Source of the DNA: an uncultured Verrucomicrobiota bacterium
Lineage (GTDB): Bacteria; Verrucomicrobiota; Kiritimatiellia; JAAZAB01
Assembly (NCBI GenBank): GCA_964475405.1
Contig: CAYYWX010000009.1
Location: 2,407-66,406 of the forward strand
Direction of reading: 5' to 3'
Length of the DNA: 64,000 nucleotides
The position numbers were made by a program, and so were the translations under genes. This document shows positions 1 to 64,000 of the stretch, one piece after another. Numbering within the stretch: the first letter of the stretch is position 1; every line of letters begins with the position of its first letter. The notes beneath the pieces were generated by a model, which saw only the letters and a list, made by a program, of their open reading frames with translations, made no database searches and was not told the origin of the DNA.

Positions 1-76
1 AAATACGGGCGTTTGTCGCGCAACTGCCCGAAGCGCTTGAACCATGATGTAATCAATAAAAAGAGGACAATAAATT

Positions 77-349
77 ATGGATGAAAAAACAAAGGAGTTA
101 ATTGCCATCGGAGCGTCTGTTGCCGCGCATTGTCAGCCCTGCCTGACATACCACCACGCCACGGCGCGGGAATTGGGAATTTCGGACCAGCAAATTCGGG
201 AGGCGATCTCGGTCGGCGAAATGGTGTCAAAAGGGGCGGATAGCGCGATGAGCAATTTTTCCAGAACCGTCTTTGACATGCCGCAGGGAAAAGCCGCCCC
301 ATGCTGTTCCGGCGCGGAAGCATCCGGCAATAAAAAATGCTGTAATTGA
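77..349 (+). CDS. carboxymuconolactone decarboxylase (AhpD-like) family protein with a CxxC motif and a Cys-rich C-terminus
   Basis: 90 aa. Contains the AhpD-core CxxC motif (AAHCQPCLTYHH) and a C-terminal CC...KKCC tail. Sits immediately upstream of the ACR3 gene, a common ars-operon arrangement. Confidence 0.7.
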   Translation: MDEKTKELIAIGASVAAHCQPCLTYHHATARELGISDQQIREAISVGEMVSKGADSAMSNFSRTVFDMPQGKAAPCCSGAEASGNKKCCN

Positions 350-399
350 GATCACTTGAGAGCATGAATCATATAAACAATAATGCAGGAGCTTGAAAA

Positions 400-1458
400 A
401 TGACGGAAAGGATTGCGAGCAAGTTATCTTTTTTGGACCGGTATCTGACCCTCTGGATTTTTATCGCGATGGGGATGGGGGTGTTTCTAGGATACGCCGC
501 TCCGGCATTCGGGGAATGGATCGGATCGCTTCGGCCTGAAGGGACCCAGACCAGCATTCCCATTGCCATCGGCCTGATCCTGATGATGTATCCGCCGCTT
601 GCCAAGGTAAAATACGAGGAACTGGGTGACGTTTTCCGCGATTACAAGGTGCTGGGCTTGAGCATGCTTCAGAACTGGATCGTGGGACCGATCCTGATGT
701 TCCTGCTGGCGGTGGCGTTTCTGCATAATCAGCCTGAGTTCATGATCGGCCTGATCATGATCGGGCTGGCACGGTGCATTGCCATGGTGATTGTCTGGAA
801 TGATCTGGCCAGGGGCAATAGCGAATATTGCGCCGGACTGGTGGCGTTTAATTCGATCTTCCAGGTGCTTTTTTACAGCGTATTTGCCTGGTTTTTCGTC
901 ACGAAACTGCCGCCGCTGCTGGGCCTCTCCGGAGCCGTGGTCAACATCACCATCAAGCAGGTCGCCGAAAGCGTGTTCATCTACCTGGGCATCCCGTTCA
1001 TCGCCGGCATGCTGACTCGACTGGTGTTGGTCAAGCTGAAGGGAAAAGAATGGTATCACGCGCGATTCATCCCGAAGATATCGCCGATCACGCTGGTGGC
1101 GTTGTTGTTCACGATCGTGGTGATGTTCTCGTTACAGGGCGAAAAGATCATCCGCCAGCCGGGCCATGTTCTCCTGATCGCCGTGCCGCTGTTGATCTAT
1201 TTCGTGGTTATGTTCCTGTTGAGTTTCTGGATGAGCAAAAAGGCGGGGGCCGATTACACCAAGTCGGCGACGCTCTCCTTCACGGCGGCCAGCAACAATT
1301 TTGAGCTGGCCATCGCGGTGGCCGTGGGCGTGTTCGGCATCAATCACGGCGCGGCCTTCGCGGCGGTGATCGGGCCGCTGGTGGAAGTTCCGGTATTGAT
1401 CGGTCTCGTGAACGTTTCGCTTTATTTCCGGCGGCGATTCTTCGCGCCGGATGTATAA
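400..1458 (+). CDS. acr3: arsenite efflux transporter, ACR3 family
   Basis: 352 aa polytopic membrane protein. The N-terminus [22 protein letters not shown] closely matches the ACR3/ArsB(YqcL) signature. Confidence 0.9.
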
Positions 1459-1538
1459 CCATCATATTTGATAAATGATGAAATGGCCCGGTAAATATCC
1501 TTGACGAATTGCGCGTAAAAAATATCCTTGTTCCATCA

Positions 1539-2612
1539 ATGAACTCGCGCGAACGCACATTCCTGGCGCTTGAGCATAAAACCGGCGACCGGATCCCCGT
1601 GGATTTCTGGGCGACGGCCACGGTGATAAGCCGCCTGGAACAGGCGCTCGGCGTGACCTACGCCGGTTTCCTGGACCGTTATGACGTTGATTTGCGCCAT
1701 ATTGAAGGCCCGCGTTACATTGGGCCGCCGCTGGAAGACGGCATGGATATCTGGGGCGTTAAGCGAAGCAATGTATCGGCGGGATCCTCCGGCCGGTCAG
1801 AGGCCTACAGCGAGGCGACCGAAGCGCCGTTGGCGGGGGCGGAGTGCGTTGAGGACGTTGAAAAATACGCGCATTGGCCTTCGCCCGACTGGTTTGATTA
1901 CAGCGTCGTGGAAAGCCAATCTGAAGCCGTTCTGAAGGACCAGCGTATCGTCGCTTTCATGGGAGACCGGTTGAACCGGGTGGCCCAGTTGAAGCCGGCC
2001 ATGTACCTGCTCGGGACCGAGAAGCTTTTCATGGACATTGCCATGCGGAGCGAAATCGTCCAGGCCGTCTTCGCGAAAATCAGGAAATTTTACCTTGTTT
2101 ACCTGGAAAGAATCCTCTCCGCCGCCCGGGGCAAGATTGACATCGTCATCACCGGCGATGATTTCGGCGCCCAGAACGGTCCGCTCATCAGCCCGGAAAT
2201 GTGGCGCAACCTGCTCAAGCCCGGCTTCAAAGAATACCTTGACCTGGTCAGGCGGCATGGCGTCGTCAGCATGCATCACACCTGCGGGTCGGTGGTCGGG
2301 ATCATCCCGGACATGATTGAATGCGGGCTGGACATCTTGCAGTCAATCCAGCCCGAGGCGCAGGGCATGGCGCTCGCGGACCTGAAAAATAAATTCGGGA
2401 AAAAACTCTGTTTCCAGGGCGGCATATCAATCCAGAAAATCATGCCCTACGGGTCGCCGGAGGATGTCCGGCGCGAAGTCCGGCGCATCGCGGAGATCGT
2501 CGGGCCGGACGGCGGGTATATTTTCTGCACCTCCCACAATATCCAGGCGGACACCCCGCTGGAGAACATAACGGCCCTGATGGACGCCTATCTTGAATTC
2601 GGCAAATTGTGA
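1539..2612 (+). CDS. uroporphyrinogen decarboxylase (URO-D) family protein, MtaA/CmuA-like methyltransferase or decarboxylase
   Basis: About 357 aa. Has the N-terminal ERxxxxxxxxGDRIPVD and central HHTCGS motifs typical of the URO-D/MtaA fold. The ORF track begins at a TTG at 1509; I prefer the ATG at 1539. Confidence 0.75.
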   Translation: MNSRERTFLALEHKTGDRIPVDFWATATVISRLEQALGVTYAGFLDRYDVDLRHIEGPRYIGPPLEDGMDIWGVKRSNVSAGSSGRSEAYSEATEAPLAGAECVEDVEKYAHWPSPDWFDYSVVESQSEAVLKDQRIVAFMGDRLNRVAQLKPAMYLLGTEKLFMDIAMRSEIVQAVFAKIRKFYLVYLERILSAARGKIDIVITGDDFGAQNGPLISPEMWRNLLKPGFKEYLDLVRRHGVVSMHHTCGSVVGIIPDMIECGLDILQSIQPEAQGMALADLKNKFGKKLCFQGGISIQKIMPYGSPEDVRREVRRIAEIVGPDGGYIFCTSHNIQADTPLENITALMDAYLEFGKL

Positions 2613-2703
2613 AGCGTTTCCCGCTTGCCAGAGTCTGCGCTTATGATATTGTGCGGCCAATTTACAAACACAAACAACCTCCATTTCAAGGAGCAACATC
2701 AGC

Positions 2704-3798
2704 ATGAATGCCATGGACCCGAGAGAACGCGTCAAGAACCTGCTCGAACGCCGACCGGTTGACCGCTCCGCATTTTATGAAAGCCTTTGGCCGGAGACGG
2801 AAAAACGCTGGCGGAGCGAGGGGCGTTTTGCGTCACCCGACCAATCCATCATTGACCGGTTTGACATGGATATTGATCCCTGCTGGACTTTTAACTGCGT
2901 GGCCGACCTTGATTTCAAGGACGTCATTGTCGAGGAGAACGAGGAATCGGTCCTGACCCGGAACGGCAACGGCGCGCTGCTGCGGCACTGGAAAAACAAG
3001 AGCGGCACGCCGGAACACGTTGATTTCCTGGTGAAGGACCGCGCGGGGTGGGAAGAGCACGCCAAGCCGTTTTTAAAACCGGACCGGCGGCGGATCGGTT
3101 TCGAAGCCTACCGCAAGGCAAAAAAATACGCGGCGGAAAAAAAACGCTTTTTCATGTGGGCGGGAGTCAATGTTTTCGAGCAGATGCACCCGGTCTGCGG
3201 CCATGAATACATGCTCATGGGCATGGCGCTCGAGCCCGACTGGGTAAAGGACATGACCGAAACTTACGCCGACCTGACGATCGCCCTCTGGGAGATTTTG
3301 TTCGCCGAGGAGGGATTGCCGGACGGCATCTGGTTTTTCGAGGACATGGGTTTCAAGGGCAAGCCGTTCATGTCCCCGGCGATGTACGCCGAGCTGATCC
3401 AGCCCGCGCACAAGCGCACGATTGACTGGGCGCACGCGCGCGGCCTCAAGGTCATCATGCATTCCTGCGGCTTTGTCGAGCCGCTCGTGCCCGGGATGGT
3501 CGCCGCCGGCATTGACATGCTGCAGGCCATGGAGGTCAAGGCAGGGATGGACGTCATCCGCCTCAACCGCGAATACGGCCGCAAGATCGGCTTCATGGGC
3601 AACATCGATATCCGCGAGATAATCAGCAATGACCGCGCGCGGATTGACGCCGAGCTCAGGAAGAAAATTCTGCCGCTCATGGCAACGCGCACACCCTTTA
3701 TCCTTTCGAGCGATCATTCCACCCCGCCGGACGTGGACTTTGATTCATTCATCTATTTCCGCGACCGCGGCCTGGAATTGACGGCCGGCAAAACATGA
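2704..3798 (+). CDS. uroporphyrinogen decarboxylase (URO-D) family protein, MtaA/CmuA-like
   Basis: 364 aa. URO-D-like motifs (ERxxNLLERRPVDR, MHSCG) and an overall TIM-barrel-like pattern, paralogous to the neighbouring genes. Confidence 0.75.
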   Translation: MNAMDPRERVKNLLERRPVDRSAFYESLWPETEKRWRSEGRFASPDQSIIDRFDMDIDPCWTFNCVADLDFKDVIVEENEESVLTRNGNGALLRHWKNKSGTPEHVDFLVKDRAGWEEHAKPFLKPDRRRIGFEAYRKAKKYAAEKKRFFMWAGVNVFEQMHPVCGHEYMLMGMALEPDWVKDMTETYADLTIALWEILFAEEGLPDGIWFFEDMGFKGKPFMSPAMYAELIQPAHKRTIDWAHARGLKVIMHSCGFVEPLVPGMVAAGIDMLQAMEVKAGMDVIRLNREYGRKIGFMGNIDIREIISNDRARIDAELRKKILPLMATRTPFILSSDHSTPPDVDFDSFIYFRDRGLELTAGKT

Positions 3799-3865
3799 GC
3801 GTTGCGGACGCAAATTGAACTCGACAAAGCTCCTTCCTGAGTCTACATTTTTCAGGTCAACTTCC

Positions 3866-5140
3866 ATGAAAGCCACTGAAAAAAAACAAATGACCGCCAG
3901 CCGGCATGACCGGGATGTTTTACGTAAACTTGGGGAACGAAAGGCCCAGATCGCCTCACTGCCGATCCAGCAGGAGCGCAAAAAAATGTGGGCGCGGCTT
4001 AACCGGCTGGAAAAGGTCAAGCCCATGGTCTGGATCACCGAAACTCCCTGGCACGAAATGAACTCGCCCGCTGAATTGGCGCTGCAGACCTCGGATCAGT
4101 TCTGCCGGGAAATCGAGGCGGAACTGCGCTTTGAATTATACCAGTGGGATCACATGCAGGGCGACATGGTCCTGGAGCCGTGGATTGATTGTCCGCTCGC
4201 GGTCACAAACACCGGGTTCGGGATAGGCGAGGACGTCGACACCATCCAGATGGACCCGAACAGCGACGTGAAATCCAGGCATTTCAAAATCCAGATCCGG
4301 GACGAGAAGGACATCGGAAAAATCAAGGACCCGGTCGTCACCCACGACGCGGCGCTTTCGGAAGAACGATTCCAGATGCTGAACGGGATTTTCGACGGCG
4401 TCATCGCGGTGCGCAAAACCGGCAGACAGGGGTTTGGGTTCGCCCCCTGGGATGATTTGGTCCGCCTGACCGGGGTGGAGGAGGCCCTGACCGACATGGC
4501 CCTGCGGCCGGACTATGTTCACGCGCTGATCAGCCGGTCGGTTGACGCCTACATGAAAATGCTTGACCAGTTTGAGGCGCTGGGGGTGCTGACCCTGAAC
4601 AACCTGAATGTGCGCGTGGGGTCGGGGGCCTATGGCTATACCGACGAGCTGCCCGGGGCCGGGTTTGATCCGGCGCGCGTCAAGCCCGCCGACATGTGGG
4701 GCTTCGCGACCGCCCAGATATTTTCCGAGGTTTCGCCGCAAATGCACTGGGAATTCGCCCTGCAATACGAGCTGCGCTGCCTGGAGCGGTTTGGCCTGAA
4801 TTATTACGGCTGCTGCGAGCCGCTACACAACAAGCTCGAAATCCTGAAACGCGTCCCGCGCCTGAGGAAAATTTCGGCCAGCGCCTGGATGGACGTCCGG
4901 AAGGCCGTCCAGGAAGCGGGCGGCAAATACGTCTTCTCCTTCAAGCCCAGCCCGGCCTGCCTGGCGGAAGACACCTGGCGGCCGGAGCTGGCGCGCAAGG
5001 AGCTGGAAACAAAAATGGATATCATGCGCGGCTGCCCGGTGGAGATCGTCATGAAGGATATAAGCACGGTTCGTTACGAGCCGAAGCGCCTCTGGGAATG
5101 GGCGGCAATCGCCTCTGATGTGACGGAAAAATATTCGTGA
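3866..5140 (+). CDS. hypothetical protein, possibly a divergent URO-D-like domain with an N-terminal extension
   Basis: Long ORF co-directional with its neighbours. The C-terminal YYGCCEP...ISASAWMD...GGKYVFSFKPS pattern resembles the CG...GxKxxFxGG region of the adjacent URO-D paralogs. The start was chosen at the ATG at 3866. Confidence 0.4.
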   Translation: MKATEKKQMTASRHDRDVLRKLGERKAQIASLPIQQERKKMWARLNRLEKVKPMVWITETPWHEMNSPAELALQTSDQFCREIEAELRFELYQWDHMQGDMVLEPWIDCPLAVTNTGFGIGEDVDTIQMDPNSDVKSRHFKIQIRDEKDIGKIKDPVVTHDAALSEERFQMLNGIFDGVIAVRKTGRQGFGFAPWDDLVRLTGVEEALTDMALRPDYVHALISRSVDAYMKMLDQFEALGVLTLNNLNVRVGSGAYGYTDELPGAGFDPARVKPADMWGFATAQIFSEVSPQMHWEFALQYELRCLERFGLNYYGCCEPLHNKLEILKRVPRLRKISASAWMDVRKAVQEAGGKYVFSFKPSPACLAEDTWRPELARKELETKMDIMRGCPVEIVMKDISTVRYEPKRLWEWAAIASDVTEKYS

Positions 5141-5898
5141 CAAAAAAAAGCCTACAGGCAAAGAACCTGCGCAACCTGATGGAAACCGGCGCGTTCCGGT
5201 TCATCGACGATAAGACGCCCTGGTTTCCGTATACGTCCGGCCAGATCGGGCCGTATTACGTCCAAAGCATCTCGGTTGAAAAGGACGGCGCCAGGTACGC
5301 TTGCGCGGTAAAGTCCCTGGTTGACCTGATCAGGGCCGAAATTGGTTCCTTTGACGTCATCTCCGGCGGTGAAACCCGCGATTGGGATTTTTCCAATCCG
5401 GTGGCGGTGCTGATGAAGAAACCCCACGCCAAGATGTACAAGGACGGCCGGCTGATCGGCGCCGGGGTGAAAGGCAAAAAAGTCCTGCACGTGGCCGATT
5501 TGAACAACGAGGGCTCGTCGGTGCGCGATTTCTGGAAACCGATTATTGAAAAGAACGGCGGTTCTCTGGTCGCCGTTGTTTCCTTCGTAGACCGGCTGGA
5601 GGATGGCTACCGGCTTTTTAAAAAAATGGCGCTGAGGTCGCGGAGCGTCGTCCCGCTCGACAAGGCCGCCTGGGATATTATTCTCATGGCTGGCTACATA
5701 TCCGGGGGCGTGCACGCCCAGCTCGTGGCCCGGATGCGGGACCGCAAAGAGTGGGCAACCGGCGCCCTGCTGGACAACCCGGCGTATTTCAGGAAATTTT
5801 ACAAGGCCGAGGCGACGCGCGCCAAGGCGCTCAAGATCATGGAGGCCTACCCGGAAATAAAATCCAAGCTGAAGGAAATCATCGCCGATGCGCATTGA
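5137..5898 (+). CDS. orotate phosphoribosyltransferase-like (type I PRTase fold) protein, atypical, with a C-terminal extension of about 70 aa
   Basis: PRPP-binding-like segment VLHVADLNNEGSS, upstream SGxxxPYYV and FDVISGGETRDW, and VDRxEDG. The GTG start overlaps the upstream stop (GTGA). 253 aa, against about 180-215 aa for a canonical PyrE. Confidence 0.6.
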   Translation: MTKKSLQAKNLRNLMETGAFRFIDDKTPWFPYTSGQIGPYYVQSISVEKDGARYACAVKSLVDLIRAEIGSFDVISGGETRDWDFSNPVAVLMKKPHAKMYKDGRLIGAGVKGKKVLHVADLNNEGSSVRDFWKPIIEKNGGSLVAVVSFVDRLEDGYRLFKKMALRSRSVVPLDKAAWDIILMAGYISGGVHAQLVARMRDRKEWATGALLDNPAYFRKFYKAEATRAKALKIMEAYPEIKSKLKEIIADAH

Positions 5899-6841
5899 TC
5901 CCCATGTCCATTGCCGCGACGGGCGGCAGAATTACAAGGAAACGATCGAGCATGTTTTCCGGCTCTGCGACCAGCAGCGCATTGACATGATCTTTGACAT
6001 GCCGAATGCCGATCCGCCGGTTTTAAGGACCGGGGACCTTGAAAACCGGCTCGCGCTCGTGCCGCGGAACGACATGCTGCGTTACCGTGTTTTCCTGGGC
6101 GCCACCGCCGATGAAAACCAGCTTAAGGAGGCGGTCGCGCTCGCAAAGGAATGCAAGCAGGTGGCCGGGCTGAAATTGTACGCGGGACAATCGGTCGGCG
6201 CTCTGGCAGTCTGCGCCGAGAACGACCAGCGCAAAATTTACGAGACGCTGGCCGCCCTCGACTATCGCGGCGTCCTGGCCGTGCATTGCGAGAAGGAGAG
6301 CTTGTGCAAGACCGCATTTGACCCGCAAAAGCCGGTCACGCACTGCTTCTGCCGGCCGGTCCAGGCGGAAACGCGCTCAATCGAGGACCAAGTCAGGTTC
6401 GCGCGCGATTCCGGGTTTCACGGCGTTCTGCATGTTTGCCACATATCCGCCGCGGAATCGGTCGCGTTGGTCAGGGCGGCCCGGGCGCAAATAAAAATAA
6501 CCTGCGGCGTCACGCCCCATCACTTGTTATGGTCAAACGTCCAGATGAGCAGCCGCGACGGGCTGCTCTACAAGGTGAACCCGCCCTTGCGCGAGATAAC
6601 CGACTGCATCACCCTGCGCCGGGCGCTCAAGGCGGGGGACATTGACTGGATTGAAACCGACCACGCGCCGCACCCGATCAGCGAAAAGCTTTATGCGCCG
6701 TATGCGTCCGGATACCCCTCCATCTGCCTGTATGGCGACCTGGTTGACAATATTCTCCCGATGTGGGGATTGAATGAAAGCATGATCAGGAGCGTGACCT
6801 GCGACAACATCAAGAAAATATTCATGGAAAGGAGCCTCTAA
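5888..6841 (+). CDS. dihydroorotase-like cyclic amidohydrolase (class II PyrC-like)
   Basis: DPHVHCRDG (HxH metal ligands), LAVHCE, HVCHIS and ETDHAPH match E. coli-type dihydroorotase landmarks. 317 aa, slightly short for a class II enzyme. Overlaps the upstream gene by 11 nt. Confidence 0.7.
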   Translation: MRIDPHVHCRDGRQNYKETIEHVFRLCDQQRIDMIFDMPNADPPVLRTGDLENRLALVPRNDMLRYRVFLGATADENQLKEAVALAKECKQVAGLKLYAGQSVGALAVCAENDQRKIYETLAALDYRGVLAVHCEKESLCKTAFDPQKPVTHCFCRPVQAETRSIEDQVRFARDSGFHGVLHVCHISAAESVALVRAARAQIKITCGVTPHHLLWSNVQMSSRDGLLYKVNPPLREITDCITLRRALKAGDIDWIETDHAPHPISEKLYAPYASGYPSICLYGDLVDNILPMWGLNESMIRSVTCDNIKKIFMERSL

Positions 6842-6842
6842 A

Positions 6843-8078
6843 ATGAAGGTTCAGGATTTGAGGGGTGAGAAGGTTGGCATCTGTGTTTCAGGCGGATTGG
6901 ACAGCCGGACAATTACTAAAAAACTGACGGAAATGGGGGTCAAGGTGTTGTGCTTCACGGCCGATCTCGGCCAGCCGGACGAGACCGATATCCGGCAAAT
7001 TCGCGCCCGGATGGCGCCCTGCGGCGCCGCTACGCTCATCGTTGACCTGAAAGACGAGATGGCCGCGGCGTGCTTCCGGGTGCTCAAGGCGCAGGCCAGG
7101 TACGACGGCGGTTACTGGAACACGACCGGCATCGCGCGCGCGGTGACCGTGCGCGGCCTCCTGCCGGAAATGCTCAGGCGCGGCTGCACCGTCCTGTGCC
7201 ACGGCGCCACCGGCCGCGGCAACGACCAGGTGCGCTTTGAGCGCTATACCAACGTCCTGGCGCCGAAAATGAAAGTTTACGCGCCCTGGCGCGACCCGCA
7301 GTTGCTGGCCGAGTTCCCGGGCAGGACGCAGATGGCCGCCTACTTGAACCGGTTCGGCATCAAATCTTTTGCCGGCGGCAAGAAAAAATATTCCACGGAT
7401 GCCAACCTGGCCGGGCTTTCGCATGAGGCGGAAGACCTGGAAAGCCTGCTGACCCCCTGCACGATCGTCAAGCCGACCATGGGCGTCTGGCCGGACGACG
7501 CGCCGGGCAAGGTGGAAATATTCAGGGTTGTTTTCAAGTCGGGCCGGGCGGTTAAAATCAACCGGAAAAAGGTGACGCCGCTTGAAGCGATGCGCCTGGC
7601 CAACAAAATCGGCGGGCGGAACGGGATCGGCCTTAAACACGCGCTTGAAAACCGGATAATCGGCACGAAGAGCAGGGGGGTTTACGAGGCGCCCGGGATG
7701 GAACTGCTCGGGCGCTGCCTGGAATTTGTCTACCAGGCGGTTCTCGACCGGCGCGCAACCGGGTTGTTCCGGGAATTATCAGGGCTGGTCGCCAATCAAA
7801 TTTATGACGGCCGCGTCTATGACCCGGCCACGCGCGCGGCGATGAAGGCCATTGACAGCCTCGCCGAACGGGCCTCGGCTGCGGTCCAGGTCGGGCTTTA
7901 CAAGGGCAATATTTACTTCCAGAAAATGTCCGATTGCCCCGGCTCGCTTTATAACCAGGACGACTCGTCCATGGAAGAAAGCGCCGGCTTAAACCCGGTC
8001 AGCTCGCAGGGTTTCGTGGAAATCCAAAGCGTCGAAGCGCGCGGCCTGGCCCGGGCCGGGCAGATCAAGCCTGAATGA
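6843..8078 (+). CDS. argG: argininosuccinate synthase-like PP-loop ATPase (E. coli-type ArgG)
   Basis: SGGLDS PP-loop, TADLGQPDE, YSTDANLAGLSHEAEDLESL and ENRIIGTKSRGVYEAPGM closely parallel type II ArgG. Starts 1 nt after the upstream stop. Confidence 0.8.
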   Translation: MKVQDLRGEKVGICVSGGLDSRTITKKLTEMGVKVLCFTADLGQPDETDIRQIRARMAPCGAATLIVDLKDEMAAACFRVLKAQARYDGGYWNTTGIARAVTVRGLLPEMLRRGCTVLCHGATGRGNDQVRFERYTNVLAPKMKVYAPWRDPQLLAEFPGRTQMAAYLNRFGIKSFAGGKKKYSTDANLAGLSHEAEDLESLLTPCTIVKPTMGVWPDDAPGKVEIFRVVFKSGRAVKINRKKVTPLEAMRLANKIGGRNGIGLKHALENRIIGTKSRGVYEAPGMELLGRCLEFVYQAVLDRRATGLFRELSGLVANQIYDGRVYDPATRAAMKAIDSLAERASAAVQVGLYKGNIYFQKMSDCPGSLYNQDDSSMEESAGLNPVSSQGFVEIQSVEARGLARAGQIKPE

Positions 8079-8112
8079 AATTGCAATTGAATTATTATAA
8101 AGGAGAGATTTT

Positions 8113-9138
8113 ATGACCAGGGAACCAAATTTTGACAACCTGCTTAAGGTATTGAGGCGCGAAAAACCGGACAGGCCGACGCTGTTTGAGTTTTTCCTGA
8201 ACATGCGGCTTTATAGAAGGCTGGCCGGGGCGGCGTATACCGAAAGCTCCGATGTGCTGGCCTCCACCCGGATGGTTGTCGCCGCGTTTACAAAAGCCGG
8301 TTATGACTACACGTCCGTGGCCGGGTCGGCATTTAACTTTGAAACGGGCGCGCACGATCACGAAAGCACGATTTCGCTCAACCAGAATCCATTGATCACC
8401 GACCGGAAAAGTTTTGACGCCTACAAGTGGAACGAGCCGGATGATTTTGATTATAATTCCCTCAAGCAGATTGAGCCGGATATTCCCGCCGGGATGCGCC
8501 TGATTGTCTACGGCCCGTGCGGCGTCCTTGAAAACGTGGTCAGGATCGTCGGGTATGACAACTTGTGCATGATGCTTTATGACGACCCGCAACTGGTGGG
8601 CGATGTTTTTGAAAATGTCGGGAAGCGGTTGATCCGGCATTACGAAAAATGCGCCCCGTTCAAGACGGTCGGGGCCTGCATTTCCAATGACGACTGGGGA
8701 TTCAAGACCCAGACCATGCTTTCCCTTGAGCAGATGCGCAAATATGTCTTTCCCTGGCACAAGCGCATCGTGGAAACGATCCATGCCGCCGGCCGGCCGG
8801 CGATCCTCCATTCCTGCGGCAAGGCGGACGATATAATGGGCGACATCATCAACGACATGCGTTACGACGGGAAACATTCGTTTGAGGACGCGATCATGCC
8901 CGTTGAGCAGGCCTACCTGAAATGGGGGCGGGAAATAGCGATCCTGGGGGGACTGGACCTTGATTTTATCTGCCGATCCTCCCTGGATGTCATCCAGAAG
9001 CGCGCCAGGGCCATGCTCGCCCTCGCCGCCCGGGACGGAGGCTATGCCCTCGGCACCGGCAACAGCGTTCCTGACTTTGTCAGCGACGAGAAGTATTTCG
9101 CGATGATCGGCGTGGTAACGGAACAGGGCAAACCTTAA
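8113..9138 (+). CDS. uroporphyrinogen decarboxylase (URO-D) family protein, MtaA/CmuA-like
   Basis: 341 aa. N-terminal REKPDRPTLFEF and central HSCG motifs, as in the URO-D family. Fourth paralog in the cluster. Confidence 0.7.
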   Translation: MTREPNFDNLLKVLRREKPDRPTLFEFFLNMRLYRRLAGAAYTESSDVLASTRMVVAAFTKAGYDYTSVAGSAFNFETGAHDHESTISLNQNPLITDRKSFDAYKWNEPDDFDYNSLKQIEPDIPAGMRLIVYGPCGVLENVVRIVGYDNLCMMLYDDPQLVGDVFENVGKRLIRHYEKCAPFKTVGACISNDDWGFKTQTMLSLEQMRKYVFPWHKRIVETIHAAGRPAILHSCGKADDIMGDIINDMRYDGKHSFEDAIMPVEQAYLKWGREIAILGGLDLDFICRSSLDVIQKRARAMLALAARDGGYALGTGNSVPDFVSDEKYFAMIGVVTEQGKP

Positions 9139-9150
9139 TCCCGGGAAAAT

Positions 9151-9672
9151 ATGCAAAAAAAATCAAACATTTCAAAGGCCCTGCAAAGAAAATATCCCGA
9201 GCAGGTGGTGCTGGTCACGACCGCCAAGCCGGACGGGGGCGCCAACGCCATGGCGGTCGGGTGGGTGGCGATCGCCTCCGGCGAGCCGCTGATGTTCATG
9301 CTCGGCATTGATGACGGCGCGTACACCCACGAACTGATCAAAAAAACGAAGGAATTCGTGGTGGCATTCCCGGGCGAGAATATGGGCCGGGAAGTTCTTT
9401 TTGTCGGGACAAGGCATGGCCGCGATAGTGACAAAATTGCCGGGAGCGGCCTGGCCGTTCAACCGGCCGACAAGGTGAAAGCGCCGCTCGTGGCGGACGC
9501 GGTCGCGAATTTCGAATGCCGTTTGGTTGCCATTCACCGGCCGGGCGATTGTCCGTTGATCATCGGCCGGGTGGTGGCCGCCCATGAAAATTCCAATCCA
9601 GCCGTCAAACGTCTTTACACGGTCGCGTCCGGCCACAAAATGGCGGGTGTGCGGCCATTAATCAAAAAATAA
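9151..9672 (+). CDS. flavin reductase-like (FMN-binding split-barrel) domain protein
   Basis: 173 aa. The pattern VVLVTT...GxNAMAVGW...FxxxxxxPxxxxxVxxxxxxS is typical of the Flavin_Reduct family. Confidence 0.7.
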   Translation: MQKKSNISKALQRKYPEQVVLVTTAKPDGGANAMAVGWVAIASGEPLMFMLGIDDGAYTHELIKKTKEFVVAFPGENMGREVLFVGTRHGRDSDKIAGSGLAVQPADKVKAPLVADAVANFECRLVAIHRPGDCPLIIGRVVAAHENSNPAVKRLYTVASGHKMAGVRPLIKK

Positions 9673-9704
9673 ATCCCGCCTTATCAGGAAAGAGAGAACC
9701 CCCC

Positions 9705-11777
9705 ATGACCGAACTGCGTATCGAGCCGTATCGCATTCCCGGCGCACGCCTGGAAGCGCAAAATCCCCTGCCGGCATTCCGTCAGCCTGATCCGCAAGCC
9801 AGGAGCACGTTGTTTGATCCGTCATTTCCGGACGAAAAGAAGGAACTGATCGGCTGGCAAACTGGCGCGAGGTCACTGCCTTACCGCATGCAGGATCAGT
9901 ACACCAGGAACAAAAAGCCGATGGAATTCAAGTCGGCCGTCCTGGAAAACGAAATACTCCGGGCAATCTTCCTGCCGGAACTCGGCGGGCGGCTTGTTTC
10001 CCTCGTTTACAAGCCGTTGCAGCGCGAGCTTTTGGAACGCAACCCGGTGTTTCAACCGGCCAACCTCGCCCTGCGCAATGCCTGGATTTCGGGCGGCGTG
10101 GAATGGAATACGGGGCAGTTCGGGCACGCCCTGCACACCTGTTCCCCGGTCTTTGCCGCAAAAATCCGCGGGCCGCAGGGCGAGCCGGGACTGCGCCTCT
10201 ACGATTACGAACGCTGCAAGAATCATTTCTGGCAGATTGATTTCTTCCTCCCGCCCGGCTTCCAGTTCCTCCTGGTTTGCCCGCGGGTGATGAACCCGTT
10301 TGACCGGCCGTCGTCAATGTACTGGTGGACGAATATCGCCGTTCCGGAGGCCGAGGACGTGCGGGTCCTCGCGCCGACCGACCAGGTCATTTTCCACGTT
10401 CCATGCAAACAAACCGAGGCTCAAAAGAAAAAACCGCCATTGCCGCAATGCATCCCTTCATCCCTGGCTCTGGGCAAATTGCCGGAACTGCCGATCCTGC
10501 CCGGAAAGGACGCCACTTATTCGACGAACTTTCCTTATTCCAATGAGTTTTTTTTCCAGTGCGAGAAGGCGGACATGATCTGGGAAGCGGCCCTGGACCG
10601 CAACGGCGGCGGATTCATAGAAACATCCACCAGGCCGTTGCTTTACCGCAAGCTTTTCTGCTGGGGGCGCGGAACCGGCGGGAAAAGATGGCAGGAATTT
10701 CTTTCCGTCCGCGGCCACGCGTACATTGAAATCCAGGCCGGGTTGGCGCCGACCCAGACCCATGGGCTGGCAATGCCGCCGCGGGGCGAGTTTGAGTGGC
10801 TGGAAACGATGGGCTATATCGAGTCCGATCCGAAGCTGGTGCACAATCCCGACTGGCCAACCGCCTGGCAGGCGGTGGACCGCGATATTAAAAAAATGCT
10901 GCCGATGGGCGTGCTGAATGAAAAACACGCCGCTTGCCGCGCCTTGCGGAACCAGCCCCCGGAGGAAATCCTGCACACGGCCAGCGGATGGGGCGCCCTG
11001 GAAATGCGCCGGCGCAAAACAGATTCCAAGGCGCCGCCCGTGCCGGAAGCGTTTGTCTTTCCGGAAGCAACGATGGGCGCAGAGCAGGAAAGATGGATTC
11101 AGCTGATGAAGCGCGGATTTCTGCCGGAACAGGATGTCCTGGCTGAACCGGGGGAATGGATGATCCAGGATGAATGGCGTGAAATGCTGGAAGCAAGCCT
11201 GAAGGAAAATGGCAATTGGTTCGCACTGCTCCATGCCGGGGTGATGCGCATGGAACAGTTTGACGAGAAGGGCGCGCGGCAGGCCTGGGAGGAATCCATC
11301 CGCCGCAAACCATCAGTCTGGGCATATCGCAACCTGGCGGTGCTGTCCATCCGGCAGAAAAAGACAGCCGAAGTCCTGCGCAATTTCGAGCAGGCGTGGA
11401 CGCTGGCCGTGGGTTCGGAAATAGCCCGGGCGGCTCTCGTGCAGGAATACCTGCAGGCCCTTTGCGATGCGGGCGAATACGACAAAATAAACGCCATTTA
11501 CGCCGGACTGCCCCGGGAGCTGCAGGAGCTTGACCGGGTCCAGGTCATCCTGGCCGTGATCGCCTTGAAGCGGGGAGACCTGGACACGGTGGAAAAGATA
11601 CTGCAGCGCGAATTCACCGTTATCCGGGAAGGCGAGATATTGCTGACCGAGCTCTGGTTCGGCATGTGGGAAAAGCGCCTGGCTGAACAAGCGGGGAGGG
11701 AAGTGGATGACGACCTGAAAGCGGAAGCGCGCCGGGCGCATCCGCCGCCGGCCAGGATTGATTTCAGGATGAAATAA
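9705..11777 (+). CDS. large hypothetical protein with a C-terminal TPR-like helical region
   Basis: 690 aa ORF with an RBS-like context. The C-terminal 200 aa is helical-repeat-like. No confident family assignment. Confidence 0.5.
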   Translation: MTELRIEPYRIPGARLEAQNPLPAFRQPDPQARSTLFDPSFPDEKKELIGWQTGARSLPYRMQDQYTRNKKPMEFKSAVLENEILRAIFLPELGGRLVSLVYKPLQRELLERNPVFQPANLALRNAWISGGVEWNTGQFGHALHTCSPVFAAKIRGPQGEPGLRLYDYERCKNHFWQIDFFLPPGFQFLLVCPRVMNPFDRPSSMYWWTNIAVPEAEDVRVLAPTDQVIFHVPCKQTEAQKKKPPLPQCIPSSLALGKLPELPILPGKDATYSTNFPYSNEFFFQCEKADMIWEAALDRNGGGFIETSTRPLLYRKLFCWGRGTGGKRWQEFLSVRGHAYIEIQAGLAPTQTHGLAMPPRGEFEWLETMGYIESDPKLVHNPDWPTAWQAVDRDIKKMLPMGVLNEKHAACRALRNQPPEEILHTASGWGALEMRRRKTDSKAPPVPEAFVFPEATMGAEQERWIQLMKRGFLPEQDVLAEPGEWMIQDEWREMLEASLKENGNWFALLHAGVMRMEQFDEKGARQAWEESIRRKPSVWAYRNLAVLSIRQKKTAEVLRNFEQAWTLAVGSEIARAALVQEYLQALCDAGEYDKINAIYAGLPRELQELDRVQVILAVIALKRGDLDTVEKILQREFTVIREGEILLTELWFGMWEKRLAEQAGREVDDDLKAEARRAHPPPARIDFRMK

Positions 11778-11838
11778 TATTGTAAATATACCCGCCCGGT
11801 TATAGAATCACGCCAATCGATATTTTCATGAGAATCGC

Positions 11839-13134
11839 ATGTTTAGTAGAAATATAAAACAGAGACTGTTCTGGGTAATGCTTGTTTTGGCATTGACCGT
11901 CAACCTTGTTGTCGGCGCCAAGATCGCCACCCAGAACACGAAGGAAAACGACACTTCCGAGGTGGCGTTTGAAAAAATGCAGCTGCTGGCGGAGGTCTTG
12001 CTGCAAATACGGCAGAATTACGTTGATGAGGATAAAACCCAGTACAAGGACCTTCTCTACGGCGCCTTGCGCGGAATGCTGCAGTCGCTCGACCCGCACA
12101 GCCAGTTCATGGAGCCGGAAACATTTTCGGACATGAAGAATGACACCGCCGGCGAGTTCGGCGGCCTGGGGATCGTGATCGGCATGCGGGATGGCATCTT
12201 AACGGTGATCGCCCCGATGGAAGACACGCCCGCTTACCGGGCGGGTGTTTTGCACGGCGACAAGATCGTCGCGATTGACGGCGAGTCAACCGAAAACCTG
12301 AGCCTCCAGGACGCGGTGAAAAAAATGCGCGGCGAACCCGGCACGAAGGTGAAGATCAAAATCATGCGCCCCAAGCCGCAGGAAATCAAGGAAATGGAAA
12401 TCGTCCGCGCGGTCATCAAGGTTGAAAGCGTCAAGGGCACGACCATGATTACCGATCAAATCGGCTATGTGCGCATCACCCAGTTTAACGAGCCGACCGC
12501 GGAAGCCCTGCAAAAATCACTTGAAAAGCTCCTGGGCCAGGGCATGAAGGCATTGATCCTGGACCTGCGCAACAATCCCGGCGGATTGCTCAGCTCGGCC
12601 GTGGAAGTCTCGCAGAAATTTTTGAAGGGCGGCGAAAAAATAGTCTCCACGAAAGGCCGGGCGGGCGTCGGGTTGCAGACCCAGTACGCCTCCAAGGGCA
12701 GGTACCATTACGTTGATTTCCCGATGATCATCCTCGTCAACGGCGGCAGCGCGAGCGCGTCCGAAATCGTCGCCGGCGCGCTCCAGGATTACAAGCGGGC
12801 CATCCTCGTGGGCGAGAAAACGTTCGGCAAGGGATCGGTCCAAAGCGTCATGCCGCTCGATGACGGCTCTGCCATCCGGCTGACCACCGCGAAATATTAC
12901 ACCCCCAACGAGCGCATGATCCACGAAAAGGGCATCGATCCCGACATCTTTATCCCGATGTCGCTGGAGCAGTGGCAGAAGGTCATGATCAAGCGTTCGC
13001 GCGACGAGATCGGCGATGTCGGCAACGAGGACAAACTTGACCTGACCAACGCGGTTGACGTTCAACTTGAACGGGCCGTGGACGTCTTGAAAGCCATCCG
13101 CAGTTTCCAGTCCCATGCCAAATCAGCGAAATGA
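11839..13134 (+). CDS. ctpA: carboxyl-terminal processing protease (S41 family, PDZ-containing)
   Basis: N-terminal TM/signal, a PDZ segment (GIVIGMRDGILTVIAPMEDTPAYRAGV), and GGSASASEIVAGALQD...GSVQS catalytic Ser/Lys region. Confidence 0.85.
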   Translation: MFSRNIKQRLFWVMLVLALTVNLVVGAKIATQNTKENDTSEVAFEKMQLLAEVLLQIRQNYVDEDKTQYKDLLYGALRGMLQSLDPHSQFMEPETFSDMKNDTAGEFGGLGIVIGMRDGILTVIAPMEDTPAYRAGVLHGDKIVAIDGESTENLSLQDAVKKMRGEPGTKVKIKIMRPKPQEIKEMEIVRAVIKVESVKGTTMITDQIGYVRITQFNEPTAEALQKSLEKLLGQGMKALILDLRNNPGGLLSSAVEVSQKFLKGGEKIVSTKGRAGVGLQTQYASKGRYHYVDFPMIILVNGGSASASEIVAGALQDYKRAILVGEKTFGKGSVQSVMPLDDGSAIRLTTAKYYTPNERMIHEKGIDPDIFIPMSLEQWQKVMIKRSRDEIGDVGNEDKLDLTNAVDVQLERAVDVLKAIRSFQSHAKSAK

Positions 13135-14177
13135 ATGTCCTCGGCATTGAAACCTCATGCGATGAAACGGCCGCCGCGGTCGTGGCCGATGGACGCCGGG
13201 TGAGAGCCAGCATAGTCTTCAGCCAGACCGACCTGCACCGCCCCTATGGCGGGGTTGTCCCCGAGATTGCCTCGCGCAACCATCTTGAGCTCCTGCCCGG
13301 AATAGTGGAGAGGACCCTGGACGAGGCGCGGCTTGATTGGCGGCAAATTGACGCCGTGGCGGCGACCTACGGCCCCGGGCTGACAAGCTCGCTGCTGATC
13401 GGGGTGACGACCGGCCGCGCGCTGGCTTTAAGCCGCGCCATCCCGTTTATCGCGGTTAACCACCTGGAAGCGCATCTTTACGCGCCCTTTTTGGCGGCGG
13501 ATCTTCCGGACATGGACAGCCTCTGCCCGTTTGTGGCCTTAATCGTGTCTGGCGGCCATACCTGCCTCGTGCGGGTGGAAGCGCTCGGCCGTTATCGCTT
13601 GCTGGGCACCACGCTTGACGACGCCGCGGGGGAAGTTTTCGACAAGGGGGCCAAACTGCTGGGGCTTGGTTACCCGGGCGGCCCGGAAATCAACAAACTT
13701 GCCCGGAATGGGAAAGGCAATGCGATTGCGTTTCCGCGCGGACGATTTTCGGCCGGCATGATGGCGAACGGGATGTCCGGCGATTTATGCTTCAGCTTCA
13801 GCGGGCTCAAGACCGCCTTGATGTATTTCCTCAAAAGGCTCCCGCAAGGCAATCCGGGCTATCGGCCGGAGGACATTGCCGCGAGTTACCAGGAGGCCAT
13901 TATAGATTCCCTCTCGGAACGCCTTTTCCTGGCCGCCCGGCGGGAAAATATAAAATGCGTCGCGGCGGTGGGTGGCGTTTCGCTGAACACGAGATTGCGC
14001 GAGAAGCTTTTGTCCGTCGGCAACGCGTCCGGCCTGCGCGTGATATTCGCCGAACCGCGCTATTGCATGGACAATGCCGCCATGGTGGCCGGCCTGGCGG
14101 GCGCGGGGCAGGGGATCGGCGGAAACGAGGCGTGGCAGGTTGACGTCTGCCCGAATCTTGAAATAGGCGTCCGTTAG
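13131..14177 (+). CDS. tsaD: tRNA N6-adenosine threonylcarbamoyltransferase TsaD
   Basis: MNVLGIETSCDETAAAVV N-terminus and Kae1/TsaD family landmarks. ATGA overlap with ctpA. Confidence 0.9.
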   Translation: MNVLGIETSCDETAAAVVADGRRVRASIVFSQTDLHRPYGGVVPEIASRNHLELLPGIVERTLDEARLDWRQIDAVAATYGPGLTSSLLIGVTTGRALALSRAIPFIAVNHLEAHLYAPFLAADLPDMDSLCPFVALIVSGGHTCLVRVEALGRYRLLGTTLDDAAGEVFDKGAKLLGLGYPGGPEINKLARNGKGNAIAFPRGRFSAGMMANGMSGDLCFSFSGLKTALMYFLKRLPQGNPGYRPEDIAASYQEAIIDSLSERLFLAARRENIKCVAAVGGVSLNTRLREKLLSVGNASGLRVIFAEPRYCMDNAAMVAGLAGAGQGIGGNEAWQVDVCPNLEIGVR

Positions 14178-14190
14178 CCCGCATTCGCGA

Positions 14191-16245
14191 TTATTCGTCC
14201 AACCCGGGCGGGGGATCAATGTCCGGATGGGCATTGATGCGCAATTTCCTGACGTCAATGCCGTGCCGGATAAGTTTCCGTTCAAGGGCCGCATTGGCAA
14301 CGCTGCCGGACTCGAAGCTTTGTATCCAGGCCTCCAAAGCCTGCTTTTCACGCCCCATCCCGGCAAGCACATCGCCAAGGTGATCGAGGATCGTCGGATC
14401 ACCCGGCATCATGACGTGCGCGTTTTGAATTAACTCCAGGGCCTGCTCATTCTTTTCCTTCTTGAAGAGGATCCAGCCGAGAGTGTCAAGGTACGCGCCG
14501 TTGTCCGGATCAATGTCCAGTGCGTGTTGCACATAATCAAGGGCCAAGTCGAGGTTAAGGCCTTTTTCGGCCCACATATAAGCGAGATAATTATAGGCGT
14601 CGCTATTTTCATGATCCAGGCGCAATGCCTTTGCGAGGAGTTTTTCGGCCAACTCGTAATCGCCGTTGCGCTCGCAGGCGGCGCCGTAATTGAAATAAAA
14701 CGAAGTATCCAGCACAGCGCCTCCCCGGTCGGAGAGTTCCTCCGCCATTTTTTCCGTGATTTTGAACAAGGCGGCCGACTGCTTGAATTCCTCGGCCCGC
14801 GCGCTGATGATCGCGTAAAAGAACCAGGCCGCGACGTCATCCGGCTCGGCGACGATCGCGTCCTCCATCAATGCAAAGGCCTCCTCCTGGTCTTTCATCC
14901 AGACATAGAGAACGGCCAGGCGGACCCGCGTGTCCATCGCGCCCGGATCAATTTCCAGGGCTTTTGCATAAAGCATGACCGCCTTTCCAACAAGCCGGCA
15001 CTGCACGGCGGCCGTGGCATATTGAATATAGAAGCGGGGATCGCGCAGGATGGAATCATCCGGGGAAAGCGAGGATAGCATCTGATCATAGAGCGCCAGC
15101 GCTTCCCTGTATTGATGGTTGCTCAGGTATAATTGCGCGAGAATTTCAAGGAAAAGGCGTTCCTTGGGCAGACGTTTCAAGCCGTCCCGGAGAACTTCCT
15201 TCGCTTTCTGGGGATTGTCACGCATGTGGATGACGACCATCTTCAAATATGCCTTCGGGTTGGCCGGTTCAGCGTCGCGCGCCGCCTTGAAGTTTTCAAG
15301 GGCGTGTTCATTGTCGCCCAGCGAATCATACAGTTCGCCGAGGTAGTAATAGAGATCCGGGCTTTGCGGCTCCTGTCCCGCTATTTTTTTCAGCAACTCG
15401 AGGGCTTTTTCCTTGTTGCCCAGGGCGACGTAGCAGAGCGCCAGTTTCTGCTGGACCGGGACATTGTCCGGATCATGGACGGCGACCCGCTGGAAACAGG
15501 CGAGCGCCTTGCTGATTTGCCGGTTTAAAATATAAAGATCGCCAAGCCTTTGCAGGTAATCGTTGGAAAGGTCATCGGTCGGGAAAGCAACCGCCTTTTC
15601 ATAATACGATATCGCCTCCTTGATATCGGCGGCGTTGGCGGCGGTGGAGCGGATATGCTGGGCGTGCAAATCGCCGAGCAGCCTCAAAACCGGAAGGGGG
15701 TCTTTTACTTTATCAAGCGCCTGGCGCAGGATTTGCAGGGCCGTCTTTTCATCCTTGTCGGCGACGGACAAGGCCGCGAGCTGCAGGTATCCCTTGTTGT
15801 TCGCGGGCGCGAGGGCGATGGCCTGGCGGGCGGCCTGGCGCGCGCCATCCGGCCGGTTGACGATCTGGTAAATCTGTGAAAGGACCAAAACGGCTTCAAC
15901 GGACTTGGGATTGGAGCGGCAGGCGTCCTCCATGATGGCAATGGCCTTGTCATTGTCATTTCGCCGGATGTACTGGACCGCCACGCGCAAATAAAGCGAG
16001 GTCAATTCCGGTTCCAGTTCGACCGCCCGCAGATAATTGGAAACCGCGCCGGTATCGCGCTGGCCCTCGCGCAGGACTCCCATGCCGTAATTGGCAAGCG
16101 CGTCCGCCATGGCCGCATTGCGCCGGCTCAGGGCGGCCCCTGATTGAGGTTGTTCTGAATTACCGGATGGAAGAGACACTGATCGGCATCCGGCCATCAA
16201 CGCGGCGGCTCCCAGTAAAAAAAACAGAGCCAGCCTGATAGGCAT
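14191..16245 (-). CDS. TPR-repeat lipoprotein
   Basis: 684 aa with a signal peptide plus lipobox (LMAGCRS) and many 34-residue TPR-like repeats. Confidence 0.7.
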   Translation of the reverse strand: MPIRLALFFLLGAAALMAGCRSVSLPSGNSEQPQSGAALSRRNAAMADALANYGMGVLREGQRDTGAVSNYLRAVELEPELTSLYLRVAVQYIRRNDNDKAIAIMEDACRSNPKSVEAVLVLSQIYQIVNRPDGARQAARQAIALAPANNKGYLQLAALSVADKDEKTALQILRQALDKVKDPLPVLRLLGDLHAQHIRSTAANAADIKEAISYYEKAVAFPTDDLSNDYLQRLGDLYILNRQISKALACFQRVAVHDPDNVPVQQKLALCYVALGNKEKALELLKKIAGQEPQSPDLYYYLGELYDSLGDNEHALENFKAARDAEPANPKAYLKMVVIHMRDNPQKAKEVLRDGLKRLPKERLFLEILAQLYLSNHQYREALALYDQMLSSLSPDDSILRDPRFYIQYATAAVQCRLVGKAVMLYAKALEIDPGAMDTRVRLAVLYVWMKDQEEAFALMEDAIVAEPDDVAAWFFYAIISARAEEFKQSAALFKITEKMAEELSDRGGAVLDTSFYFNYGAACERNGDYELAEKLLAKALRLDHENSDAYNYLAYMWAEKGLNLDLALDYVQHALDIDPDNGAYLDTLGWILFKKEKNEQALELIQNAHVMMPGDPTILDHLGDVLAGMGREKQALEAWIQSFESGSVANAALERKLIRHGIDVRKLRINAHPDIDPPPGLDE

Positions 16246-16256
16246 AATGTTTCCGC

Positions 16257-16352
16257 CTACTTGTTAATGTTCTTGTGGCGATCGGCTTTCCGGCGTTTGC
16301 GCCTTTTATGCTTCGCCATCTTTTTTATCCGCCATTTTTTCAGCGAACCCAT
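16257..16352 (-). CDS. small basic protein resembling ribosomal protein bS22 (31 aa; not in the ORF track)
   Basis: Minus-strand ATG at 16352 to TAG at 16257 translates to MGSLKKWRIKKMAKHKRRKRRKADRHKNINK. The MGSxxKKxRxKxMxKHK pattern matches the bS22 family from memory. Lies 11 nt upstream of the TPR lipoprotein start. Confidence 0.5.
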   Translation of the reverse strand: MGSLKKWRIKKMAKHKRRKRRKADRHKNINK

Positions 16353-16373
16353 TTTGTTTCTCCTTGTTTGTCT

Positions 16374-17258
16374 TTACGCGATTATTTTATTCAACGGAAT
16401 TTCAATTATGCCTTCCGCGCCGGCGGCCTTTAGTCTCGGGATGATTTCGCGGACGATCTTTTCCTCAACCACCGATTCCACCGCCACCCATCCTTTCGAG
16501 CTGAGGGCGTTGACGGTCGGCGCGTGCAGCGAAGGCAGGATCGGCAATACTTTGCCGATCCTGCCCTCGGCAACGTTCATTTTGAGCAAGACCCGTGTTT
16601 CCGCCGCGAGGGCCCCCTGGAGAAGCATCGCAAGCGTGTTGATTTTTTCTTTTTTCCATTTATCGCTCCAGGCCGCCTTGTTGGCGATGAGCTTGGTGGT
16701 TGACTCCAGCACGGTCGCGATAATTTTCAAGTTATTTGCCCGCAGAGAGGAGCCGGTTTCGGTGAGTTCCACGATGGCATCGCAAAGGTCCGGCGCCTTG
16801 ACCTCGGTCGCGCCCCATGAGAATTCCACATCGGCGCGCACCCCGTTTTCCCTGAGGAATTTTTTCGTCAGCCCGACCGCCTCGGTCGCGATGCGTTTGC
16901 CGGAGAGGTCCTGGACCGTCTTAATCGGCGAATCGGCCGGGACCGCAACCACCCAGCGCACCTTTCGCAAGCCCTGCTTGGCGTAAATGAGATCGGTCAC
17001 CTCGACCACGTCGGAGCCGTTCTCAACGATCCAGTCATAACCGGTTATGCCGCAGTCCAGCACGCCCTGTTCCACGTAGCGGCTTATTTCCTGCGCCCGG
17101 ATCAGGCGCGCTTCAATCTCCGGATCGTCAACGGCGGGCACATAGGAACGCGACCCGACCGTCACCGAGAAGCCGGCCTTTTTCAGCATGTAAAAAGTGG
17201 CCTCCTGCAAACTGCCTTTCGGGAGCCCGATCACGATTTTTTGGCTGGAATTTTTCAT
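16374..17258 (-). CDS. hisG: ATP phosphoribosyltransferase (long form)
   Basis: 294 aa. Catalytic N-terminus (IGLPKGSL) and a C-terminal regulatory domain. Confidence 0.9.
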
Positions 17259-17344
17259 TTATTATTTCTTTCTTTTAACACTTGCCGGCAAGTATAACGA
17301 AAATGAAAGGCGCGTCGAGGATAAAATCCGCAAACGCCGCTCAT

Positions 17345-17947
17345 TTATTGTCCCTGGAGCCGCCTGATGACCAGGCGGATGGCCTCGGGATAGGCGATAT
17401 GCTCCTGCTCCTGGATGCGCGCATGCAGAGTTTCGGGGGTGTCGCCGGGTTTCACCTCCACTTTTTTCTGCAATATGACCGCGCCCGTATCCATTCCCGC
17501 GTCAACGTAATGCACGGTGCATCCCGTCACCTTTGCCCCGGCGTTCAGCGCCTGTTTCCAGGCCTCCAGCCCCGGGAAGGCCGGCAGGAGCGAGGGGTGG
17601 ATGTTAATTATCCGCCGCGGGTAAGCATTCAGCAAGCGCTGCTTGATGATCATCATGAACCCGGCCAGGACAACCAGCTCGACGCCGTAATGCCGCAGGC
17701 GATCAACAAGTTTTATTTCGGCCTCGCCGTCGAGCTTGGTCTTGAAGGGCGCCGGATCGATATATTCCGCCGGTATCCCCGCCGCGCGCGCGCGTTCCAG
17801 GATAAGGGCGCCGGGAACATTTGAAAAAACACAGACCACGCGCGCCGGCAGGGCGCCGGCTTCAATCGCGCGTTCAATCGCCTGGAAGTTGGACCCCTTG
17901 CCGGAACCGATCACGCCGATTTTTAATATTTTTTGCGCATCCGACAT
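17345..17947 (-). CDS. purN: phosphoribosylglycinamide formyltransferase
   Basis: 200 aa. IGVIGSGKGSNFQAI and the conserved HPSLLP motif. Confidence 0.9.
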   Translation of the reverse strand: MSDAQKILKIGVIGSGKGSNFQAIERAIEAGALPARVVCVFSNVPGALILERARAAGIPAEYIDPAPFKTKLDGEAEIKLVDRLRHYGVELVVLAGFMMIIKQRLLNAYPRRIINIHPSLLPAFPGLEAWKQALNAGAKVTGCTVHYVDAGMDTGAVILQKKVEVKPGDTPETLHARIQEQEHIAYPEAIRLVIRRLQGQ

Positions 17948-18050
17948 GGAATATAAATAACATTGCGATTAAGATGATGCAAGGATAATGAAACGCGGAA
18001 GCTATCCTTGACTTTGTTTTTTGGCGTAGGCTATGATGCGTATATATATC

Positions 18051-18123
18051 GGGCGGTTAGCTCAATTGGCAGAGCGCCACCCTTACACGGTGGATGTTGT
18101 GGGTTCGAGTCCCTCACCGCCCA
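18051..18123 (+). tRNA. tRNA-Val (anticodon TAC)
   Basis: Cloverleaf folds by hand. Acceptor GGGCGGT/ACCGCCC, D-stem GCTC/GAGC, anticodon stem CCACC/GGTGG with loop CTTACAC, T-loop TTCGAGT. One U-U mismatch in the T-stem. CCA is not encoded. Confidence 0.8.
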
Positions 18124-18203
18124 TTGGTGGTTCCCGGCCGCAGGCTGGTCCGCCCTTGGCGGAAAATCCCGTACCGCCCGCTCGATTAGCTGAAACTCTA
18201 TCC

Positions 18204-18680
18204 ATGAAAGAATGGCTGATCATTGACGGCTATAATCTGATTTATCAGATTTTTCCAAACGAGCGGCATGACGATATCGCCCGCCTCAGGAAAAAGCTTT
18301 TGATCCGGCTTGAGCCGCTGGTTAACTCGCTGGCCCGCAGGATAAGCGTCGTTTTTGACGGCCAGAGGGATATTTCGCCCGCCAATCAAAAGGACAGCGA
18401 GGTGATCGACGTGATTTATTCGCCGCCCCACCTGAGCGCCGACACGGTCATCGAAAACCTCGTCTGGAAAGCCCCGCATCCGGAAGAGATCCTCGTGGTA
18501 ACCTCCGACCGCCTTGAGCGCGACGGGGCCAGCGCGAGCGGCGCGGACACAATGGCGTCATCCCTCTTTGTTGAAATGCTCAGGGACGAACAGAGCCGGT
18601 TGAGTTCAAGGCTCAATCAACTGAATAAAAAAAATGAAAAAGCCACCCTGGGCGATTTTTTCCCGCAATCCTTGCCGTAA
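18204..18680 (+). CDS. NYN-domain (YacP/Rae1-like) RNA-binding protein
   Basis: MKEWLIIDGYNLIY start with acidic residues in positions consistent with a PIN-like NYN fold. The upstream part of the ORF-track call (18033-18203) overlaps the tRNA and is an artefact. Confidence 0.65.
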   Translation: MKEWLIIDGYNLIYQIFPNERHDDIARLRKKLLIRLEPLVNSLARRISVVFDGQRDISPANQKDSEVIDVIYSPPHLSADTVIENLVWKAPHPEEILVVTSDRLERDGASASGADTMASSLFVEMLRDEQSRLSSRLNQLNKKNEKATLGDFFPQSLP

Positions 18681-18869
18681 ATGGCGCGGGTGATACCGCA
18701 AAACGGCCGGCCGAAAGGTTTTTGCGCTTATTCTTTCATTTCCCTGTCAAATTGCATGATCCCTGACGGTCTTTCGGCCCCGGTTTCGACGCAATAACAG
18801 GCTGAAAATAGTTTTTTATACAGCTTTCCATAAGCAATTATTTTGCTTGTTTTTTACCATAGATTGTAG

Positions 18870-18898
18870 TTGCATTAGGGCAGACCGCATGATATGGT
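18870..18898 (+). promoter_or_regulatory. putative sigma70-like promoter upstream of smc
   Basis: TTGCAT, a 17-nt spacer, then TATGGT, about 55 nt upstream of the smc ATG in an AT-rich intergenic region. Confidence 0.25.
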
Positions 18899-18950
18899 GT
18901 GGTGTAGATTGTTAATAACTTGTGAATAAACTGTATATTTGAAAGGCAAT

Positions 18951-21900
18951 ATGCGTCTTAAGAGCTTGGAACTAATCGGGTTCAAGAGTTTTGCCGACCG
19001 GACTGTCCTTGACTTTGGCGAAGGCATTTCGGCGATCGTCGGACCGAACGGATGCGGTAAAAGCAACATATCGGACTCGATCCGATGGGTGCTTGGCGAA
19101 CAAAGCGCGCGGCTTTTGCGCGGCACGGCGATGCAGGACTGCATTTTTAACGGAACCGACGCTTCCGCCCCGAAAAACATGGCCGAGGTCAGCCTCTGCC
19201 TGACCGATTGCGAACAAGTTCTCGGCACGGATTATCACGAAGTCACCGTCACGCGGCGCGTTTTCCGGTCAGGCGAGGGCCAGTATTTTATAAACAAGAC
19301 GCCCTGCCGCCTGAAAGACATCCAGCGCCTTTTCCTCGACACGGGAATCGGAACCAATTCATACTCGGTGATGGAGCAGGGGCGAATAGATCTCATCCTG
19401 CGGGCCCGGCCGGAAGACCGCCGCGAGGTGTTTGAGGAAGCCAGCGGCATCGCCAAATACAAGGCCGACAAGCGCGAGGCGATGCGCAAGCTCGAACAGA
19501 CCGAAAACAATCTCCTGCGCCTGGCCGATATCATCAAGGAAGTCAAACGCCAGATTATTTCAATCCAGCGCCAGGCCGGAAAGGCCGAGCGCTATAAAAA
19601 AATGTTCGACCAGTTGCGCGGACATGACGTCTACGCGGCCCGGGAGCGGCTGCAATTGATGGCGTCCGAAATAGCGGCCATGGATACGCAGCACGCCTCG
19701 ATCGTCGAAAAAAACGAGGCGCTCCAGCACGATATCGAGCGGTTCGACCTTGATAATATCCGCCTGCAGGAAGAGCGGGCGAAAATTGAGGGCGAAATTT
19801 CAGCCTTGCAGCAGGCCGCCATGCAGGTTGAATCGCAAATTGAGCAATTGCGGCAGTCAATTGAAGTCAACAAATTGCGGCTGGACGAGCACCGGCAGCT
19901 CATCCGGCACGATTCCAGGGAAATCGAGACGGCCCGCAAGGACCTCGACGGCGTCCGCGCGTCATCCGCGCAGATTGAAAATAACCTGAAAAACGCCGAA
20001 ACCAAGTTCAGCGATGCCGAAGAAAACCTGAAAATCAAGGGCGGCCAAAACGCGCGGCATGAGGAGGAAATTGACAGGACGAAACACCGCGTCCAGGAAC
20101 TCATGACGGAATCGCTGACCCTGGACGGACACCTGACCAAGTCGCAGAACGAACTGCAGCAGCTTGAAAGCACGGACCGGGTCGTTGTCATCCGGCGCGA
20201 GCGCTGCGCCGCCGAGCAGGCCGGCCTGCGGCTGGCGCTTAAAAAGCACCAGGAGCGCGTTGATGAGGCGGAAAAAACAGTTCAATCAATGCTGTCGGCC
20301 GTCGACAAGGCCGAGCAAGACCTGCGCCAAAACGAAGACGACATCCGGAAATACGACGAACAAGTCGGCGCGGCGCAATCGGAAATTGGCCAATACGAGC
20401 GGGAGATTTCGGCGCTGACGGCGCAGGTTGAGATGCTCGGCGAGGAGGCTTCCGCGAAATCGACGCCGAGGGCGGATGCTGATGAATTGAAAGCATGCGG
20501 GATTGACCGCGAAAACATCCTCGGCCGGCTTTATGAGCAGGTCAAGGTCCATCAGGACTACCGCGTCGCGCTTGAAGCCGTTTTACGCGACCTGCTGGAC
20601 GCCTATATTTTAAAGGACGTTTCCGGCGCAATCAGGCTGGTCAGCGCCATGGACAGGGCAAGCGAGCTTTCGATGAGCTTTGTTGTCGCCGACCTGCCAT
20701 CCGTTCCGGCGCCAAAAGTCAATCCGCCCCCGCAATCAACCTGCCTGCTTGACCAGGTGCAATGTCCCGACCAGTTCCGTCCGCTCTTCACGCGCTTGTT
20801 GCAAAACGCCTATATCGTTGAATCCGCCGACTTCCTGGGGCGCAACGCTGATCAGGCGCTTGTCTGCGTCACAAAAAACGGCGTTGTTATGCGCGGCACG
20901 GGCGCATTGCAGGTCGGAACGGGGATATCCTCTCCCGAGGAAAGCCCGATTCTCAGGCAACAGCGCCGCGAGGAGTTCAAGGCGCGCTTGCTGGCGCAGG
21001 AAGAAAAACTCGCCCTTGCCCGGGAATCCTGCCGCAAGCTGATTGAAGTCCAGAAAAAGCAAAAGGATATTTTCAACGCCCGGCGCGCGGAGCTCGAGGT
21101 CCAGCGGCTGGCGCTCGCCGGCCACCAGGGACAACACGGGGTAATCAAGGGCGAGGCCGACAAAACCGCCGACAACCTGGAAACCGTTTCGGAGGAGTTG
21201 AAGGAAATTGAAAAGCAGGGCAGTTCCACCGACCGCAAAAGCGAGCTTATCACCGCGATGGACTCATTCCATGCCCGGCGGGTTGCGGTTAAACACGAGC
21301 TTGACGAGTTGAACGGCAAGATCAAGGTCCTGGAACAGACCCACAAGGAACTGCAAGGCGAGGTCATCAAGGCGAACGTCAACGCCGTCCGCTACCGGGA
21401 AGAGGTCAGCCACCTTGCCCAGACGCTCGCGGCGCAGAAAGAACGGATTGCCCAGCTTGAAGCGCTGGTTGGCGACCGCGGCGCGCGCATCCATGAATAC
21501 GAACAGGCCATCAAGGTCATTGAAAATTCCAGCAGGGAAGCGGTCGAGCGGCTCCCGGTTCTGCAGGAGCAGCTGAAAACGAACGCGGCCCAAATTGTTC
21601 ATATCAAGGAAACCCGCGATAAATTGCTCGTGGAATGCAAGCACGCCGAGGAAAAACTGAAGCAACTGCGCGGCAGTTGGGAGGCGCAGCGCAATCAGCA
21701 GGGCGATTTGAACGGGAAGATCATTGAATTGCGCATGCGCCGCGAGCATCTCCTGGAAAGAATCACCGGCGATTACCATCTTACGGAGGAAAACATCACC
21801 CATGCCGCCGAACCGGAATGGGGCGAGGGCGGCAAGCCTTCAACCGAGCAGCTGGACGCCTTGATCGGCGACCTGCGGGCCAAGATCGAAGCCATGGGCC

Positions 21901-22571
21901 CGGTCAACACGGGCGCGATCGAGGAAATGCAGCAACTGCAGGAGCGCTACGAGTTTTTAAGCAAGCAGCAGGAAGACCTTGTCAACGCGCGCCAGCAGCT
22001 GATGGATGCCATCCGGAAAATCAACCAAACCACGACCGAAATGTTCTCGAAGACGTTCGCCCAGATAAATGAAAATTTCCAGATAATGTTCAGCCAGTTG
22101 TTCGGCGGCGGGTCGGCAAAACTTATCCTGACCGACGAAGGCGACATCCTTGAGTGCGGAATTGAAATATTCGCGCGGCCTCCCGGCAAAAAACTGCAGA
22201 GCATTTCCCTGCTTTCCGGCGGGGAGAGCACGATGACGGCGGTCGCGCTGTTGTTTGCCATATTCATGGTCAAGCCCAGCCCGTTCTGCGTCCTGGACGA
22301 GCTGGACGCGCCTTTGGATGACGCCAACAACCAGCGCTTCATCAACATGCTCAAGGGCTTTCTGAAGAATTCGCAGTTTATCGTCATCACCCACAATCGC
22401 CAGACCATTGCCGCCGCCGGCGTCCTTTACGGAGTGACGATGGAAAAGGATAAAATTTCAACGATCGTATCGATGCGTTTCAAGGGTGACGGCAAGGCGC
22501 CGGCCCCGGTTGCCCAGACGGATGCGTCCCAGCCCCAGCCGGATAGGTTGATTATCCAGGCGAAAAATTAA
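18951..22571 (+). CDS. smc: chromosome segregation protein SMC
   Basis: About 1200 aa. N-terminal Walker A (GPNGCGKSN), long coiled coils, a hinge, and C-terminal LSGGE plus Walker B (ILDELDAPLDD). Confidence 0.9.
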   Translation: MRLKSLELIGFKSFADRTVLDFGEGISAIVGPNGCGKSNISDSIRWVLGEQSARLLRGTAMQDCIFNGTDASAPKNMAEVSLCLTDCEQVLGTDYHEVTVTRRVFRSGEGQYFINKTPCRLKDIQRLFLDTGIGTNSYSVMEQGRIDLILRARPEDRREVFEEASGIAKYKADKREAMRKLEQTENNLLRLADIIKEVKRQIISIQRQAGKAERYKKMFDQLRGHDVYAARERLQLMASEIAAMDTQHASIVEKNEALQHDIERFDLDNIRLQEERAKIEGEISALQQAAMQVESQIEQLRQSIEVNKLRLDEHRQLIRHDSREIETARKDLDGVRASSAQIENNLKNAETKFSDAEENLKIKGGQNARHEEEIDRTKHRVQELMTESLTLDGHLTKSQNELQQLESTDRVVVIRRERCAAEQAGLRLALKKHQERVDEAEKTVQSMLSAVDKAEQDLRQNEDDIRKYDEQVGAAQSEIGQYEREISALTAQVEMLGEEASAKSTPRADADELKACGIDRENILGRLYEQVKVHQDYRVALEAVLRDLLDAYILKDVSGAIRLVSAMDRASELSMSFVVADLPSVPAPKVNPPPQSTCLLDQVQCPDQFRPLFTRLLQNAYIVESADFLGRNADQALVCVTKNGVVMRGTGALQVGTGISSPEESPILRQQRREEFKARLLAQEEKLALARESCRKLIEVQKKQKDIFNARRAELEVQRLALAGHQGQHGVIKGEADKTADNLETVSEELKEIEKQGSSTDRKSELITAMDSFHARRVAVKHELDELNGKIKVLEQTHKELQGEVIKANVNAVRYREEVSHLAQTLAAQKERIAQLEALVGDRGARIHEYEQAIKVIENSSREAVERLPVLQEQLKTNAAQIVHIKETRDKLLVECKHAEEKLKQLRGSWEAQRNQQGDLNGKIIELRMRREHLLERITGDYHLTEENITHAAEPEWGEGGKPSTEQLDALIGDLRAKIEAMGPVNTGAIEEMQQLQERYEFLSKQQEDLVNARQQLMDAIRKINQTTTEMFSKTFAQINENFQIMFSQLFGGGSAKLILTDEGDILECGIEIFARPPGKKLQSISLLSGGESTMTAVALLFAIFMVKPSPFCVLDELDAPLDDANNQRFINMLKGFLKNSQFIVITHNRQTIAAAGVLYGVTMEKDKISTIVSMRFKGDGKAPAPVAQTDASQPQPDRLIIQAKN

Positions 22572-22632
22572 AAAGAAGATAGCTGTTCGGGCCGTGTTTT
22601 TCCGGTGATGGATCTGCGGCGTCCCAGGGCGG

Positions 22633-23058
22633 CTATAACGAACCGAAAGTCACGTTGGTTATGCTGGCGCCGGCGCATGAATTCAACACGTCAACCACCC
22701 GGTCATAACTCGTGTTGTCCTCGGCCTGCACGGTTATCATCGGCTTGTTGTGCGCCGCCTCGCTGGAGAGGCGGTAGCGGATCAAAGTCTTGACCAATTC
22801 CGGCATTTCCTTGCCCTCAAACTGCCTTCCGTTCAGGAACACCTCGCCGCGCGCCTGCACTTCAATGATCTGTTCATCCGGCATTTCCAAGGCGGCGCCC
22901 TGTTCCATCGAGCCGGGCAGGTTGATGCCCAGGTCCGATTCTTTCTGGCCGAGCGTGGTCGTAACCATGAAAAAAATCAGCAGGAACATCACGGTGTCGA
23001 TCATCGGAGTCAGGTCGATCCTGGCTTCCGGGACATCGGCTGACGATTTCATGCGCAC
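22633..23058 (-). CDS. exbD: biopolymer transporter ExbD/TolR
   Basis: 141 aa. IDLTPMIDTVMFLLIFFMV N-terminal TM segment typical of ExbD/TolR. Confidence 0.8.
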   Translation of the reverse strand: MRMKSSADVPEARIDLTPMIDTVMFLLIFFMVTTTLGQKESDLGINLPGSMEQGAALEMPDEQIIEVQARGEVFLNGRQFEGKEMPELVKTLIRYRLSSEAAHNKPMITVQAEDNTSYDRVVDVLNSCAGASITNVTFGSL

Positions 23059-23060
23059 GG

Positions 23061-23534
23061 TTATTCTCCCGATTTTAAATATAAATCTTCAGTGTAAGTG
23101 CCGAAAATGACGTCCGACACGCCGGCGGCGGCGCAGGCCGCCATGGCGCGGCGAACCAGCGCGAACTTAACCCGCCGGTCGGCCCGCAGGTACAATCGCA
23201 AATTCGGCTGGACTTTCAGCTCATTGGCGATGGCGGCCTGAAGCCCGTCATCCGTGACAAGTTTTCCGTAAACCACGAACGGCTTGTCATCGGAGGCAAT
23301 CTGGCCGTCCAGCGCCAGAACGCCCTGGAGCAGGACGTTTACCGTCCCGCGATTGCTGGGATCCTTCTGCTCGGCCGCGTTGGAAGCAACCGGCAGCTTG
23401 ACATCCGACGAAATATCCACCTTGGTCATGGTTGCCGCGCACATGAAAAAAATCAGGAGGAGGAAAACAGCGTCGATCAAAGGCACCAGCTCAACGCGCG
23501 CCTCGGGAATTTCTTCTGACCGGGTAACTTTCAT
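23061..23534 (-). CDS. exbD: biopolymer transporter ExbD/TolR (second copy)
   Basis: 157 aa. ELVPLIDAVFLLLIFFM motif. Confidence 0.8.
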   Translation of the reverse strand: MKVTRSEEIPEARVELVPLIDAVFLLLIFFMCAATMTKVDISSDVKLPVASNAAEQKDPSNRGTVNVLLQGVLALDGQIASDDKPFVVYGKLVTDDGLQAAIANELKVQPNLRLYLRADRRVKFALVRRAMAACAAAGVSDVIFGTYTEDLYLKSGE

Positions 23535-23594
23535 GACGCCATCAATTCAATCCATGCCTTCTCATGGTGTTCCGCCGCTGAAAACTTAAACGGA

Positions 23595-24398
23595 TCAGGC
23601 TTCTTCGGCGCGCGCGGGCCCCATGACGCCATCCAATATCTCTCCGAAATACTGCTCGGAATCCTTCATGATCGTATTAAGGATATTCCTGAACAGGAAA
23701 TAGAAACCCATCGCGGTGATGGCGACCATCAACCCGGTGGCGGTACAGACCAGGGCCTCGCCGATGTTCTTGGCCAGCATTTCGGGCTTGCCCATGCCGC
23801 CCTCGCCGATTTTGGAAAACGCCCCGATCATTCCGCTGACGGTCCCCAGCAGCCCCCACATGGGCGACATGGATGTCAGCAGGGAAAGGAAATTGACGAA
23901 GAAGCCGTACTTGGTCTCCTCGCGGCTCGCCGTCTCGGCGATGGCCGCTTCCACCCTGGGCCGGGAGCCGGCCAGGTCATCGGGTTGAATTTTGTTCAAC
24001 CCGGCCAGGAGCGAGCGCGTGAAGAATGAGTCCGTGGCGGAGGCCATGTTCAAGACCTGCTCATGATTGCCGCCCTGGGCCGCCGACCTGATCTGGGCAA
24101 CAATCTCCGGGGGGATCATGCTCTTCCGGTTGACTCGCTGGAAATTCAATGCCGTCAGGAAAACCACGGCAAACGCGCACGTGCCCAGCGGCCACATCGC
24201 CCAGCCGCCGGACTTGATCAAATCCCACAAGGTCATTTTTCTTTGCATCTTGAGCGGGGCAGGGGTTGCCGCCACTGCCGGGGTGGTGGCCGGCGCGGTC
24301 GCCGGAGGCGGAGTGGGGGCGGCCTGGGCCAGAGCGGCCAACTCCATTCCCGTCAGGATGAAAACTATCAATAAAACGGCCAGGATATTTTTCTTCAT
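23595..24398 (-). CDS. exbB: MotA/TolQ/ExbB proton-channel protein with a signal peptide and a Pro/Ala-rich N-terminal region
   Basis: TolQ/ExbB C-terminal core (GLLGTVSGMIGAF ... NIGEALVCTATGLMVAI). Confidence 0.8.
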   Translation of the reverse strand: MKKNILAVLLIVFILTGMELAALAQAAPTPPPATAPATTPAVAATPAPLKMQRKMTLWDLIKSGGWAMWPLGTCAFAVVFLTALNFQRVNRKSMIPPEIVAQIRSAAQGGNHEQVLNMASATDSFFTRSLLAGLNKIQPDDLAGSRPRVEAAIAETASREETKYGFFVNFLSLLTSMSPMWGLLGTVSGMIGAFSKIGEGGMGKPEMLAKNIGEALVCTATGLMVAITAMGFYFLFRNILNTIMKDSEQYFGEILDGVMGPARAEEA

Positions 24399-25549
24399 GG
24401 TGCTTTGTTCCCTTCGCTTGCCTTGACTGTTGCTGAATTTGTCGCGACTTCTTTTTCGGTTGCTTTCAAAAATTCCTGGACCATTTTGTTCATGTCTTCC
24501 TTGGCATCGATAAGAGTTTTCCAGTAATTTGCACGTTCCTTTTCACGTGTCAAGTTGTTTTTCATGATGAGCGCCAGCTGTTTGCGCGCGACAACGCTCC
24601 AGTCGGTATGGTCAAAAAGAACGGCAATTTCATAGTAAACATCCCGGGCCTGGTATGTTTCCTGCATTTCATAATAGCAGTTTGCGGAAAGCAACAAGGC
24701 GTCCGGGAAGGTTTCCATGTCCTTGTTCTGGAACGTCAGCGATTTAATGGCGGAATCCAGGGCCTCCTGGTAGCTTTTTTGTTCGTAAAAGATATTGGCC
24801 TGCACCAGCCAATAAAGGCCGTAATTTTTATCATACACTTCCTCGCACACCACCATTTTTTTCATCTCATCCGCGGCCGCGTCCGCCTTGCCCATCATTG
24901 TCAGGCATTGAATTGCCTTGAGCTGGGCGGTGGTGGCGTCTTCAAACCATGCCAGCTGGCCGGCCGGCTGTAAAATCTTATAAGCCTGCGCGTAAAACGC
25001 GGCGGCCTGCTTTTCGTTCACGTCCCCGCCCGCCTGTTGCGCGCTCATCCCGGCCTTGAGCAGATAGCCGGCCGCTTCCAGCGCCGGCTCCACCACGTTA
25101 TTCGTGGGAAAATCCAGGTAGGGCAGCGCCGGCGCAACGGCTTTGATAATCATGCCGGCGGCCTCCGCCCAACGCCGTTCGTTGGCAAGTTTAAACACTT
25201 CAAACTCATCATACTGGATGTCAAACTTGGCCTTCGTAATCCTTGCCAGGTTGAGGCTCATGTAGCCTTCCGGCTGGGCTGTGCCCGGGCTACGGTAATA
25301 GATCTCCTTGCCTTTGCGGCCGACCAGCTCGACATTATAACCGGCGCCTTCCTTGCCGACGCTCAATTGGGCCTTGACCGCGGCGGTAGCGGTGGCGGCG
25401 GCAGCGGCCGCCGGCCTGGCGGGCGGGGGAGTCGCCGCCGGCAGGACCGCCGGCTGGGTTTTGACCGGTTCCGGGCCCTGCGCGTATGACATAATCGTCA
25501 ACCCCGCCAAAAGAGCCGCCAATAAAATGAATACGACGCCACGTTTCAT
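24395..25549 (-). CDS. secreted TPR-like protein with a proline-rich N-terminal segment (possible TonB/TolA-like partner)
   Basis: Signal peptide, a Pro/Ala-rich stretch, and helical repeats. Start overlaps exbB stop (ATGA); 3' end overlaps the downstream TPR gene by 4 nt (both minus). Confidence 0.55.
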   Translation of the reverse strand: MKRGVVFILLAALLAGLTIMSYAQGPEPVKTQPAVLPAATPPPARPAAAAAATATAAVKAQLSVGKEGAGYNVELVGRKGKEIYYRSPGTAQPEGYMSLNLARITKAKFDIQYDEFEVFKLANERRWAEAAGMIIKAVAPALPYLDFPTNNVVEPALEAAGYLLKAGMSAQQAGGDVNEKQAAAFYAQAYKILQPAGQLAWFEDATTAQLKAIQCLTMMGKADAAADEMKKMVVCEEVYDKNYGLYWLVQANIFYEQKSYQEALDSAIKSLTFQNKDMETFPDALLLSANCYYEMQETYQARDVYYEIAVLFDHTDWSVVARKQLALIMKNNLTREKERANYWKTLIDAKEDMNKMVQEFLKATEKEVATNSATVKASEGNKAP

Positions 25550-28362
25550 CCTGACACCTGTTTTTTCAGTTTCGCCAATAATTTCTGCGCTTCTTCCATC
25601 TCGGGCCTGGATTGAAATTCCTGCTGCGCCACCATCTCCTCAAGGACTTCGATGGCCTTTTGCCTTTCATAAAGCAGATCAAGGCACTGGGCGCGTTTCA
25701 AATACGCCTTCGCGGTCCAGTTGACATTGCCGCTGTAGAGAACGTAGATCCGCTCGTAGAAAGCCGAAGCTTCCCGGTATTTCTTTTGCGCCTTAAGGAC
25801 CTCGGCGCGGCCATAGAGGGCCGCCGGCCACATTTTCTTCCATTCCTTGGATTCGGTCACTTCCTTGTAAGCCAGGTCCGCTTCGGCGTAATTTTCCTGG
25901 TTAAGATACAAGGCGCCGAGGAGCAGGCGCGCCTCGCCCGACTCCAGGCTGGTGGCGAAGATTTCCCGGACAACGCCCAGGTGCAAGATCGCCTCGTCTT
26001 CGTTCTCGCCGTTCTCGATGTCGTCCTTGGCGATGAGCATGCGCGCGCGGAGGGCATAATCCGTCTCGGTGAAATCGGTGATGAGCTTGTTCGCCGCCTT
26101 GCGCGCCAGGTCGCGGTCATCGGCCTTCATGGCTTCGTCCTCGATCAATTCCAGGATTCCCGCGCTGGCCACATCGATGTTGCTTTCCTGCGCGATGGCC
26201 TGGTTAAGCATCTCCCGGGTGGCCTCAGTGGCGGACGGGTCATAGCGCAATACCCGCTCGATCCGCAGGGCAAGCGTCCTCTCTTTTTCCGCCAGCGCCT
26301 TGCGGTGGAGCTCGTACATATCAAGCCAGCAGCGCTTGGCGACTTCCTTGCCCGCCGTCCGGCTGCGGCCGACCCATTCTTCGAGGATCAGGTCAATGCC
26401 GAGCTCCTTGCGGTCCTTGCCGTACTTTTCGATGGCGCGCCGGTAATAGGCCAGGGCGGATTCCTGCTGGCCCTTTGCCCAGTAGGCGTTGCCCACCCAG
26501 TAAATCGCCATTGGAATGTTTGATTCCGGGCGATTGCGCTGGATATAGGCCTCAAAATGTCGGATCAGGCCGTCATAATCCTTTAATTCCATCAGGATTT
26601 CACCGCAACGGAACGCGGCATAATTATAGAGCTCGATGTTGATGTCCGGGAATTCCACGACTTTCTGGTAACGCTCCACGGCGATCGGCAGCTTGGCCTT
26701 GGCCCCCGCGATATCCCCGAGGGTCAGATAGGCTTCGCCCCTTAATTTGCTTTGCGGAAAGCGGTCCAGGAACGCGAGGAATTTCGGCTCGGCCTTGACG
26801 AACAGGCTGCGGCCGAAATCACAGGTGGCGCTCCGGAAACAGGCGTCTTCCAGGTATTGCGAATTCGGAAAATCGGAGACGACTTTGTCAAAGTAGACTC
26901 CCGCCTCGTCGTATTTTTTGTCGAACATACTGGCCATTCCAAGCCAGTAAGTTGCGTCCGGAAGACGGTCGTTGCCGGGGTGTTTCTCGTTCAAATCTTT
27001 CAGCCACTTCACCGAGTTGGTGAATTGCTCCTGCATGAAATAGGAGTATCCGATCAGGAACATGCACTCGGCGGTGTAGGGGTGCTTCGGCATGACAACC
27101 AGGGCGTTGGTCAGGGTAGAAACCGCGTTGGTCCAGTCCTGGATGGAGGCATAGATTTGGCCGCAGTTGAGCGTGACCTCGCCGTAATACTCCTTGCAGG
27201 GGTAGCGGGTCATGTATTCGTTGCCGATTTGGAGCGCTTTCTCCGGGGGAGGAACGAGGGCGGCGCTGGAAAACGCCAGATAAAGGCATTCCTCGGCCCG
27301 GTTGGTTGAGGCCGGATCCTGATAAAGATAATAAAAAATATTGCACGCCTCGCGGTTCCGGTTAATGCTCTGATAGGAACGGGCAATCCGATACATCAGC
27401 TCCGAATCGTAATCCTTGATTTCGGCGATGGCCTTGATCTCCTGTTCAACCTCGCCCAGGCTTTCCTGGAGGCGCAGCAGCTCGCGCATCTTGTTTGTTT
27501 TGCGCAGGCTTTCAATCCGCTGCATCAGGCGCTCGCGGTAGTTTTCACAGTTGGTCTGCAATATCTCCTTTTGATAGATCATCCGGTAGACCCACAATGC
27601 GGCGCGGCATTTTTCGTCCTCAAACAACTGGTCGCCCGCTTCCAGGGCGGTCATATTGAGATAAACGCTGCGCGAGGCGAAGGAATCGGGGTGGAGCAAA
27701 TACCCCATCATTTGGTAGACCTTGTCCATTTCCTTGTTTTTGAGATAACTGGCGACCAGGATGGAGGCGGCCCAATTGCGGCGGGCGAAATCCGGCGCTT
27801 CATGGGTAATCCGCTCCAGCAGCCGGCTGGCCTCTTTCCAGTGTTCCTCATAAAGATGGCATTTTGCCATGGAGCAGAGGATGTCGACTTTCCAGTCGAG
27901 GTTCAACTGCAAGCTTTGTTTATTCAGCACTTCGGTGTAGGCCTTGAGCGCCTCGGACATGTTGTTCTGGAAGCGCAGCGCATCTGCCCGGTAGATGGCG
28001 ACCTCGGCGGCGTGGACCCCCTGGCGATATTTCTTCCGGTAGTTGTCAAAGGTGTCAACCGCTTCGGCAAAGCCGCCCGTGAGAAAATAGCACATCCCGA
28101 GGTTGTAATAGACCAATTCCATTTCGGTGATGGTTGAGGAGGTCTTGCTTTCCCCGAGCATCTGGGTCAGGGTGGAAAGGAATGGAATGGCTTCCTTGTA
28201 ACTGCCCTGCGACAGGGCGGTGAACGCCTTCTTCTGCAATTCCTTCGGGGTATCCTGGGCCCGCGCCGTTTGCACTACCAGCAGGGCGGCCAACACCGCC
28301 AGCGCGATGCTCCACCGCGTCCGGCCTTTCGGCGCGGATGATAAATTAAAAAAATCAATCAT
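25546..28362 (-). CDS. large TPR-repeat protein (938 aa), secreted
   Basis: N-terminal signal/TM segment followed by TPR-like repeats along the whole length. Confidence 0.7.
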   Translation of the reverse strand: MIDFFNLSSAPKGRTRWSIALAVLAALLVVQTARAQDTPKELQKKAFTALSQGSYKEAIPFLSTLTQMLGESKTSSTITEMELVYYNLGMCYFLTGGFAEAVDTFDNYRKKYRQGVHAAEVAIYRADALRFQNNMSEALKAYTEVLNKQSLQLNLDWKVDILCSMAKCHLYEEHWKEASRLLERITHEAPDFARRNWAASILVASYLKNKEMDKVYQMMGYLLHPDSFASRSVYLNMTALEAGDQLFEDEKCRAALWVYRMIYQKEILQTNCENYRERLMQRIESLRKTNKMRELLRLQESLGEVEQEIKAIAEIKDYDSELMYRIARSYQSINRNREACNIFYYLYQDPASTNRAEECLYLAFSSAALVPPPEKALQIGNEYMTRYPCKEYYGEVTLNCGQIYASIQDWTNAVSTLTNALVVMPKHPYTAECMFLIGYSYFMQEQFTNSVKWLKDLNEKHPGNDRLPDATYWLGMASMFDKKYDEAGVYFDKVVSDFPNSQYLEDACFRSATCDFGRSLFVKAEPKFLAFLDRFPQSKLRGEAYLTLGDIAGAKAKLPIAVERYQKVVEFPDINIELYNYAAFRCGEILMELKDYDGLIRHFEAYIQRNRPESNIPMAIYWVGNAYWAKGQQESALAYYRRAIEKYGKDRKELGIDLILEEWVGRSRTAGKEVAKRCWLDMYELHRKALAEKERTLALRIERVLRYDPSATEATREMLNQAIAQESNIDVASAGILELIEDEAMKADDRDLARKAANKLITDFTETDYALRARMLIAKDDIENGENEDEAILHLGVVREIFATSLESGEARLLLGALYLNQENYAEADLAYKEVTESKEWKKMWPAALYGRAEVLKAQKKYREASAFYERIYVLYSGNVNWTAKAYLKRAQCLDLLYERQKAIEVLEEMVAQQEFQSRPEMEEAQKLLAKLKKQVSG

Positions 28363-28398
28363 AAAATTCCGATCTTGCGGAAGATTTTTCGCCGAGGC

Positions 28399-28932
28399 CT
28401 ACTCCTGGGCTTTCCACACGACGCCGGCGCTGTTGCTCGCCGCGCCTTGCTCAGGGCGATAGACGCCCCTGGCGTTTGTCTTGACGGTCCAGTCCGCTTT
28501 CCCCCCGCGGTAAGTGGTAATCTTAATCCGCGAAACCGTCACGGGCGCATTCGTCAAAACCTTGGTATCCCCGGCCAGGTCACAGGTGTTGCGGCTGCCC
28601 ATCTGGGCGAAAAAACTTATATAGCAGTCAAGTCCCCTGACCATCTTGATGTTCCGGTGGCGGGAAGTAAACTTGCCCACCTCGTAAGTCTTGTTTGTTT
28701 TCACTCCATCGGGCGTGAGCAAGGTTAATTCCTGTTGCAAAGTGCAGTCAAATACAACCTGGTCATAAGTTATGTTTTCATCCGGCACAAACCTGACCGT
28801 GAATATCTGCTTGTCCGCCTCCGGCGGGTCGGGCTTGATTTCAATTTCCCGGACGCCGCTTCCCAGGACCGAGGCCATGGTGAACGCGAACAAACTCCAG
28901 GCAGAGATCATTATTTTTTGTTTATGGCGCAT
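28399..28932 (-). CDS. secreted hypothetical protein
   Basis: Likely start at MRHKQKIMISAWSLFAFTMASV (signal peptide). The Arg-rich extension in the ORF track upstream of this Met is probably not translated. Confidence 0.45.
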   Translation of the reverse strand: MRHKQKIMISAWSLFAFTMASVLGSGVREIEIKPDPPEADKQIFTVRFVPDENITYDQVVFDCTLQQELTLLTPDGVKTNKTYEVGKFTSRHRNIKMVRGLDCYISFFAQMGSRNTCDLAGDTKVLTNAPVTVSRIKITTYRGGKADWTVKTNARGVYRPEQGAASNSAGVVWKAQE

Positions 28933-31417
28933 TGGCGGATGATACCTGCTTGGGTTTAGTCGTCCCCATCTGTCCCGGTTGCGGCTTGGGATCGGGCGTA
29001 ATGCCGATTTCCTTCTTCTTGGACGTTTTTTTCCGGATGGTCGTCGTCGGGTAGCTCGTGCCGCCCTTGCCGTCGTCCTTCTCAATATGGCCGCCGACAA
29101 GGCGATAGTTCCCCTTGAATTTTTTGGCCAGCCCCTTCAGGAAATCGCCGCCCGGCTCGTCAATGCAATAACCGATGCAATGAATCACGGGCGGCTTCTT
29201 GCCGCCTTTCTTTTCATACAGTTCCTTATAAAGCAGCGTAAAGTGCTCGATGAAGTCCGTAAGCGACCACGATTGGATATTCTCGGGCGGCACGGGGCGC
29301 GGGGTCAAGGCCGGCAGGGCCACGCCGCCGGTCCACTGCCGCCGGGTTTCCCAATGTCCCTCGGTCGCAGCGACCGCGGCCTGGCCTTCGCGGCGCTTGC
29401 TTCCCGCTGATCCCGGCACCCATACCTTGGCTTCCGTGAACTTGCCGCGGCTTTCCATTTTGGAGATCATCTTGTTCCGCGCCTCGATAATCGGCTCGTT
29501 TTCTTTTTCCCATTGGGCTATTTTTGCATCCCAGGCGGTCTTCTGTTGTTCCGTCAGCGGTTTTTTGACGGCCGGCAGGCCGTCGCTGATGATCAGGATC
29601 GTGTCGGCCCCCTGTTCAAAAGCGCCGGTCAGCGCCAAATCCAAACGGGTCGTGCCGCCGATCGCACGCAGGCCGAGGGAACTCTGTTCCAGGTTGCCGG
29701 AATTCAACCCGATGTTGCCCTTTGAGTTGAAGGGCGCCAGCCAGCTCTTTGCCATTTCCTTGTTTGCCGTGCTGGCGATCATCAGGTTGGTGGAACAGGC
29801 GCTCGCCGCGTCGGCAAATACAATGACGTTGAAAAGGGCCTGTTCGGACAACTCGTCGATCACTTTGCCGATCTTATCCTTCACGCGCAGGTAACCGGCC
29901 TCGCCGTCGCGGATATCCTCGATCATGCTCTCCGAAACGTCCACCAGGATGACGACGCGGTCAGCCCGGCCCTTGATGCCGAAAAAATTATAGGCGGACA
30001 CGCCCTGGCCGAAACCGCCGAGCCCGTATCCCATGCCGAGGCCGACCCCCATGCCGATGCCGCTCACGGTCGTAAACTTCGGCGAAAAACTCGTCTTGAC
30101 CGACTTTGATTCAACCTTGATTTCAGGCAAAGCGAACGATGATCCTTTTGTCGCGACCAGGCGGGGCGCCATGGAAGGCCGGCTGGAACTGCGCTGGCGC
30201 TTCTGGACCTTGACCTGGTGTTCCAGCTTGCGCGGCTCGAACGGCCGCATCGGAGGCGGCTGGCCGACGAACGTTGCCTCGCGGTTATAATAAACTCGGC
30301 TGACGATCACTCCTCCCGCGACAAGCAGCAACGACACATGGAAAGCTAGCGCGATATACAGGCTCCGCCGCGCCATTTTGTTGAACGTGGCGGCAGGGCG
30401 TTTTAAATTAGGCAGCGCGGCCGGGACTGACGCGTCGCGACTGACCTTCTCGCGCGCGCCGGCGCCGGCCGGCCGTCCGGCCCGGGCCGGCTTCGCCGCC
30501 GATGGCTGAGCGGCTTTGCCGGCGCTCGTCCCCGCAGCGCCCGCGGCGGCGGCCTCGCCGGCCGGTTTCTGTTGCTCGCCGCGCTCAAGCAGGATTAAAT
30601 CCGCGATTACCTCTTCCCATTTCTGGTAGCGCGCGCCGGGCAACGTGGACATCATCCTGGAGATCAGGCGCGCGCTTCCGACCGTCAAGCCGCGATTAAC
30701 CGGCTGAGGGGCAGAGCTCGCGTCGCCTTCAACCGGGTGCTTGTTGCCGGTCAGCATGTGATAGAGCGTGGCGCCCAGGGAATAAATATCAGAACGGCAA
30801 TCGGGGGCGGCGGACTGGTCCGTAACCATTTCCGGCGACATGTAAGGAAGAACGGCCGCCATGAACGATTGCCTTTGGTCATCCAACGCAGCGGCCATGC
30901 CCAGGGCGCGCGCCAAGCCGAGGTCAGTCACCTTGGTCGTGCCCTCGTTGTCAATCCGGATGTTGTGCGGCTTGATATCGCCGTGGGCAAGCTTGGATTT
31001 GTTCCAGGCGGCGCGCAGCGCGTCCGCCACGAAATGGGCCACGGCCAGGGCGTCGGATTCCGCCAACCGGCCGGAACGCTGCAACCAGTCGCCCAGGCTG
31101 TAGCCGGGCAGATATTCCGAAACGATGTAGAAGCAGTTGTCGTTTTTCGTCTCGCCCGTGCCATAAATCTGGGCAATGCAATTGTGTTTCAGGGCGGCGG
31201 CAAGCTTGATGTCCGCCTTTAAACGGTTGACGCATTCCGGATTGCGGGAAAAATTCTCCGACAGGATCTTGACCACCACCGGGCGCCCCGTGGAAATCTT
31301 GCGGGCTTTCCAGAGCAAGGACATCCGCCCGCATCCGAGCAGCTCAAACGAGTCATAGCCGTCGATCGCCGGCAAATTCGCGTTCATGCCTCCGCCAGAT
31401 GGCAAATCAGTGGTCAT
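28922..31417 (-). CDS. Ser/Thr protein kinase, then a TM helix, a Gly-rich segment, and an extracytoplasmic von Willebrand factor A domain
   Basis: Hanks kinase landmarks (GxGxxS, VVKIL, HGDIKPHN, DLGLAR). One predicted TM helix (LYIALAFHVSLLLVAGGVIV). A vWA MIDAS-like DxSxS (VDVSESM). The ATG at 31417 is preceded by GGAGG. Confidence 0.8.
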   Translation of the reverse strand: MTTDLPSGGGMNANLPAIDGYDSFELLGCGRMSLLWKARKISTGRPVVVKILSENFSRNPECVNRLKADIKLAAALKHNCIAQIYGTGETKNDNCFYIVSEYLPGYSLGDWLQRSGRLAESDALAVAHFVADALRAAWNKSKLAHGDIKPHNIRIDNEGTTKVTDLGLARALGMAAALDDQRQSFMAAVLPYMSPEMVTDQSAAPDCRSDIYSLGATLYHMLTGNKHPVEGDASSAPQPVNRGLTVGSARLISRMMSTLPGARYQKWEEVIADLILLERGEQQKPAGEAAAAGAAGTSAGKAAQPSAAKPARAGRPAGAGAREKVSRDASVPAALPNLKRPAATFNKMARRSLYIALAFHVSLLLVAGGVIVSRVYYNREATFVGQPPPMRPFEPRKLEHQVKVQKRQRSSSRPSMAPRLVATKGSSFALPEIKVESKSVKTSFSPKFTTVSGIGMGVGLGMGYGLGGFGQGVSAYNFFGIKGRADRVVILVDVSESMIEDIRDGEAGYLRVKDKIGKVIDELSEQALFNVIVFADAASACSTNLMIASTANKEMAKSWLAPFNSKGNIGLNSGNLEQSSLGLRAIGGTTRLDLALTGAFEQGADTILIISDGLPAVKKPLTEQQKTAWDAKIAQWEKENEPIIEARNKMISKMESRGKFTEAKVWVPGSAGSKRREGQAAVAATEGHWETRRQWTGGVALPALTPRPVPPENIQSWSLTDFIEHFTLLYKELYEKKGGKKPPVIHCIGYCIDEPGGDFLKGLAKKFKGNYRLVGGHIEKDDGKGGTSYPTTTIRKKTSKKKEIGITPDPKPQPGQMGTTKPKQVSSANAP

Positions 31418-32537
31418 TAACACCTCCGCCCGGTTTTAAATTCCGCGCCAGGACCCGCTGCAGGGCGCGCAGGCAGCGCAGGTTTTCGGAATGACGCCCG
31501 ACGGTGACGCGGATATATTCCGGAAGACTATAACCATCCATCGGCCGGACAATTACCTTTTCCTTCTGCAGTTCATGGAAAACCCGGCGTCCGTCACCGA
31601 CCTTGAGAAGCATGAAATTCGCCACGGAGGGGACGTATTCCACCCCGATTTTTTTCAGGTTTTTTTCAAAAAAACGCAATCCTTCCGCGACCATCTCCCG
31701 GGTCCTGGCAACGAAGGCGTCATCGGCAATTGCCGCGACGGCCGCCTTCAGGGCCATGTCATTGACGTTGAACGGCTGGCGGATGCCGGCCATCAGTTCA
31801 ATCCCTTCCGCGGGCGCGACCGCGTATCCGACGCGCAAACCGGCCAAACCGTATGTTTTTGAAAAAGTTCGTAAAATAATGATTTTGCGCCCGGCGCGGA
31901 CATAGCGCAGCGTATCGGGCTGTTTTTCCGGCGGAAGCAATTCTATATACGCTTCATCCAGGGCGACAAGCACATGGGGCGGAACTTTATCCATGAACTC
32001 ATCGATTTCCCGGCCGTCAACCATCGTACCGGTGGGATTGTTCGGATTGGCGATAAAGACGACCCTGGTGCGCGGGGTGATGGCGGCGAGCATCGCCTTG
32101 AGGTCATGGGTAAAGCCGCGCATCGGAACAACCACCGGCCGGGCTTGAAACATTTCGGTAATCAGCCGGAAAATGGCGAACGCGCGCTCGGCCATGACCG
32201 CCTCGGAGTCGCGGTCAAGGAAAACATGGCCGATGAACTCGATGATTTCGTTGCTGCCGTTGGCGACCATGATCTGATCGGGCGCAACCTTCAATTTTTC
32301 GGCAATGGCTTTGCGCAGGTAAAAGGCGCCGCTGTCCGGATAGATGTGCATTTTGCGGGCGGACTTTTTCATCGCCCGGATGGCCATCGGGGAGGGGCCG
32401 AGGGCGTTTTCATTGGAAGCCAGCTTGATGATGTCGTCCGCGCTTTCAAATCCAAGCTCGCGCGCAACTTCCTCGATCGGTTTCCCGGTCTCGTACCGTC
32501 CGAGGTTAAGCAACCATGGTTTTGCGATTGATTTCAT
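31407..32537 (-). CDS. hisC: histidinol-phosphate aminotransferase
   Basis: 376 aa class II aminotransferase. NENALGPSP and PLP-lysine region. Confidence 0.9.
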   Translation of the reverse strand: MKSIAKPWLLNLGRYETGKPIEEVARELGFESADDIIKLASNENALGPSPMAIRAMKKSARKMHIYPDSGAFYLRKAIAEKLKVAPDQIMVANGSNEIIEFIGHVFLDRDSEAVMAERAFAIFRLITEMFQARPVVVPMRGFTHDLKAMLAAITPRTRVVFIANPNNPTGTMVDGREIDEFMDKVPPHVLVALDEAYIELLPPEKQPDTLRYVRAGRKIIILRTFSKTYGLAGLRVGYAVAPAEGIELMAGIRQPFNVNDMALKAAVAAIADDAFVARTREMVAEGLRFFEKNLKKIGVEYVPSVANFMLLKVGDGRRVFHELQKEKVIVRPMDGYSLPEYIRVTVGRHSENLRCLRALQRVLARNLKPGGGVNDH

Positions 32538-32654
32538 CAGCCTGAAAAATGGTTATATTTAGCCTTCAAAAATTGTTTGAACATTAACACAAACTCAGCG
32601 CAGATAACAATAATAAACAAGAAAATCGCCGGGCAGGATTCGTGTCTATCCAAC

Positions 32655-33737
32655 TTATCTGGCCGGCTCGGAAGCTTTCGGGTAAGAGCCGAGAATCGTC
32701 AGAAGGTTGCAGTGCCTGCTTAAATCGCGCATGGCCCGGTGCACGTCCCGGTCCTGGAGATGGCCCTCGATATCCACGAAAAACAGATATTCCCAGGCCT
32801 TTTGCCGGCTTGGCCGCGACTCGATCTTGGTCATGTTAAGGTTGTATTTTCTCAGCGAACCCAGCGCCTGGTGGAGCGATCCGGCTTGGTGCTTGACCGA
32901 GAACAGAACAGAGGTCTTGTCATCGCCGGTCCTGTTCCCGAAAGATTTCCCGATGACGAGAAAATGGGTCGTGTTGCCGCTCACGTCCTGGATGTCGGCG
33001 TTGAGGATGTTCAGCCCGTAAACATCTGCCGCGAGCCGGCCGGCGATCGCGGCGGCATGCTTGTCCCTGGCGGCCATTTCCGCCGCGCGCGAGGTGCTGG
33101 CAACCGGGATCAGTTCGGTGTCGGGCATTTCGCCCCGCAGCCATTTGCGGCACTGTCCGAGAACGTTCGGGTTGCTGATAACGCGCCTGATTCCGGAGCG
33201 CGGTCCGGAGGCGAGCAGGTAATGCGCGATTGGCTGGTAAATTTCCGCGCAGATTTTCAAGTCGGTTTCGGCGAGGCAGTCAAGGGTATTGGTGACCGCG
33301 CCCTCGGTGGAATTCTCAACCGGCACGACCCCGTAATCGGCTTCCTTCCTTTGAACCCGGTCAAATACTTCGTCAATTGTGTCGCAGGGCAGGTATCCGA
33401 CGCTTTTCCCGAACCGGCGCAAGGCGGCCTGGTGGGAAAACGAGGCCTGCGGCCCCATGTAGGCCACACGGATGTTTTTCTCCAGCGCCAGGGAGGCCGA
33501 CATTATTTCGCGGTAAATGGCCGACAATGCCTGGGAGGGCAGGGGGCCGCGGTTGGCCCTGGAAATATTGTTGAAAATCTCCTTTTCGCGCGCCGGCACA
33601 TAAGTCTCCGATTGCGACTGCTTCTTGATTTTGCCTATTCGCAGCACAGAGGATGCGCGCCGGTTCAAAAGCCGGATAATCTGTTGATCCAGGGCGTCTA
33701 TTTTATGACGCAAATTATTTAAGCTTTTTTTTGTCAT
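32655..33737 (-). CDS. pheA: bifunctional chorismate mutase / prephenate dehydratase (P-protein)
   Basis: N-terminal chorismate mutase helices (LRHKIDALDQQIIRLLNRR), a prephenate dehydratase domain, and a C-terminal ACT domain. Confidence 0.9.
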   Translation of the reverse strand: MTKKSLNNLRHKIDALDQQIIRLLNRRASSVLRIGKIKKQSQSETYVPAREKEIFNNISRANRGPLPSQALSAIYREIMSASLALEKNIRVAYMGPQASFSHQAALRRFGKSVGYLPCDTIDEVFDRVQRKEADYGVVPVENSTEGAVTNTLDCLAETDLKICAEIYQPIAHYLLASGPRSGIRRVISNPNVLGQCRKWLRGEMPDTELIPVASTSRAAEMAARDKHAAAIAGRLAADVYGLNILNADIQDVSGNTTHFLVIGKSFGNRTGDDKTSVLFSVKHQAGSLHQALGSLRKYNLNMTKIESRPSRQKAWEYLFFVDIEGHLQDRDVHRAMRDLSRHCNLLTILGSYPKASEPAR

Positions 33738-34669
33738 GGTTTGTCATCCTGGTGGTCCGGCTCGCCCGTTCCGGGCGATGGTTCGGGCGCCGGCGTTTTT
33801 TTCTCATCGTCTATGGATTGCTCTTCGGAAACATTTTCTTCACCTTCATCGCCATCATTGTCTTCGTCATCATCATCTTCATCGTCCTCGTCGTCCTCTT
33901 CCTCTTCGTCTTCTTCTTCGTCATCCTCGACTTCCTCCTCCACTTCCTTGGCCTCATCCTCGTCCTCATCGGCATCATCATTCGCTTCGTCTTCTTCTTT
34001 TTTTTCTTCCAAATCCAATTCCTGATTTTCGGCGCTTTCCTGCGCTGATTTTTCAGACTGCGCCTTGATCCTTTCCGCCTCCTTGCGGCGCAGTTGCTCG
34101 ATGCCCGGCAAATGGTTGATGTCCTGCAGGCCGAAATGTTCCAGGAAAAGCTGGGTGGTGCCGTAGAGCAGGGGATGCCCGGGCAAATTACTGCGGCCGA
34201 CAATCTTGATCAGCTGGCATTCGAGCAAATGACGCACGATGTTATCGACATTGACGCCGCGCACTCCCTCGATTTCAGCCCGGGTAACCGGCTGGCGATA
34301 AGCAATGATCGCCAATGACTCCAAGGTCGGCTTGGAAAGACGGCTTGGCTTGCCGCTGTTGAGCATGCGCCGCAGCCACGGACCGCAATCCGGGTCGGTC
34401 TGCAGGCGGAAACCGCCGGCAACCTCGGCGAGGTGCATGCCGGCGTTTGCCTGGATCAAATCAACCTTGATCTGCTCCAGCGCGGCGCAAATCTCGCTTT
34501 CCTTGATTTTTGCGAATTGACGGCAGGCCTCGTCATGGCCTTCCGCTTCCTCTTCGGCGGTCTGGACAAAAATCTTCTTGAAATCCGGGGCTGAAACCGA
34601 TTTTTTGGCGGCGAACAGCATCGCGCCGATTATCTTTTTCAGGGTTAATTGCTCTGTTGGTAAAGACAT
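33734..34669 (-). CDS. scpB: segregation and condensation protein B with a long poly-acidic C-terminal tail
   Basis: The N-terminal roughly 190 aa match ScpB winged-helix domains. The C-terminal roughly 110 aa are E/D-rich low complexity. Confidence 0.8.
   Translation of the reverse strand: MSLPTEQLTLKKIIGAMLFAAKKSVSAPDFKKIFVQTAEEEAEGHDEACRQFAKIKESEICAALEQIKVDLIQANAGMHLAEVAGGFRLQTDPDCGPWLRRMLNSGKPSRLSKPTLESLAIIAYRQPVTRAEIEGVRGVNVDNIVRHLLECQLIKIVGRSNLPGHPLLYGTTQLFLEHFGLQDINHLPGIEQLRRKEAERIKAQSEKSAQESAENQELDLEEKKEEDEANDDADEDEDEAKEVEEEVEDDEEEDEEEEDDEDDEDDDDEDNDGDEGEENVSEEQSIDDEKKTPAPEPSPGTGEPDHQDDKP
33817..33982. repeat. codon-level low-complexity tract (GAN/GAR repeats) encoding the ScpB acidic tail
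   Basis: The plus strand reads ...tcatcgtcctcgtcgtcctcttcctcttcgtcttcttcttcgtcatcctc... Coordinates are estimated from residue numbering. The tract also generates several spurious ORFs in other frames. Confidence 0.7.
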
Positions 34670-34721
34670 ATTTTATGTTCCTTTATGTATAACAGAAGTC
34701 AGAGATCAACACGACGCGCAT

Positions 34722-34799
34722 TGTCATACTGAGCGGAGCGAAGTATCTCCGTCGTGCGGATAGCCGCGGCAGAGATTCCTCGCGATGCTCGGAATGACA
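34722..34799. repeat. intergenic hairpin element, copy A (TGTCAT...GAGGAATCTC family)
   Basis: Left arm tgtcatactgagcggagcgaagtatctc and inverted right arm gagattcctcgcgatgctcggaatgaca. Lies between scpA and scpB. Confidence 0.65.
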
Positions 34800-34833
34800 A
34801 TACATACCGTGTATAACGCATTGATTATCTTTA

Positions 34834-35568
34834 TCATTCATTTGCGCGCACGATCATTATTTCGCCGAATGTCTGGTCCTGTTTTGCGGTTATCTGGTGC
34901 AAACGCACCAGCTCCAGCACGGCCAAAAACGTGCAGATAATCTCATGCCTGGTCGCGAGATGGTCAAAAAGGGTGAAAAACGGGACGCTTATTTTCTCCT
35001 TTATGATAGCAAGCAGCATTTCAATCTTGTCGGCCACGGTTATCTTGTCGGCGAATATTTCGCCGATCACCTCCGGCTCGATCCTTTTTAAAGCGTCGTT
35101 AAAGACGGAAATCAAGTCGAAAATCGTCACTTCATCCAGGCCGATTTCCGGGGAGACAACCGCCTGGACGTCCTCGCTCCCGCGCAAAAACGTGTTGCTC
35201 TGGCTTATTTCCATGCCCTGCAGCAGGCCGGCCGCGTCCTTGAATTTCTTGTATTCCACCAGCTTGCGGATCAGGTCCCAGCGCGGATCCTCCTCCTCCG
35301 GCTCAAGCTCGGGGCGTTCCTCCGGCGGCAGCAGCAGGCGGCTTTTGATCATGAGAAGCGTCGCGGCCATGACGAGAAAATCGCCGGCGATATCCAGGTC
35401 AAGCATGCGCATCAGGCCGAGGTATTCCATGTATTGGCGCGTGATGAGCTCGATCGGGATGTCGTAGATGTCAACTTCATCCTTTTTGATCAGGTACAGG
35501 AGAAGATCCAGCGGGCCCTCAAACACTTCCAGCTTGATTTTTAATTCGTCAGTCTGCTGAACCGGCAT
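34834..35568 (-). CDS. scpA: segregation and condensation protein A
   Basis: LEVFEGPLDLLLYLIKKDEVDIYDIPI N-terminus typical of ScpA. Confidence 0.85.
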   Translation of the reverse strand: MPVQQTDELKIKLEVFEGPLDLLLYLIKKDEVDIYDIPIELITRQYMEYLGLMRMLDLDIAGDFLVMAATLLMIKSRLLLPPEERPELEPEEEDPRWDLIRKLVEYKKFKDAAGLLQGMEISQSNTFLRGSEDVQAVVSPEIGLDEVTIFDLISVFNDALKRIEPEVIGEIFADKITVADKIEMLLAIIKEKISVPFFTLFDHLATRHEIICTFLAVLELVRLHQITAKQDQTFGEIMIVRANE

Positions 35569-35575
35569 AATTTAT

Positions 35576-36541
35576 TTACTCCAGGCCGACGGCCGCCCTT
35601 GCTTTCCTTAACGTGATCTGGATGACTTGCCGTGCCTTTTCGGCGCCCGCGCGCAGGACGCCCTCAACGGCGGCCGGGTCGGACTGCAGCCGCTCGCGCT
35701 TCGCGCGGGCCTGGGCAAAATACTGCCAGATCAATTCGGCCAATTCCTTTTTAACATCGCCATAGCCGATGCCGCCGTTCCGGTACCGGTCGGCCATCAG
35801 GTCGAGCTTGTCCTTCGGCGCGAAAAGCTTGTACAAGGCGAACAGGTTGCATTTATCCGGGTCTTTTTTGTCGGCCACCGTCTTGCTGTCGGTCACGATG
35901 CGCATGACCGTTTTTTTCAACTCGGCCTGGGGCAGGAACAGTTCAATTGAGTTGTTATAAGACTTGGACATTTTCTGGCCGTCAACTCCCGGGACGACGG
36001 CAACCTCCTCCTTGATCGAAGACTCGGGAATTTTGAATGTTTCGCCGAAACGATTGTTGAACTTGATCGCGATGTCGCGCGTCACCTCAACGTGCTGTTT
36101 TTGGTCCTGGCCGACCGGCACGAGATCGGACTGGACGGCGAGAATGTCCGCCGCCATAAGAACCGGGTAGGCAAAAAGACCGTGCATGGCGGTTATGCCC
36201 CGCGCCGTCTTGTCCTTATAGGAGTGACAGCGCTCAAGCAGCCCCATGGGAGTGACGATCGAAAGAAGCCAGGCCAGCTCGTGTATTTCAGGAATGTCGC
36301 TCTGGCGGTAAAAAACGGTTTTTTGGGGATCAAGGCCGCAGGCCAGGAAATCAAGCGCCACGTCGTTTGTGCCCCGGCGCAGGGCTTCCGCTTCCTGGAC
36401 GGATGTCAGGGCGTGATAATTGGCGATGAACAAAAACGTTTCGGCCTGCCGGTCCTGCAGTTCCAGGGCCGGCTTCATCATTCCAAAATAATTGCCCAGG
36501 TGCAATTTGCCCGAGGGCTGGATGCCCGAAAGTACGCGCAT
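35576..36541 (-). CDS. trpS: tryptophan--tRNA ligase
   Basis: Class I HIGH-type motif (KLHLGNYFG) and KMSKS. Confidence 0.9.
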   Translation of the reverse strand: MRVLSGIQPSGKLHLGNYFGMMKPALELQDRQAETFLFIANYHALTSVQEAEALRRGTNDVALDFLACGLDPQKTVFYRQSDIPEIHELAWLLSIVTPMGLLERCHSYKDKTARGITAMHGLFAYPVLMAADILAVQSDLVPVGQDQKQHVEVTRDIAIKFNNRFGETFKIPESSIKEEVAVVPGVDGQKMSKSYNNSIELFLPQAELKKTVMRIVTDSKTVADKKDPDKCNLFALYKLFAPKDKLDLMADRYRNGGIGYGDVKKELAELIWQYFAQARAKRERLQSDPAAVEGVLRAGAEKARQVIQITLRKARAAVGLE

Positions 36542-36793
36542 TGTTTTTTTGTCTCCCTTCTGCGCCCAAATATAACGTGTTTAGACCAGCAAGCAATAAA
36601 AAACATTCGCTTTGATGCTTGAAATTTCGATATAAATGAATATGATTGTGACTGTTATTTATGAAAAGATGTCCTCATGTTTCTGCGGTCGAAGGCGAGT
36701 GGCTGGATTGGTACCGGCTGACTCCTCGGCAACGTTGGCGGGAATCCGGAAAACTTTGGGCGTTTTATACCGAGATGGGCGGTTCTCTTGATC

Positions 36794-37552
36794 ATGAACC
36801 CGATTCACAAAGTCCTTTCAATTCTGCGTGCCTGCCGTGTGCGCTACCTGCTCATGGGCGGCCAGGCCTGCATATTGTACGGCGCAGCCGAGTTTAGCCG
36901 CGATACGGATATCGTCATTTTGGCGGACGTATCGAACCTGAAACGTCTGCGCCGCGCCCTTTTGGAACTGAGGGCCGGATGCATAGCGGTTCCGTCCCTC
37001 TCTCTTAAATGGCTGCGGAAGGGCCATGCGGTTCATTTCCGTTGTCTCTGTTCCGAAGCGAAAAACATGCGTTTGGATGTTATGGCGAAACTGCGGAACG
37101 CGCCGGCCTTTAACGATCTCTGGAAACGGCGCACGACCGTGACTGTTGCAGACGGCGAAAGCTATGATCTGATTTCTCTTCCTGACCTTCTTCAGATTAA
37201 GAAAACACAGCGGGACAAAGATTGGATTATGCTTCGCCGGCTTGTTGAAGCGCATTATTTCAACAATGCGCGCAAACCCGACGCCGCAAAACTTGATTTT
37301 TGGCTTGAAGAAATGCGCACTCCGGAAATTCTTGTCGATTTGGTGAAGAAATATCCGAAACAGGCTTCTGGTGCGGTTAAACGGCGCCCATTGCTGCGTT
37401 ATGCCATGAGGGGAGATAAGCTTGGACTGGAAGCCGCCTTGAAAGATGAAGAGGAATCCGAGCGTAGCGCGGACCGTGCATACTGGGCGCCGTTGAAAAA
37501 AGATCTGGAACGGATGCGTCATAAGATCGCCCGGTCTCGTAAAGTTGAATAA
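36794..37552 (+). CDS. nucleotidyltransferase-fold (pol-beta-like) domain protein
   Basis: LMGGQACILYGAAEFSRDTDIVI fits the hG[GS]x9-13[DE]h[DE]h NTase signature. C-terminal helical domain. An upstream 78-aa ORF (36661-36897) overlaps in another frame. Confidence 0.45.
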   Translation: MNPIHKVLSILRACRVRYLLMGGQACILYGAAEFSRDTDIVILADVSNLKRLRRALLELRAGCIAVPSLSLKWLRKGHAVHFRCLCSEAKNMRLDVMAKLRNAPAFNDLWKRRTTVTVADGESYDLISLPDLLQIKKTQRDKDWIMLRRLVEAHYFNNARKPDAAKLDFWLEEMRTPEILVDLVKKYPKQASGAVKRRPLLRYAMRGDKLGLEAALKDEEESERSADRAYWAPLKKDLERMRHKIARSRKVE

Positions 37553-37582
37553 TTTTCTTAATTGGCAAGGAGTTTTAACCAG

Positions 37583-39163
37583 GTGAACGACAATAAATCA
37601 GGACCGTCTTTTGACGATTTCCGCCGCCAGGTTGACGATATGCTGCGCAAATCGCACATTAACCCGGTCGCCGGCAACCCGCACGAAGCCCCCCGCCCGG
37701 ATGAAGGCTCCGGTCCGAACGCCGAAAAACTGGACAAAATCCGCGAATTCAACCTGAAACCGCGCGAAATCAGGGATTATCTCGACCGCTTTGTGGTCCA
37801 GCAGCAGGAGGCCAAAAAGGTCCTCGCGGTCGCGATTTGTGACCATTACAACCACGCGCGCCAATGCATCGAAAATCCGGCCCTGCGCGAAAGGGAATAT
37901 GCCAAGCAAAACATCATCCTGCTCGGCCCGACCGGCGTCGGCAAAACATACCTGATGCGGTGCATCGCGCGCCTGATCGGCGTGCCGTATGTCAAATCGG
38001 ATGCCACTAAATTTTCGGAGACGGGCTACGTCGGCCATGACGTCGAGGACCTGGTGCGCGACCTGGTGCGGAGCGCCAACGGCGACGTGGACCTGGCCCA
38101 GTACGGCATCATTTATATCGATGAAATCGACAAGATCGCCTCCGCCCAGAACACGGGCGGCCGCGACGTCTCCGGGCGCGGGGTCCAGGTCAACCTCCTG
38201 AAACTGATGGAAGAAACGGACGTGCCACTCCAAAGCCAGACCGACATCCTCGGGCAGATGGAAGCCATGATGCAGTTCCAAAAAACCGGCAAGTCGCCTT
38301 CGCGCACGATCAACACGCGCCATATCCTTTTTATCGTCAGCGGCGCTTTTGAATCAATTGCCGACGGAGTCCAGAAAAGGCTGGCGAAGTCAAAGATCGG
38401 GTTTGCCGCCGATTCCGCCGAGCGGCAATCGGGTGATTATCTCAAAATGGCGCAAACGCGCGATTTCATCACCGGCGGGTTCGAGCCGGAATTCATCGGC
38501 CGCCTGCCGGTGCGCGTGGTGTGCGACCAGTTGAAGGTTGACGACTTGAAACAAATCCTGCTTTCGTCGGAAGACAACATATTGACCCAGTACAAGCGCG
38601 ATTTTTCGGGCTTCGGCATCGATTTTTCAATCACCAACGAGGCGATTGAGGAAGTTGCCCGCCGGGCGATCGAGGAACAAACCGGCGCCCGCGGATTAAT
38701 GACCGTGCTCGAAAGGGTATTCCGCAATTTCAAGTTCCAGCTTCCTTCCACGGCGATCAAGGCGTTCGAGGCCGCGTATGAAACGATTCTTGACCCGGAG
38801 GCGGCCCTGAAAAAAATGCTCCATGCCAACCGCGATTCGCAAAGAGTCCTGCTGCGCGCGGAAATCGCCGATTTTATCCGCCGGTTCAGGGACGCGCATA
38901 ACCTGGAGCTGGTTTTCGACGATGACGCCCTGGATTACCTGGTGGAAATGAGCGTGGAACACGACAAGTCGGCCAGGACAATCTGCGAGCAGAAATTCAA
39001 GGACTTCCAGCACGGCCTGAAAATAATTTCCGGCAATACCGGCCGGACTTCATTCGTGATATCCCGGCCGGCGGTTGAAAATCCGGACAAGGTGCTTTCG
39101 GACTGGATTGTCGACAGTTTCAAGAAAGCACAAGAACGTCCCGCCGCCGGCGCTTCGGTGTGA
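37583..39163 (+). CDS. ClpX-like AAA+ ATPase lacking the N-terminal zinc-binding domain, with a C-terminal extension
   Basis: LDRFVVQQQEAKKVLAVAI, GPTGVGKT (Walker A), IIYIDEIDKI (Walker B) and TRHILFI (sensor) parallel ClpX. No C4 zinc finger. GTG start chosen, 10 nt after AAGGAG. Confidence 0.65.
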   Translation: MNDNKSGPSFDDFRRQVDDMLRKSHINPVAGNPHEAPRPDEGSGPNAEKLDKIREFNLKPREIRDYLDRFVVQQQEAKKVLAVAICDHYNHARQCIENPALREREYAKQNIILLGPTGVGKTYLMRCIARLIGVPYVKSDATKFSETGYVGHDVEDLVRDLVRSANGDVDLAQYGIIYIDEIDKIASAQNTGGRDVSGRGVQVNLLKLMEETDVPLQSQTDILGQMEAMMQFQKTGKSPSRTINTRHILFIVSGAFESIADGVQKRLAKSKIGFAADSAERQSGDYLKMAQTRDFITGGFEPEFIGRLPVRVVCDQLKVDDLKQILLSSEDNILTQYKRDFSGFGIDFSITNEAIEEVARRAIEEQTGARGLMTVLERVFRNFKFQLPSTAIKAFEAAYETILDPEAALKKMLHANRDSQRVLLRAEIADFIRRFRDAHNLELVFDDDALDYLVEMSVEHDKSARTICEQKFKDFQHGLKIISGNTGRTSFVISRPAVENPDKVLSDWIVDSFKKAQERPAAGASV

Positions 39164-41282
39164 TTTTCAATCGCGCCACCCGGCCGTCACGGATTTTTGC
39201 CTCCACGACCGTGTCATAGGGCGCATGCAATTTGAACTCGGCGTTCCATCCCTTCGGCCAGGCCGGCAACAGGTAAATTTTTCGTCCATCGGTCTGCAGC
39301 AGCATTGCCTGGAGCGTCTTGAGCAGGACGCCGCCGTGGTCCTGGTCCGGAATCCAGTCATAGTTCGGGCCCCAGAAGGCCGGGAACCGGGAGAGCGCGT
39401 GCTTGTTGCGCGCGCGTCCGACCAGGTATTTTTTGGCCTGGTCGGCCAGTCCCAGATAGGCCATCCAGATGTCGTCCTGGCGCCAGCCGAAATTACCCCT
39501 GTCCTCGCGGCTTTTGAGCGCTTCAATGGCCAGTTCCCGGCGCGGTTTCCCGACGGCGAAACGGCGGAAGGGGAATACCGCGTAAAGCTCGGGATTTTCG
39601 CAATTCTCCTTATCCGCGAATTTTTCGGCGGGAGCGAGCATGGCGCGGCCCTTAACTTCATGCGTGGGCAGGTCGGGCAGCTTGGCATTCAGTGCGGCCC
39701 AGAACGCGCGTTGTCCGGCGGTGGTCAGGGATTTGTCCAGCGACAATAACCGTTCCGTGACGGCGTGCAAGCCCGCCAATTCCGGCATGGGATTGGTGCA
39801 GTCCCACCAGGTTTCGAGCGCCTGGGAGGGATGCATGCGAAGTTTGCCGGAGGCGTTCACCCGGTAATGCTTGTCAAAGAAAGTCAGAATCTCGCGGGCC
39901 GCGGGCAGAAGAGTTTTTCGCAAAAACGCGGCGTCGAGCGTATGCTCGTGGTAGTCCAGCATCATGAAGACCAGTTCCAGACCCGAGACCCATTCCCATT
40001 TATGATAACCGCTCTCCTGAAGCTTGTCGTTGCGCTCTGTGAATGGTGTCCAGCCATAGGCCACGCTGAAAATGTCGCCCCAGAAATAAATGCATTCCGG
40101 AATGTAGGCGCCCGCGTGCCCGGTATGGCGCATGGTCCGGAACTTGAAGAGGGGCATAAGGTCCCTGGCATACATTTTAAACAGGGGTTGCATCAGGTCG
40201 AAATCTCCTGAGGCGCACATGCCGATGTAGGGCAGGCGGGTGTTCTGCCACCAGTATCCCGGCCCCCAGCGGCGATAATCGGCATCGCCGGGCGTGTCGG
40301 GGGAGGGGACAGTAAAGATTGATCCGTTGAATTTGATTGGATATCGACCGCGCCCCGCGCAGGCGTTGATGTAGCGCTGAAGCGCGCAAGCGCGGCTCAC
40401 CGCAAAGGCATCGTCGCCTTTCGGCGCGGTGACGTGGATCCAGCTCCGGTCCCAGAAATCGCGCCACCAGCGCTCATGGGCTTTGCGTTGCTTCTTGATT
40501 GGAATTGCTGCGCAAGCTTTTAGCGCGGCGCAGGCCGCCCGCCGCCACTTTTCCGGCGTGGACGGGTGCCGGGTTAGCACGGCGATATCGAAATTATGCT
40601 TTTTTGCCGTGGGCGACCGCAGATGCAGGCCGTCGATTTTTTCGCCGTTCCGGGACTGGATAACCGCGCCGAAAATTCGGTGGAGCAACGGATCGGGCCG
40701 TCGAAAATCACCGATTCCCTGGATGCCGGCCAGGAGTTCCGGCCCGACCGACTTGATATTCCGGTGATACCATCCGATGCGGCCGGATAGGTTTGAAATT
40801 ACAGTATCCGGCTCAACCACGGTCGGAATATTTTCCGGGTGTCTTGCCATGACATCGCTCACTTCGACGCTTGGCAGCGTGCAGGGCGCATTGCGCCATA
40901 ATTCGATCGAAGCCGTGGCGGCGACGGGACGGGGGGCGGCAATTTCCATGTGGATGATCGGGCGATTGGCATCCACCCATAGCGTGATGTTGCTGGCCGA
41001 CCGGCCTGATCCGAATTGCACGCGCATCAGGCCCTCCTGCAGGAAAAGCGTCTGGGAAAACACGGCGGAGGCCCGGCGGGGATTCGGATCGAGCGTGATG
41101 CGCACCTTGCCCACCTTCAGGAGGCGCCCGTTATCGTCCCAGCTGTCGGTCTTGGAAATATAGAAAAGCAGGTCGCCGTTTTCCTCAACCCAGGCGTTGA
41201 GTCCGATGTCGCCATTGCCCAGGGGCATTGAATCGTTGTGGTCCTTGCCGGGGGTATTCCAGACAACATTGTATCTTTTCAT
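39120..41282 (-). CDS. six-hairpin glycosidase-like protein (GH95/DUF5703-like N-terminus)
   Basis: The N-terminal DSMPLGNGDIGLNAW...FYISKTD resembles the GH95 N-terminal domain. No signal peptide. The 3' end overlaps the convergent ClpX-like gene by 44 nt. Confidence 0.45.
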   Translation of the reverse strand: MKRYNVVWNTPGKDHNDSMPLGNGDIGLNAWVEENGDLLFYISKTDSWDDNGRLLKVGKVRITLDPNPRRASAVFSQTLFLQEGLMRVQFGSGRSASNITLWVDANRPIIHMEIAAPRPVAATASIELWRNAPCTLPSVEVSDVMARHPENIPTVVEPDTVISNLSGRIGWYHRNIKSVGPELLAGIQGIGDFRRPDPLLHRIFGAVIQSRNGEKIDGLHLRSPTAKKHNFDIAVLTRHPSTPEKWRRAACAALKACAAIPIKKQRKAHERWWRDFWDRSWIHVTAPKGDDAFAVSRACALQRYINACAGRGRYPIKFNGSIFTVPSPDTPGDADYRRWGPGYWWQNTRLPYIGMCASGDFDLMQPLFKMYARDLMPLFKFRTMRHTGHAGAYIPECIYFWGDIFSVAYGWTPFTERNDKLQESGYHKWEWVSGLELVFMMLDYHEHTLDAAFLRKTLLPAAREILTFFDKHYRVNASGKLRMHPSQALETWWDCTNPMPELAGLHAVTERLLSLDKSLTTAGQRAFWAALNAKLPDLPTHEVKGRAMLAPAEKFADKENCENPELYAVFPFRRFAVGKPRRELAIEALKSREDRGNFGWRQDDIWMAYLGLADQAKKYLVGRARNKHALSRFPAFWGPNYDWIPDQDHGGVLLKTLQAMLLQTDGRKIYLLPAWPKGWNAEFKLHAPYDTVVEAKIRDGRVARLKITPKRRRRDVLVLS

Positions 41283-41443
41283 AATTTAACGTATTTCATT
41301 GGCATCCCATAGGATGCCAGGTTGATAGACTGAAGGCTGAAGACTATTAGGAAAATCGCGGAAAAACACGCAATGTTTACCAGTATTTACAAAGTCGTAG
41401 TTCTGGTTTTTGCAAATGCCCGTTTTCTGGTTTTACCTTCAGT

Positions 41444-42204
41444 CTACAGTTTTCCGCCGGAGGCGGATCCGCCCATGGCGGAAAACTGCTTCAGCCTTGC
41501 CGTCCCTATGGGACGGCTGTGAACGTATTTCAAAGGATCGCGGACGCTGTTTTCCTTGAAAGCGGCCAGTCGTTCCACGCAGGACGGGCATTTGCCGCAT
41601 GCCTTCGCATGGCCGCGGTAGCAGCTCCAGGTATGCGCGTAGTTTACGCCGAGCCCCAGCCCGATTTTCAAGACCTCGCTCTTCTTAAAGCCGGCAAACG
41701 GCGCGCGCAGCAGGACCGGTTTGCGCCGGTTCAGTTTCAGGACGCGGTTCATGCCCGCGATGAATTTGGCGGTGCAATCCCAATAGCCGTAGAAATCCTG
41801 CTTCTGGGCGGCATAATAAACCAAGCCGGCGCCGAGCGCCTCGGCATGCGCGCAGGCCAGGGAGATTAAAATCATGTTGCGGTTCGGCACATAGGTCGGG
41901 GGCTGGATGCGCTCTTCCGGCTTTATGGTCGCGAAATCCGGCACCGGGACAAGGCGCGAGGTCAGCGAGGAGGACTTGCCGATGAATTCCGCAAAAAAAG
42001 AAATGTCTATGACGAGATGTTCCCTGACGCCGAGCTGGTTGATCTGCCAGCGCGCGCACGCGAGTTCGCGGTCAAGATGCTTCTGGCCGTAATTAAAGGT
42101 AAGGGCGTACAAGGCGGCGGAAGAAAAGCGCTTTTTCAGGTGATGAAGCAGGGTCGTTGAGTCAAGGCCGCCGCTCAATAAAATGACAGCTTTTTCCTTC
42201 ATTT
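41444..42204 (-). CDS. queC: 7-cyano-7-deazaguanine synthase
   Basis: PP-loop SGGLDS, a C-terminal CxxC...CxxC zinc site, and QueC-type motifs. Start chosen at MKEKAVILLSGG. Confidence 0.9.
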
Positions 42205-42849
42205 TCCGCGCGCGGCCCCCGGCCAGATTTGCCTGTGCAGTTGAAGGTTCAAACGCGCCGGGAGGCAATCCTTGATCATCCAGGCGGCCAGCGTTTGCGG
42301 CTTTAAATAACCGGCGGCCGGGCTGAAATTAACCGCGCGGCAGCGATTGGTCAGCCGGTATTTTTCCGTGATCTTGCGCGCCCATTCATAATCCTTGCGC
42401 CCGCATATGACAAATTTAACCTCATCATCGGGACGCAACCGGCGCATGTTTTCCCAGTGATTACAGGCGGCAAAGCCGCTGCCCGGGCATTTGACATCCA
42501 GGATGGTGATGACCCCCTTGGGAACGCGCGCGATATCGCAACTCCCGTTCGTTTCCAGGATGGTTTGTCCGCGCCGGACGAGCAGTTTCAGCAGGTACAG
42601 GACGCCGCTCTGGAGTAACGGCTCGCCGCCGGTCACGGTCGCGAGCGGGATCCCGCTCGTCCGGAAATCGGCGGCCAGTTTGTCAACGGGGCAGGGGCGT
42701 CCGCCGCGGTAGGCGTATTTGGTGTCGCAATACCGGCAGCGCAGGTTGCATCCGCTCAAGCGGATGAAATAACACGGCCAGCCGGCAAATGTTGTTTCGC
42801 CCTGGATGGAGACAAAGGTTTCGCAGACGCGGACAGTCTTCTTCATCAT
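42199..42849 (-). CDS. queE: 7-carboxy-7-deazaguanine synthase (radical SAM)
   Basis: CNLRCRYCDT radical-SAM cluster motif and QueE-like length and pattern. Confidence 0.9.
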   Translation of the reverse strand: MMKKTVRVCETFVSIQGETTFAGWPCYFIRLSGCNLRCRYCDTKYAYRGGRPCPVDKLAADFRTSGIPLATVTGGEPLLQSGVLYLLKLLVRRGQTILETNGSCDIARVPKGVITILDVKCPGSGFAACNHWENMRRLRPDDEVKFVICGRKDYEWARKITEKYRLTNRCRAVNFSPAAGYLKPQTLAAWMIKDCLPARLNLQLHRQIWPGAARGK

Positions 42850-43220
42850 AATTTGCGGCTGTAATAGGCGGATGTCCCGGCCGACTCGCTAACGCGCACG
42901 CGGTCCAGCCGGCAGGCTGGCGAATTAAATTTCGGATACAGCTCGTCAAAAAATAATCTGGCGATATTTTCCGCGGTTGGATTTGTTTTCCTGAAAACCG
43001 GCAGGGCGTTCAGATGTTGGTGGTCGAGTTTTTCCAGGACCGCCTGGAGTTCCTTCTTCGCCTGCTTGAAGTCAACCAGCATGCCGAGGCGGTTTGTCCG
43101 GGCGCCCCGCAGGAAAATCTCAACTTCCCAGTTATGACCGTGCAAATTGGCGCAGGGGCCCTTGTAGCCGACCAAGCTGTGCGCCCCGCAAAAATGAGAT
43201 TTTATGCTTATTTCGAACAT
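42846..43220 (-). CDS. queD: 6-carboxy-5,6,7,8-tetrahydropterin synthase
   Basis: 124 aa. CGAHSL...HGHNWEV zinc-binding motifs of the QueD/PTPS family. Confidence 0.85.
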   Translation of the reverse strand: MFEISIKSHFCGAHSLVGYKGPCANLHGHNWEVEIFLRGARTNRLGMLVDFKQAKKELQAVLEKLDHQHLNALPVFRKTNPTAENIARLFFDELYPKFNSPACRLDRVRVSESAGTSAYYSRKL

Positions 43221-43407
43221 TTATTCCCCGCATCAAATGAACAAACTATTTGTAAAGGGTAGTGGACGGCTTTTAACTGTCAAGGATGATATTTACTCAG
43301 CACGGCATTATTCTCCTTGCTCGTTCAAGGCGTAGCGATGGGGGGAATATTGCGGATCATGCTGAGTGCTTCGCGCGACACAATGAACCCACTGGTTGAA
43401 ATTGTAT

Positions 43408-43989
43408 TTATTTTGTCCAGTGCCCCACATTGTTTATTATCCACTCGCCGTTTTTCCGCTCCATACGAACCAAATCTCCAATTCCATCACGGAGTCCGCG
43501 AGGCCCGCCTGTCATTACTTCTACCGTGTTTGTCCCTGTGATTTGAACGGAAAGAATGCGAGGATACACGATTTGATAATCTTCGATCATTTGAACGATC
43601 GCCACAAGATTTTCCACCGCCATGTCGGGTGATACGCTAAATTCTATTCTCGCGTTTTGTTGATATGCTTCTTCTCGTTCTTCTGCCGAGACCCTTGACG
43701 ACCATACAAGGATCGAATTATTAAGCGCCGTTTCAATTTGTTGCAAAACATGATAGATGGCTTTTAATTCTTTAATTCTTTTTTTTGAGCAGTCAAAATT
43801 CGCTACTGGCATAACGCCATGAATTGGCTCCAACATCTTCTGCTTCTTTTGAATGGACTTTTGCGTCATCTCAATTTGGGCGAGAAGATTTGCCCGATCC
43901 TCGCGAGATGATGGAGATTCGACCCACGAACATCCAGTTTGGCCGAGGATAAAAACAAGCAAGATTAGAAAATAATTAATGGATTTCAT
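43408..43989 (-). CDS. hypothetical lipoprotein (AT-rich gene)
   Basis: Signal peptide with lipobox-like QTGC. The gene looks lower in GC than its neighbours by eye. Confidence 0.5.
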   Translation of the reverse strand: MKSINYFLILLVFILGQTGCSWVESPSSREDRANLLAQIEMTQKSIQKKQKMLEPIHGVMPVANFDCSKKRIKELKAIYHVLQQIETALNNSILVWSSRVSAEEREEAYQQNARIEFSVSPDMAVENLVAIVQMIEDYQIVYPRILSVQITGTNTVEVMTGGPRGLRDGIGDLVRMERKNGEWIINNVGHWTK

Positions 43990-44018
43990 CTCTTGAAGCA
44001 GATATTTTCAACCGTTCC

Positions 44019-44951
44019 TTATCCAAGCTTGGCGGCCTCCAGGTCTTTATACATCTGCCAGAACAGGATCCAGGGATCAAGGAGGATGGTCTCGCCGCAG
44101 TCGTGAATCTTAAAGACGAAGTGGCTGTGGTCCACTTCCCCCGAGAGCACCCCGGCCCCCCGGGCAAACTGCCGGCCTTTCATTATGGGTTCATGCTCAT
44201 TCACGATGAGTTCAGTCATGTGGTGTGCCTGCAGGATCCATTCCGAGCCATCCGGCCAGCGATGAATGCCGCGCCAGCGGTTGTTGTTGTGTCCCGTTGC
44301 CAGGCTGTTGAAATAAAAGTGGTCATCGATGTCCAGCGGCGCCCAAAGGGGAGTGCCTTTCGGGTGGTTGATGTCCAATCCGCCATGGGCGTCGGCGCCA
44401 TCGTAGGCCCCGAGCCAGCAATCCTCACCCCGGTAACAATTCTCGATCCGCAGTCCGCCGGAGGGCAGAGGGCACCATGGATGAAGGGGTTCCGGGCAGA
44501 TGCGCAGCGTCGCGTCCTGGAGCGCGAACCGCGCGTGCGGCCGCGGGGGATAACCCTCCATGCCGTTCTCCGCCGAGCGGCAAGGGCCGTGGGTCTCGCG
44601 CATGAAGCCAAAGATGGCGTCAACGCAATCGAGCCAAACCCGGACGCCGTTGATCACCCAGGGCTCGTAGAAGCTGCGCTGGGAGCCGACCTCGCGTTCA
44701 AGCGTCGTCAGATCCCCGCCGATGCGCAGGTCAGCCCGGAATCGGTAAACGGTCGTGGCGCCCGGCTCCGGCGTGCCGGGAGATCGCAGGGTGGTCCGCA
44801 CGATCTTTGCCTCGGTGCTCTCCAGGGTCATTTCACGCACGGACCCGTCGCGGAGCTTGAACTCAAGCGTCTCGCCATGGTGCATTTCCACGGCGCTCAA
44901 TGTGGGCTTTGCCCGTCTGCGGATGATCATTGTTTTTGACCCTATCTGCAA
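44019..44951 (-). CDS. M23 (LytM-like) peptidase-domain protein
   Basis: HGGLD (HxxxD), GTPLWAP and DHSHFVF (HxH followed by F) match M23 zinc-site motifs. No obvious signal peptide. Confidence 0.55.
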   Translation of the reverse strand: MQIGSKTMIIRRRAKPTLSAVEMHHGETLEFKLRDGSVREMTLESTEAKIVRTTLRSPGTPEPGATTVYRFRADLRIGGDLTTLEREVGSQRSFYEPWVINGVRVWLDCVDAIFGFMRETHGPCRSAENGMEGYPPRPHARFALQDATLRICPEPLHPWCPLPSGGLRIENCYRGEDCWLGAYDGADAHGGLDINHPKGTPLWAPLDIDDHFYFNSLATGHNNNRWRGIHRWPDGSEWILQAHHMTELIVNEHEPIMKGRQFARGAGVLSGEVDHSHFVFKIHDCGETILLDPWILFWQMYKDLEAAKLG

Positions 44952-45120
44952 TCCTTTAGTAATTTGTAGGTTTAAATGGCCGGATAACCCGAAACCCCGG
45001 CCATTCCGAAAAAAGCTATCACAAGCGGGATGGGTTTGGGAGATAAAATTAATAAACTAGTGTATTGTGACTGAATTAAATGAACTTATGAGAATGAAAA
45101 ACGCCTTAAAATCATGAGTT

Positions 45121-45186
45121 TGTCATTCCGAGCCGAGGCGAGGAATCTCGTTATTGTTGAGATGCTTCGCCAAGCTCAGCATGACA
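45121..45186. repeat. intergenic hairpin element, copy B (TGTCAT...GAGGAATCTC family)
   Basis: tgtcattccgagccgaggcgaggaatctc, loop gttattgtt, then gagatgcttcgccaagctcagcatgaca. Lies in the divergent region between the M23 gene and pcm. Confidence 0.65.
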
Positions 45187-45272
45187 TGCTATTAAATACA
45201 TATCTGAGTGAAACACTACACTAGGGTTCAAATAGGTTTTCGGATAGGCTCTTAATGGCTTGATTTTTACCC

Positions 45273-46031
45273 ATGATTCCATATCATCATAAACAAATGA
45301 TTGTTTTGAACAAGGCCGCCTTACTGGGAATTGTCCTGATAATGAGCCCGTTTTTAAATACCGCGGACAGCGCCGGCCTGAACCGGCCAAAGACCGACGA
45401 CGGCGACTGGCCGGACGAGCGCGCGGCCATGGTCAGGACATTGCGCGTCTACGGCATCAAGGACGAACGGGTGCTTGCGGCAATGGCAAAAGTGCGCCGG
45501 CATCTCTTTATTCCGGCGGCATTCCGCGATCGCCGCGACGCCTATGGCGATCATCCTTGCCCCATCGGTCACGGCCAGACCATTTCCCAGCCGTACATCG
45601 TCGCGCACATGACCGGGAAAATCGCCTTGAAGCCCGGCGAAAAGGTCCTGGAAATCGGGACCGGGTCGGGATACCAGGCGGCCATCCTGGCCGAATGCGG
45701 CGCCGAGGTCTACACGATCGAGCTTATTCCGGAACTGGCGCAACACGCGCGCAAGGTATTGGCCGATGAGGGCTATAAGAACGTGCAGGTGATGACCGGC
45801 GACGGTTACAAGGGCTGGCCGGAACACGCTCCCTTTGACGCGATCATTGTCACTTGCGCGCCGGAAGATATACCGCCGGCGCTCGTGGAACAGCTGAAGG
45901 AGGGCGGACGGATGATATTGCCGGTCGGAAGCGGATCCCAGCAGCTGGTAATCCTCACGAAGAAAGACCGCGTGATTGTCAGGGAGAACGACCTGCCGGT
46001 CAGGTTCGTTCCGATGGTCCGGCAGAAGTAA
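45273..46031 (+). CDS. pcm: protein-L-isoaspartate O-methyltransferase (with N-terminal signal peptide)
   Basis: GHGQTISQPYIVA, VLEIGTGSGYQAA (SAM motif I) and the overall PIMT pattern. Confidence 0.85.
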   Translation: MIPYHHKQMIVLNKAALLGIVLIMSPFLNTADSAGLNRPKTDDGDWPDERAAMVRTLRVYGIKDERVLAAMAKVRRHLFIPAAFRDRRDAYGDHPCPIGHGQTISQPYIVAHMTGKIALKPGEKVLEIGTGSGYQAAILAECGAEVYTIELIPELAQHARKVLADEGYKNVQVMTGDGYKGWPEHAPFDAIIVTCAPEDIPPALVEQLKEGGRMILPVGSGSQQLVILTKKDRVIVRENDLPVRFVPMVRQK

Positions 46032-46116
46032 GTCGGCAACCAGAATTCAGAGGTCAAATATCGGCGGGGCGGAAAGAAAAAGATTCTGCTGATCTCTGAC
46101 TGCTGGTCTCTGATCT

Positions 46117-47382
46117 CTATATTTTTACAATCGCCGCGCAATAGCCGCCGTCAGTTCGCGCAGAAGGCGGAAAATATTTTTTTTCGGCCGCAAGCTGAAA
46201 CGAAGGATTTTTTTTAAGCCACGACTTCACGAGCGCCTCGTTCTCTTCCGGTTCCAGGCTGCAGGTGCTGTAGACCAATGTGCCGCCGCTTTTGAGAAGC
46301 GGCGCGAGCCGGTCGAGCATTTTCCTCTGGGTCCCGGCAATCAGGCGCAACCCCTCCGAGTTGAAACGCCAGCGGATATCCGGTTTGCGGCGAATGACGC
46401 CCGTATTGGAACAGGGCACGTCGGCCAGGATGCGGTCATATAGCCCGTCCGCCGCGGTCATTTTCCCGAGGATATTTTGTTTTTTTACTTCAACAAAATC
46501 CGCTATGCGCAGGCGCTGGAAATTGGCCGCCATGACCCGGATGCGGTCATCGCTGGAGTCAAAGGCGCGCAATTTGCCGAGACAGCGCATTTTCTCCGCG
46601 ATCAGGAAAGTCTTCCCGCCCGGCGCGGCGCAGGCATCGAGGATGTTTTCGCCCGGCCGGGGATTCAGGAGTTCAATCGGGTTGGCGGCGAAGGGATCTA
46701 TCACCAGGAACATGCCATCGGCGTATCCCAACAGATCTTCAACCCGCAGTCCGCGGGGCAGGGGATAATAATTGCCGTTTCCCGGCAACGGCCGAACGCC
46801 TTTCTGCTCCAGATGGGAAAGGAACGATTGCACCTCGCCGGCCGGTTTCAACTCGTTGACTTTGATGATGACCTCCGGCCGGGTATTGTTCCATTCGCAG
46901 AGGCGCAGCGCGGACGCCGCGCCGTAAAATTTCTTCCAGCGGTCCATCAGGAGGTCGGGGTGGGAATATTTTACGCCCGGGGGCTGTTGGTTTATTTCGG
47001 CCAGTATATTTTCACGCTCGCGGCCGGCGCGGCGCAGGACGGCATTCACAAAATCGGCCTGTTTTGAAGAGAATTTTATCTTGGCCGCCGCGACGGTTTC
47101 GCTGACCGCGGCGTAATCGGCGACTTTATCCATCATAAGGAGCTGATAAAGGCCGGTAAGGAGGAATGATTCCAGCAGGGGCGGGGGAAGATGGCGCGCG
47201 GATCGTTTAATGACCCACTCCAGCAGACGCTTCCAGCGGACGACCCCCTGGATGATCTCGGTCACAAAGGCCCGGTCTTTCAGGACGGCATCCAGCATCC
47301 GGTTGGGAAAATCGCCGGATACCAGCCAGCGGGTGATTATCTGCGCGGCCAGGTAACGGGGATTGGTGCTTGCTTCCGTCAT
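46117..47382 (-). CDS. rsmB: 16S rRNA (cytosine-C5) methyltransferase RsmB/Sun
   Basis: N-terminal NusB-like domain and a C-terminal NOL1/NOP2/Sun MTase (DACAAPGGKT ... PCSNTGV). Confidence 0.8.
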   Translation of the reverse strand: MTEASTNPRYLAAQIITRWLVSGDFPNRMLDAVLKDRAFVTEIIQGVVRWKRLLEWVIKRSARHLPPPLLESFLLTGLYQLLMMDKVADYAAVSETVAAAKIKFSSKQADFVNAVLRRAGRERENILAEINQQPPGVKYSHPDLLMDRWKKFYGAASALRLCEWNNTRPEVIIKVNELKPAGEVQSFLSHLEQKGVRPLPGNGNYYPLPRGLRVEDLLGYADGMFLVIDPFAANPIELLNPRPGENILDACAAPGGKTFLIAEKMRCLGKLRAFDSSDDRIRVMAANFQRLRIADFVEVKKQNILGKMTAADGLYDRILADVPCSNTGVIRRKPDIRWRFNSEGLRLIAGTQRKMLDRLAPLLKSGGTLVYSTCSLEPEENEALVKSWLKKNPSFQLAAEKKYFPPSARTDGGYCAAIVKI

Positions 47383-49124
47383 ATCCGTTCCGGGGTGTCA
47401 ATCCCCAGGAGATGAAGCCCCTCTTTCAAAACGCCGGCGATAATGCTTCCCAGGCGAACGCGGCTTTCGCGGACTCCCTCCGGCGCCTTGAGAAAAGGCA
47501 CGTTCTGGTAAAAAAGGTTGTAGACCGAAGCCAATTGGTAGAGATAGTCGGCAATGACGCTCGGCTTGTAAAGCTGGGCGGCGAGGGGAACAATTTCGGC
47601 AAACCTGGCAACGCTGAGCGCCAGCATGCGTTCCTGGGGTTCCTTGACGTTAAGCATCGCGGCGTGAAAATCTTTTCCAGGGAACATGGCAATATATTTC
47701 CTTTCCACGCTGCGGATACGGGCATAAGTGTATTGCAGGTAGGGGGCCGAATTGCCGTTCAAAGCCAGGGCCTTATCCCAGCTGAAAGTGACGACGCTTT
47801 GCGGATTCTGGCTGAGGTCGGCGTATTTGACCGCCCCGATTCCGATCGCCCGCGCGACCTCTTTTTGTTCCTCGGCCGGCATGGCGGGATTGATCTCGCG
47901 GACCACTGCCAGGGCGCGGGTTTCGGCTTCATCCAGCAGCTTGGTCAATTTGATGACGTTGCCTTCCCGGGTTGAGAATGTTCCCTGCGGCAGGCGCATA
48001 AGGCCGAACCAGACATGCTCCAGGAGGGCGTTTATCCCCAGGCGCCGGCAAACGGCGAAGAGCTGGTTGAAATGAAGTTGCTGCCTTTCGTCGGTGACAT
48101 AAATGATTTTTTCGGGTTTAAACTCCTCCATCCGGCTCATGACGGTCGCGATGTCCGTCGCGAGGTAATTGAAGGCCCCGTCGCTTTTCCGGACAATGGC
48201 CGGGGGAAGCTTGCTTGTCCCGGCCGTGTCCGGGTCCTCGTCAAAAAACGCGACCAGGGCGCCTTCGCTCTCGCGGATTATTTTTTTTGCCTGGAGCATT
48301 TCAACCAATTGCGGCAGGCGTTCGTGGTAGAAACTTTCGCCGCGGACGTGATCGAATTTCACGTCAAGGCGGCGGTATATGTTTTCAAATTCGCCGATGG
48401 AAAGCTTTACAAACTGCTGCCAAAGCCCGGTGTTTTCAGGATCGCCCGCCTGCAGCTTGACCAGCTCCTGGCGGCACTGGTCCATCCAGGCCGCGTCCTG
48501 GGAGGCCTTTTCATAGCTCTTGACGTAAACCCGCTCCAGCTCCTCGACCGGCGAGGATTGCAGGGCGTCCCGGTCAAGAAAATGACGATACCCCATGATT
48601 ATAATGCCGAATTGCGTGCCCCAGTCGCCGAGATGATTGTCGGCCATGACCTTGTAGCCCAAAAAGCGGTATATGCGGTCAAGGGCGTTGCCGATGACGG
48701 TTGAGCGGATATGCCCGATGTGCATGGGCTTGGCGACATTCGGGCTGGAGTAGTCAATGCACACGGAACGGCCCGCGCCGATTTTCGGCACCCCAAAAAG
48801 CGGGTCGCCGGCAATATCCTCAATCCGCCCGCCAAGCCATTCATCGGCCAGGAAGATGTTGATGAACCCGGGCCCGGCCGTTTCCATCCTGGCCACGGCG
48901 ATATTTTTCGAGGCCTGTTCGATGATTTTTGAGGCCACCGCGCGTGGCGGCAGTTTCAACTGCTTGGCCAAGGACATCGCGGCGTTGCACTGATAATCGC
49001 CGAATTCCGGCTGGGTGGCGGGGGCGACGCTTACGCGGAGCTTGGCCAAGTCAATTTCCGGGAAAGCCGCCTTAAAATTCAGGCGCATCCAGTCGGTCAG
49101 CAATATGTCGATCGGTTCTTTCAT
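47379..49124 (-). CDS. argS: arginine--tRNA ligase
   Basis: 581 aa class I. HIGH-like PNVAKPMHIGHIRS and KMSKS-like SKS region. ATGA overlap with rsmB. Confidence 0.9.
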   Translation of the reverse strand: MKEPIDILLTDWMRLNFKAAFPEIDLAKLRVSVAPATQPEFGDYQCNAAMSLAKQLKLPPRAVASKIIEQASKNIAVARMETAGPGFINIFLADEWLGGRIEDIAGDPLFGVPKIGAGRSVCIDYSSPNVAKPMHIGHIRSTVIGNALDRIYRFLGYKVMADNHLGDWGTQFGIIIMGYRHFLDRDALQSSPVEELERVYVKSYEKASQDAAWMDQCRQELVKLQAGDPENTGLWQQFVKLSIGEFENIYRRLDVKFDHVRGESFYHERLPQLVEMLQAKKIIRESEGALVAFFDEDPDTAGTSKLPPAIVRKSDGAFNYLATDIATVMSRMEEFKPEKIIYVTDERQQLHFNQLFAVCRRLGINALLEHVWFGLMRLPQGTFSTREGNVIKLTKLLDEAETRALAVVREINPAMPAEEQKEVARAIGIGAVKYADLSQNPQSVVTFSWDKALALNGNSAPYLQYTYARIRSVERKYIAMFPGKDFHAAMLNVKEPQERMLALSVARFAEIVPLAAQLYKPSVIADYLYQLASVYNLFYQNVPFLKAPEGVRESRVRLGSIIAGVLKEGLHLLGIDTPERI

Positions 49125-49161
49125 TGATCTTTCAACAAACGATTCGCATTTTATTCACAAT

Positions 49162-49617
49162 TCAGCCGAATCCCAGGGCAAGACGATAAGCCCAATTGGC
49201 CAGCAAAAGCAACAGCGAAAAGATGGCCATCAATTTCCATTTCGCGGGGGAAAGAGACAGGATTGACCCGCGCCGGATTTGAAAGCCGAAAATTCCGGCA
49301 ATGAGGACGGCGGCATTATAAATAAAAGCCAGGGCAGTTAAAACAAAAAGAAGCAACGCGAAAGGACAATTGATCACGCCCTGTTCCCAGTTTCCGTTGG
49401 CAAACGCGCAAAAAGCCCGTGTAAATCCGCACGTGGGGCAGGGGAACCCGGTCAATTTCCGGAAAACGCAAAATCCGGGCGCGAACCGGTCCAGGGGTAT
49501 GATCCGGGCGGCCAACAGGACCGCTCCCGTGAATAAAGCCAGGAAAATATTGCCGGCAAATGTGTTCAGGAAATTGACGCGTTCAGCCGGGCGGTCGATA
49601 TTAAAAAACAAAGACAT
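49162..49617 (-). CDS. DUF2752-family membrane protein
   Basis: CPTCGFTRAF motif and several TM helices. Confidence 0.65.
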   Translation of the reverse strand: MSLFFNIDRPAERVNFLNTFAGNIFLALFTGAVLLAARIIPLDRFAPGFCVFRKLTGFPCPTCGFTRAFCAFANGNWEQGVINCPFALLLFVLTALAFIYNAAVLIAGIFGFQIRRGSILSLSPAKWKLMAIFSLLLLLANWAYRLALGFG

Positions 49618-49668
49618 CCGTGGGTAAATACGGCATATGCCGCGTTAGGTTTTAGGTCACCGTTTTAA

Positions 49669-50274
49669 TTAAGCGGCTTTGCCGAACAAATCACGGTAGG
49701 CAACCGCGATAATGCAGGCGCCGATCGGCATGGTGATAATGGCGCCGACGCCACAGGCCAACACGCCGATATAACCCAAAACCCCGGCAACGATCACCAA
49801 ACCGGCAAACGGGAAGAAATTGGTTTTAACCAGGTTGATGCTTGCCATTGAGGCGGGCCAGAAATGCATTTTGCGGTCAACAATCAGGTAAATTCCGAAC
49901 ATTACCAGGGTGCTGATAACGATTGAGACGAACATGGACAATATCTGTCCCGCGCACGGAATCAGGTTAAGCAGCAAGGTGATGGCGATCGAAATGGCCC
50001 CCCATATGATGACAAAAAGGAAAGAATCAAGGAAATATTCAAACCCCTTGAAAATATCCCCGATTTCAGCCTTTGGCTCCTTTTTGTCCAAACAGGACAA
50101 AATAATCAAAACAAGCCCGGCAAACATGGGGCCAGAAAGAATACCCATGGTAACGGCGCTCAAGATTATGGCAATAAGGCTTGCCAGGACCAAAACCACG
50201 AAGTTGTCACGATAAAGCGAAAAACCGGCTTCAATCCATTCTCCAAACTTCACGATCGGCTTTGAATTTTCCAT
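49669..50274 (-). CDS. hypothetical polytopic membrane protein
   Basis: 201 aa with 4-5 hydrophobic helices. No family recognised. Confidence 0.5.
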   Translation of the reverse strand: MENSKPIVKFGEWIEAGFSLYRDNFVVLVLASLIAIILSAVTMGILSGPMFAGLVLIILSCLDKKEPKAEIGDIFKGFEYFLDSFLFVIIWGAISIAITLLLNLIPCAGQILSMFVSIVISTLVMFGIYLIVDRKMHFWPASMASINLVKTNFFPFAGLVIVAGVLGYIGVLACGVGAIITMPIGACIIAVAYRDLFGKAA

Positions 50275-50317
50275 TTTGACCTCCAGTTAAGTATGACGAC
50301 AAGGAATATCGAATAAT

Positions 50318-50659
50318 CTATGCCACTGATACTAGGGCGCTGATGATAAAATTGCAAGCCGTTTGAGCTGCCTCGTTTTGCAGGTTCTGGAACATTTTGA
50401 TCATTGCCGGGGCCATTAACAAGACAAGGAGGATTCCGATGACAACCAGCAGGAAGAACAAGATAACGCTGAAATAGCCCATGATCAATCCGGCCAGGGC
50501 CATTCCGTCGCCGGTCCACGCGTCAGGTTCCATTTTAATCTTAGACCTGGCCATATGGCCGCAGATAATGGCCGGTATGCCGGAAATGGGCCCGCATGAA
50601 ATAATTGCCAGGATACCCAACACAAGCGACCAAACCGCCAGGGGGGAATTCGGTTTCAT
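50318..50659 (-). CDS. DUF4190-like small membrane protein
   Basis: LVLGILAIISCGPISGIPAIICGHMA pattern. Start chosen at MKPNSPL. Confidence 0.55.
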   Translation of the reverse strand: MKPNSPLAVWSLVLGILAIISCGPISGIPAIICGHMARSKIKMEPDAWTGDGMALAGLIMGYFSVILFFLLVVIGILLVLLMAPAMIKMFQNLQNEAAQTACNFIISALVSVA

Positions 50660-50830
50660 AGCGCAGTTCCTTTCATTTCGTTGCATTTCAGGGTTATTCA
50701 TTAATAAACGATAATGATAGTCACGTCGCATAATATATCTTATGTCTACTAAGATATACTCCCGTATACTATTGCTTGGTTAGAATCTGGATTTCGTCCG
50801 GCGGATTACACAACGCCTTATTCCCTTTCC

Positions 50831-51745
50831 CTATCTGATCATGTAAATAAACTTTTCCTTGCGCCCGGAACGCTCGATCTCCATTACAAAGCCATTTACG
50901 CGATTCTTTACAAATTCACCGATAAAATACTCGGCCCTCGTCTGGCTGGTCATCGGCATGGAATTGACCTGCCGGATGACATCGCCCTGTTGAAGGCCCA
51001 TCGCGGCGAACATTTCGCCTTCGCCTTCAACCACGAGGGTGTAGCCGGCGATTTTATTGTCCTGGTAAACCGGCTTGAGCGAGTCGTAGACCTTGGCCAG
51101 GCGGTCGGTATTGTTCAATACTTCGTTATAATAATCCATGAGCGCCGACCTTGTCAGCACCCAGCGTTTGTCACCCACCCTTTTACCGAACCGGTTTTGG
51201 GCCTCAGCCCCGGAATTTCCCCCCGTACCGGCAGAGTAGGCCGTCGATTGGGTGTTTGACCGTGAATTGCCCGAAAAGCAGAGCATGATTTGTTCATCCA
51301 CGGAACCGCGCCGCACTATGATCCGGTCGGCCATGATGGAAATGACCCGCATCTCATTGCCGGTCACGCCCTGGACCTGGTCGATCAAATCCCCCTCGGT
51401 AACCAGCAATTGCTGTTTTTTCTGCAGGTCATCAAGGATTGCCTTGCGCGCCTGCTGGTTCAAGCCGACCGCGAAAAACGTGCCGGCCAGTCGGAACCGC
51501 TTTGCCGCGCTTCCCTGGGAAACCACGCCCGGATCGGAACTTATTTTTTTAAACACCGCCGCGTCGAAGGCGAACTTGTCCGGGTCAACCGCCGGCCAGG
51601 TCAGATTCAGGGAAGCCGGCGAATAAGGGGGAATTTTGCCGGACCGGGACAAATGGACAAGGGCCCCGGTCCCGACAAGGACAGTTGCCGCGATGGACGC
51701 CAGGCTAAGCCGATAAACCCATTGATATGATTGCATATCAATCAT
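50831..51745 (-). CDS. PDZ-domain membrane protein, type II secretion GspC-like
   Basis: N-terminal TM helix and a C-terminal PDZ-like segment (GLQQGDVIRQVNSMPMTS). Confidence 0.4.
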   Translation of the reverse strand: MIDMQSYQWVYRLSLASIAATVLVGTGALVHLSRSGKIPPYSPASLNLTWPAVDPDKFAFDAAVFKKISSDPGVVSQGSAAKRFRLAGTFFAVGLNQQARKAILDDLQKKQQLLVTEGDLIDQVQGVTGNEMRVISIMADRIIVRRGSVDEQIMLCFSGNSRSNTQSTAYSAGTGGNSGAEAQNRFGKRVGDKRWVLTRSALMDYYNEVLNNTDRLAKVYDSLKPVYQDNKIAGYTLVVEGEGEMFAAMGLQQGDVIRQVNSMPMTSQTRAEYFIGEFVKNRVNGFVMEIERSGRKEKFIYMIR

Positions 51746-51782
51746 ATTTTCTCCAGCTGCGATATATTCACGACCGGCAATT

Positions 51783-52210
51783 GCGGTTGGTATGGCTGTA
51801 AGCCGGATTCTGTATTCAATGCCCGTCCATACGGGCCTGGATGATGATCATTTATCTTATACCGGAACAGAGTCCCGGTAGTTTTAGCGATCAACCCGAA
51901 ACTGCTTTGCCAGGGGCAAACAAGACGGGCCGCCTTATTCAGTTTCCTATTTGATCTTGCTCCGGATGGGGTTTGCCTTGCGACCGGGCATCTCGGCCAC
52001 GGCCCGGTGGTCTCTTGCACCGCCTTTTCACCCTTACCGCCCGCGCCTTGAGGGCGCAAGCGGCGGTTTGTTTCTGTGGCACTTTCCGTCTCTTCCGTTT
52101 AATCGGAAGCCCTCCCGACATTACATCAGGACATCCCGCCCTATGGAGTCCGGACTTTCCTCTTCGGAACAAAAATCATCCCGAAGCGATCATCCGCCAA
52201 TACCTTCCGC
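51783..52210 (-). ncRNA. rnpB: RNase P RNA (bacterial type A)
   Basis: The minus strand reads GAGGAAAGUCCGGACUCCAUAGGGC (P4), CACAGAAACAAACCGCC, GGUAAGGGUGAAAAGGCGGUGCAAGAGACCACC, GGCAAACCCCAUCCGGAGCAAGAUCAAAUAGG and ACAGAAUCCGGCUUACAG. The ends pair as P1. The ORFs called in this region are spurious. Confidence 0.8.
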
Positions 52211-52229
52211 AAATTGAGACAGGTTCTTG

Positions 52230-52949
52230 TCAACGAACCAGATAAATTATTCGTCCGCAGAACGAACAGGTTACCAGGCCGGTTTTTTTCTTGATCTCGC
52301 AGATAATATGGGCGGGCAAATGCATGTGGCAGCCGGAACAGGCGCTGTTTTCGACCGCGACCACGGCCTGGTCGCCCTTGTTCTCCAATATCCGGTTATA
52401 GACTGCGAGCATATCCCTGCCGATATCCTTTGCGATGTCATCCCGGTCGGTTTTAACCTTCAATACTTCCGCTTCCAAGGTTGTTTTGCGCTCATTCAGG
52501 ACAGTTAAACGGCCCTGGATGGTGCCTTGCATCGCCGCGAGGTCCTTCTGCGCCGCGACCTCGCGCCGCTGCGCTTCCTCAACCTGCTCCATGAAGCCCA
52601 TTTCCGTGTCTTCCAGCTTCTTTATCTCGTCGTTCAAGAGCGATATTTCACGATTCAAAACCTTGAATTCTTCATTTGACTTGATTTGAAACTGCTGCTC
52701 CCTGAATTTGGCGATTTTCTGGCGAAGCGAATCAATTTCAAGCTCAACCTTTTTCACCTCGGACTGGCGAGCCTTGGTGTCGTTTTTCGCGTTTTGCGCC
52801 GCTTCCTGGAGCTGGCTTGCCTCGCCCTCGATTTTTTTGCTCTGAAGCGGAATCTGTCCGATTTCCCGCTGGCAGCGCATGATCCGCATGTCGCGTTCCT
52901 GGACAATGAGCAGTTTCGCGATAATTTCGGCAATATTATTTTCACCCAT
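52230..52949 (-). CDS. coiled-coil protein with a C-terminal C4 zinc ribbon (COG1579-like)
   Basis: Long heptad-rich region followed by CSGCHMHLP...CSFCGRI. Confidence 0.6.
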   Translation of the reverse strand: MGENNIAEIIAKLLIVQERDMRIMRCQREIGQIPLQSKKIEGEASQLQEAAQNAKNDTKARQSEVKKVELEIDSLRQKIAKFREQQFQIKSNEEFKVLNREISLLNDEIKKLEDTEMGFMEQVEEAQRREVAAQKDLAAMQGTIQGRLTVLNERKTTLEAEVLKVKTDRDDIAKDIGRDMLAVYNRILENKGDQAVVAVENSACSGCHMHLPAHIICEIKKKTGLVTCSFCGRIIYLVR

Positions 52950-53043
52950 CCCGAAAATATATATTTATTTTTTCCCAGCGACAAGCTAAATTATAGGCAG
53001 TTTTACCAGGGGCGAAATCAAACAACGACATGGAGCGATTATC

Positions 53044-53487
53044 ATGAAGAATAAAAAGAATAAAAAAACATCATCAAGCCTGGAAAAGAACGCCGGGGCG
53101 GGGTTGACAATCCTGCGCAAGAGCATCCATCGCTATCCCGACAATCCGCGCGCCGCGCGTTTGGAATCCTTTCCCAATCCTTATCCCGGACGGGATTACT
53201 GGATTCATTTTGATTGCCCGGAATTCACGTCCCTCTGCCCGGTCACGGGCCAGCCGGATTTCGCGCTGATCACGATTGACTATGTCCCCGGGAAACTCTG
53301 CCTGGAAAGCAAGGCTTTGAAGTTTTATCTTTATTCCTACCGGAACACGGGCGCCTTCCATGAAGACGCGGTCAACCGGATCATGGATGACATTGTCAAG
53401 GCCTGCCGTCCGCGCCGCCTGAAAATCAACGGCAAATTCAATCCGCGCGGAGGCCTTGCCATCACGGTCAGCGCCGAATATCCGTGA
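53044..53487 (+). CDS. queF: NADPH-dependent 7-cyano-7-deazaguanine reductase (preQ1 synthase)
   Basis: 147 aa. Catalytic Cys motif EFTSLCPVTGQPDF and the QueF motif (E...FHE). Confidence 0.85.
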   Translation: MKNKKNKKTSSSLEKNAGAGLTILRKSIHRYPDNPRAARLESFPNPYPGRDYWIHFDCPEFTSLCPVTGQPDFALITIDYVPGKLCLESKALKFYLYSYRNTGAFHEDAVNRIMDDIVKACRPRRLKINGKFNPRGGLAITVSAEYP

Positions 53488-55501
53488 TTTCGCGGTCGGG
53501 CTTATCCAGTTCCGTCCGGACGGCATTGGCGATATCCTCGGAATCGTAAGGCTTGAGAAGGCATTGCCCCACCCCGATCCGCATGGCGGTCTTGATCCGC
53601 TCGGTTATGGTGAAGCCGCTGACCATGATCGCTTTTTGGCGCGGATTGATCTGCAAAATGGCCTTGTAGGTCTCCAGTCCGTCAAAATCATCCGCCATGA
53701 TCATGTCGAGGACGATCAGGTCTATGGGCTGGCCCTGGCCTTGCGCGACTTTCTGGATTATCTCAACGGCTTCGTTGCCGTTACGGGCGCCGGCAACCTT
53801 GTAACCGATCGAGCGCAAATAGGCCATGGTCGCCTTGCGGAGCTCGGCATCGTCATCAACGACCAGGATGGTTTCGACCCCCTGGACGTCAACGCGTTCA
53901 ATTCTTTGCTTCGGCTTTTCCGTTCCGGTGTAAACCGGGAAATAAATCACGATTTCCGTCCCCTTCTCGCCGGACGACTTGATGTCAATCATGCCCTTGT
54001 GGCCCTTGATAATCGCGTAAGCGACCGCCGTGCCGAGCCCCCCACCCCGCGATTGCTGCCCGGAATTGCCCTTGCCGGCAAACGGCTCGAAAAACCGGTT
54101 GATTTCCTCCTCGTCCATGACCGGGCCGCTGTCGTTGATTTTCAGGACAACGTATTCGCCGGCCTCAATGACTTCGAATCCCATTATCGTTTCGTTGATC
54201 TTGATGTTTTCCGTGGAAACCCTGACTTGTCCCGTGTCGGCCATGCTTGAAGAAGCGCTGGCGACAAGGTTGCCGACAAGCTCCATCATGTATTGCTTGT
54301 TGCCGATAACGGGAGAAGTGTGATGCGCGAGATCGGTCTGATATCTGACCAGGGGCGCCTTCTGCCTGATGACCTGGAAACGCGGATCGTTGGCAAGCTC
54401 CTCGATGAGCGCGTTTAGATTCAGGGGCTCGGTCGGGAAATCCTTCATCTGGCCGAGGGTGATGAGGTTGCTGAGGATTTCAATCGCCTTCTGGGCCGAA
54501 TGCTGGATCATCGCCAGGTCCTCTTTGATGTCGTTGTCGGTCAGCATCTTGTTCAAAATCATATTGGGATATTCAACAATCGGCCCGACGATTCGGCGCA
54601 ACTGCTCGGCGACGCCGTTCGCCAGCATGCCGACCGATTCCATCCTTTGCGCCCGCGACAACCGCCGCTGCAAGGCCTGTTCCCTTGCCAGCGCTTTCTG
54701 GCGGGCGGTGACGTCCCTGATCACCAAGATAATCCCGACCACGTTTCCATCGGCATGTTTCAGGGGCGTCGTGCTGTATTCGACTTCAACCTGTGACCCG
54801 TCCTTGGCGACCAGGACAACGTCGTTTTCCGCGGCCGATGAAGTTTGGCTCTGGATAATCGCCGCCGGGTTAATTTCAACCGGGGTCATTTCCCGGCCTT
54901 TTCTCAGGGCAACCACATCGGAAATGCGGCTCAAGATCATCTCTTCCGCCGTCCAGCCCGTGAGGCATTCCGCCACCGGGTTGCAGAATTCAATTACCCC
55001 CTCCAGGTTCGTCGTCAGCACGCCGTCGGATATGCTGCGCAAGATCGACGCCAGCCATTCCCGGTTCTGCTTCAACTGGCGCTCCATCGCGCTCTTGTAT
55101 ATCGCCATTTCGATCGTCGTGCGCAGTTCCCGCTCCTCGAACGGCTTCAGCAGGTAGCCGTAGGCATTGGTTTCCTTGGCGCGGCTGATGGTGCGCTCGT
55201 CGGAATAAGCCGTGAGGAAAACAACCGGTATGCCGTAATTCGCCGTGATTTGCCGGGCGGTCTCAACCCCGTCCATTTTTCCCTGCAACATGATGTCCAT
55301 CAGGATGAGGTCCGGGCGCAATTTCTGTGCGGCGACCAGCGCCTCCTCGCCCGATGAGAGCACGCCGCAGATTGAGTAGCCCAGCCCGGCCAGGCTGGTG
55401 GCGATGTCCTTGGCGACGATCGCCTCGTCCTCGACAATCATGATCGTTGAGACGAGGTTGGCCGCGCTGTTGCCGTCACGTTTTTGTGTTTCGCTCATCA
55501 T
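53468..55501 (-). CDS. hybrid sensor histidine kinase / response regulator (REC-PAS-HisKA-HATPase-REC)
   Basis: N-terminal REC (IMIVEDE...D), PAS, an H-box (RLSRAQRMESVGMLANGVAEQL), ATPase G-boxes, and a C-terminal REC (LVVDDD...LDMIMADDFDGLET). The 3' end overlaps queF by 20 nt (convergent). Confidence 0.8.
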   Translation of the reverse strand: MMSETQKRDGNSAANLVSTIMIVEDEAIVAKDIATSLAGLGYSICGVLSSGEEALVAAQKLRPDLILMDIMLQGKMDGVETARQITANYGIPVVFLTAYSDERTISRAKETNAYGYLLKPFEERELRTTIEMAIYKSAMERQLKQNREWLASILRSISDGVLTTNLEGVIEFCNPVAECLTGWTAEEMILSRISDVVALRKGREMTPVEINPAAIIQSQTSSAAENDVVLVAKDGSQVEVEYSTTPLKHADGNVVGIILVIRDVTARQKALAREQALQRRLSRAQRMESVGMLANGVAEQLRRIVGPIVEYPNMILNKMLTDNDIKEDLAMIQHSAQKAIEILSNLITLGQMKDFPTEPLNLNALIEELANDPRFQVIRQKAPLVRYQTDLAHHTSPVIGNKQYMMELVGNLVASASSSMADTGQVRVSTENIKINETIMGFEVIEAGEYVVLKINDSGPVMDEEEINRFFEPFAGKGNSGQQSRGGGLGTAVAYAIIKGHKGMIDIKSSGEKGTEIVIYFPVYTGTEKPKQRIERVDVQGVETILVVDDDAELRKATMAYLRSIGYKVAGARNGNEAVEIIQKVAQGQGQPIDLIVLDMIMADDFDGLETYKAILQINPRQKAIMVSGFTITERIKTAMRIGVGQCLLKPYDSEDIANAVRTELDKPDREITDIRR

Positions 55502-55503
55502 TC

Positions 55504-57354
55504 CTACCCTTCCGGAAAAATCATTGCGTTGCTGAATTCCGACTGAAACTCCGGTGAAAGAGAAAGATCAACATGTTTCACGACGCGCACTATTCGCGAG
55601 GCGTATTCCTTCTCGGCCACGGAAAGCACGGCGCGCTTCGCTCCCATCAGGGAGGCGTTGCCGATAAAACGGACCCGCTCGCCGGGCACGGGCGGAAGCA
55701 GTCCGATCCGGCGCGCGTGATTTCTCCTGATAAAATTGCCGAACGCGCCCGCCAGCAAAACGCTCTCGATTTTCTCCGGCGCGAGCTTTTCCATGCTTAA
55801 AAGAATGTTAATCCCCGACCGGATCGCGGCATTCGCCAGTTGCAGCTCGCGGATGTCCTTCTGGGTTATGAGCAGCGGCTGGCCGGAAACGGTCTCGGAC
55901 TTATGCGCCAGGATGAAGGCGACATGCCCGTCTTTTTCCACGAATCGTTTTTTGAGCGAAGAGGGCATCCCGGCCGGCAGTTCCGAGGGGAGCAGTATCC
56001 GCCCGGTCTGGTCCAGCGCGCCGAGGCGCAGGAGCTCGGCTACCAGGTCAATCAGTCCCGAACCGCACAACCCGGCCGGCCGTGTATTGCCGATGACGTT
56101 ATAGACAACGTCCTCGTCAATCACGACCTTTTCTATCGCGCCCCCGGTGGCGCGCATCCCGCATGAAATTCGCGCGCCTTCAAACGCCGGCCCGGCCGCC
56201 ACCGATGTGGCCATGATCCTGTCCTTGTGCTTCAGGACGATTTCGCCGTTCGTGCCGATGTCCACAAAGAGCACCGTTTCCTCATGGTGCATCAGCCGGC
56301 TGGCGACAAGCCCGGCGACCGTGTCCCCCCCGACAAACCCGCCGATTTGCGGGAACACATAGACGCGCCCGTTTGGATTGATATCCAGCCCCATTTCCGG
56401 GGCGTGGAGTTCAAGCGCGTCGGTAAAGGCCGGGACGAAAGGCATTTCGCCCAGCGCCGAAGGATCTATCCCGCAGGCGATCTGCTGCATGGTGGTGTTG
56501 CCCGCCAGGACCACCTCGTAGACATCGCCATGGCCGATCTTGCCGTCGCTCACCAGCTTGTCGATGATGTCGTTCATCGCCCCGATGATTATGCGCTGGA
56601 GCTGGCTCAGCCCCTTCTTGTCCTCCCGGCACAGGCGGATCCGCGAAATTACGTCATCGCCGAAAGAAGTCTGGGGATTTATCCGGGCGTCCACCGCCAC
56701 GTCGGCGCCGTTGTTGAGATTCACCAGCGCGCCGACCAGGGTGGTTGTCCCGATGTCCATCGCGACGCCAAAGCATTTTGACGTGGTATCGCCAGGTTCA
56801 AAATCAATCAGCTCGTGGTCCGCCAGGACAACCGTGCCCTTGAACTTGTCCCGCCTCAGCGCCGCCGGGAGCAACCGCATGGTGGCGATTGAAATGTCAT
56901 TAAAAACCGCGGGCTTGACGGCCGCACGGAGGCGCTCGACATCCGAGAGCGCGTTGTCCTGGTCCGGCTCGCCCAGGTCAACGTAAAACTTGCCGACCGC
57001 CGGCTGCAAGTGGAACTTTTCATCGGAGCCCCTGGTGAGAATCTGCTGTTGTGACTCAAAAAGCGATTCGGTCGGGATTTCAACCGTAAGGTCGCCGCCG
57101 GCCTTCGCCTGGCAGGCAAGCCGGAAACCCTTTTCAATGTTTTCCGCGCCGAGAACGGCCAGGCAGGTGGCGGACGGCTTGCAGTTTCCGCCCGTAATCC
57201 GCACCTTGCATTTGCCGCATTTGCCCGTGCCGCCGCAAGGCGTTTGCAGGATAATGCCGGCTTGCGCCGCGGCTTCCAGGAGAATGGTGTCCGGCAGGAC
57301 GTAAACCTGGCGCCCGGCCGGCTCAAAAACAATTTTATATTCAATTCTTTTCAT
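55504..57354 (-). CDS. 2Fe-2S ferredoxin-domain / ASKHA ATPase protein (RACo-like corrinoid reductive activase family, DUF4445)
   Basis: N-terminal plant-type ferredoxin cysteines (CGGTGKCGKCKV ... C) and a C-terminal ASKHA/acetate-kinase-like fold (DIGTTTL..., GNTTM). Confidence 0.65.
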   Translation of the reverse strand: MKRIEYKIVFEPAGRQVYVLPDTILLEAAAQAGIILQTPCGGTGKCGKCKVRITGGNCKPSATCLAVLGAENIEKGFRLACQAKAGGDLTVEIPTESLFESQQQILTRGSDEKFHLQPAVGKFYVDLGEPDQDNALSDVERLRAAVKPAVFNDISIATMRLLPAALRRDKFKGTVVLADHELIDFEPGDTTSKCFGVAMDIGTTTLVGALVNLNNGADVAVDARINPQTSFGDDVISRIRLCREDKKGLSQLQRIIIGAMNDIIDKLVSDGKIGHGDVYEVVLAGNTTMQQIACGIDPSALGEMPFVPAFTDALELHAPEMGLDINPNGRVYVFPQIGGFVGGDTVAGLVASRLMHHEETVLFVDIGTNGEIVLKHKDRIMATSVAAGPAFEGARISCGMRATGGAIEKVVIDEDVVYNVIGNTRPAGLCGSGLIDLVAELLRLGALDQTGRILLPSELPAGMPSSLKKRFVEKDGHVAFILAHKSETVSGQPLLITQKDIRELQLANAAIRSGINILLSMEKLAPEKIESVLLAGAFGNFIRRNHARRIGLLPPVPGERVRFIGNASLMGAKRAVLSVAEKEYASRIVRVVKHVDLSLSPEFQSEFSNAMIFPEG

Positions 57355-57450
57355 GATTGTCCAGGTTCACATTGAGCAACAACCTTCAGCCTTCAGACTT
57401 TTTATCCGTCCTCTGGATGCAAATATACATGAAACCATTTTCTTTACAAA

Positions 57451-57798
57451 TCATTCTTCCGGATCATCTTCCTCATCCTCGGCGCCGGTGATCCGGCGGT
57501 ATGCGAACCTGATAACCGGGCCGACCGCGTAAAAGCCGAAGGTTGAAAGCGCGCCGAATAAAAAAATACGCGCGAGCCCGGAGGGGTTATTCGGCAATCC
57601 CTCCGCCACGGCCTGCGACTGCGGCCCGTAATACAGCATGACCAGGACAATGAGGATGACCGGCACCGGCAGGACCCACCCCAGCAGGTGCTTCGCGTAA
57701 TGCTCGATCGGCAGCAGCCAGACGACGCGCACGATGAACGCCGTCGCGGCTGTTCCCGCGGCGTAGGCCGCCAATAATTTAAGCAGATGTTCGCTCAT
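57451..57798 (-). CDS. small membrane protein with an acidic C-terminus
   Basis: 115 aa with 3 hydrophobic helices and a C-terminal EDEEDDPEE. Confidence 0.4.
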   Translation of the reverse strand: MSEHLLKLLAAYAAGTAATAFIVRVVWLLPIEHYAKHLLGWVLPVPVILIVLVMLYYGPQSQAVAEGLPNNPSGLARIFLFGALSTFGFYAVGPVIRFAYRRITGAEDEEDDPEE

Positions 57799-58012
57799 CT
57801 AATCTAAATCCGCACGTAAGCAAACTAATTGACCGGTAGTTTATTAACGCACTCCAATAACGACGGCTCAGCCAGAGACTTCGCCCCACCTTTAAAACAT
57901 CACACGACGATTGTCATTCAAGGTAGGGCGAGGCGTCCCTGCCGAGCCGCTCCAAATGGGCATTACCGCATGTTGGGTCTCCGATTCGCACGTGTTACGT
58001 ACGGATCGGGGT

Positions 58013-58534
58013 CTAGCAAACGATCGCAGAAAAGACAGGATATTTCGACAGCTTTGTCCGCCCTTTCAAAAACCCCAGTTCAATTAAAAACGCGATTTCA
58101 ACGATCTTACCGCCCAGTTTTTCGACCATTTCCGCCGTGGCGGCCGCCGTGCCGCCGGTGGCAAGCAGGTCGTCAACGATCAGAATGGTCTCGCCCGGCT
58201 TGATGGCGTCGACATGCATGCTGAGCGTGGCGGAGCCGTATTCAAGCTCATACGACTGCTCGATGGTCTGGAACGGCAATTTCCCCTTTTTGCGGACGGG
58301 TATGAAGCCGGCACCCAGCTTTAATGCCACCGCGGCGCCGAAAATAAAACCGCGCGCGTCCACCGCCGCGACCTTCGCGATGCTTCCCTTCGCGTGGCGC
58401 TTGCAGAGGATATTAATGGCGTTCTTGAAAAGTTTCGGATCGCCCAGGATCGGCGTGATGTCCTTGAAGATGACGCCCTTTTGCGGAAAGTCAGGAATGT
58501 CGCGGATGGCTGATTTCAGTTTTCGAATGCTCAT
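58013..58534 (-). CDS. apt: adenine phosphoribosyltransferase
   Basis: 173 aa. PRPP motif ILIVDDLLATGGT. Confidence 0.9.
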   Translation of the reverse strand: MSIRKLKSAIRDIPDFPQKGVIFKDITPILGDPKLFKNAINILCKRHAKGSIAKVAAVDARGFIFGAAVALKLGAGFIPVRKKGKLPFQTIEQSYELEYGSATLSMHVDAIKPGETILIVDDLLATGGTAAATAEMVEKLGGKIVEIAFLIELGFLKGRTKLSKYPVFSAIVC

Positions 58535-58554
58535 TGTTTCGCTCCTTTGTTATT

Positions 58555-59307
58555 TCACTGCCGGTTGTCGCCCGGCGCCTTGTTCAAAATCATTTTTATC
58601 ACTTCCGAGGCCGCAAGCAAACCAAATATTCCGGTCATATAAGACAAACTGCCGATCGGCCGGCGGGGTCGCCCCTGCGGAAAGAACGGTTCCTCAACCC
58701 CGACCGGCGCGCCTTTGTTGCGCGGATCCTCGATTGAATACACGCAGCGAATGCCGGTCGTGACCCCTCTCCGGCGCAGGCGCTTGCGGACGCAGCGCGC
58801 CAGCGGACAGACATCGGTTTCCGATATGTCCCCGAGCCGGATGGCGCCCGGGTCCATGCGGGTGGCGGCGCCCATGCTGGAAACAACCGGGATGCCGAAA
58901 CGCGCCGCGGAGGCGATCAATTCCACCTTGGGCGTCACGCTGTCAATGGCGTCCACGACGGCGTCGAGCGGTCCGGCCAAAAGTTCGGCAAGCGTGTTTT
59001 TTGCCGCGAATACCTGCAGGGCTTCCACGGTGCAATCGGGGTTAATATCCAGAACACGCGCCCGGGCCGCTTCCGTCTTGGGCTTGCCCAGGGTTGATTC
59101 CAGCGCGTATAACTGGCGGTTAATATTGCTCGGGCGGATGCAATCGCAATCCACCAGACGGAAGTACCCGACGCCGGCCCGGGCCAGGGCTTCCACCGCG
59201 TAGGAGCCGACCGCCCCCAGGCCGAATACGGCCACCCGGGCGCGCTTGAGTTTCCCGAGGGCTTCCTTCCCTATCAATTGCTCCGTCCTGTTGAAACGAT
59301 CTGTCAT
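58555..59307 (-). CDS. tcdA: tRNA threonylcarbamoyladenosine dehydratase (ThiF/E1-like)
   Basis: VAVFGLGAVGSYAVEALARAGVG nucleotide-binding fold and TcdA/CsdL-like pattern. Confidence 0.75.
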   Translation of the reverse strand: MTDRFNRTEQLIGKEALGKLKRARVAVFGLGAVGSYAVEALARAGVGYFRLVDCDCIRPSNINRQLYALESTLGKPKTEAARARVLDINPDCTVEALQVFAAKNTLAELLAGPLDAVVDAIDSVTPKVELIASAARFGIPVVSSMGAATRMDPGAIRLGDISETDVCPLARCVRKRLRRRGVTTGIRCVYSIEDPRNKGAPVGVEEPFFPQGRPRRPIGSLSYMTGIFGLLAASEVIKMILNKAPGDNRQ

Positions 59308-59348
59308 TTTCCCTTGTCCTAATGCGGGCTATTCCCGCAACCCAAGTT

Positions 59349-59398
59349 CGCCGCACACCGTGCGGCGCTACAGTTGTAGTGCGTCACAGTGTGACGCA
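59349..59398. promoter_or_regulatory. three consecutive palindromes / hairpins in the tatD-tcdA intergenic region
   Basis: CGCCGCAC-acc-GTGCGGCG (59349-59367), CTACA-gt-TGTAG (59368-59379), and the perfect 19-nt palindrome TGCGTCACA-g-TGTGACGCA (59380-59398). They lie 42-90 nt upstream of the tcdA start. Confidence 0.4.
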
Positions 59399-59472
59399 TT
59401 GTTTCCTTGTTTTTCTTCGCTGCTCCCGATGGTTAAGACACTTCCGGCCATACCAGATTAAATCACGATTGG

Positions 59473-60246
59473 TCATTTGGCAATTGAAGAGAACAATCTT
59501 TCCGCGTTTCCAAATGTCAATTCCGCCACCGCCTCGACCGGTTCATTCAGCAAGGCGGACGCCGCGCGCGCGACCAGCGGCAGATTGGCCGGCTCGTTAA
59601 ACGTTCCTTCCGCGCCGACCGGAGTGATGTCGGGACTGTCGGTCTCCAGCAGGAGGCGCTCTTTTGAAACGGCCAGCAAAGATTTGGCCCCGCGCTTGCT
59701 GCCCGGGCGCGTTATGGCGCCACTGAATGAAATGCTCAATCCCATTTCTTCAAGCGGCCGCACAAGTTCAGGCGAGCCGGAATAAGTGTGCATCATCCCG
59801 CCGTATTTGACGCCGCCCTCCTGCTTCAGGATTTCCAGCATCCGGCCCCAGGCCTGGCGGCAATGGATAGTGACCGGGCGCTTTAATTCGCGCGCCAGGC
59901 GCAATTGCGCGATAAACGCCTCCTCCTGCGCGGCCAGGTCGCTTGCCCCCGGAAAATTATCCAGGCCGATTTCCCCCACCCCGGACGGCACCGAGAGCAG
60001 GAATGACCTGAGCTTTTCCAGCCAATTACCGGACCTCCCGGGGACATGCAACGGATACAGGCCGAACGAGGGCGATACGTTCTTGTATTCAAACGCGATG
60101 TTCCGGACCGCCTCCCAGTCCTGTTCCTCGCTGCCGCAGCATGACATGCGGACGACTCCCGCCGCGCCGGCCCGGGCCATCACATGCTCCAGCCGGTCGC
60201 CAAATCGTTTGTCCTGCAAATGACAATGCGCGTCAAAAAGGTTCAT
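59473..60246 (-). CDS. tatD: TatD-family metal-dependent hydrolase
   Basis: DAHCHL start and typical TatD His/Glu/Asp positions. Confidence 0.85.
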   Translation of the reverse strand: MNLFDAHCHLQDKRFGDRLEHVMARAGAAGVVRMSCCGSEEQDWEAVRNIAFEYKNVSPSFGLYPLHVPGRSGNWLEKLRSFLLSVPSGVGEIGLDNFPGASDLAAQEEAFIAQLRLARELKRPVTIHCRQAWGRMLEILKQEGGVKYGGMMHTYSGSPELVRPLEEMGLSISFSGAITRPGSKRGAKSLLAVSKERLLLETDSPDITPVGAEGTFNEPANLPLVARAASALLNEPVEAVAELTFGNAERLFSSIAK

Positions 60247-60294
60247 GTTTTCAGCGCCTAGTGGAATGTATCATGCAAATGTATGTTTATGGGT

Positions 60295-60399
60295 TGTCAT
60301 GCTGCCTGCCCGCCATAGCATATTTGCGACGGCGGGAGAGTAGCGAAGCATCTCCATTAAAACGAGATTCCTCTCCGCCTGCGGCGGATCGGAATGACA
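60295..60399. repeat. intergenic hairpin element, copy C (TGTCAT...GAGGAATCTC family)
   Basis: tgtcatgctg...gcgaagcatctc, then cattaaaac, then gagattcctctccgcctgcggcggatcggaatgaca. Lies between queG and tatD. Confidence 0.6.
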
Positions 60400-60490
60400 G
60401 CCCCATGATTTTTAAAGTTTTTTCGGTCTCATAAATTCATTTACATTACACTATCATTCAAAAGAATACCTGGAAAATATTTCGCGGATA

Positions 60491-61435
60491 TTATCCCGGC
60501 TTCTGATTTCCGAATTCTGACTTCTTCGTGTTGACCAGCGCGATCCTGGCATTCCTGCGCAAGCGTTCCAATCCAAGGCGTTTAACGGGAGTTTTCCGGA
60601 ACAATTTCTGAAATTCCATCTCGTCAAGCGCGCTTAACTCGGCGGGCGATAAATTAGCCGATGGCGAAAGATCGAATTCCGGGATGAGCGGCGCTTGAGC
60701 GCGCCGGTTCCAGGGACAAACCGACGTGCAACGGTCACAGCCATATACCGAGTCACCGAAGCACTTGGCGATTTCGGGATCTATTTCGCCCTTATGTTCA
60801 ATCGTCAAATAAGTAATGCACCGGCGCGCGTCAATTAAACCGCCGGGCAGGATGGCGCCCGTCGGGCAGGCTTTCACGCAAAGGTTGCAATCGCCGCATT
60901 GCGCCTGGACCTCAGGACTCTGTTCAAACTCGATATTGACCAGCAATTCCCCGAGAAAAAAGCAGCACCCCAGTTCGGGGTTGACCACGCTGCCCTGCTT
61001 GCCGAGCCAGCCGATCCCGGCCCGTACCGCCCACTCCCTTTCGGAGATCGGCTCGGAATCCACGCAAGCGCGCCCGCCGACCGGCCGGCCGCATTTTTCG
61101 GCGATAATTTCCGAAAGTTTCGCCAATTTTAATTTCAAAACGTCGTGATAATCCGCGCCCCGGGCATAGTTTGAGATCGGGGCTTGAACATTTGAGGAGG
61201 GATACCTGGCGGCAACGACAATCATTGACTTGGCCTGCGGCTCGATATTACGCGGATCAGACCTCAAGGCCGCGTGCCGTTTCAGGTAATGCATCCCAGC
61301 ACAATATCCCTTTTCCAGCCATTGCCGGATTATTTCTCCCGAGCGGCTGGGTCCCACGCGGGCAAACCCGACCGAGCTGAAGCCGAGCGCGCGGGCCTGT
61401 TCGCGAATGTATTCTTCGATTTTCACGGGTGACAT
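60491..61435 (-). CDS. queG: epoxyqueuosine reductase
   Basis: Two 4Fe-4S cysteine clusters (CGDCNLCVKACP, CDRCTSVCP) and an N-terminal cobalamin-binding-like region typical of QueG. Start chosen at MSPVKIEEY. Confidence 0.8.
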   Translation of the reverse strand: MSPVKIEEYIREQARALGFSSVGFARVGPSRSGEIIRQWLEKGYCAGMHYLKRHAALRSDPRNIEPQAKSMIVVAARYPSSNVQAPISNYARGADYHDVLKLKLAKLSEIIAEKCGRPVGGRACVDSEPISEREWAVRAGIGWLGKQGSVVNPELGCCFFLGELLVNIEFEQSPEVQAQCGDCNLCVKACPTGAILPGGLIDARRCITYLTIEHKGEIDPEIAKCFGDSVYGCDRCTSVCPWNRRAQAPLIPEFDLSPSANLSPAELSALDEMEFQKLFRKTPVKRLGLERLRRNARIALVNTKKSEFGNQKPG

Positions 61436-61867
61436 GATAACAACGATCCGGACAAATATCAATGAATGTGCCGGGGTAAAATTATTGATTACCACTCCAG
61501 CGATTTGGCGAGAGCGGATTTGCGAAAGGCTAAGACTTCAGCAAAGCATGATTGACCGGCTGGCGCCGTGATTTATATTGGTTGACGGCGGAAGAAATTA
61601 AATTTACGAAAAAAAGTACAAGCTGATAAAAATAGTTTACTAATTTGCATTGGCATATTAGAATTTAAAAAAACAAACCAATATATGTTTGGCAAATGAA
61701 ATGATGAACCGACAAACCAGAGAAAGGATGGCGAGCGTGATCCGATCGTGCATAAACGAAGAGATCGCCGCGTTCGATTTTGACTATGCGCCTGCATAAG
61801 TCATCGGCAAATCCGGACTATCGCGCTTTGTGCTCAGTCTGGCTTGGGGCGTGCTTAAAAGATAAAA

Positions 61868-63022
61868 ATGAATAGACAAAATGAAATCCATTGGGCGCGT
61901 TGGCTATTCCTGCCAACAGCGCTCCTCGCCATGATCATTTTATTACCCCTTGGATTCACGGCATTTAAGGACTTTGCATCGCGCAGCAGTGCGTTGGAAT
62001 ACTGGTACTGGAAACCGTTTTGGTTCGACCTTAGCGTTGGGATGATCTGCGCCGTCGCTTGGGTATTGATCATCGTGGCGATTGCGCCAACGCGCCGCAT
62101 CACCGCCGCCGGGCTGTCTCTCCTGCCAGGCGCATGGCTTGCGTGGTTTATAATTGGTGACAGTACGTTCATGGTACATCTCGAAGGACTGAATTTCTTC
62201 CGGACGCGCTCGCCAACGTACCTAACATGGTGGGCCGGACTTGCCGCTCTAGTTGTCATCTGGCGCATCGCCCGACGCCGGGGCGGAACCACGGCAGCAT
62301 CGCACGACGTTGGCAAGGGCATGCGGAAGGCAATACTCGCAGTGGCCATCTTCCAGTTTCTGGTCATTGTTTTGCCGGCGATGTTCATCCTCTGGCGATT
62401 CGTAACATACACACGGATCAACGACCTCATCACGGCTGGACCAGAAGAAAAGGCCATTCGTTGCGTTGAGGAGGCTCACAGGAATTTACTCTACAATCTT
62501 GACTGGACACTTCCGCAGACACTCGGAAAGATTCCGCTTGGATACAAAATCTACGCGACGCTCGTGGGGTGCACATCATGTGCGGGACACTGGAGAACCC
62601 CGCTTCTTGTCGCCGCCGGTCATGGTCGCGTAAATGTTTTGAAAAAAATACTCGACCTTCGAGGTTCAGTCGACTACTACGGAGACTCTGGCACGTCAGC
62701 ACTATCGGCGGGCCTCAAGCACCCAGCAGTTCTGAAACTTCTTCTCTGCCGTGGAGCAGATCCTAAAGTGAAATCAAAAGCATTCGGAGAATCCATTATT
62801 CACCTTGCTGTACTGCAGAAGGTGGACGAGGACACCATGCTCTCTCTCATTAGTTCAGGAGTCGATATCAATGCGACCGATTCACGCGGTTGGACGGCGC
62901 GCGACGTGGCCACCGTATGGAACACCAACGCCATCCCATTCCTCGTCTCCCACGGCGCGATCTGCGGAAGCAATCACTCAGTCGCACTGCCGGTGAATAA
63001 CGCGGGAAAAACAAAGCAATAG
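61868..63022 (+). CDS. polytopic membrane protein with C-terminal ankyrin repeats
   Basis: Six or more TM helices in the N-terminal 230 aa. ANK-repeat consensus in the C-terminus (TPLLVAAGHGRVNVLKKIL, AVLKLLLCRGADP, IIHLAVL). Lower GC than the surrounding genes by eye. Confidence 0.6.
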   Translation: MNRQNEIHWARWLFLPTALLAMIILLPLGFTAFKDFASRSSALEYWYWKPFWFDLSVGMICAVAWVLIIVAIAPTRRITAAGLSLLPGAWLAWFIIGDSTFMVHLEGLNFFRTRSPTYLTWWAGLAALVVIWRIARRRGGTTAASHDVGKGMRKAILAVAIFQFLVIVLPAMFILWRFVTYTRINDLITAGPEEKAIRCVEEAHRNLLYNLDWTLPQTLGKIPLGYKIYATLVGCTSCAGHWRTPLLVAAGHGRVNVLKKILDLRGSVDYYGDSGTSALSAGLKHPAVLKLLLCRGADPKVKSKAFGESIIHLAVLQKVDEDTMLSLISSGVDINATDSRGWTARDVATVWNTNAIPFLVSHGAICGSNHSVALPVNNAGKTKQ

Positions 63023-63171
63023 GATTCCAATCGGGGCGGAAATTGATTAGAACCTGTCTCAATAATGCGCGATTCAAAAACAGGCGGTTGAATTTTCGCA
63101 AGGAAAATGGCAACATTAAACGTTAAGAAATATCCGGAACAATGAATGCCGAATGAACTCGCGGAGCAGAT

Positions 63172-63376
63172 ATGGACAAGGAAATCGTAGTTCAATTACA
63201 CGCCAGTTTTGAGGACATGGTTCAAAAAGATCCCAAAACGGGCACGGAATTTTGGAGCCGTTATTGACAAAGCCATAACCGTTTGCCGGAACGCTGGCTA
63301 TGATCCGCGCGACCATTTTGCGCATGTCAGCAAAATGGTTGACCTTGGATCTGGCGCCAGGCACGAAATTGATTAA
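63172..63376 (+). pseudogene. frameshifted, internally deleted remnant of a Bro-N/DinD-like gene
   Basis: One frame gives MDKEIVVQLHASFEDMVQKDPKTGTEFWSRY*. The +1 frame gives AVIDKAITVCRNAGYDPRDHFAHVSKMVDLGSGARHEID*. Together they recall the FWSARELxxxLGY...VIxKAxxAC...DHFxxVxKMVxIGSGA pattern of DinD/Bro-N proteins (from memory). Confidence 0.3.
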
Positions 63377-63403
63377 TGTCGGAATACGGAATGAACAAAA
63401 AAA

Positions 63404-64000
63404 ATGAGCGATGAGATTCAAAACACACCGGCAGTCAACGCTACGGTGCCAAAGGAACGGCCGCCGTTCAACGAAGTGTCCGTCTTGTTTCCGCTGCTGA
63501 CATTTTACACCGCCGCATACCTCGGTCTCATGATCGCGGATTTTGTCCTCAAGGGGGCATTCAATCTGCCGGACGGCATGCTGCCCGTTTATATCGCCCT
63601 GCTGGGCGCGTATGCGGCGGACAAGGAAATCCGGCGCTGGATCGGCACGCCGGAGCCGGCCCGGAAAGGGTCCCTTTTCGTCTATCTCTGGCTCTTGTTC
63701 TTCCTGGCGGCCTATATCATTTACAGCTTCCGGCCGGAGTACGTCATGCCCAACAACCTGACGTCCGTCTGCCTCCAGGTGCTGGCCGTCTTTTTCGGAT
63801 CGAAAGCCTCAAAGTACGTCTGGGAATCGCGGAGCCAGTCCATGGCGCCCGCCGTTCTGAGCCGGCGGCAGGACCAGGTGATTGAGATGATCAAGGCGCG
63901 GGGCAGGATTAAGAACAGCGATGTGGCCGCTCAACTCGGTATTTCACGCGCCACGGTCCAACGCCTGCTTTCGGACATGGTTGCCAACGGGATGATCCGG
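63404..64000 (+). CDS. membrane protein with a C-terminal DeoR-like helix-turn-helix (partial; runs off the window end)
   Basis: Open frame from the ATG at 63404 to the window end, with no stop. Three hydrophobic helices, then KNSDVAAQLGISRATVQRLLSDMVANGMIR. Confidence 0.5.
   Translation, partial: MSDEIQNTPAVNATVPKERPPFNEVSVLFPLLTFYTAAYLGLMIADFVLKGAFNLPDGMLPVYIALLGAYAADKEIRRWIGTPEPARKGSLFVYLWLLFFLAAYIIYSFRPEYVMPNNLTSVCLQVLAVFFGSKASKYVWESRSQSMAPAVLSRRQDQVIEMIKARGRIKNSDVAAQLGISRATVQRLLSDMVANGMIR

Follow-up and report, generated by a model that had tools for sequence, protein, structure and literature searches.

The closest described system is a pairing of short repeats with a single-strand nuclease in Neisseria (Chenal et al., Nat Commun 2025, PMC11893778). 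The repeat NTS (CGTCATTCCCGCGMAVGCGGGAATCYRG) and its variant NTSvar (CGTCATACTCGGGNNNNNCCCGAGTATC), which read CGTCAT-TCC-...-GGA-ATC and CGTCAT-ACT-...-AGT-ATC, respectively, are bound as ssDNA hairpins, with no binding of dsDNA, RNA or the reverse strand (PMC11893778). The nuclease, SsnA, is a single-domain protein of the Ssn (cd10448) GIY-YIG family, 94 aa long, that cuts a few nucleotides upstream of NTS; in N. meningitidis, cleavage is governed by the three bases before the palindrome and binding by the C after it (PMC11893778). SsnA lowers transformation by NTS-bearing DNA about five-fold, and binding and cutting of sense-strand ssDNA by the cognate Ssn were shown for fully paired NTS-type motifs in four species (PMC11893778). 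Ssn-related motifs (SRM) were found near 71% of ssnA homologues and on both sides in 42%, and the SRM-ssn-SRM layout was called IS-like, with mobility not shown (PMC11893778). The published SRM query, HGTCWYN(0-2)YYVSBRHN(0-5)WNVSBRGN(0-2)RNCYNB, was built by hand from 29 genomes, and the survey was made without phages, archaea or metagenomes (PMC11893778).

A broader group of repeats, the CGTC-tagged REP superfamily, had been defined earlier (Di Nocera et al., BMC Genomics 2013, PMC3733652). Its units have a CGTC tag, in some cases TGTC or CCTC, a stem whose first two pairs are AT, and an unpaired tail of 3 nt; the repeats are mostly inverted dimers, heterodimers are common, and no transposase was found. 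Members include Neisseria dRS3 and Rickettsia RPE-4 and RPE-6, and palindromes with more than one mismatch were dropped from the survey unless they were dimer partners (PMC3733652).

The window analyzed here, a 64-kb stretch of DNA (64,000 nucleotides) assigned to an uncultured member of the Verrucomicrobiota, is ordinary chromosome with 52-60% G+C. Its closest named relatives are Kiritimatiellia MAGs, and contigs encoding an identical ScpA come from groundwater metagenomes and have the same 164-nt scpA-scpB gap. Equally ordinary are a bacterial class A RNase P RNA at 51784-52205 (minus strand, 214 bits) and a tRNA at 18051-18123 (plus strand). A sequence-only reading of this stretch had described three intergenic elements at 34722-34799, 45121-45186 and 60295-60399 (copies A, B and C), and inspection of the sequence confirmed their positions, the TGTCAT...ATGACA ends common to all three and their arm sequences. 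Copy A lies between scpA and scpB within the minus-strand row trpS-scpA-scpB-pheA, copy B between an ORF without assignment and pcm, and copy C between queG and tatD on the minus strand. The mechanical ORFs 34683-34841 (minus), 34578-34763 (plus) and 60141-60434 (plus), of 52-97 codons, cross the elements.

The sequence-only reading had taken each element as one imperfect inverted repeat with a conserved TCC/GCT mismatch in its stem. This was a misreading, as the triplet of each arm finds its complement in the 3' part of that arm (TCC/GGA, GCT/AGC or ACT/AGT), which makes each arm an independent hairpin. Each window element thus consists of two separate hairpin units in inverted arrangement, with the TGTCAT tags pointing outward and the ATCTC ends facing a short spacer. 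The unit motif is TGTC-AT-NNN-GA-GC-(3-4 nt)-GC-GA-N'N'N'-AT-CTC, with a longer stem-loop in place of GC-loop-GC in the units of copy C. The TGTC tag, AT...AT, the CTC tail and perfect complementarity of the triplets are found in all six units; three have a loop of 3 nt, one has a 4-nt loop, and in two a long insertion takes its place.

In copy A, unit A1 (34722-34749, plus strand; TGTCAT ACT GAGC GGA GCGA AGT ATCTC) and unit A2 (34772-34799, minus strand; TGTCAT TCC GAGC ATC GCGA GGA ATCTC) are separated by a 22-nt spacer (34750-34771), which holds the GCGG-ATAG-CCGC mini-hairpin (34756-34767) that had already been pointed out. Copy B combines unit B1 (45121-45149, plus strand; TGTCAT TCC GAGC CGAG GCGA GGA ATCTC, with the 4-nt loop) and unit B2 (45159-45186, minus strand; TGTCAT GCT GAGC TTG GCGA AGC ATCTC) around a 9-nt spacer (45150-45158, GTTATTGTT). 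Unit C1 of copy C (60295-60354, plus strand; TGTCAT GCT...AGC ATCTC) has a 37-nt CCCGCC...GGCGGG stem-loop as its distal part and is followed by a 9-nt spacer (60355-60363, CATTAAAAC) and by unit C2 (60364-60399, minus strand), in which TGTCAT TCC GA and GA GGA ATCTC enclose a longer distal stem between the GA steps (TCCGCC GCA GGCGGA). The triplet pair is ACT/AGT in A1, TCC/GGA in A2, B1 and C2, and GCT/AGC in B2 and C1. The arms of every copy therefore differ in their stems, making all three copies heterodimers in which complementarity is kept within arms and not between them, and the TCC-type and RCT-type arms do swap sides from copy to copy, as had been noticed.

A covariance model, R1, was built from 99 sequences, mostly units of other genomes, and its scores for A1, A2 and B2 are partly circular since these three window units were among them. 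Scanned over the 64 kb, R1 recovered five of the six units with E-values between 2e-8 and 8e-15, and gave no other match below E 3: A1 at 47.1 bits (E 8e-15) and A2 at 44.2 bits (E 9e-14), both training members, B1 at 39.2 bits (E 7e-12), B2 at 39.5 bits (E 5e-12; also a training member) and C2 at 30.1 bits (E 2e-8). C1 is missed by the model because of its long insertion and was found by regular-expression match. The string GTCATNNNGAG occurs five times in the window against 1.17 expected, a count reached in 0 of 100 shuffles.

The same motif is widespread outside the window. A search with the pattern TGTCATNNNGAGCN{3,4}GCGANNNATCTC, in which both triplets were left free, matched 108 viral-contig stretches and, among species-representative genomes, at least 120 stretches from dozens of phyla. 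These genomes include Chloroflexota, Acidobacteriota, Bacteroidota, Nitrospirales, Planctomycetales and Verrucomicrobiota, and also Bdellovibrionota, Cyanobacteria, Clostridia, Saccharibacteria, Omnitrophota and a MAG labelled Nanoarchaeota. Hundreds of further copies with covarying structure were found in all, across public collections of genomes, viruses and metagenomes, and the similarity, which might have been confined to the short termini, extends over the whole unit with its covarying stem. A literature search by motif strings returned primers only.

The structure of the unit is conserved by covariation. Although the triplets were free in the search, they were fully complementary in 243 of the 268 units among the viral and genome matches listed (128 of 135 viral and 115 of 133 genome units, against 1 in 64 by chance), and more than 10 triplet types occur among the units found. 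An alignment of 99 sequences (A3) shows 43, 9 and 26 double changes at the three variable pairs, and 98.6% of its cells are paired; shuffles give 89.3%, and sliding the partner gives 11-55%. The strand that carries G.A/A.G is the sense strand; the opposite strand would carry T.C/C.T. Loops in the units of other genomes are mostly GNA, and d(GCGAAGC) is a classic, unusually stable DNA mini-hairpin.

The predicted minimum-free-energy fold of A1 as DNA is ....(((((..((...))..)))))..., and all six window units are predicted to take this fold or a version with a longer distal stem, C1 retaining its basal AT-GCT/AGC-AT stem. The 28-29-nt units have weak nearest-neighbour energies (-1.6 to -3.3 kcal/mol, z about 0) and would have escaped notice by folding energy alone; C2 folds at -9.5 kcal/mol (z -3.65). 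When whole elements are folded, dimers A and B are predicted to do best as a single long hairpin that joins arm to arm and pairs the tags (-14.6 to -18.7 kcal/mol), whereas dimer C is predicted to form local hairpins. We speculate that heterodimers may be so common because they disfavour the long arm-to-arm form; a comparable idea is put forward by Di Nocera et al. (PMC3733652).

As RNA the dimers fold strongly (-30 to -48 kcal/mol, z -4.6 to -6.1), and copies A and C lie between co-directional genes, so the elements could be read as intercistronic stabilisers, attenuators, terminators or small RNAs transcribed with scpA-scpB and queG-tatD; transcription of many REPs has been suggested by Di Nocera et al. 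(PMC3733652). Several observations make such a role very unlikely. No U-tract or T-run follows the units, and the sole terminator-like match, at site B, is what chance would give (1 found against 0.5 expected). Rfam holds no family for the motif: searches at gathering thresholds over the whole window and in E-value mode at site A returned only chance matches of microRNA type. The unpaired tag and tail are invariant across dozens of phyla, which mere hairpin function would not require, and the symmetry of inverted pairs fits recognition on both DNA strands. Some phage contigs carry their units sense to the genes and others carry them antisense, and this mixed orientation suggests a role on the DNA strand and not in mRNA. 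Moreover, SsnA shows no binding to its motif in RNA form (PMC11893778). An intrinsic terminator in particular is not supported, the GC-rich hairpin having no following U-tract.

The arrangement seen in the window, a pair of units with tags outward, is also the commonest one elsewhere. Among 153 distinct tags-outward dimers, 100 are heterodimers, and their spacers range from 3 to 59 nt without conservation. Partners within these 153 dimers (loci L007-L314) are not random: CCT+TCT occurs 38 times, CCC+TCC 13 times and GCT+TCT 12 times, and in the commonest pairs the difference is limited to the first triplet base. The pairs in the window, TCC+GCT and TCC+ACT, differ at two positions and are rare elsewhere. 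One instance of GCT+TCC, the pairing of copies B and C, lies at 2650-2850 of L146, a locus from the MAG labelled Nanoarchaeota, which could reflect a binning error or a real transfer into a DPANN archaeon.

Units are also present in real phage genomes with capsid, adaptor and portal genes. Four phage contigs (L011, L025, L112 and L038) have a unit in almost every intergenic gap; within a contig all units point the same way, which is sense to the genes for L025 and L112 and antisense for L011 and L038. L025, at least, belongs to a syntenic cluster of phage genes, the representatives of which match SU10-like families of capsid and adaptor or SPP1-type families of portal. Tandem arrays were observed as well. 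At the end of a viral-classed contig (L055, 8400-8980), a tags-outward CCT+TCT dimer is repeated five times with an 87-nt period and T-rich spacers, resembling a BIME-like array. In a Bacteroidaceae MAG (L123, 3456-4290), a single G.A-type unit (GTT/AAC) and a conserved 77-nt spacer are repeated eight times with a 105-nt period, all copies in a single orientation and none with an inverted partner.

A protein partner emerged from the genes beside the units. All-against-all clustering of ORFs near units recovered only the syntenic phage module (capsid, adaptor, portal) at the viral loci and only abundant housekeeping families (two-component systems, HIT, ArsR, hydrolases) at the genome loci. The link to a GIY-YIG gene came only from ORFs lying between two close units, first in L102, L201 and L168; L201, for example, reads unit(+), an ORF of 96 aa, unit(-). 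We then examined 80 metagenome loci picked solely by similarity to the GIY-YIG protein of about 95 aa. A unit lay within 250 nt of the GIY-YIG gene in 64 of these 80 loci (51 upstream, 55 downstream, 42 on both sides), compared with a background of 0.2 units per kb away from the gene, and G.A-type units flanked 62 of the 80. The commonest layout was unit(+)-ORF-unit(-) with tags outward, whole elements measuring 351-539 bp.

These loci also allowed the tag and tail to be assessed independently of the search pattern. In 169 hairpins of the form AT-XXX-GA..GA-X'X'X'-AT near ssn genes, selected with neither tag nor tail required, the bases before the stem were G, T and C in 167, 166 and 167 cases, respectively, and C followed the stem in 165. 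The conserved positions before and after the stem are those found critical for cleavage and binding of NTS (PMC11893778).

The partner protein matches Pfam GIY-YIG, its nearest solved structures are the UPF0213 proteins 1ZG2 and 1YWL, and it is 46% identical to the N. gonorrhoeae SsnA orthologue. The latter has Y6, Y17 and E64 at the positions mutated in the published study (PMC11893778), has NTS repeats on its flanks, and matches the profile of the 80 proteins at E 4e-38, a profile of which it is itself a member. By sequence, then, the GIY-YIG partner belongs to the Ssn family. NCBIfam and PHROGs do not name it, and literature searches on COG2827, UPF0213 and YhbQ brought up nothing of relevance. 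Co-variation between protein and stem triplet was weak (identity 0.629 versus 0.607, a difference reached by 11 of 1000 permutations) and is confounded by common descent.

Two individual ssn loci showed further features. At the N. gonorrhoeae locus (L323, NZ_CP119140.1, 1881578-1883250), on a 2.17-Mb chromosome that PLSDB lists as a plasmid, the NTS tags face the ssnA gene. Around G.A-type ssn genes the tags point outward in 22 of the 42 two-sided loci and inward in 4. On a Planktothrix agardhii plasmid (L324, NZ_LR882964.1, 18150-19822), a homologue of ssn, with 66% identity to the L201 protein, has units on its flanks and sits inside a defence island, between an MmeI-type restriction-modification gene and the DISARM gene drmA.

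The likeness of the window units to Ssn-related motifs is extensive. Both they and NTS have a (C/T)GTC tag, an AT-led palindrome and then ATC; the outer triplets TCC/GGA and ACT/AGT are identical to those of NTS and NTSvar; and both are intergenic and occur in clusters and dimers. A hairpin palindrome of 20-50 nt immediately followed by C is shared too, the C being present after the stem in all six window units. Units flank a GIY-YIG gene of about 95 aa on at least one side in 80% of loci and on both in 53%, compared with 71% and 42% in the published survey (PMC11893778). The two differ in the stem, which in the window type has a tandem G.A/A.G step and a 3-nt loop, whereas NTS-type motifs have a fully paired 8-bp stem and a 4-nt loop. 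They differ also in hosts (here Kiritimatiellia, many uncultured phyla, phage contigs and a Nanoarchaeota-labelled MAG, none of them in PMC11893778) and in orientation, with tags mostly outward around ssn here but facing the gene at the one N. gonorrhoeae locus inspected, and the window copies have no adjacent ssn gene.

The G.A/A.G step keeps the published SRM query from matching any of the six window units or any of the 80 regions that flank ssn genes; the query is a search tool and not a definition of the family. Its only matches in the window, 46372-46399 and 58007-58037 (both minus strand), lie inside ORFs (rsmB and an unnamed ORF, respectively), and two matches against 0.6 expected from shuffles look like chance.

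The units likewise resemble the CGTC-tagged REPs (PMC3733652), with an unpaired tag that may be TGTC, an AT stem start, an unpaired 3-nt tail, inverted dimers, frequent heterodimers and no RAYT. The families described by Di Nocera et al. have 8-9 fully paired positions, 4-5-nt loops and the tail consensus CCA, whereas in the window units two of nine stem positions are G.A, the loop is 3 nt (4 nt in one) or a long insertion, and the tail is CTC. As far as these text descriptions show, the window units fit none of the families CGTC-1 to CGTC-4.

A further alternative is that the units are classical REPs or REPINs mobilised by a RAYT (a Y1 tyrosine transposase), or PATE-type derivatives of IS200/IS605. 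The look is similar, with short tagged palindromes, inverted dimers and tandem arrays, and, as in REP, BIME and REPIN systems, the palindromes would serve as ssDNA hairpins for a small nuclease whose single gene, an autonomous partner, lies between repeats. The tag, however, is TGTC and not GTAG, and the recurrent neighbour is a gene for a GIY-YIG nuclease, which would act by hydrolysis, instead of an HUH Y1 transposase, which forms a covalent intermediate. At the 120 genome loci among the matches listed and the 108 viral loci, no family of transposases is a recurrent neighbour of the units, and Di Nocera et al. found CGTC units around no RAYT (PMC3733652). REPIN-RAYT systems are mostly vertical and lineage-specific, whereas the TGTC motif is nearly identical across phyla. 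IS200/IS605 and PATE ends are also recognised as ssDNA hairpins and cut beside the hairpin, but both of their end hairpins lie on the same strand, while ends of the window type are inverted, giving one 5'-side sense unit per strand, and the enzyme family is another. We therefore consider descent from RAYT or IS200/IS605 systems hardly credible.

A classical MITE is not supported either, there being no target-site duplication and the associated protein being a GIY-YIG nuclease and not a DDE transposase. Of the roles proposed in the sequence-only reading, the REP-like one has thus held up, whereas the MITE (no duplication, GIY-YIG partner) and the RNA terminator, stability module or small RNA (no U-tract, conserved tag and tail) have not.

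Comparison with relatives, which had been suggested as a check, was informative at site A. In the window lineage the scpA-scpB gap is 164 nt long with the 78-nt dimer in it, while in four relatives with ScpA identities of 92, 90, 83 and 79% it measures 72, 44, 44 and 38 nt, respectively, and contains no unit; nor was any unit found in the 5.7 kb around scpA-scpB in each of the four. The dimer was gained at site A in the window lineage, after the split from the relative with 92% identical ScpA. The relatives' intergenic DNA can be aligned only at its two ends, so that neither the insertion point nor a duplication at A is definable. At sites B and C no polymorphism could be scored, the TatD protein not being on record and the sole Pcm contig carrying the element. 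We infer mobility from presence and absence only.

No target-site duplication is visible at the three window copies, in agreement with the sequence-only reading, and none was found beside 23 complete unit-ssn-unit elements, apart from a 25-nt array spacer on both sides of L294. At L294 this sequence (AGTTGGAAGGTCAGATCTCCGAACT) lies on both sides of the unit-ssn-unit element and belongs to an array whose constant spacer is common to a gene-less dimer, the ssn element and a further unit. In L201 (3250-3800) the unit-ssn-unit element is centred exactly in a perfect 16-nt palindrome (GAACCAAACACCCCCC ... GGGGGGTGTTTGGTTC), as if an existing hairpin had received it in its loop; none of the 23 other complete elements shows this. 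A transposon-style insertion signature was rejected: the palindromic flank of L201 and the 25-nt direct repeat of L294 are single cases, and target-site duplications are absent.

The gain at site A also bears on whether the window elements are fossils, that is, genuine Ssn-related motifs whose nuclease was lost or never present and which persist as inert dimers with at most incidental effects on their neighbours. A profile search found no ssn gene in the 64-kb window (best E 0.9), and 19% of genomes with more than 200 SRMs have no detectable homologue (PMC11893778). At a density of six units per 64 kb, however, a genome would contain a few hundred, and 81% of such genomes carry ssn (PMC11893778). 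In all six units the triplet complementarity, the TGTC tag and the ATC tail are intact, which points to recent origin or selection, and the gain at site A postdates the split from the relative with 92% identical ScpA. We regard the fossil interpretation as improbable.

In our view the window elements are very probably ORF-less inverted pairs, with tags outward, of Ssn-related motifs or TGTC-tagged REP units. This reading takes in the covarying structure of the unit, the conserved tag and tail, the linkage to ssn elsewhere, the homology of the partner to SsnA and the gain at site A. We infer, in addition, that this Kiritimatiellia genome encodes a cognate Ssn which cuts the G.A-type hairpin; the copies would then have spread through Ssn-dependent events. 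That no ssn gene lies in the 64 kb weakens the Ssn reading, as it leaves the cognate nuclease unproven in this organism; its gene is presumed to lie elsewhere in the genome, outside the window. Also against this reading stand the lack of a match to the published SRM query, the weak predicted energies of the 28-29-nt units and the long fold predicted for dimers A and B, in which the tags are paired.

A probable mechanism follows by homology with NTS and SsnA of Neisseria. When a strand becomes single-stranded, its 5'-proximal unit reads 5'-TGTC-AT-NNN-GA-(GC-loop-GC or longer stem-loop)-GA-N'N'N'-AT-CTC-3' and can fold into a hairpin of nine stacked positions, namely five Watson-Crick pairs, the tandem G.A/A.G step and two G-C pairs, closed by a 3-nt loop or a variable extension, with the TGTC tag and the C(TC) tail left unpaired. 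This hairpin is the putative binding site of the single-domain GIY-YIG endonuclease Ssn of about 95 aa, which would act only on sense-strand ssDNA and nick it a few nucleotides 5' of the tag. The full element is unit-ssn-unit, about 350-540 bp, and the window copies are its gene-less form, comparable to REPINs or solo REP dimers.

A bolder extension, which we hold as possible but on the whole doubtful, is that G.A-mismatch units with 3-nt loops and their Ssn clade form an actively mobile selfish element spread by phages, which would make it the first case in prokaryotes of mobile DNA that a stand-alone GIY-YIG ssDNA nuclease drives, with the gene-less heterodimers of the window as MITE-like passengers and the G.A step as a feature of a new Ssn specificity class. 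If this were true, horizontal transfer by phages would account for a motif that is almost the same in dozens of phyla, and Ssn proteins of the new class would specifically recognise the tandem G.A step.

The kind of element described here is known already as a very widespread bacterial repeat, and its protein partner and biochemical mode were published in 2025. New are the groundwater Kiritimatiellia host, the subclass with a tandem G.A mismatch and 3-nt loop that the published SRM pattern misses, and a site A that is empty in relatives. For the window itself, three apparent mystery RNAs or MITEs are removed, and the short ORF calls over the elements (e.g., 34683-34841 and 60141-60434) are probably spurious; repeats of this kind are a likely source of spurious small "hypothetical proteins" in automated annotation. 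For the family, work on the Ssn/SRM system has so far dealt with Neisseria, Wolbachia and a small number of reference genomes; the system also has a very widespread subclass, which is invisible to the published pattern and is present in uncultured phyla and in bona fide phage genomes. This is relevant to the counting of SRMs, to the mining of Ssn proteins as ssDNA tools with new specificities, and to the question of whether SRM-ssn-SRM elements are mobile.
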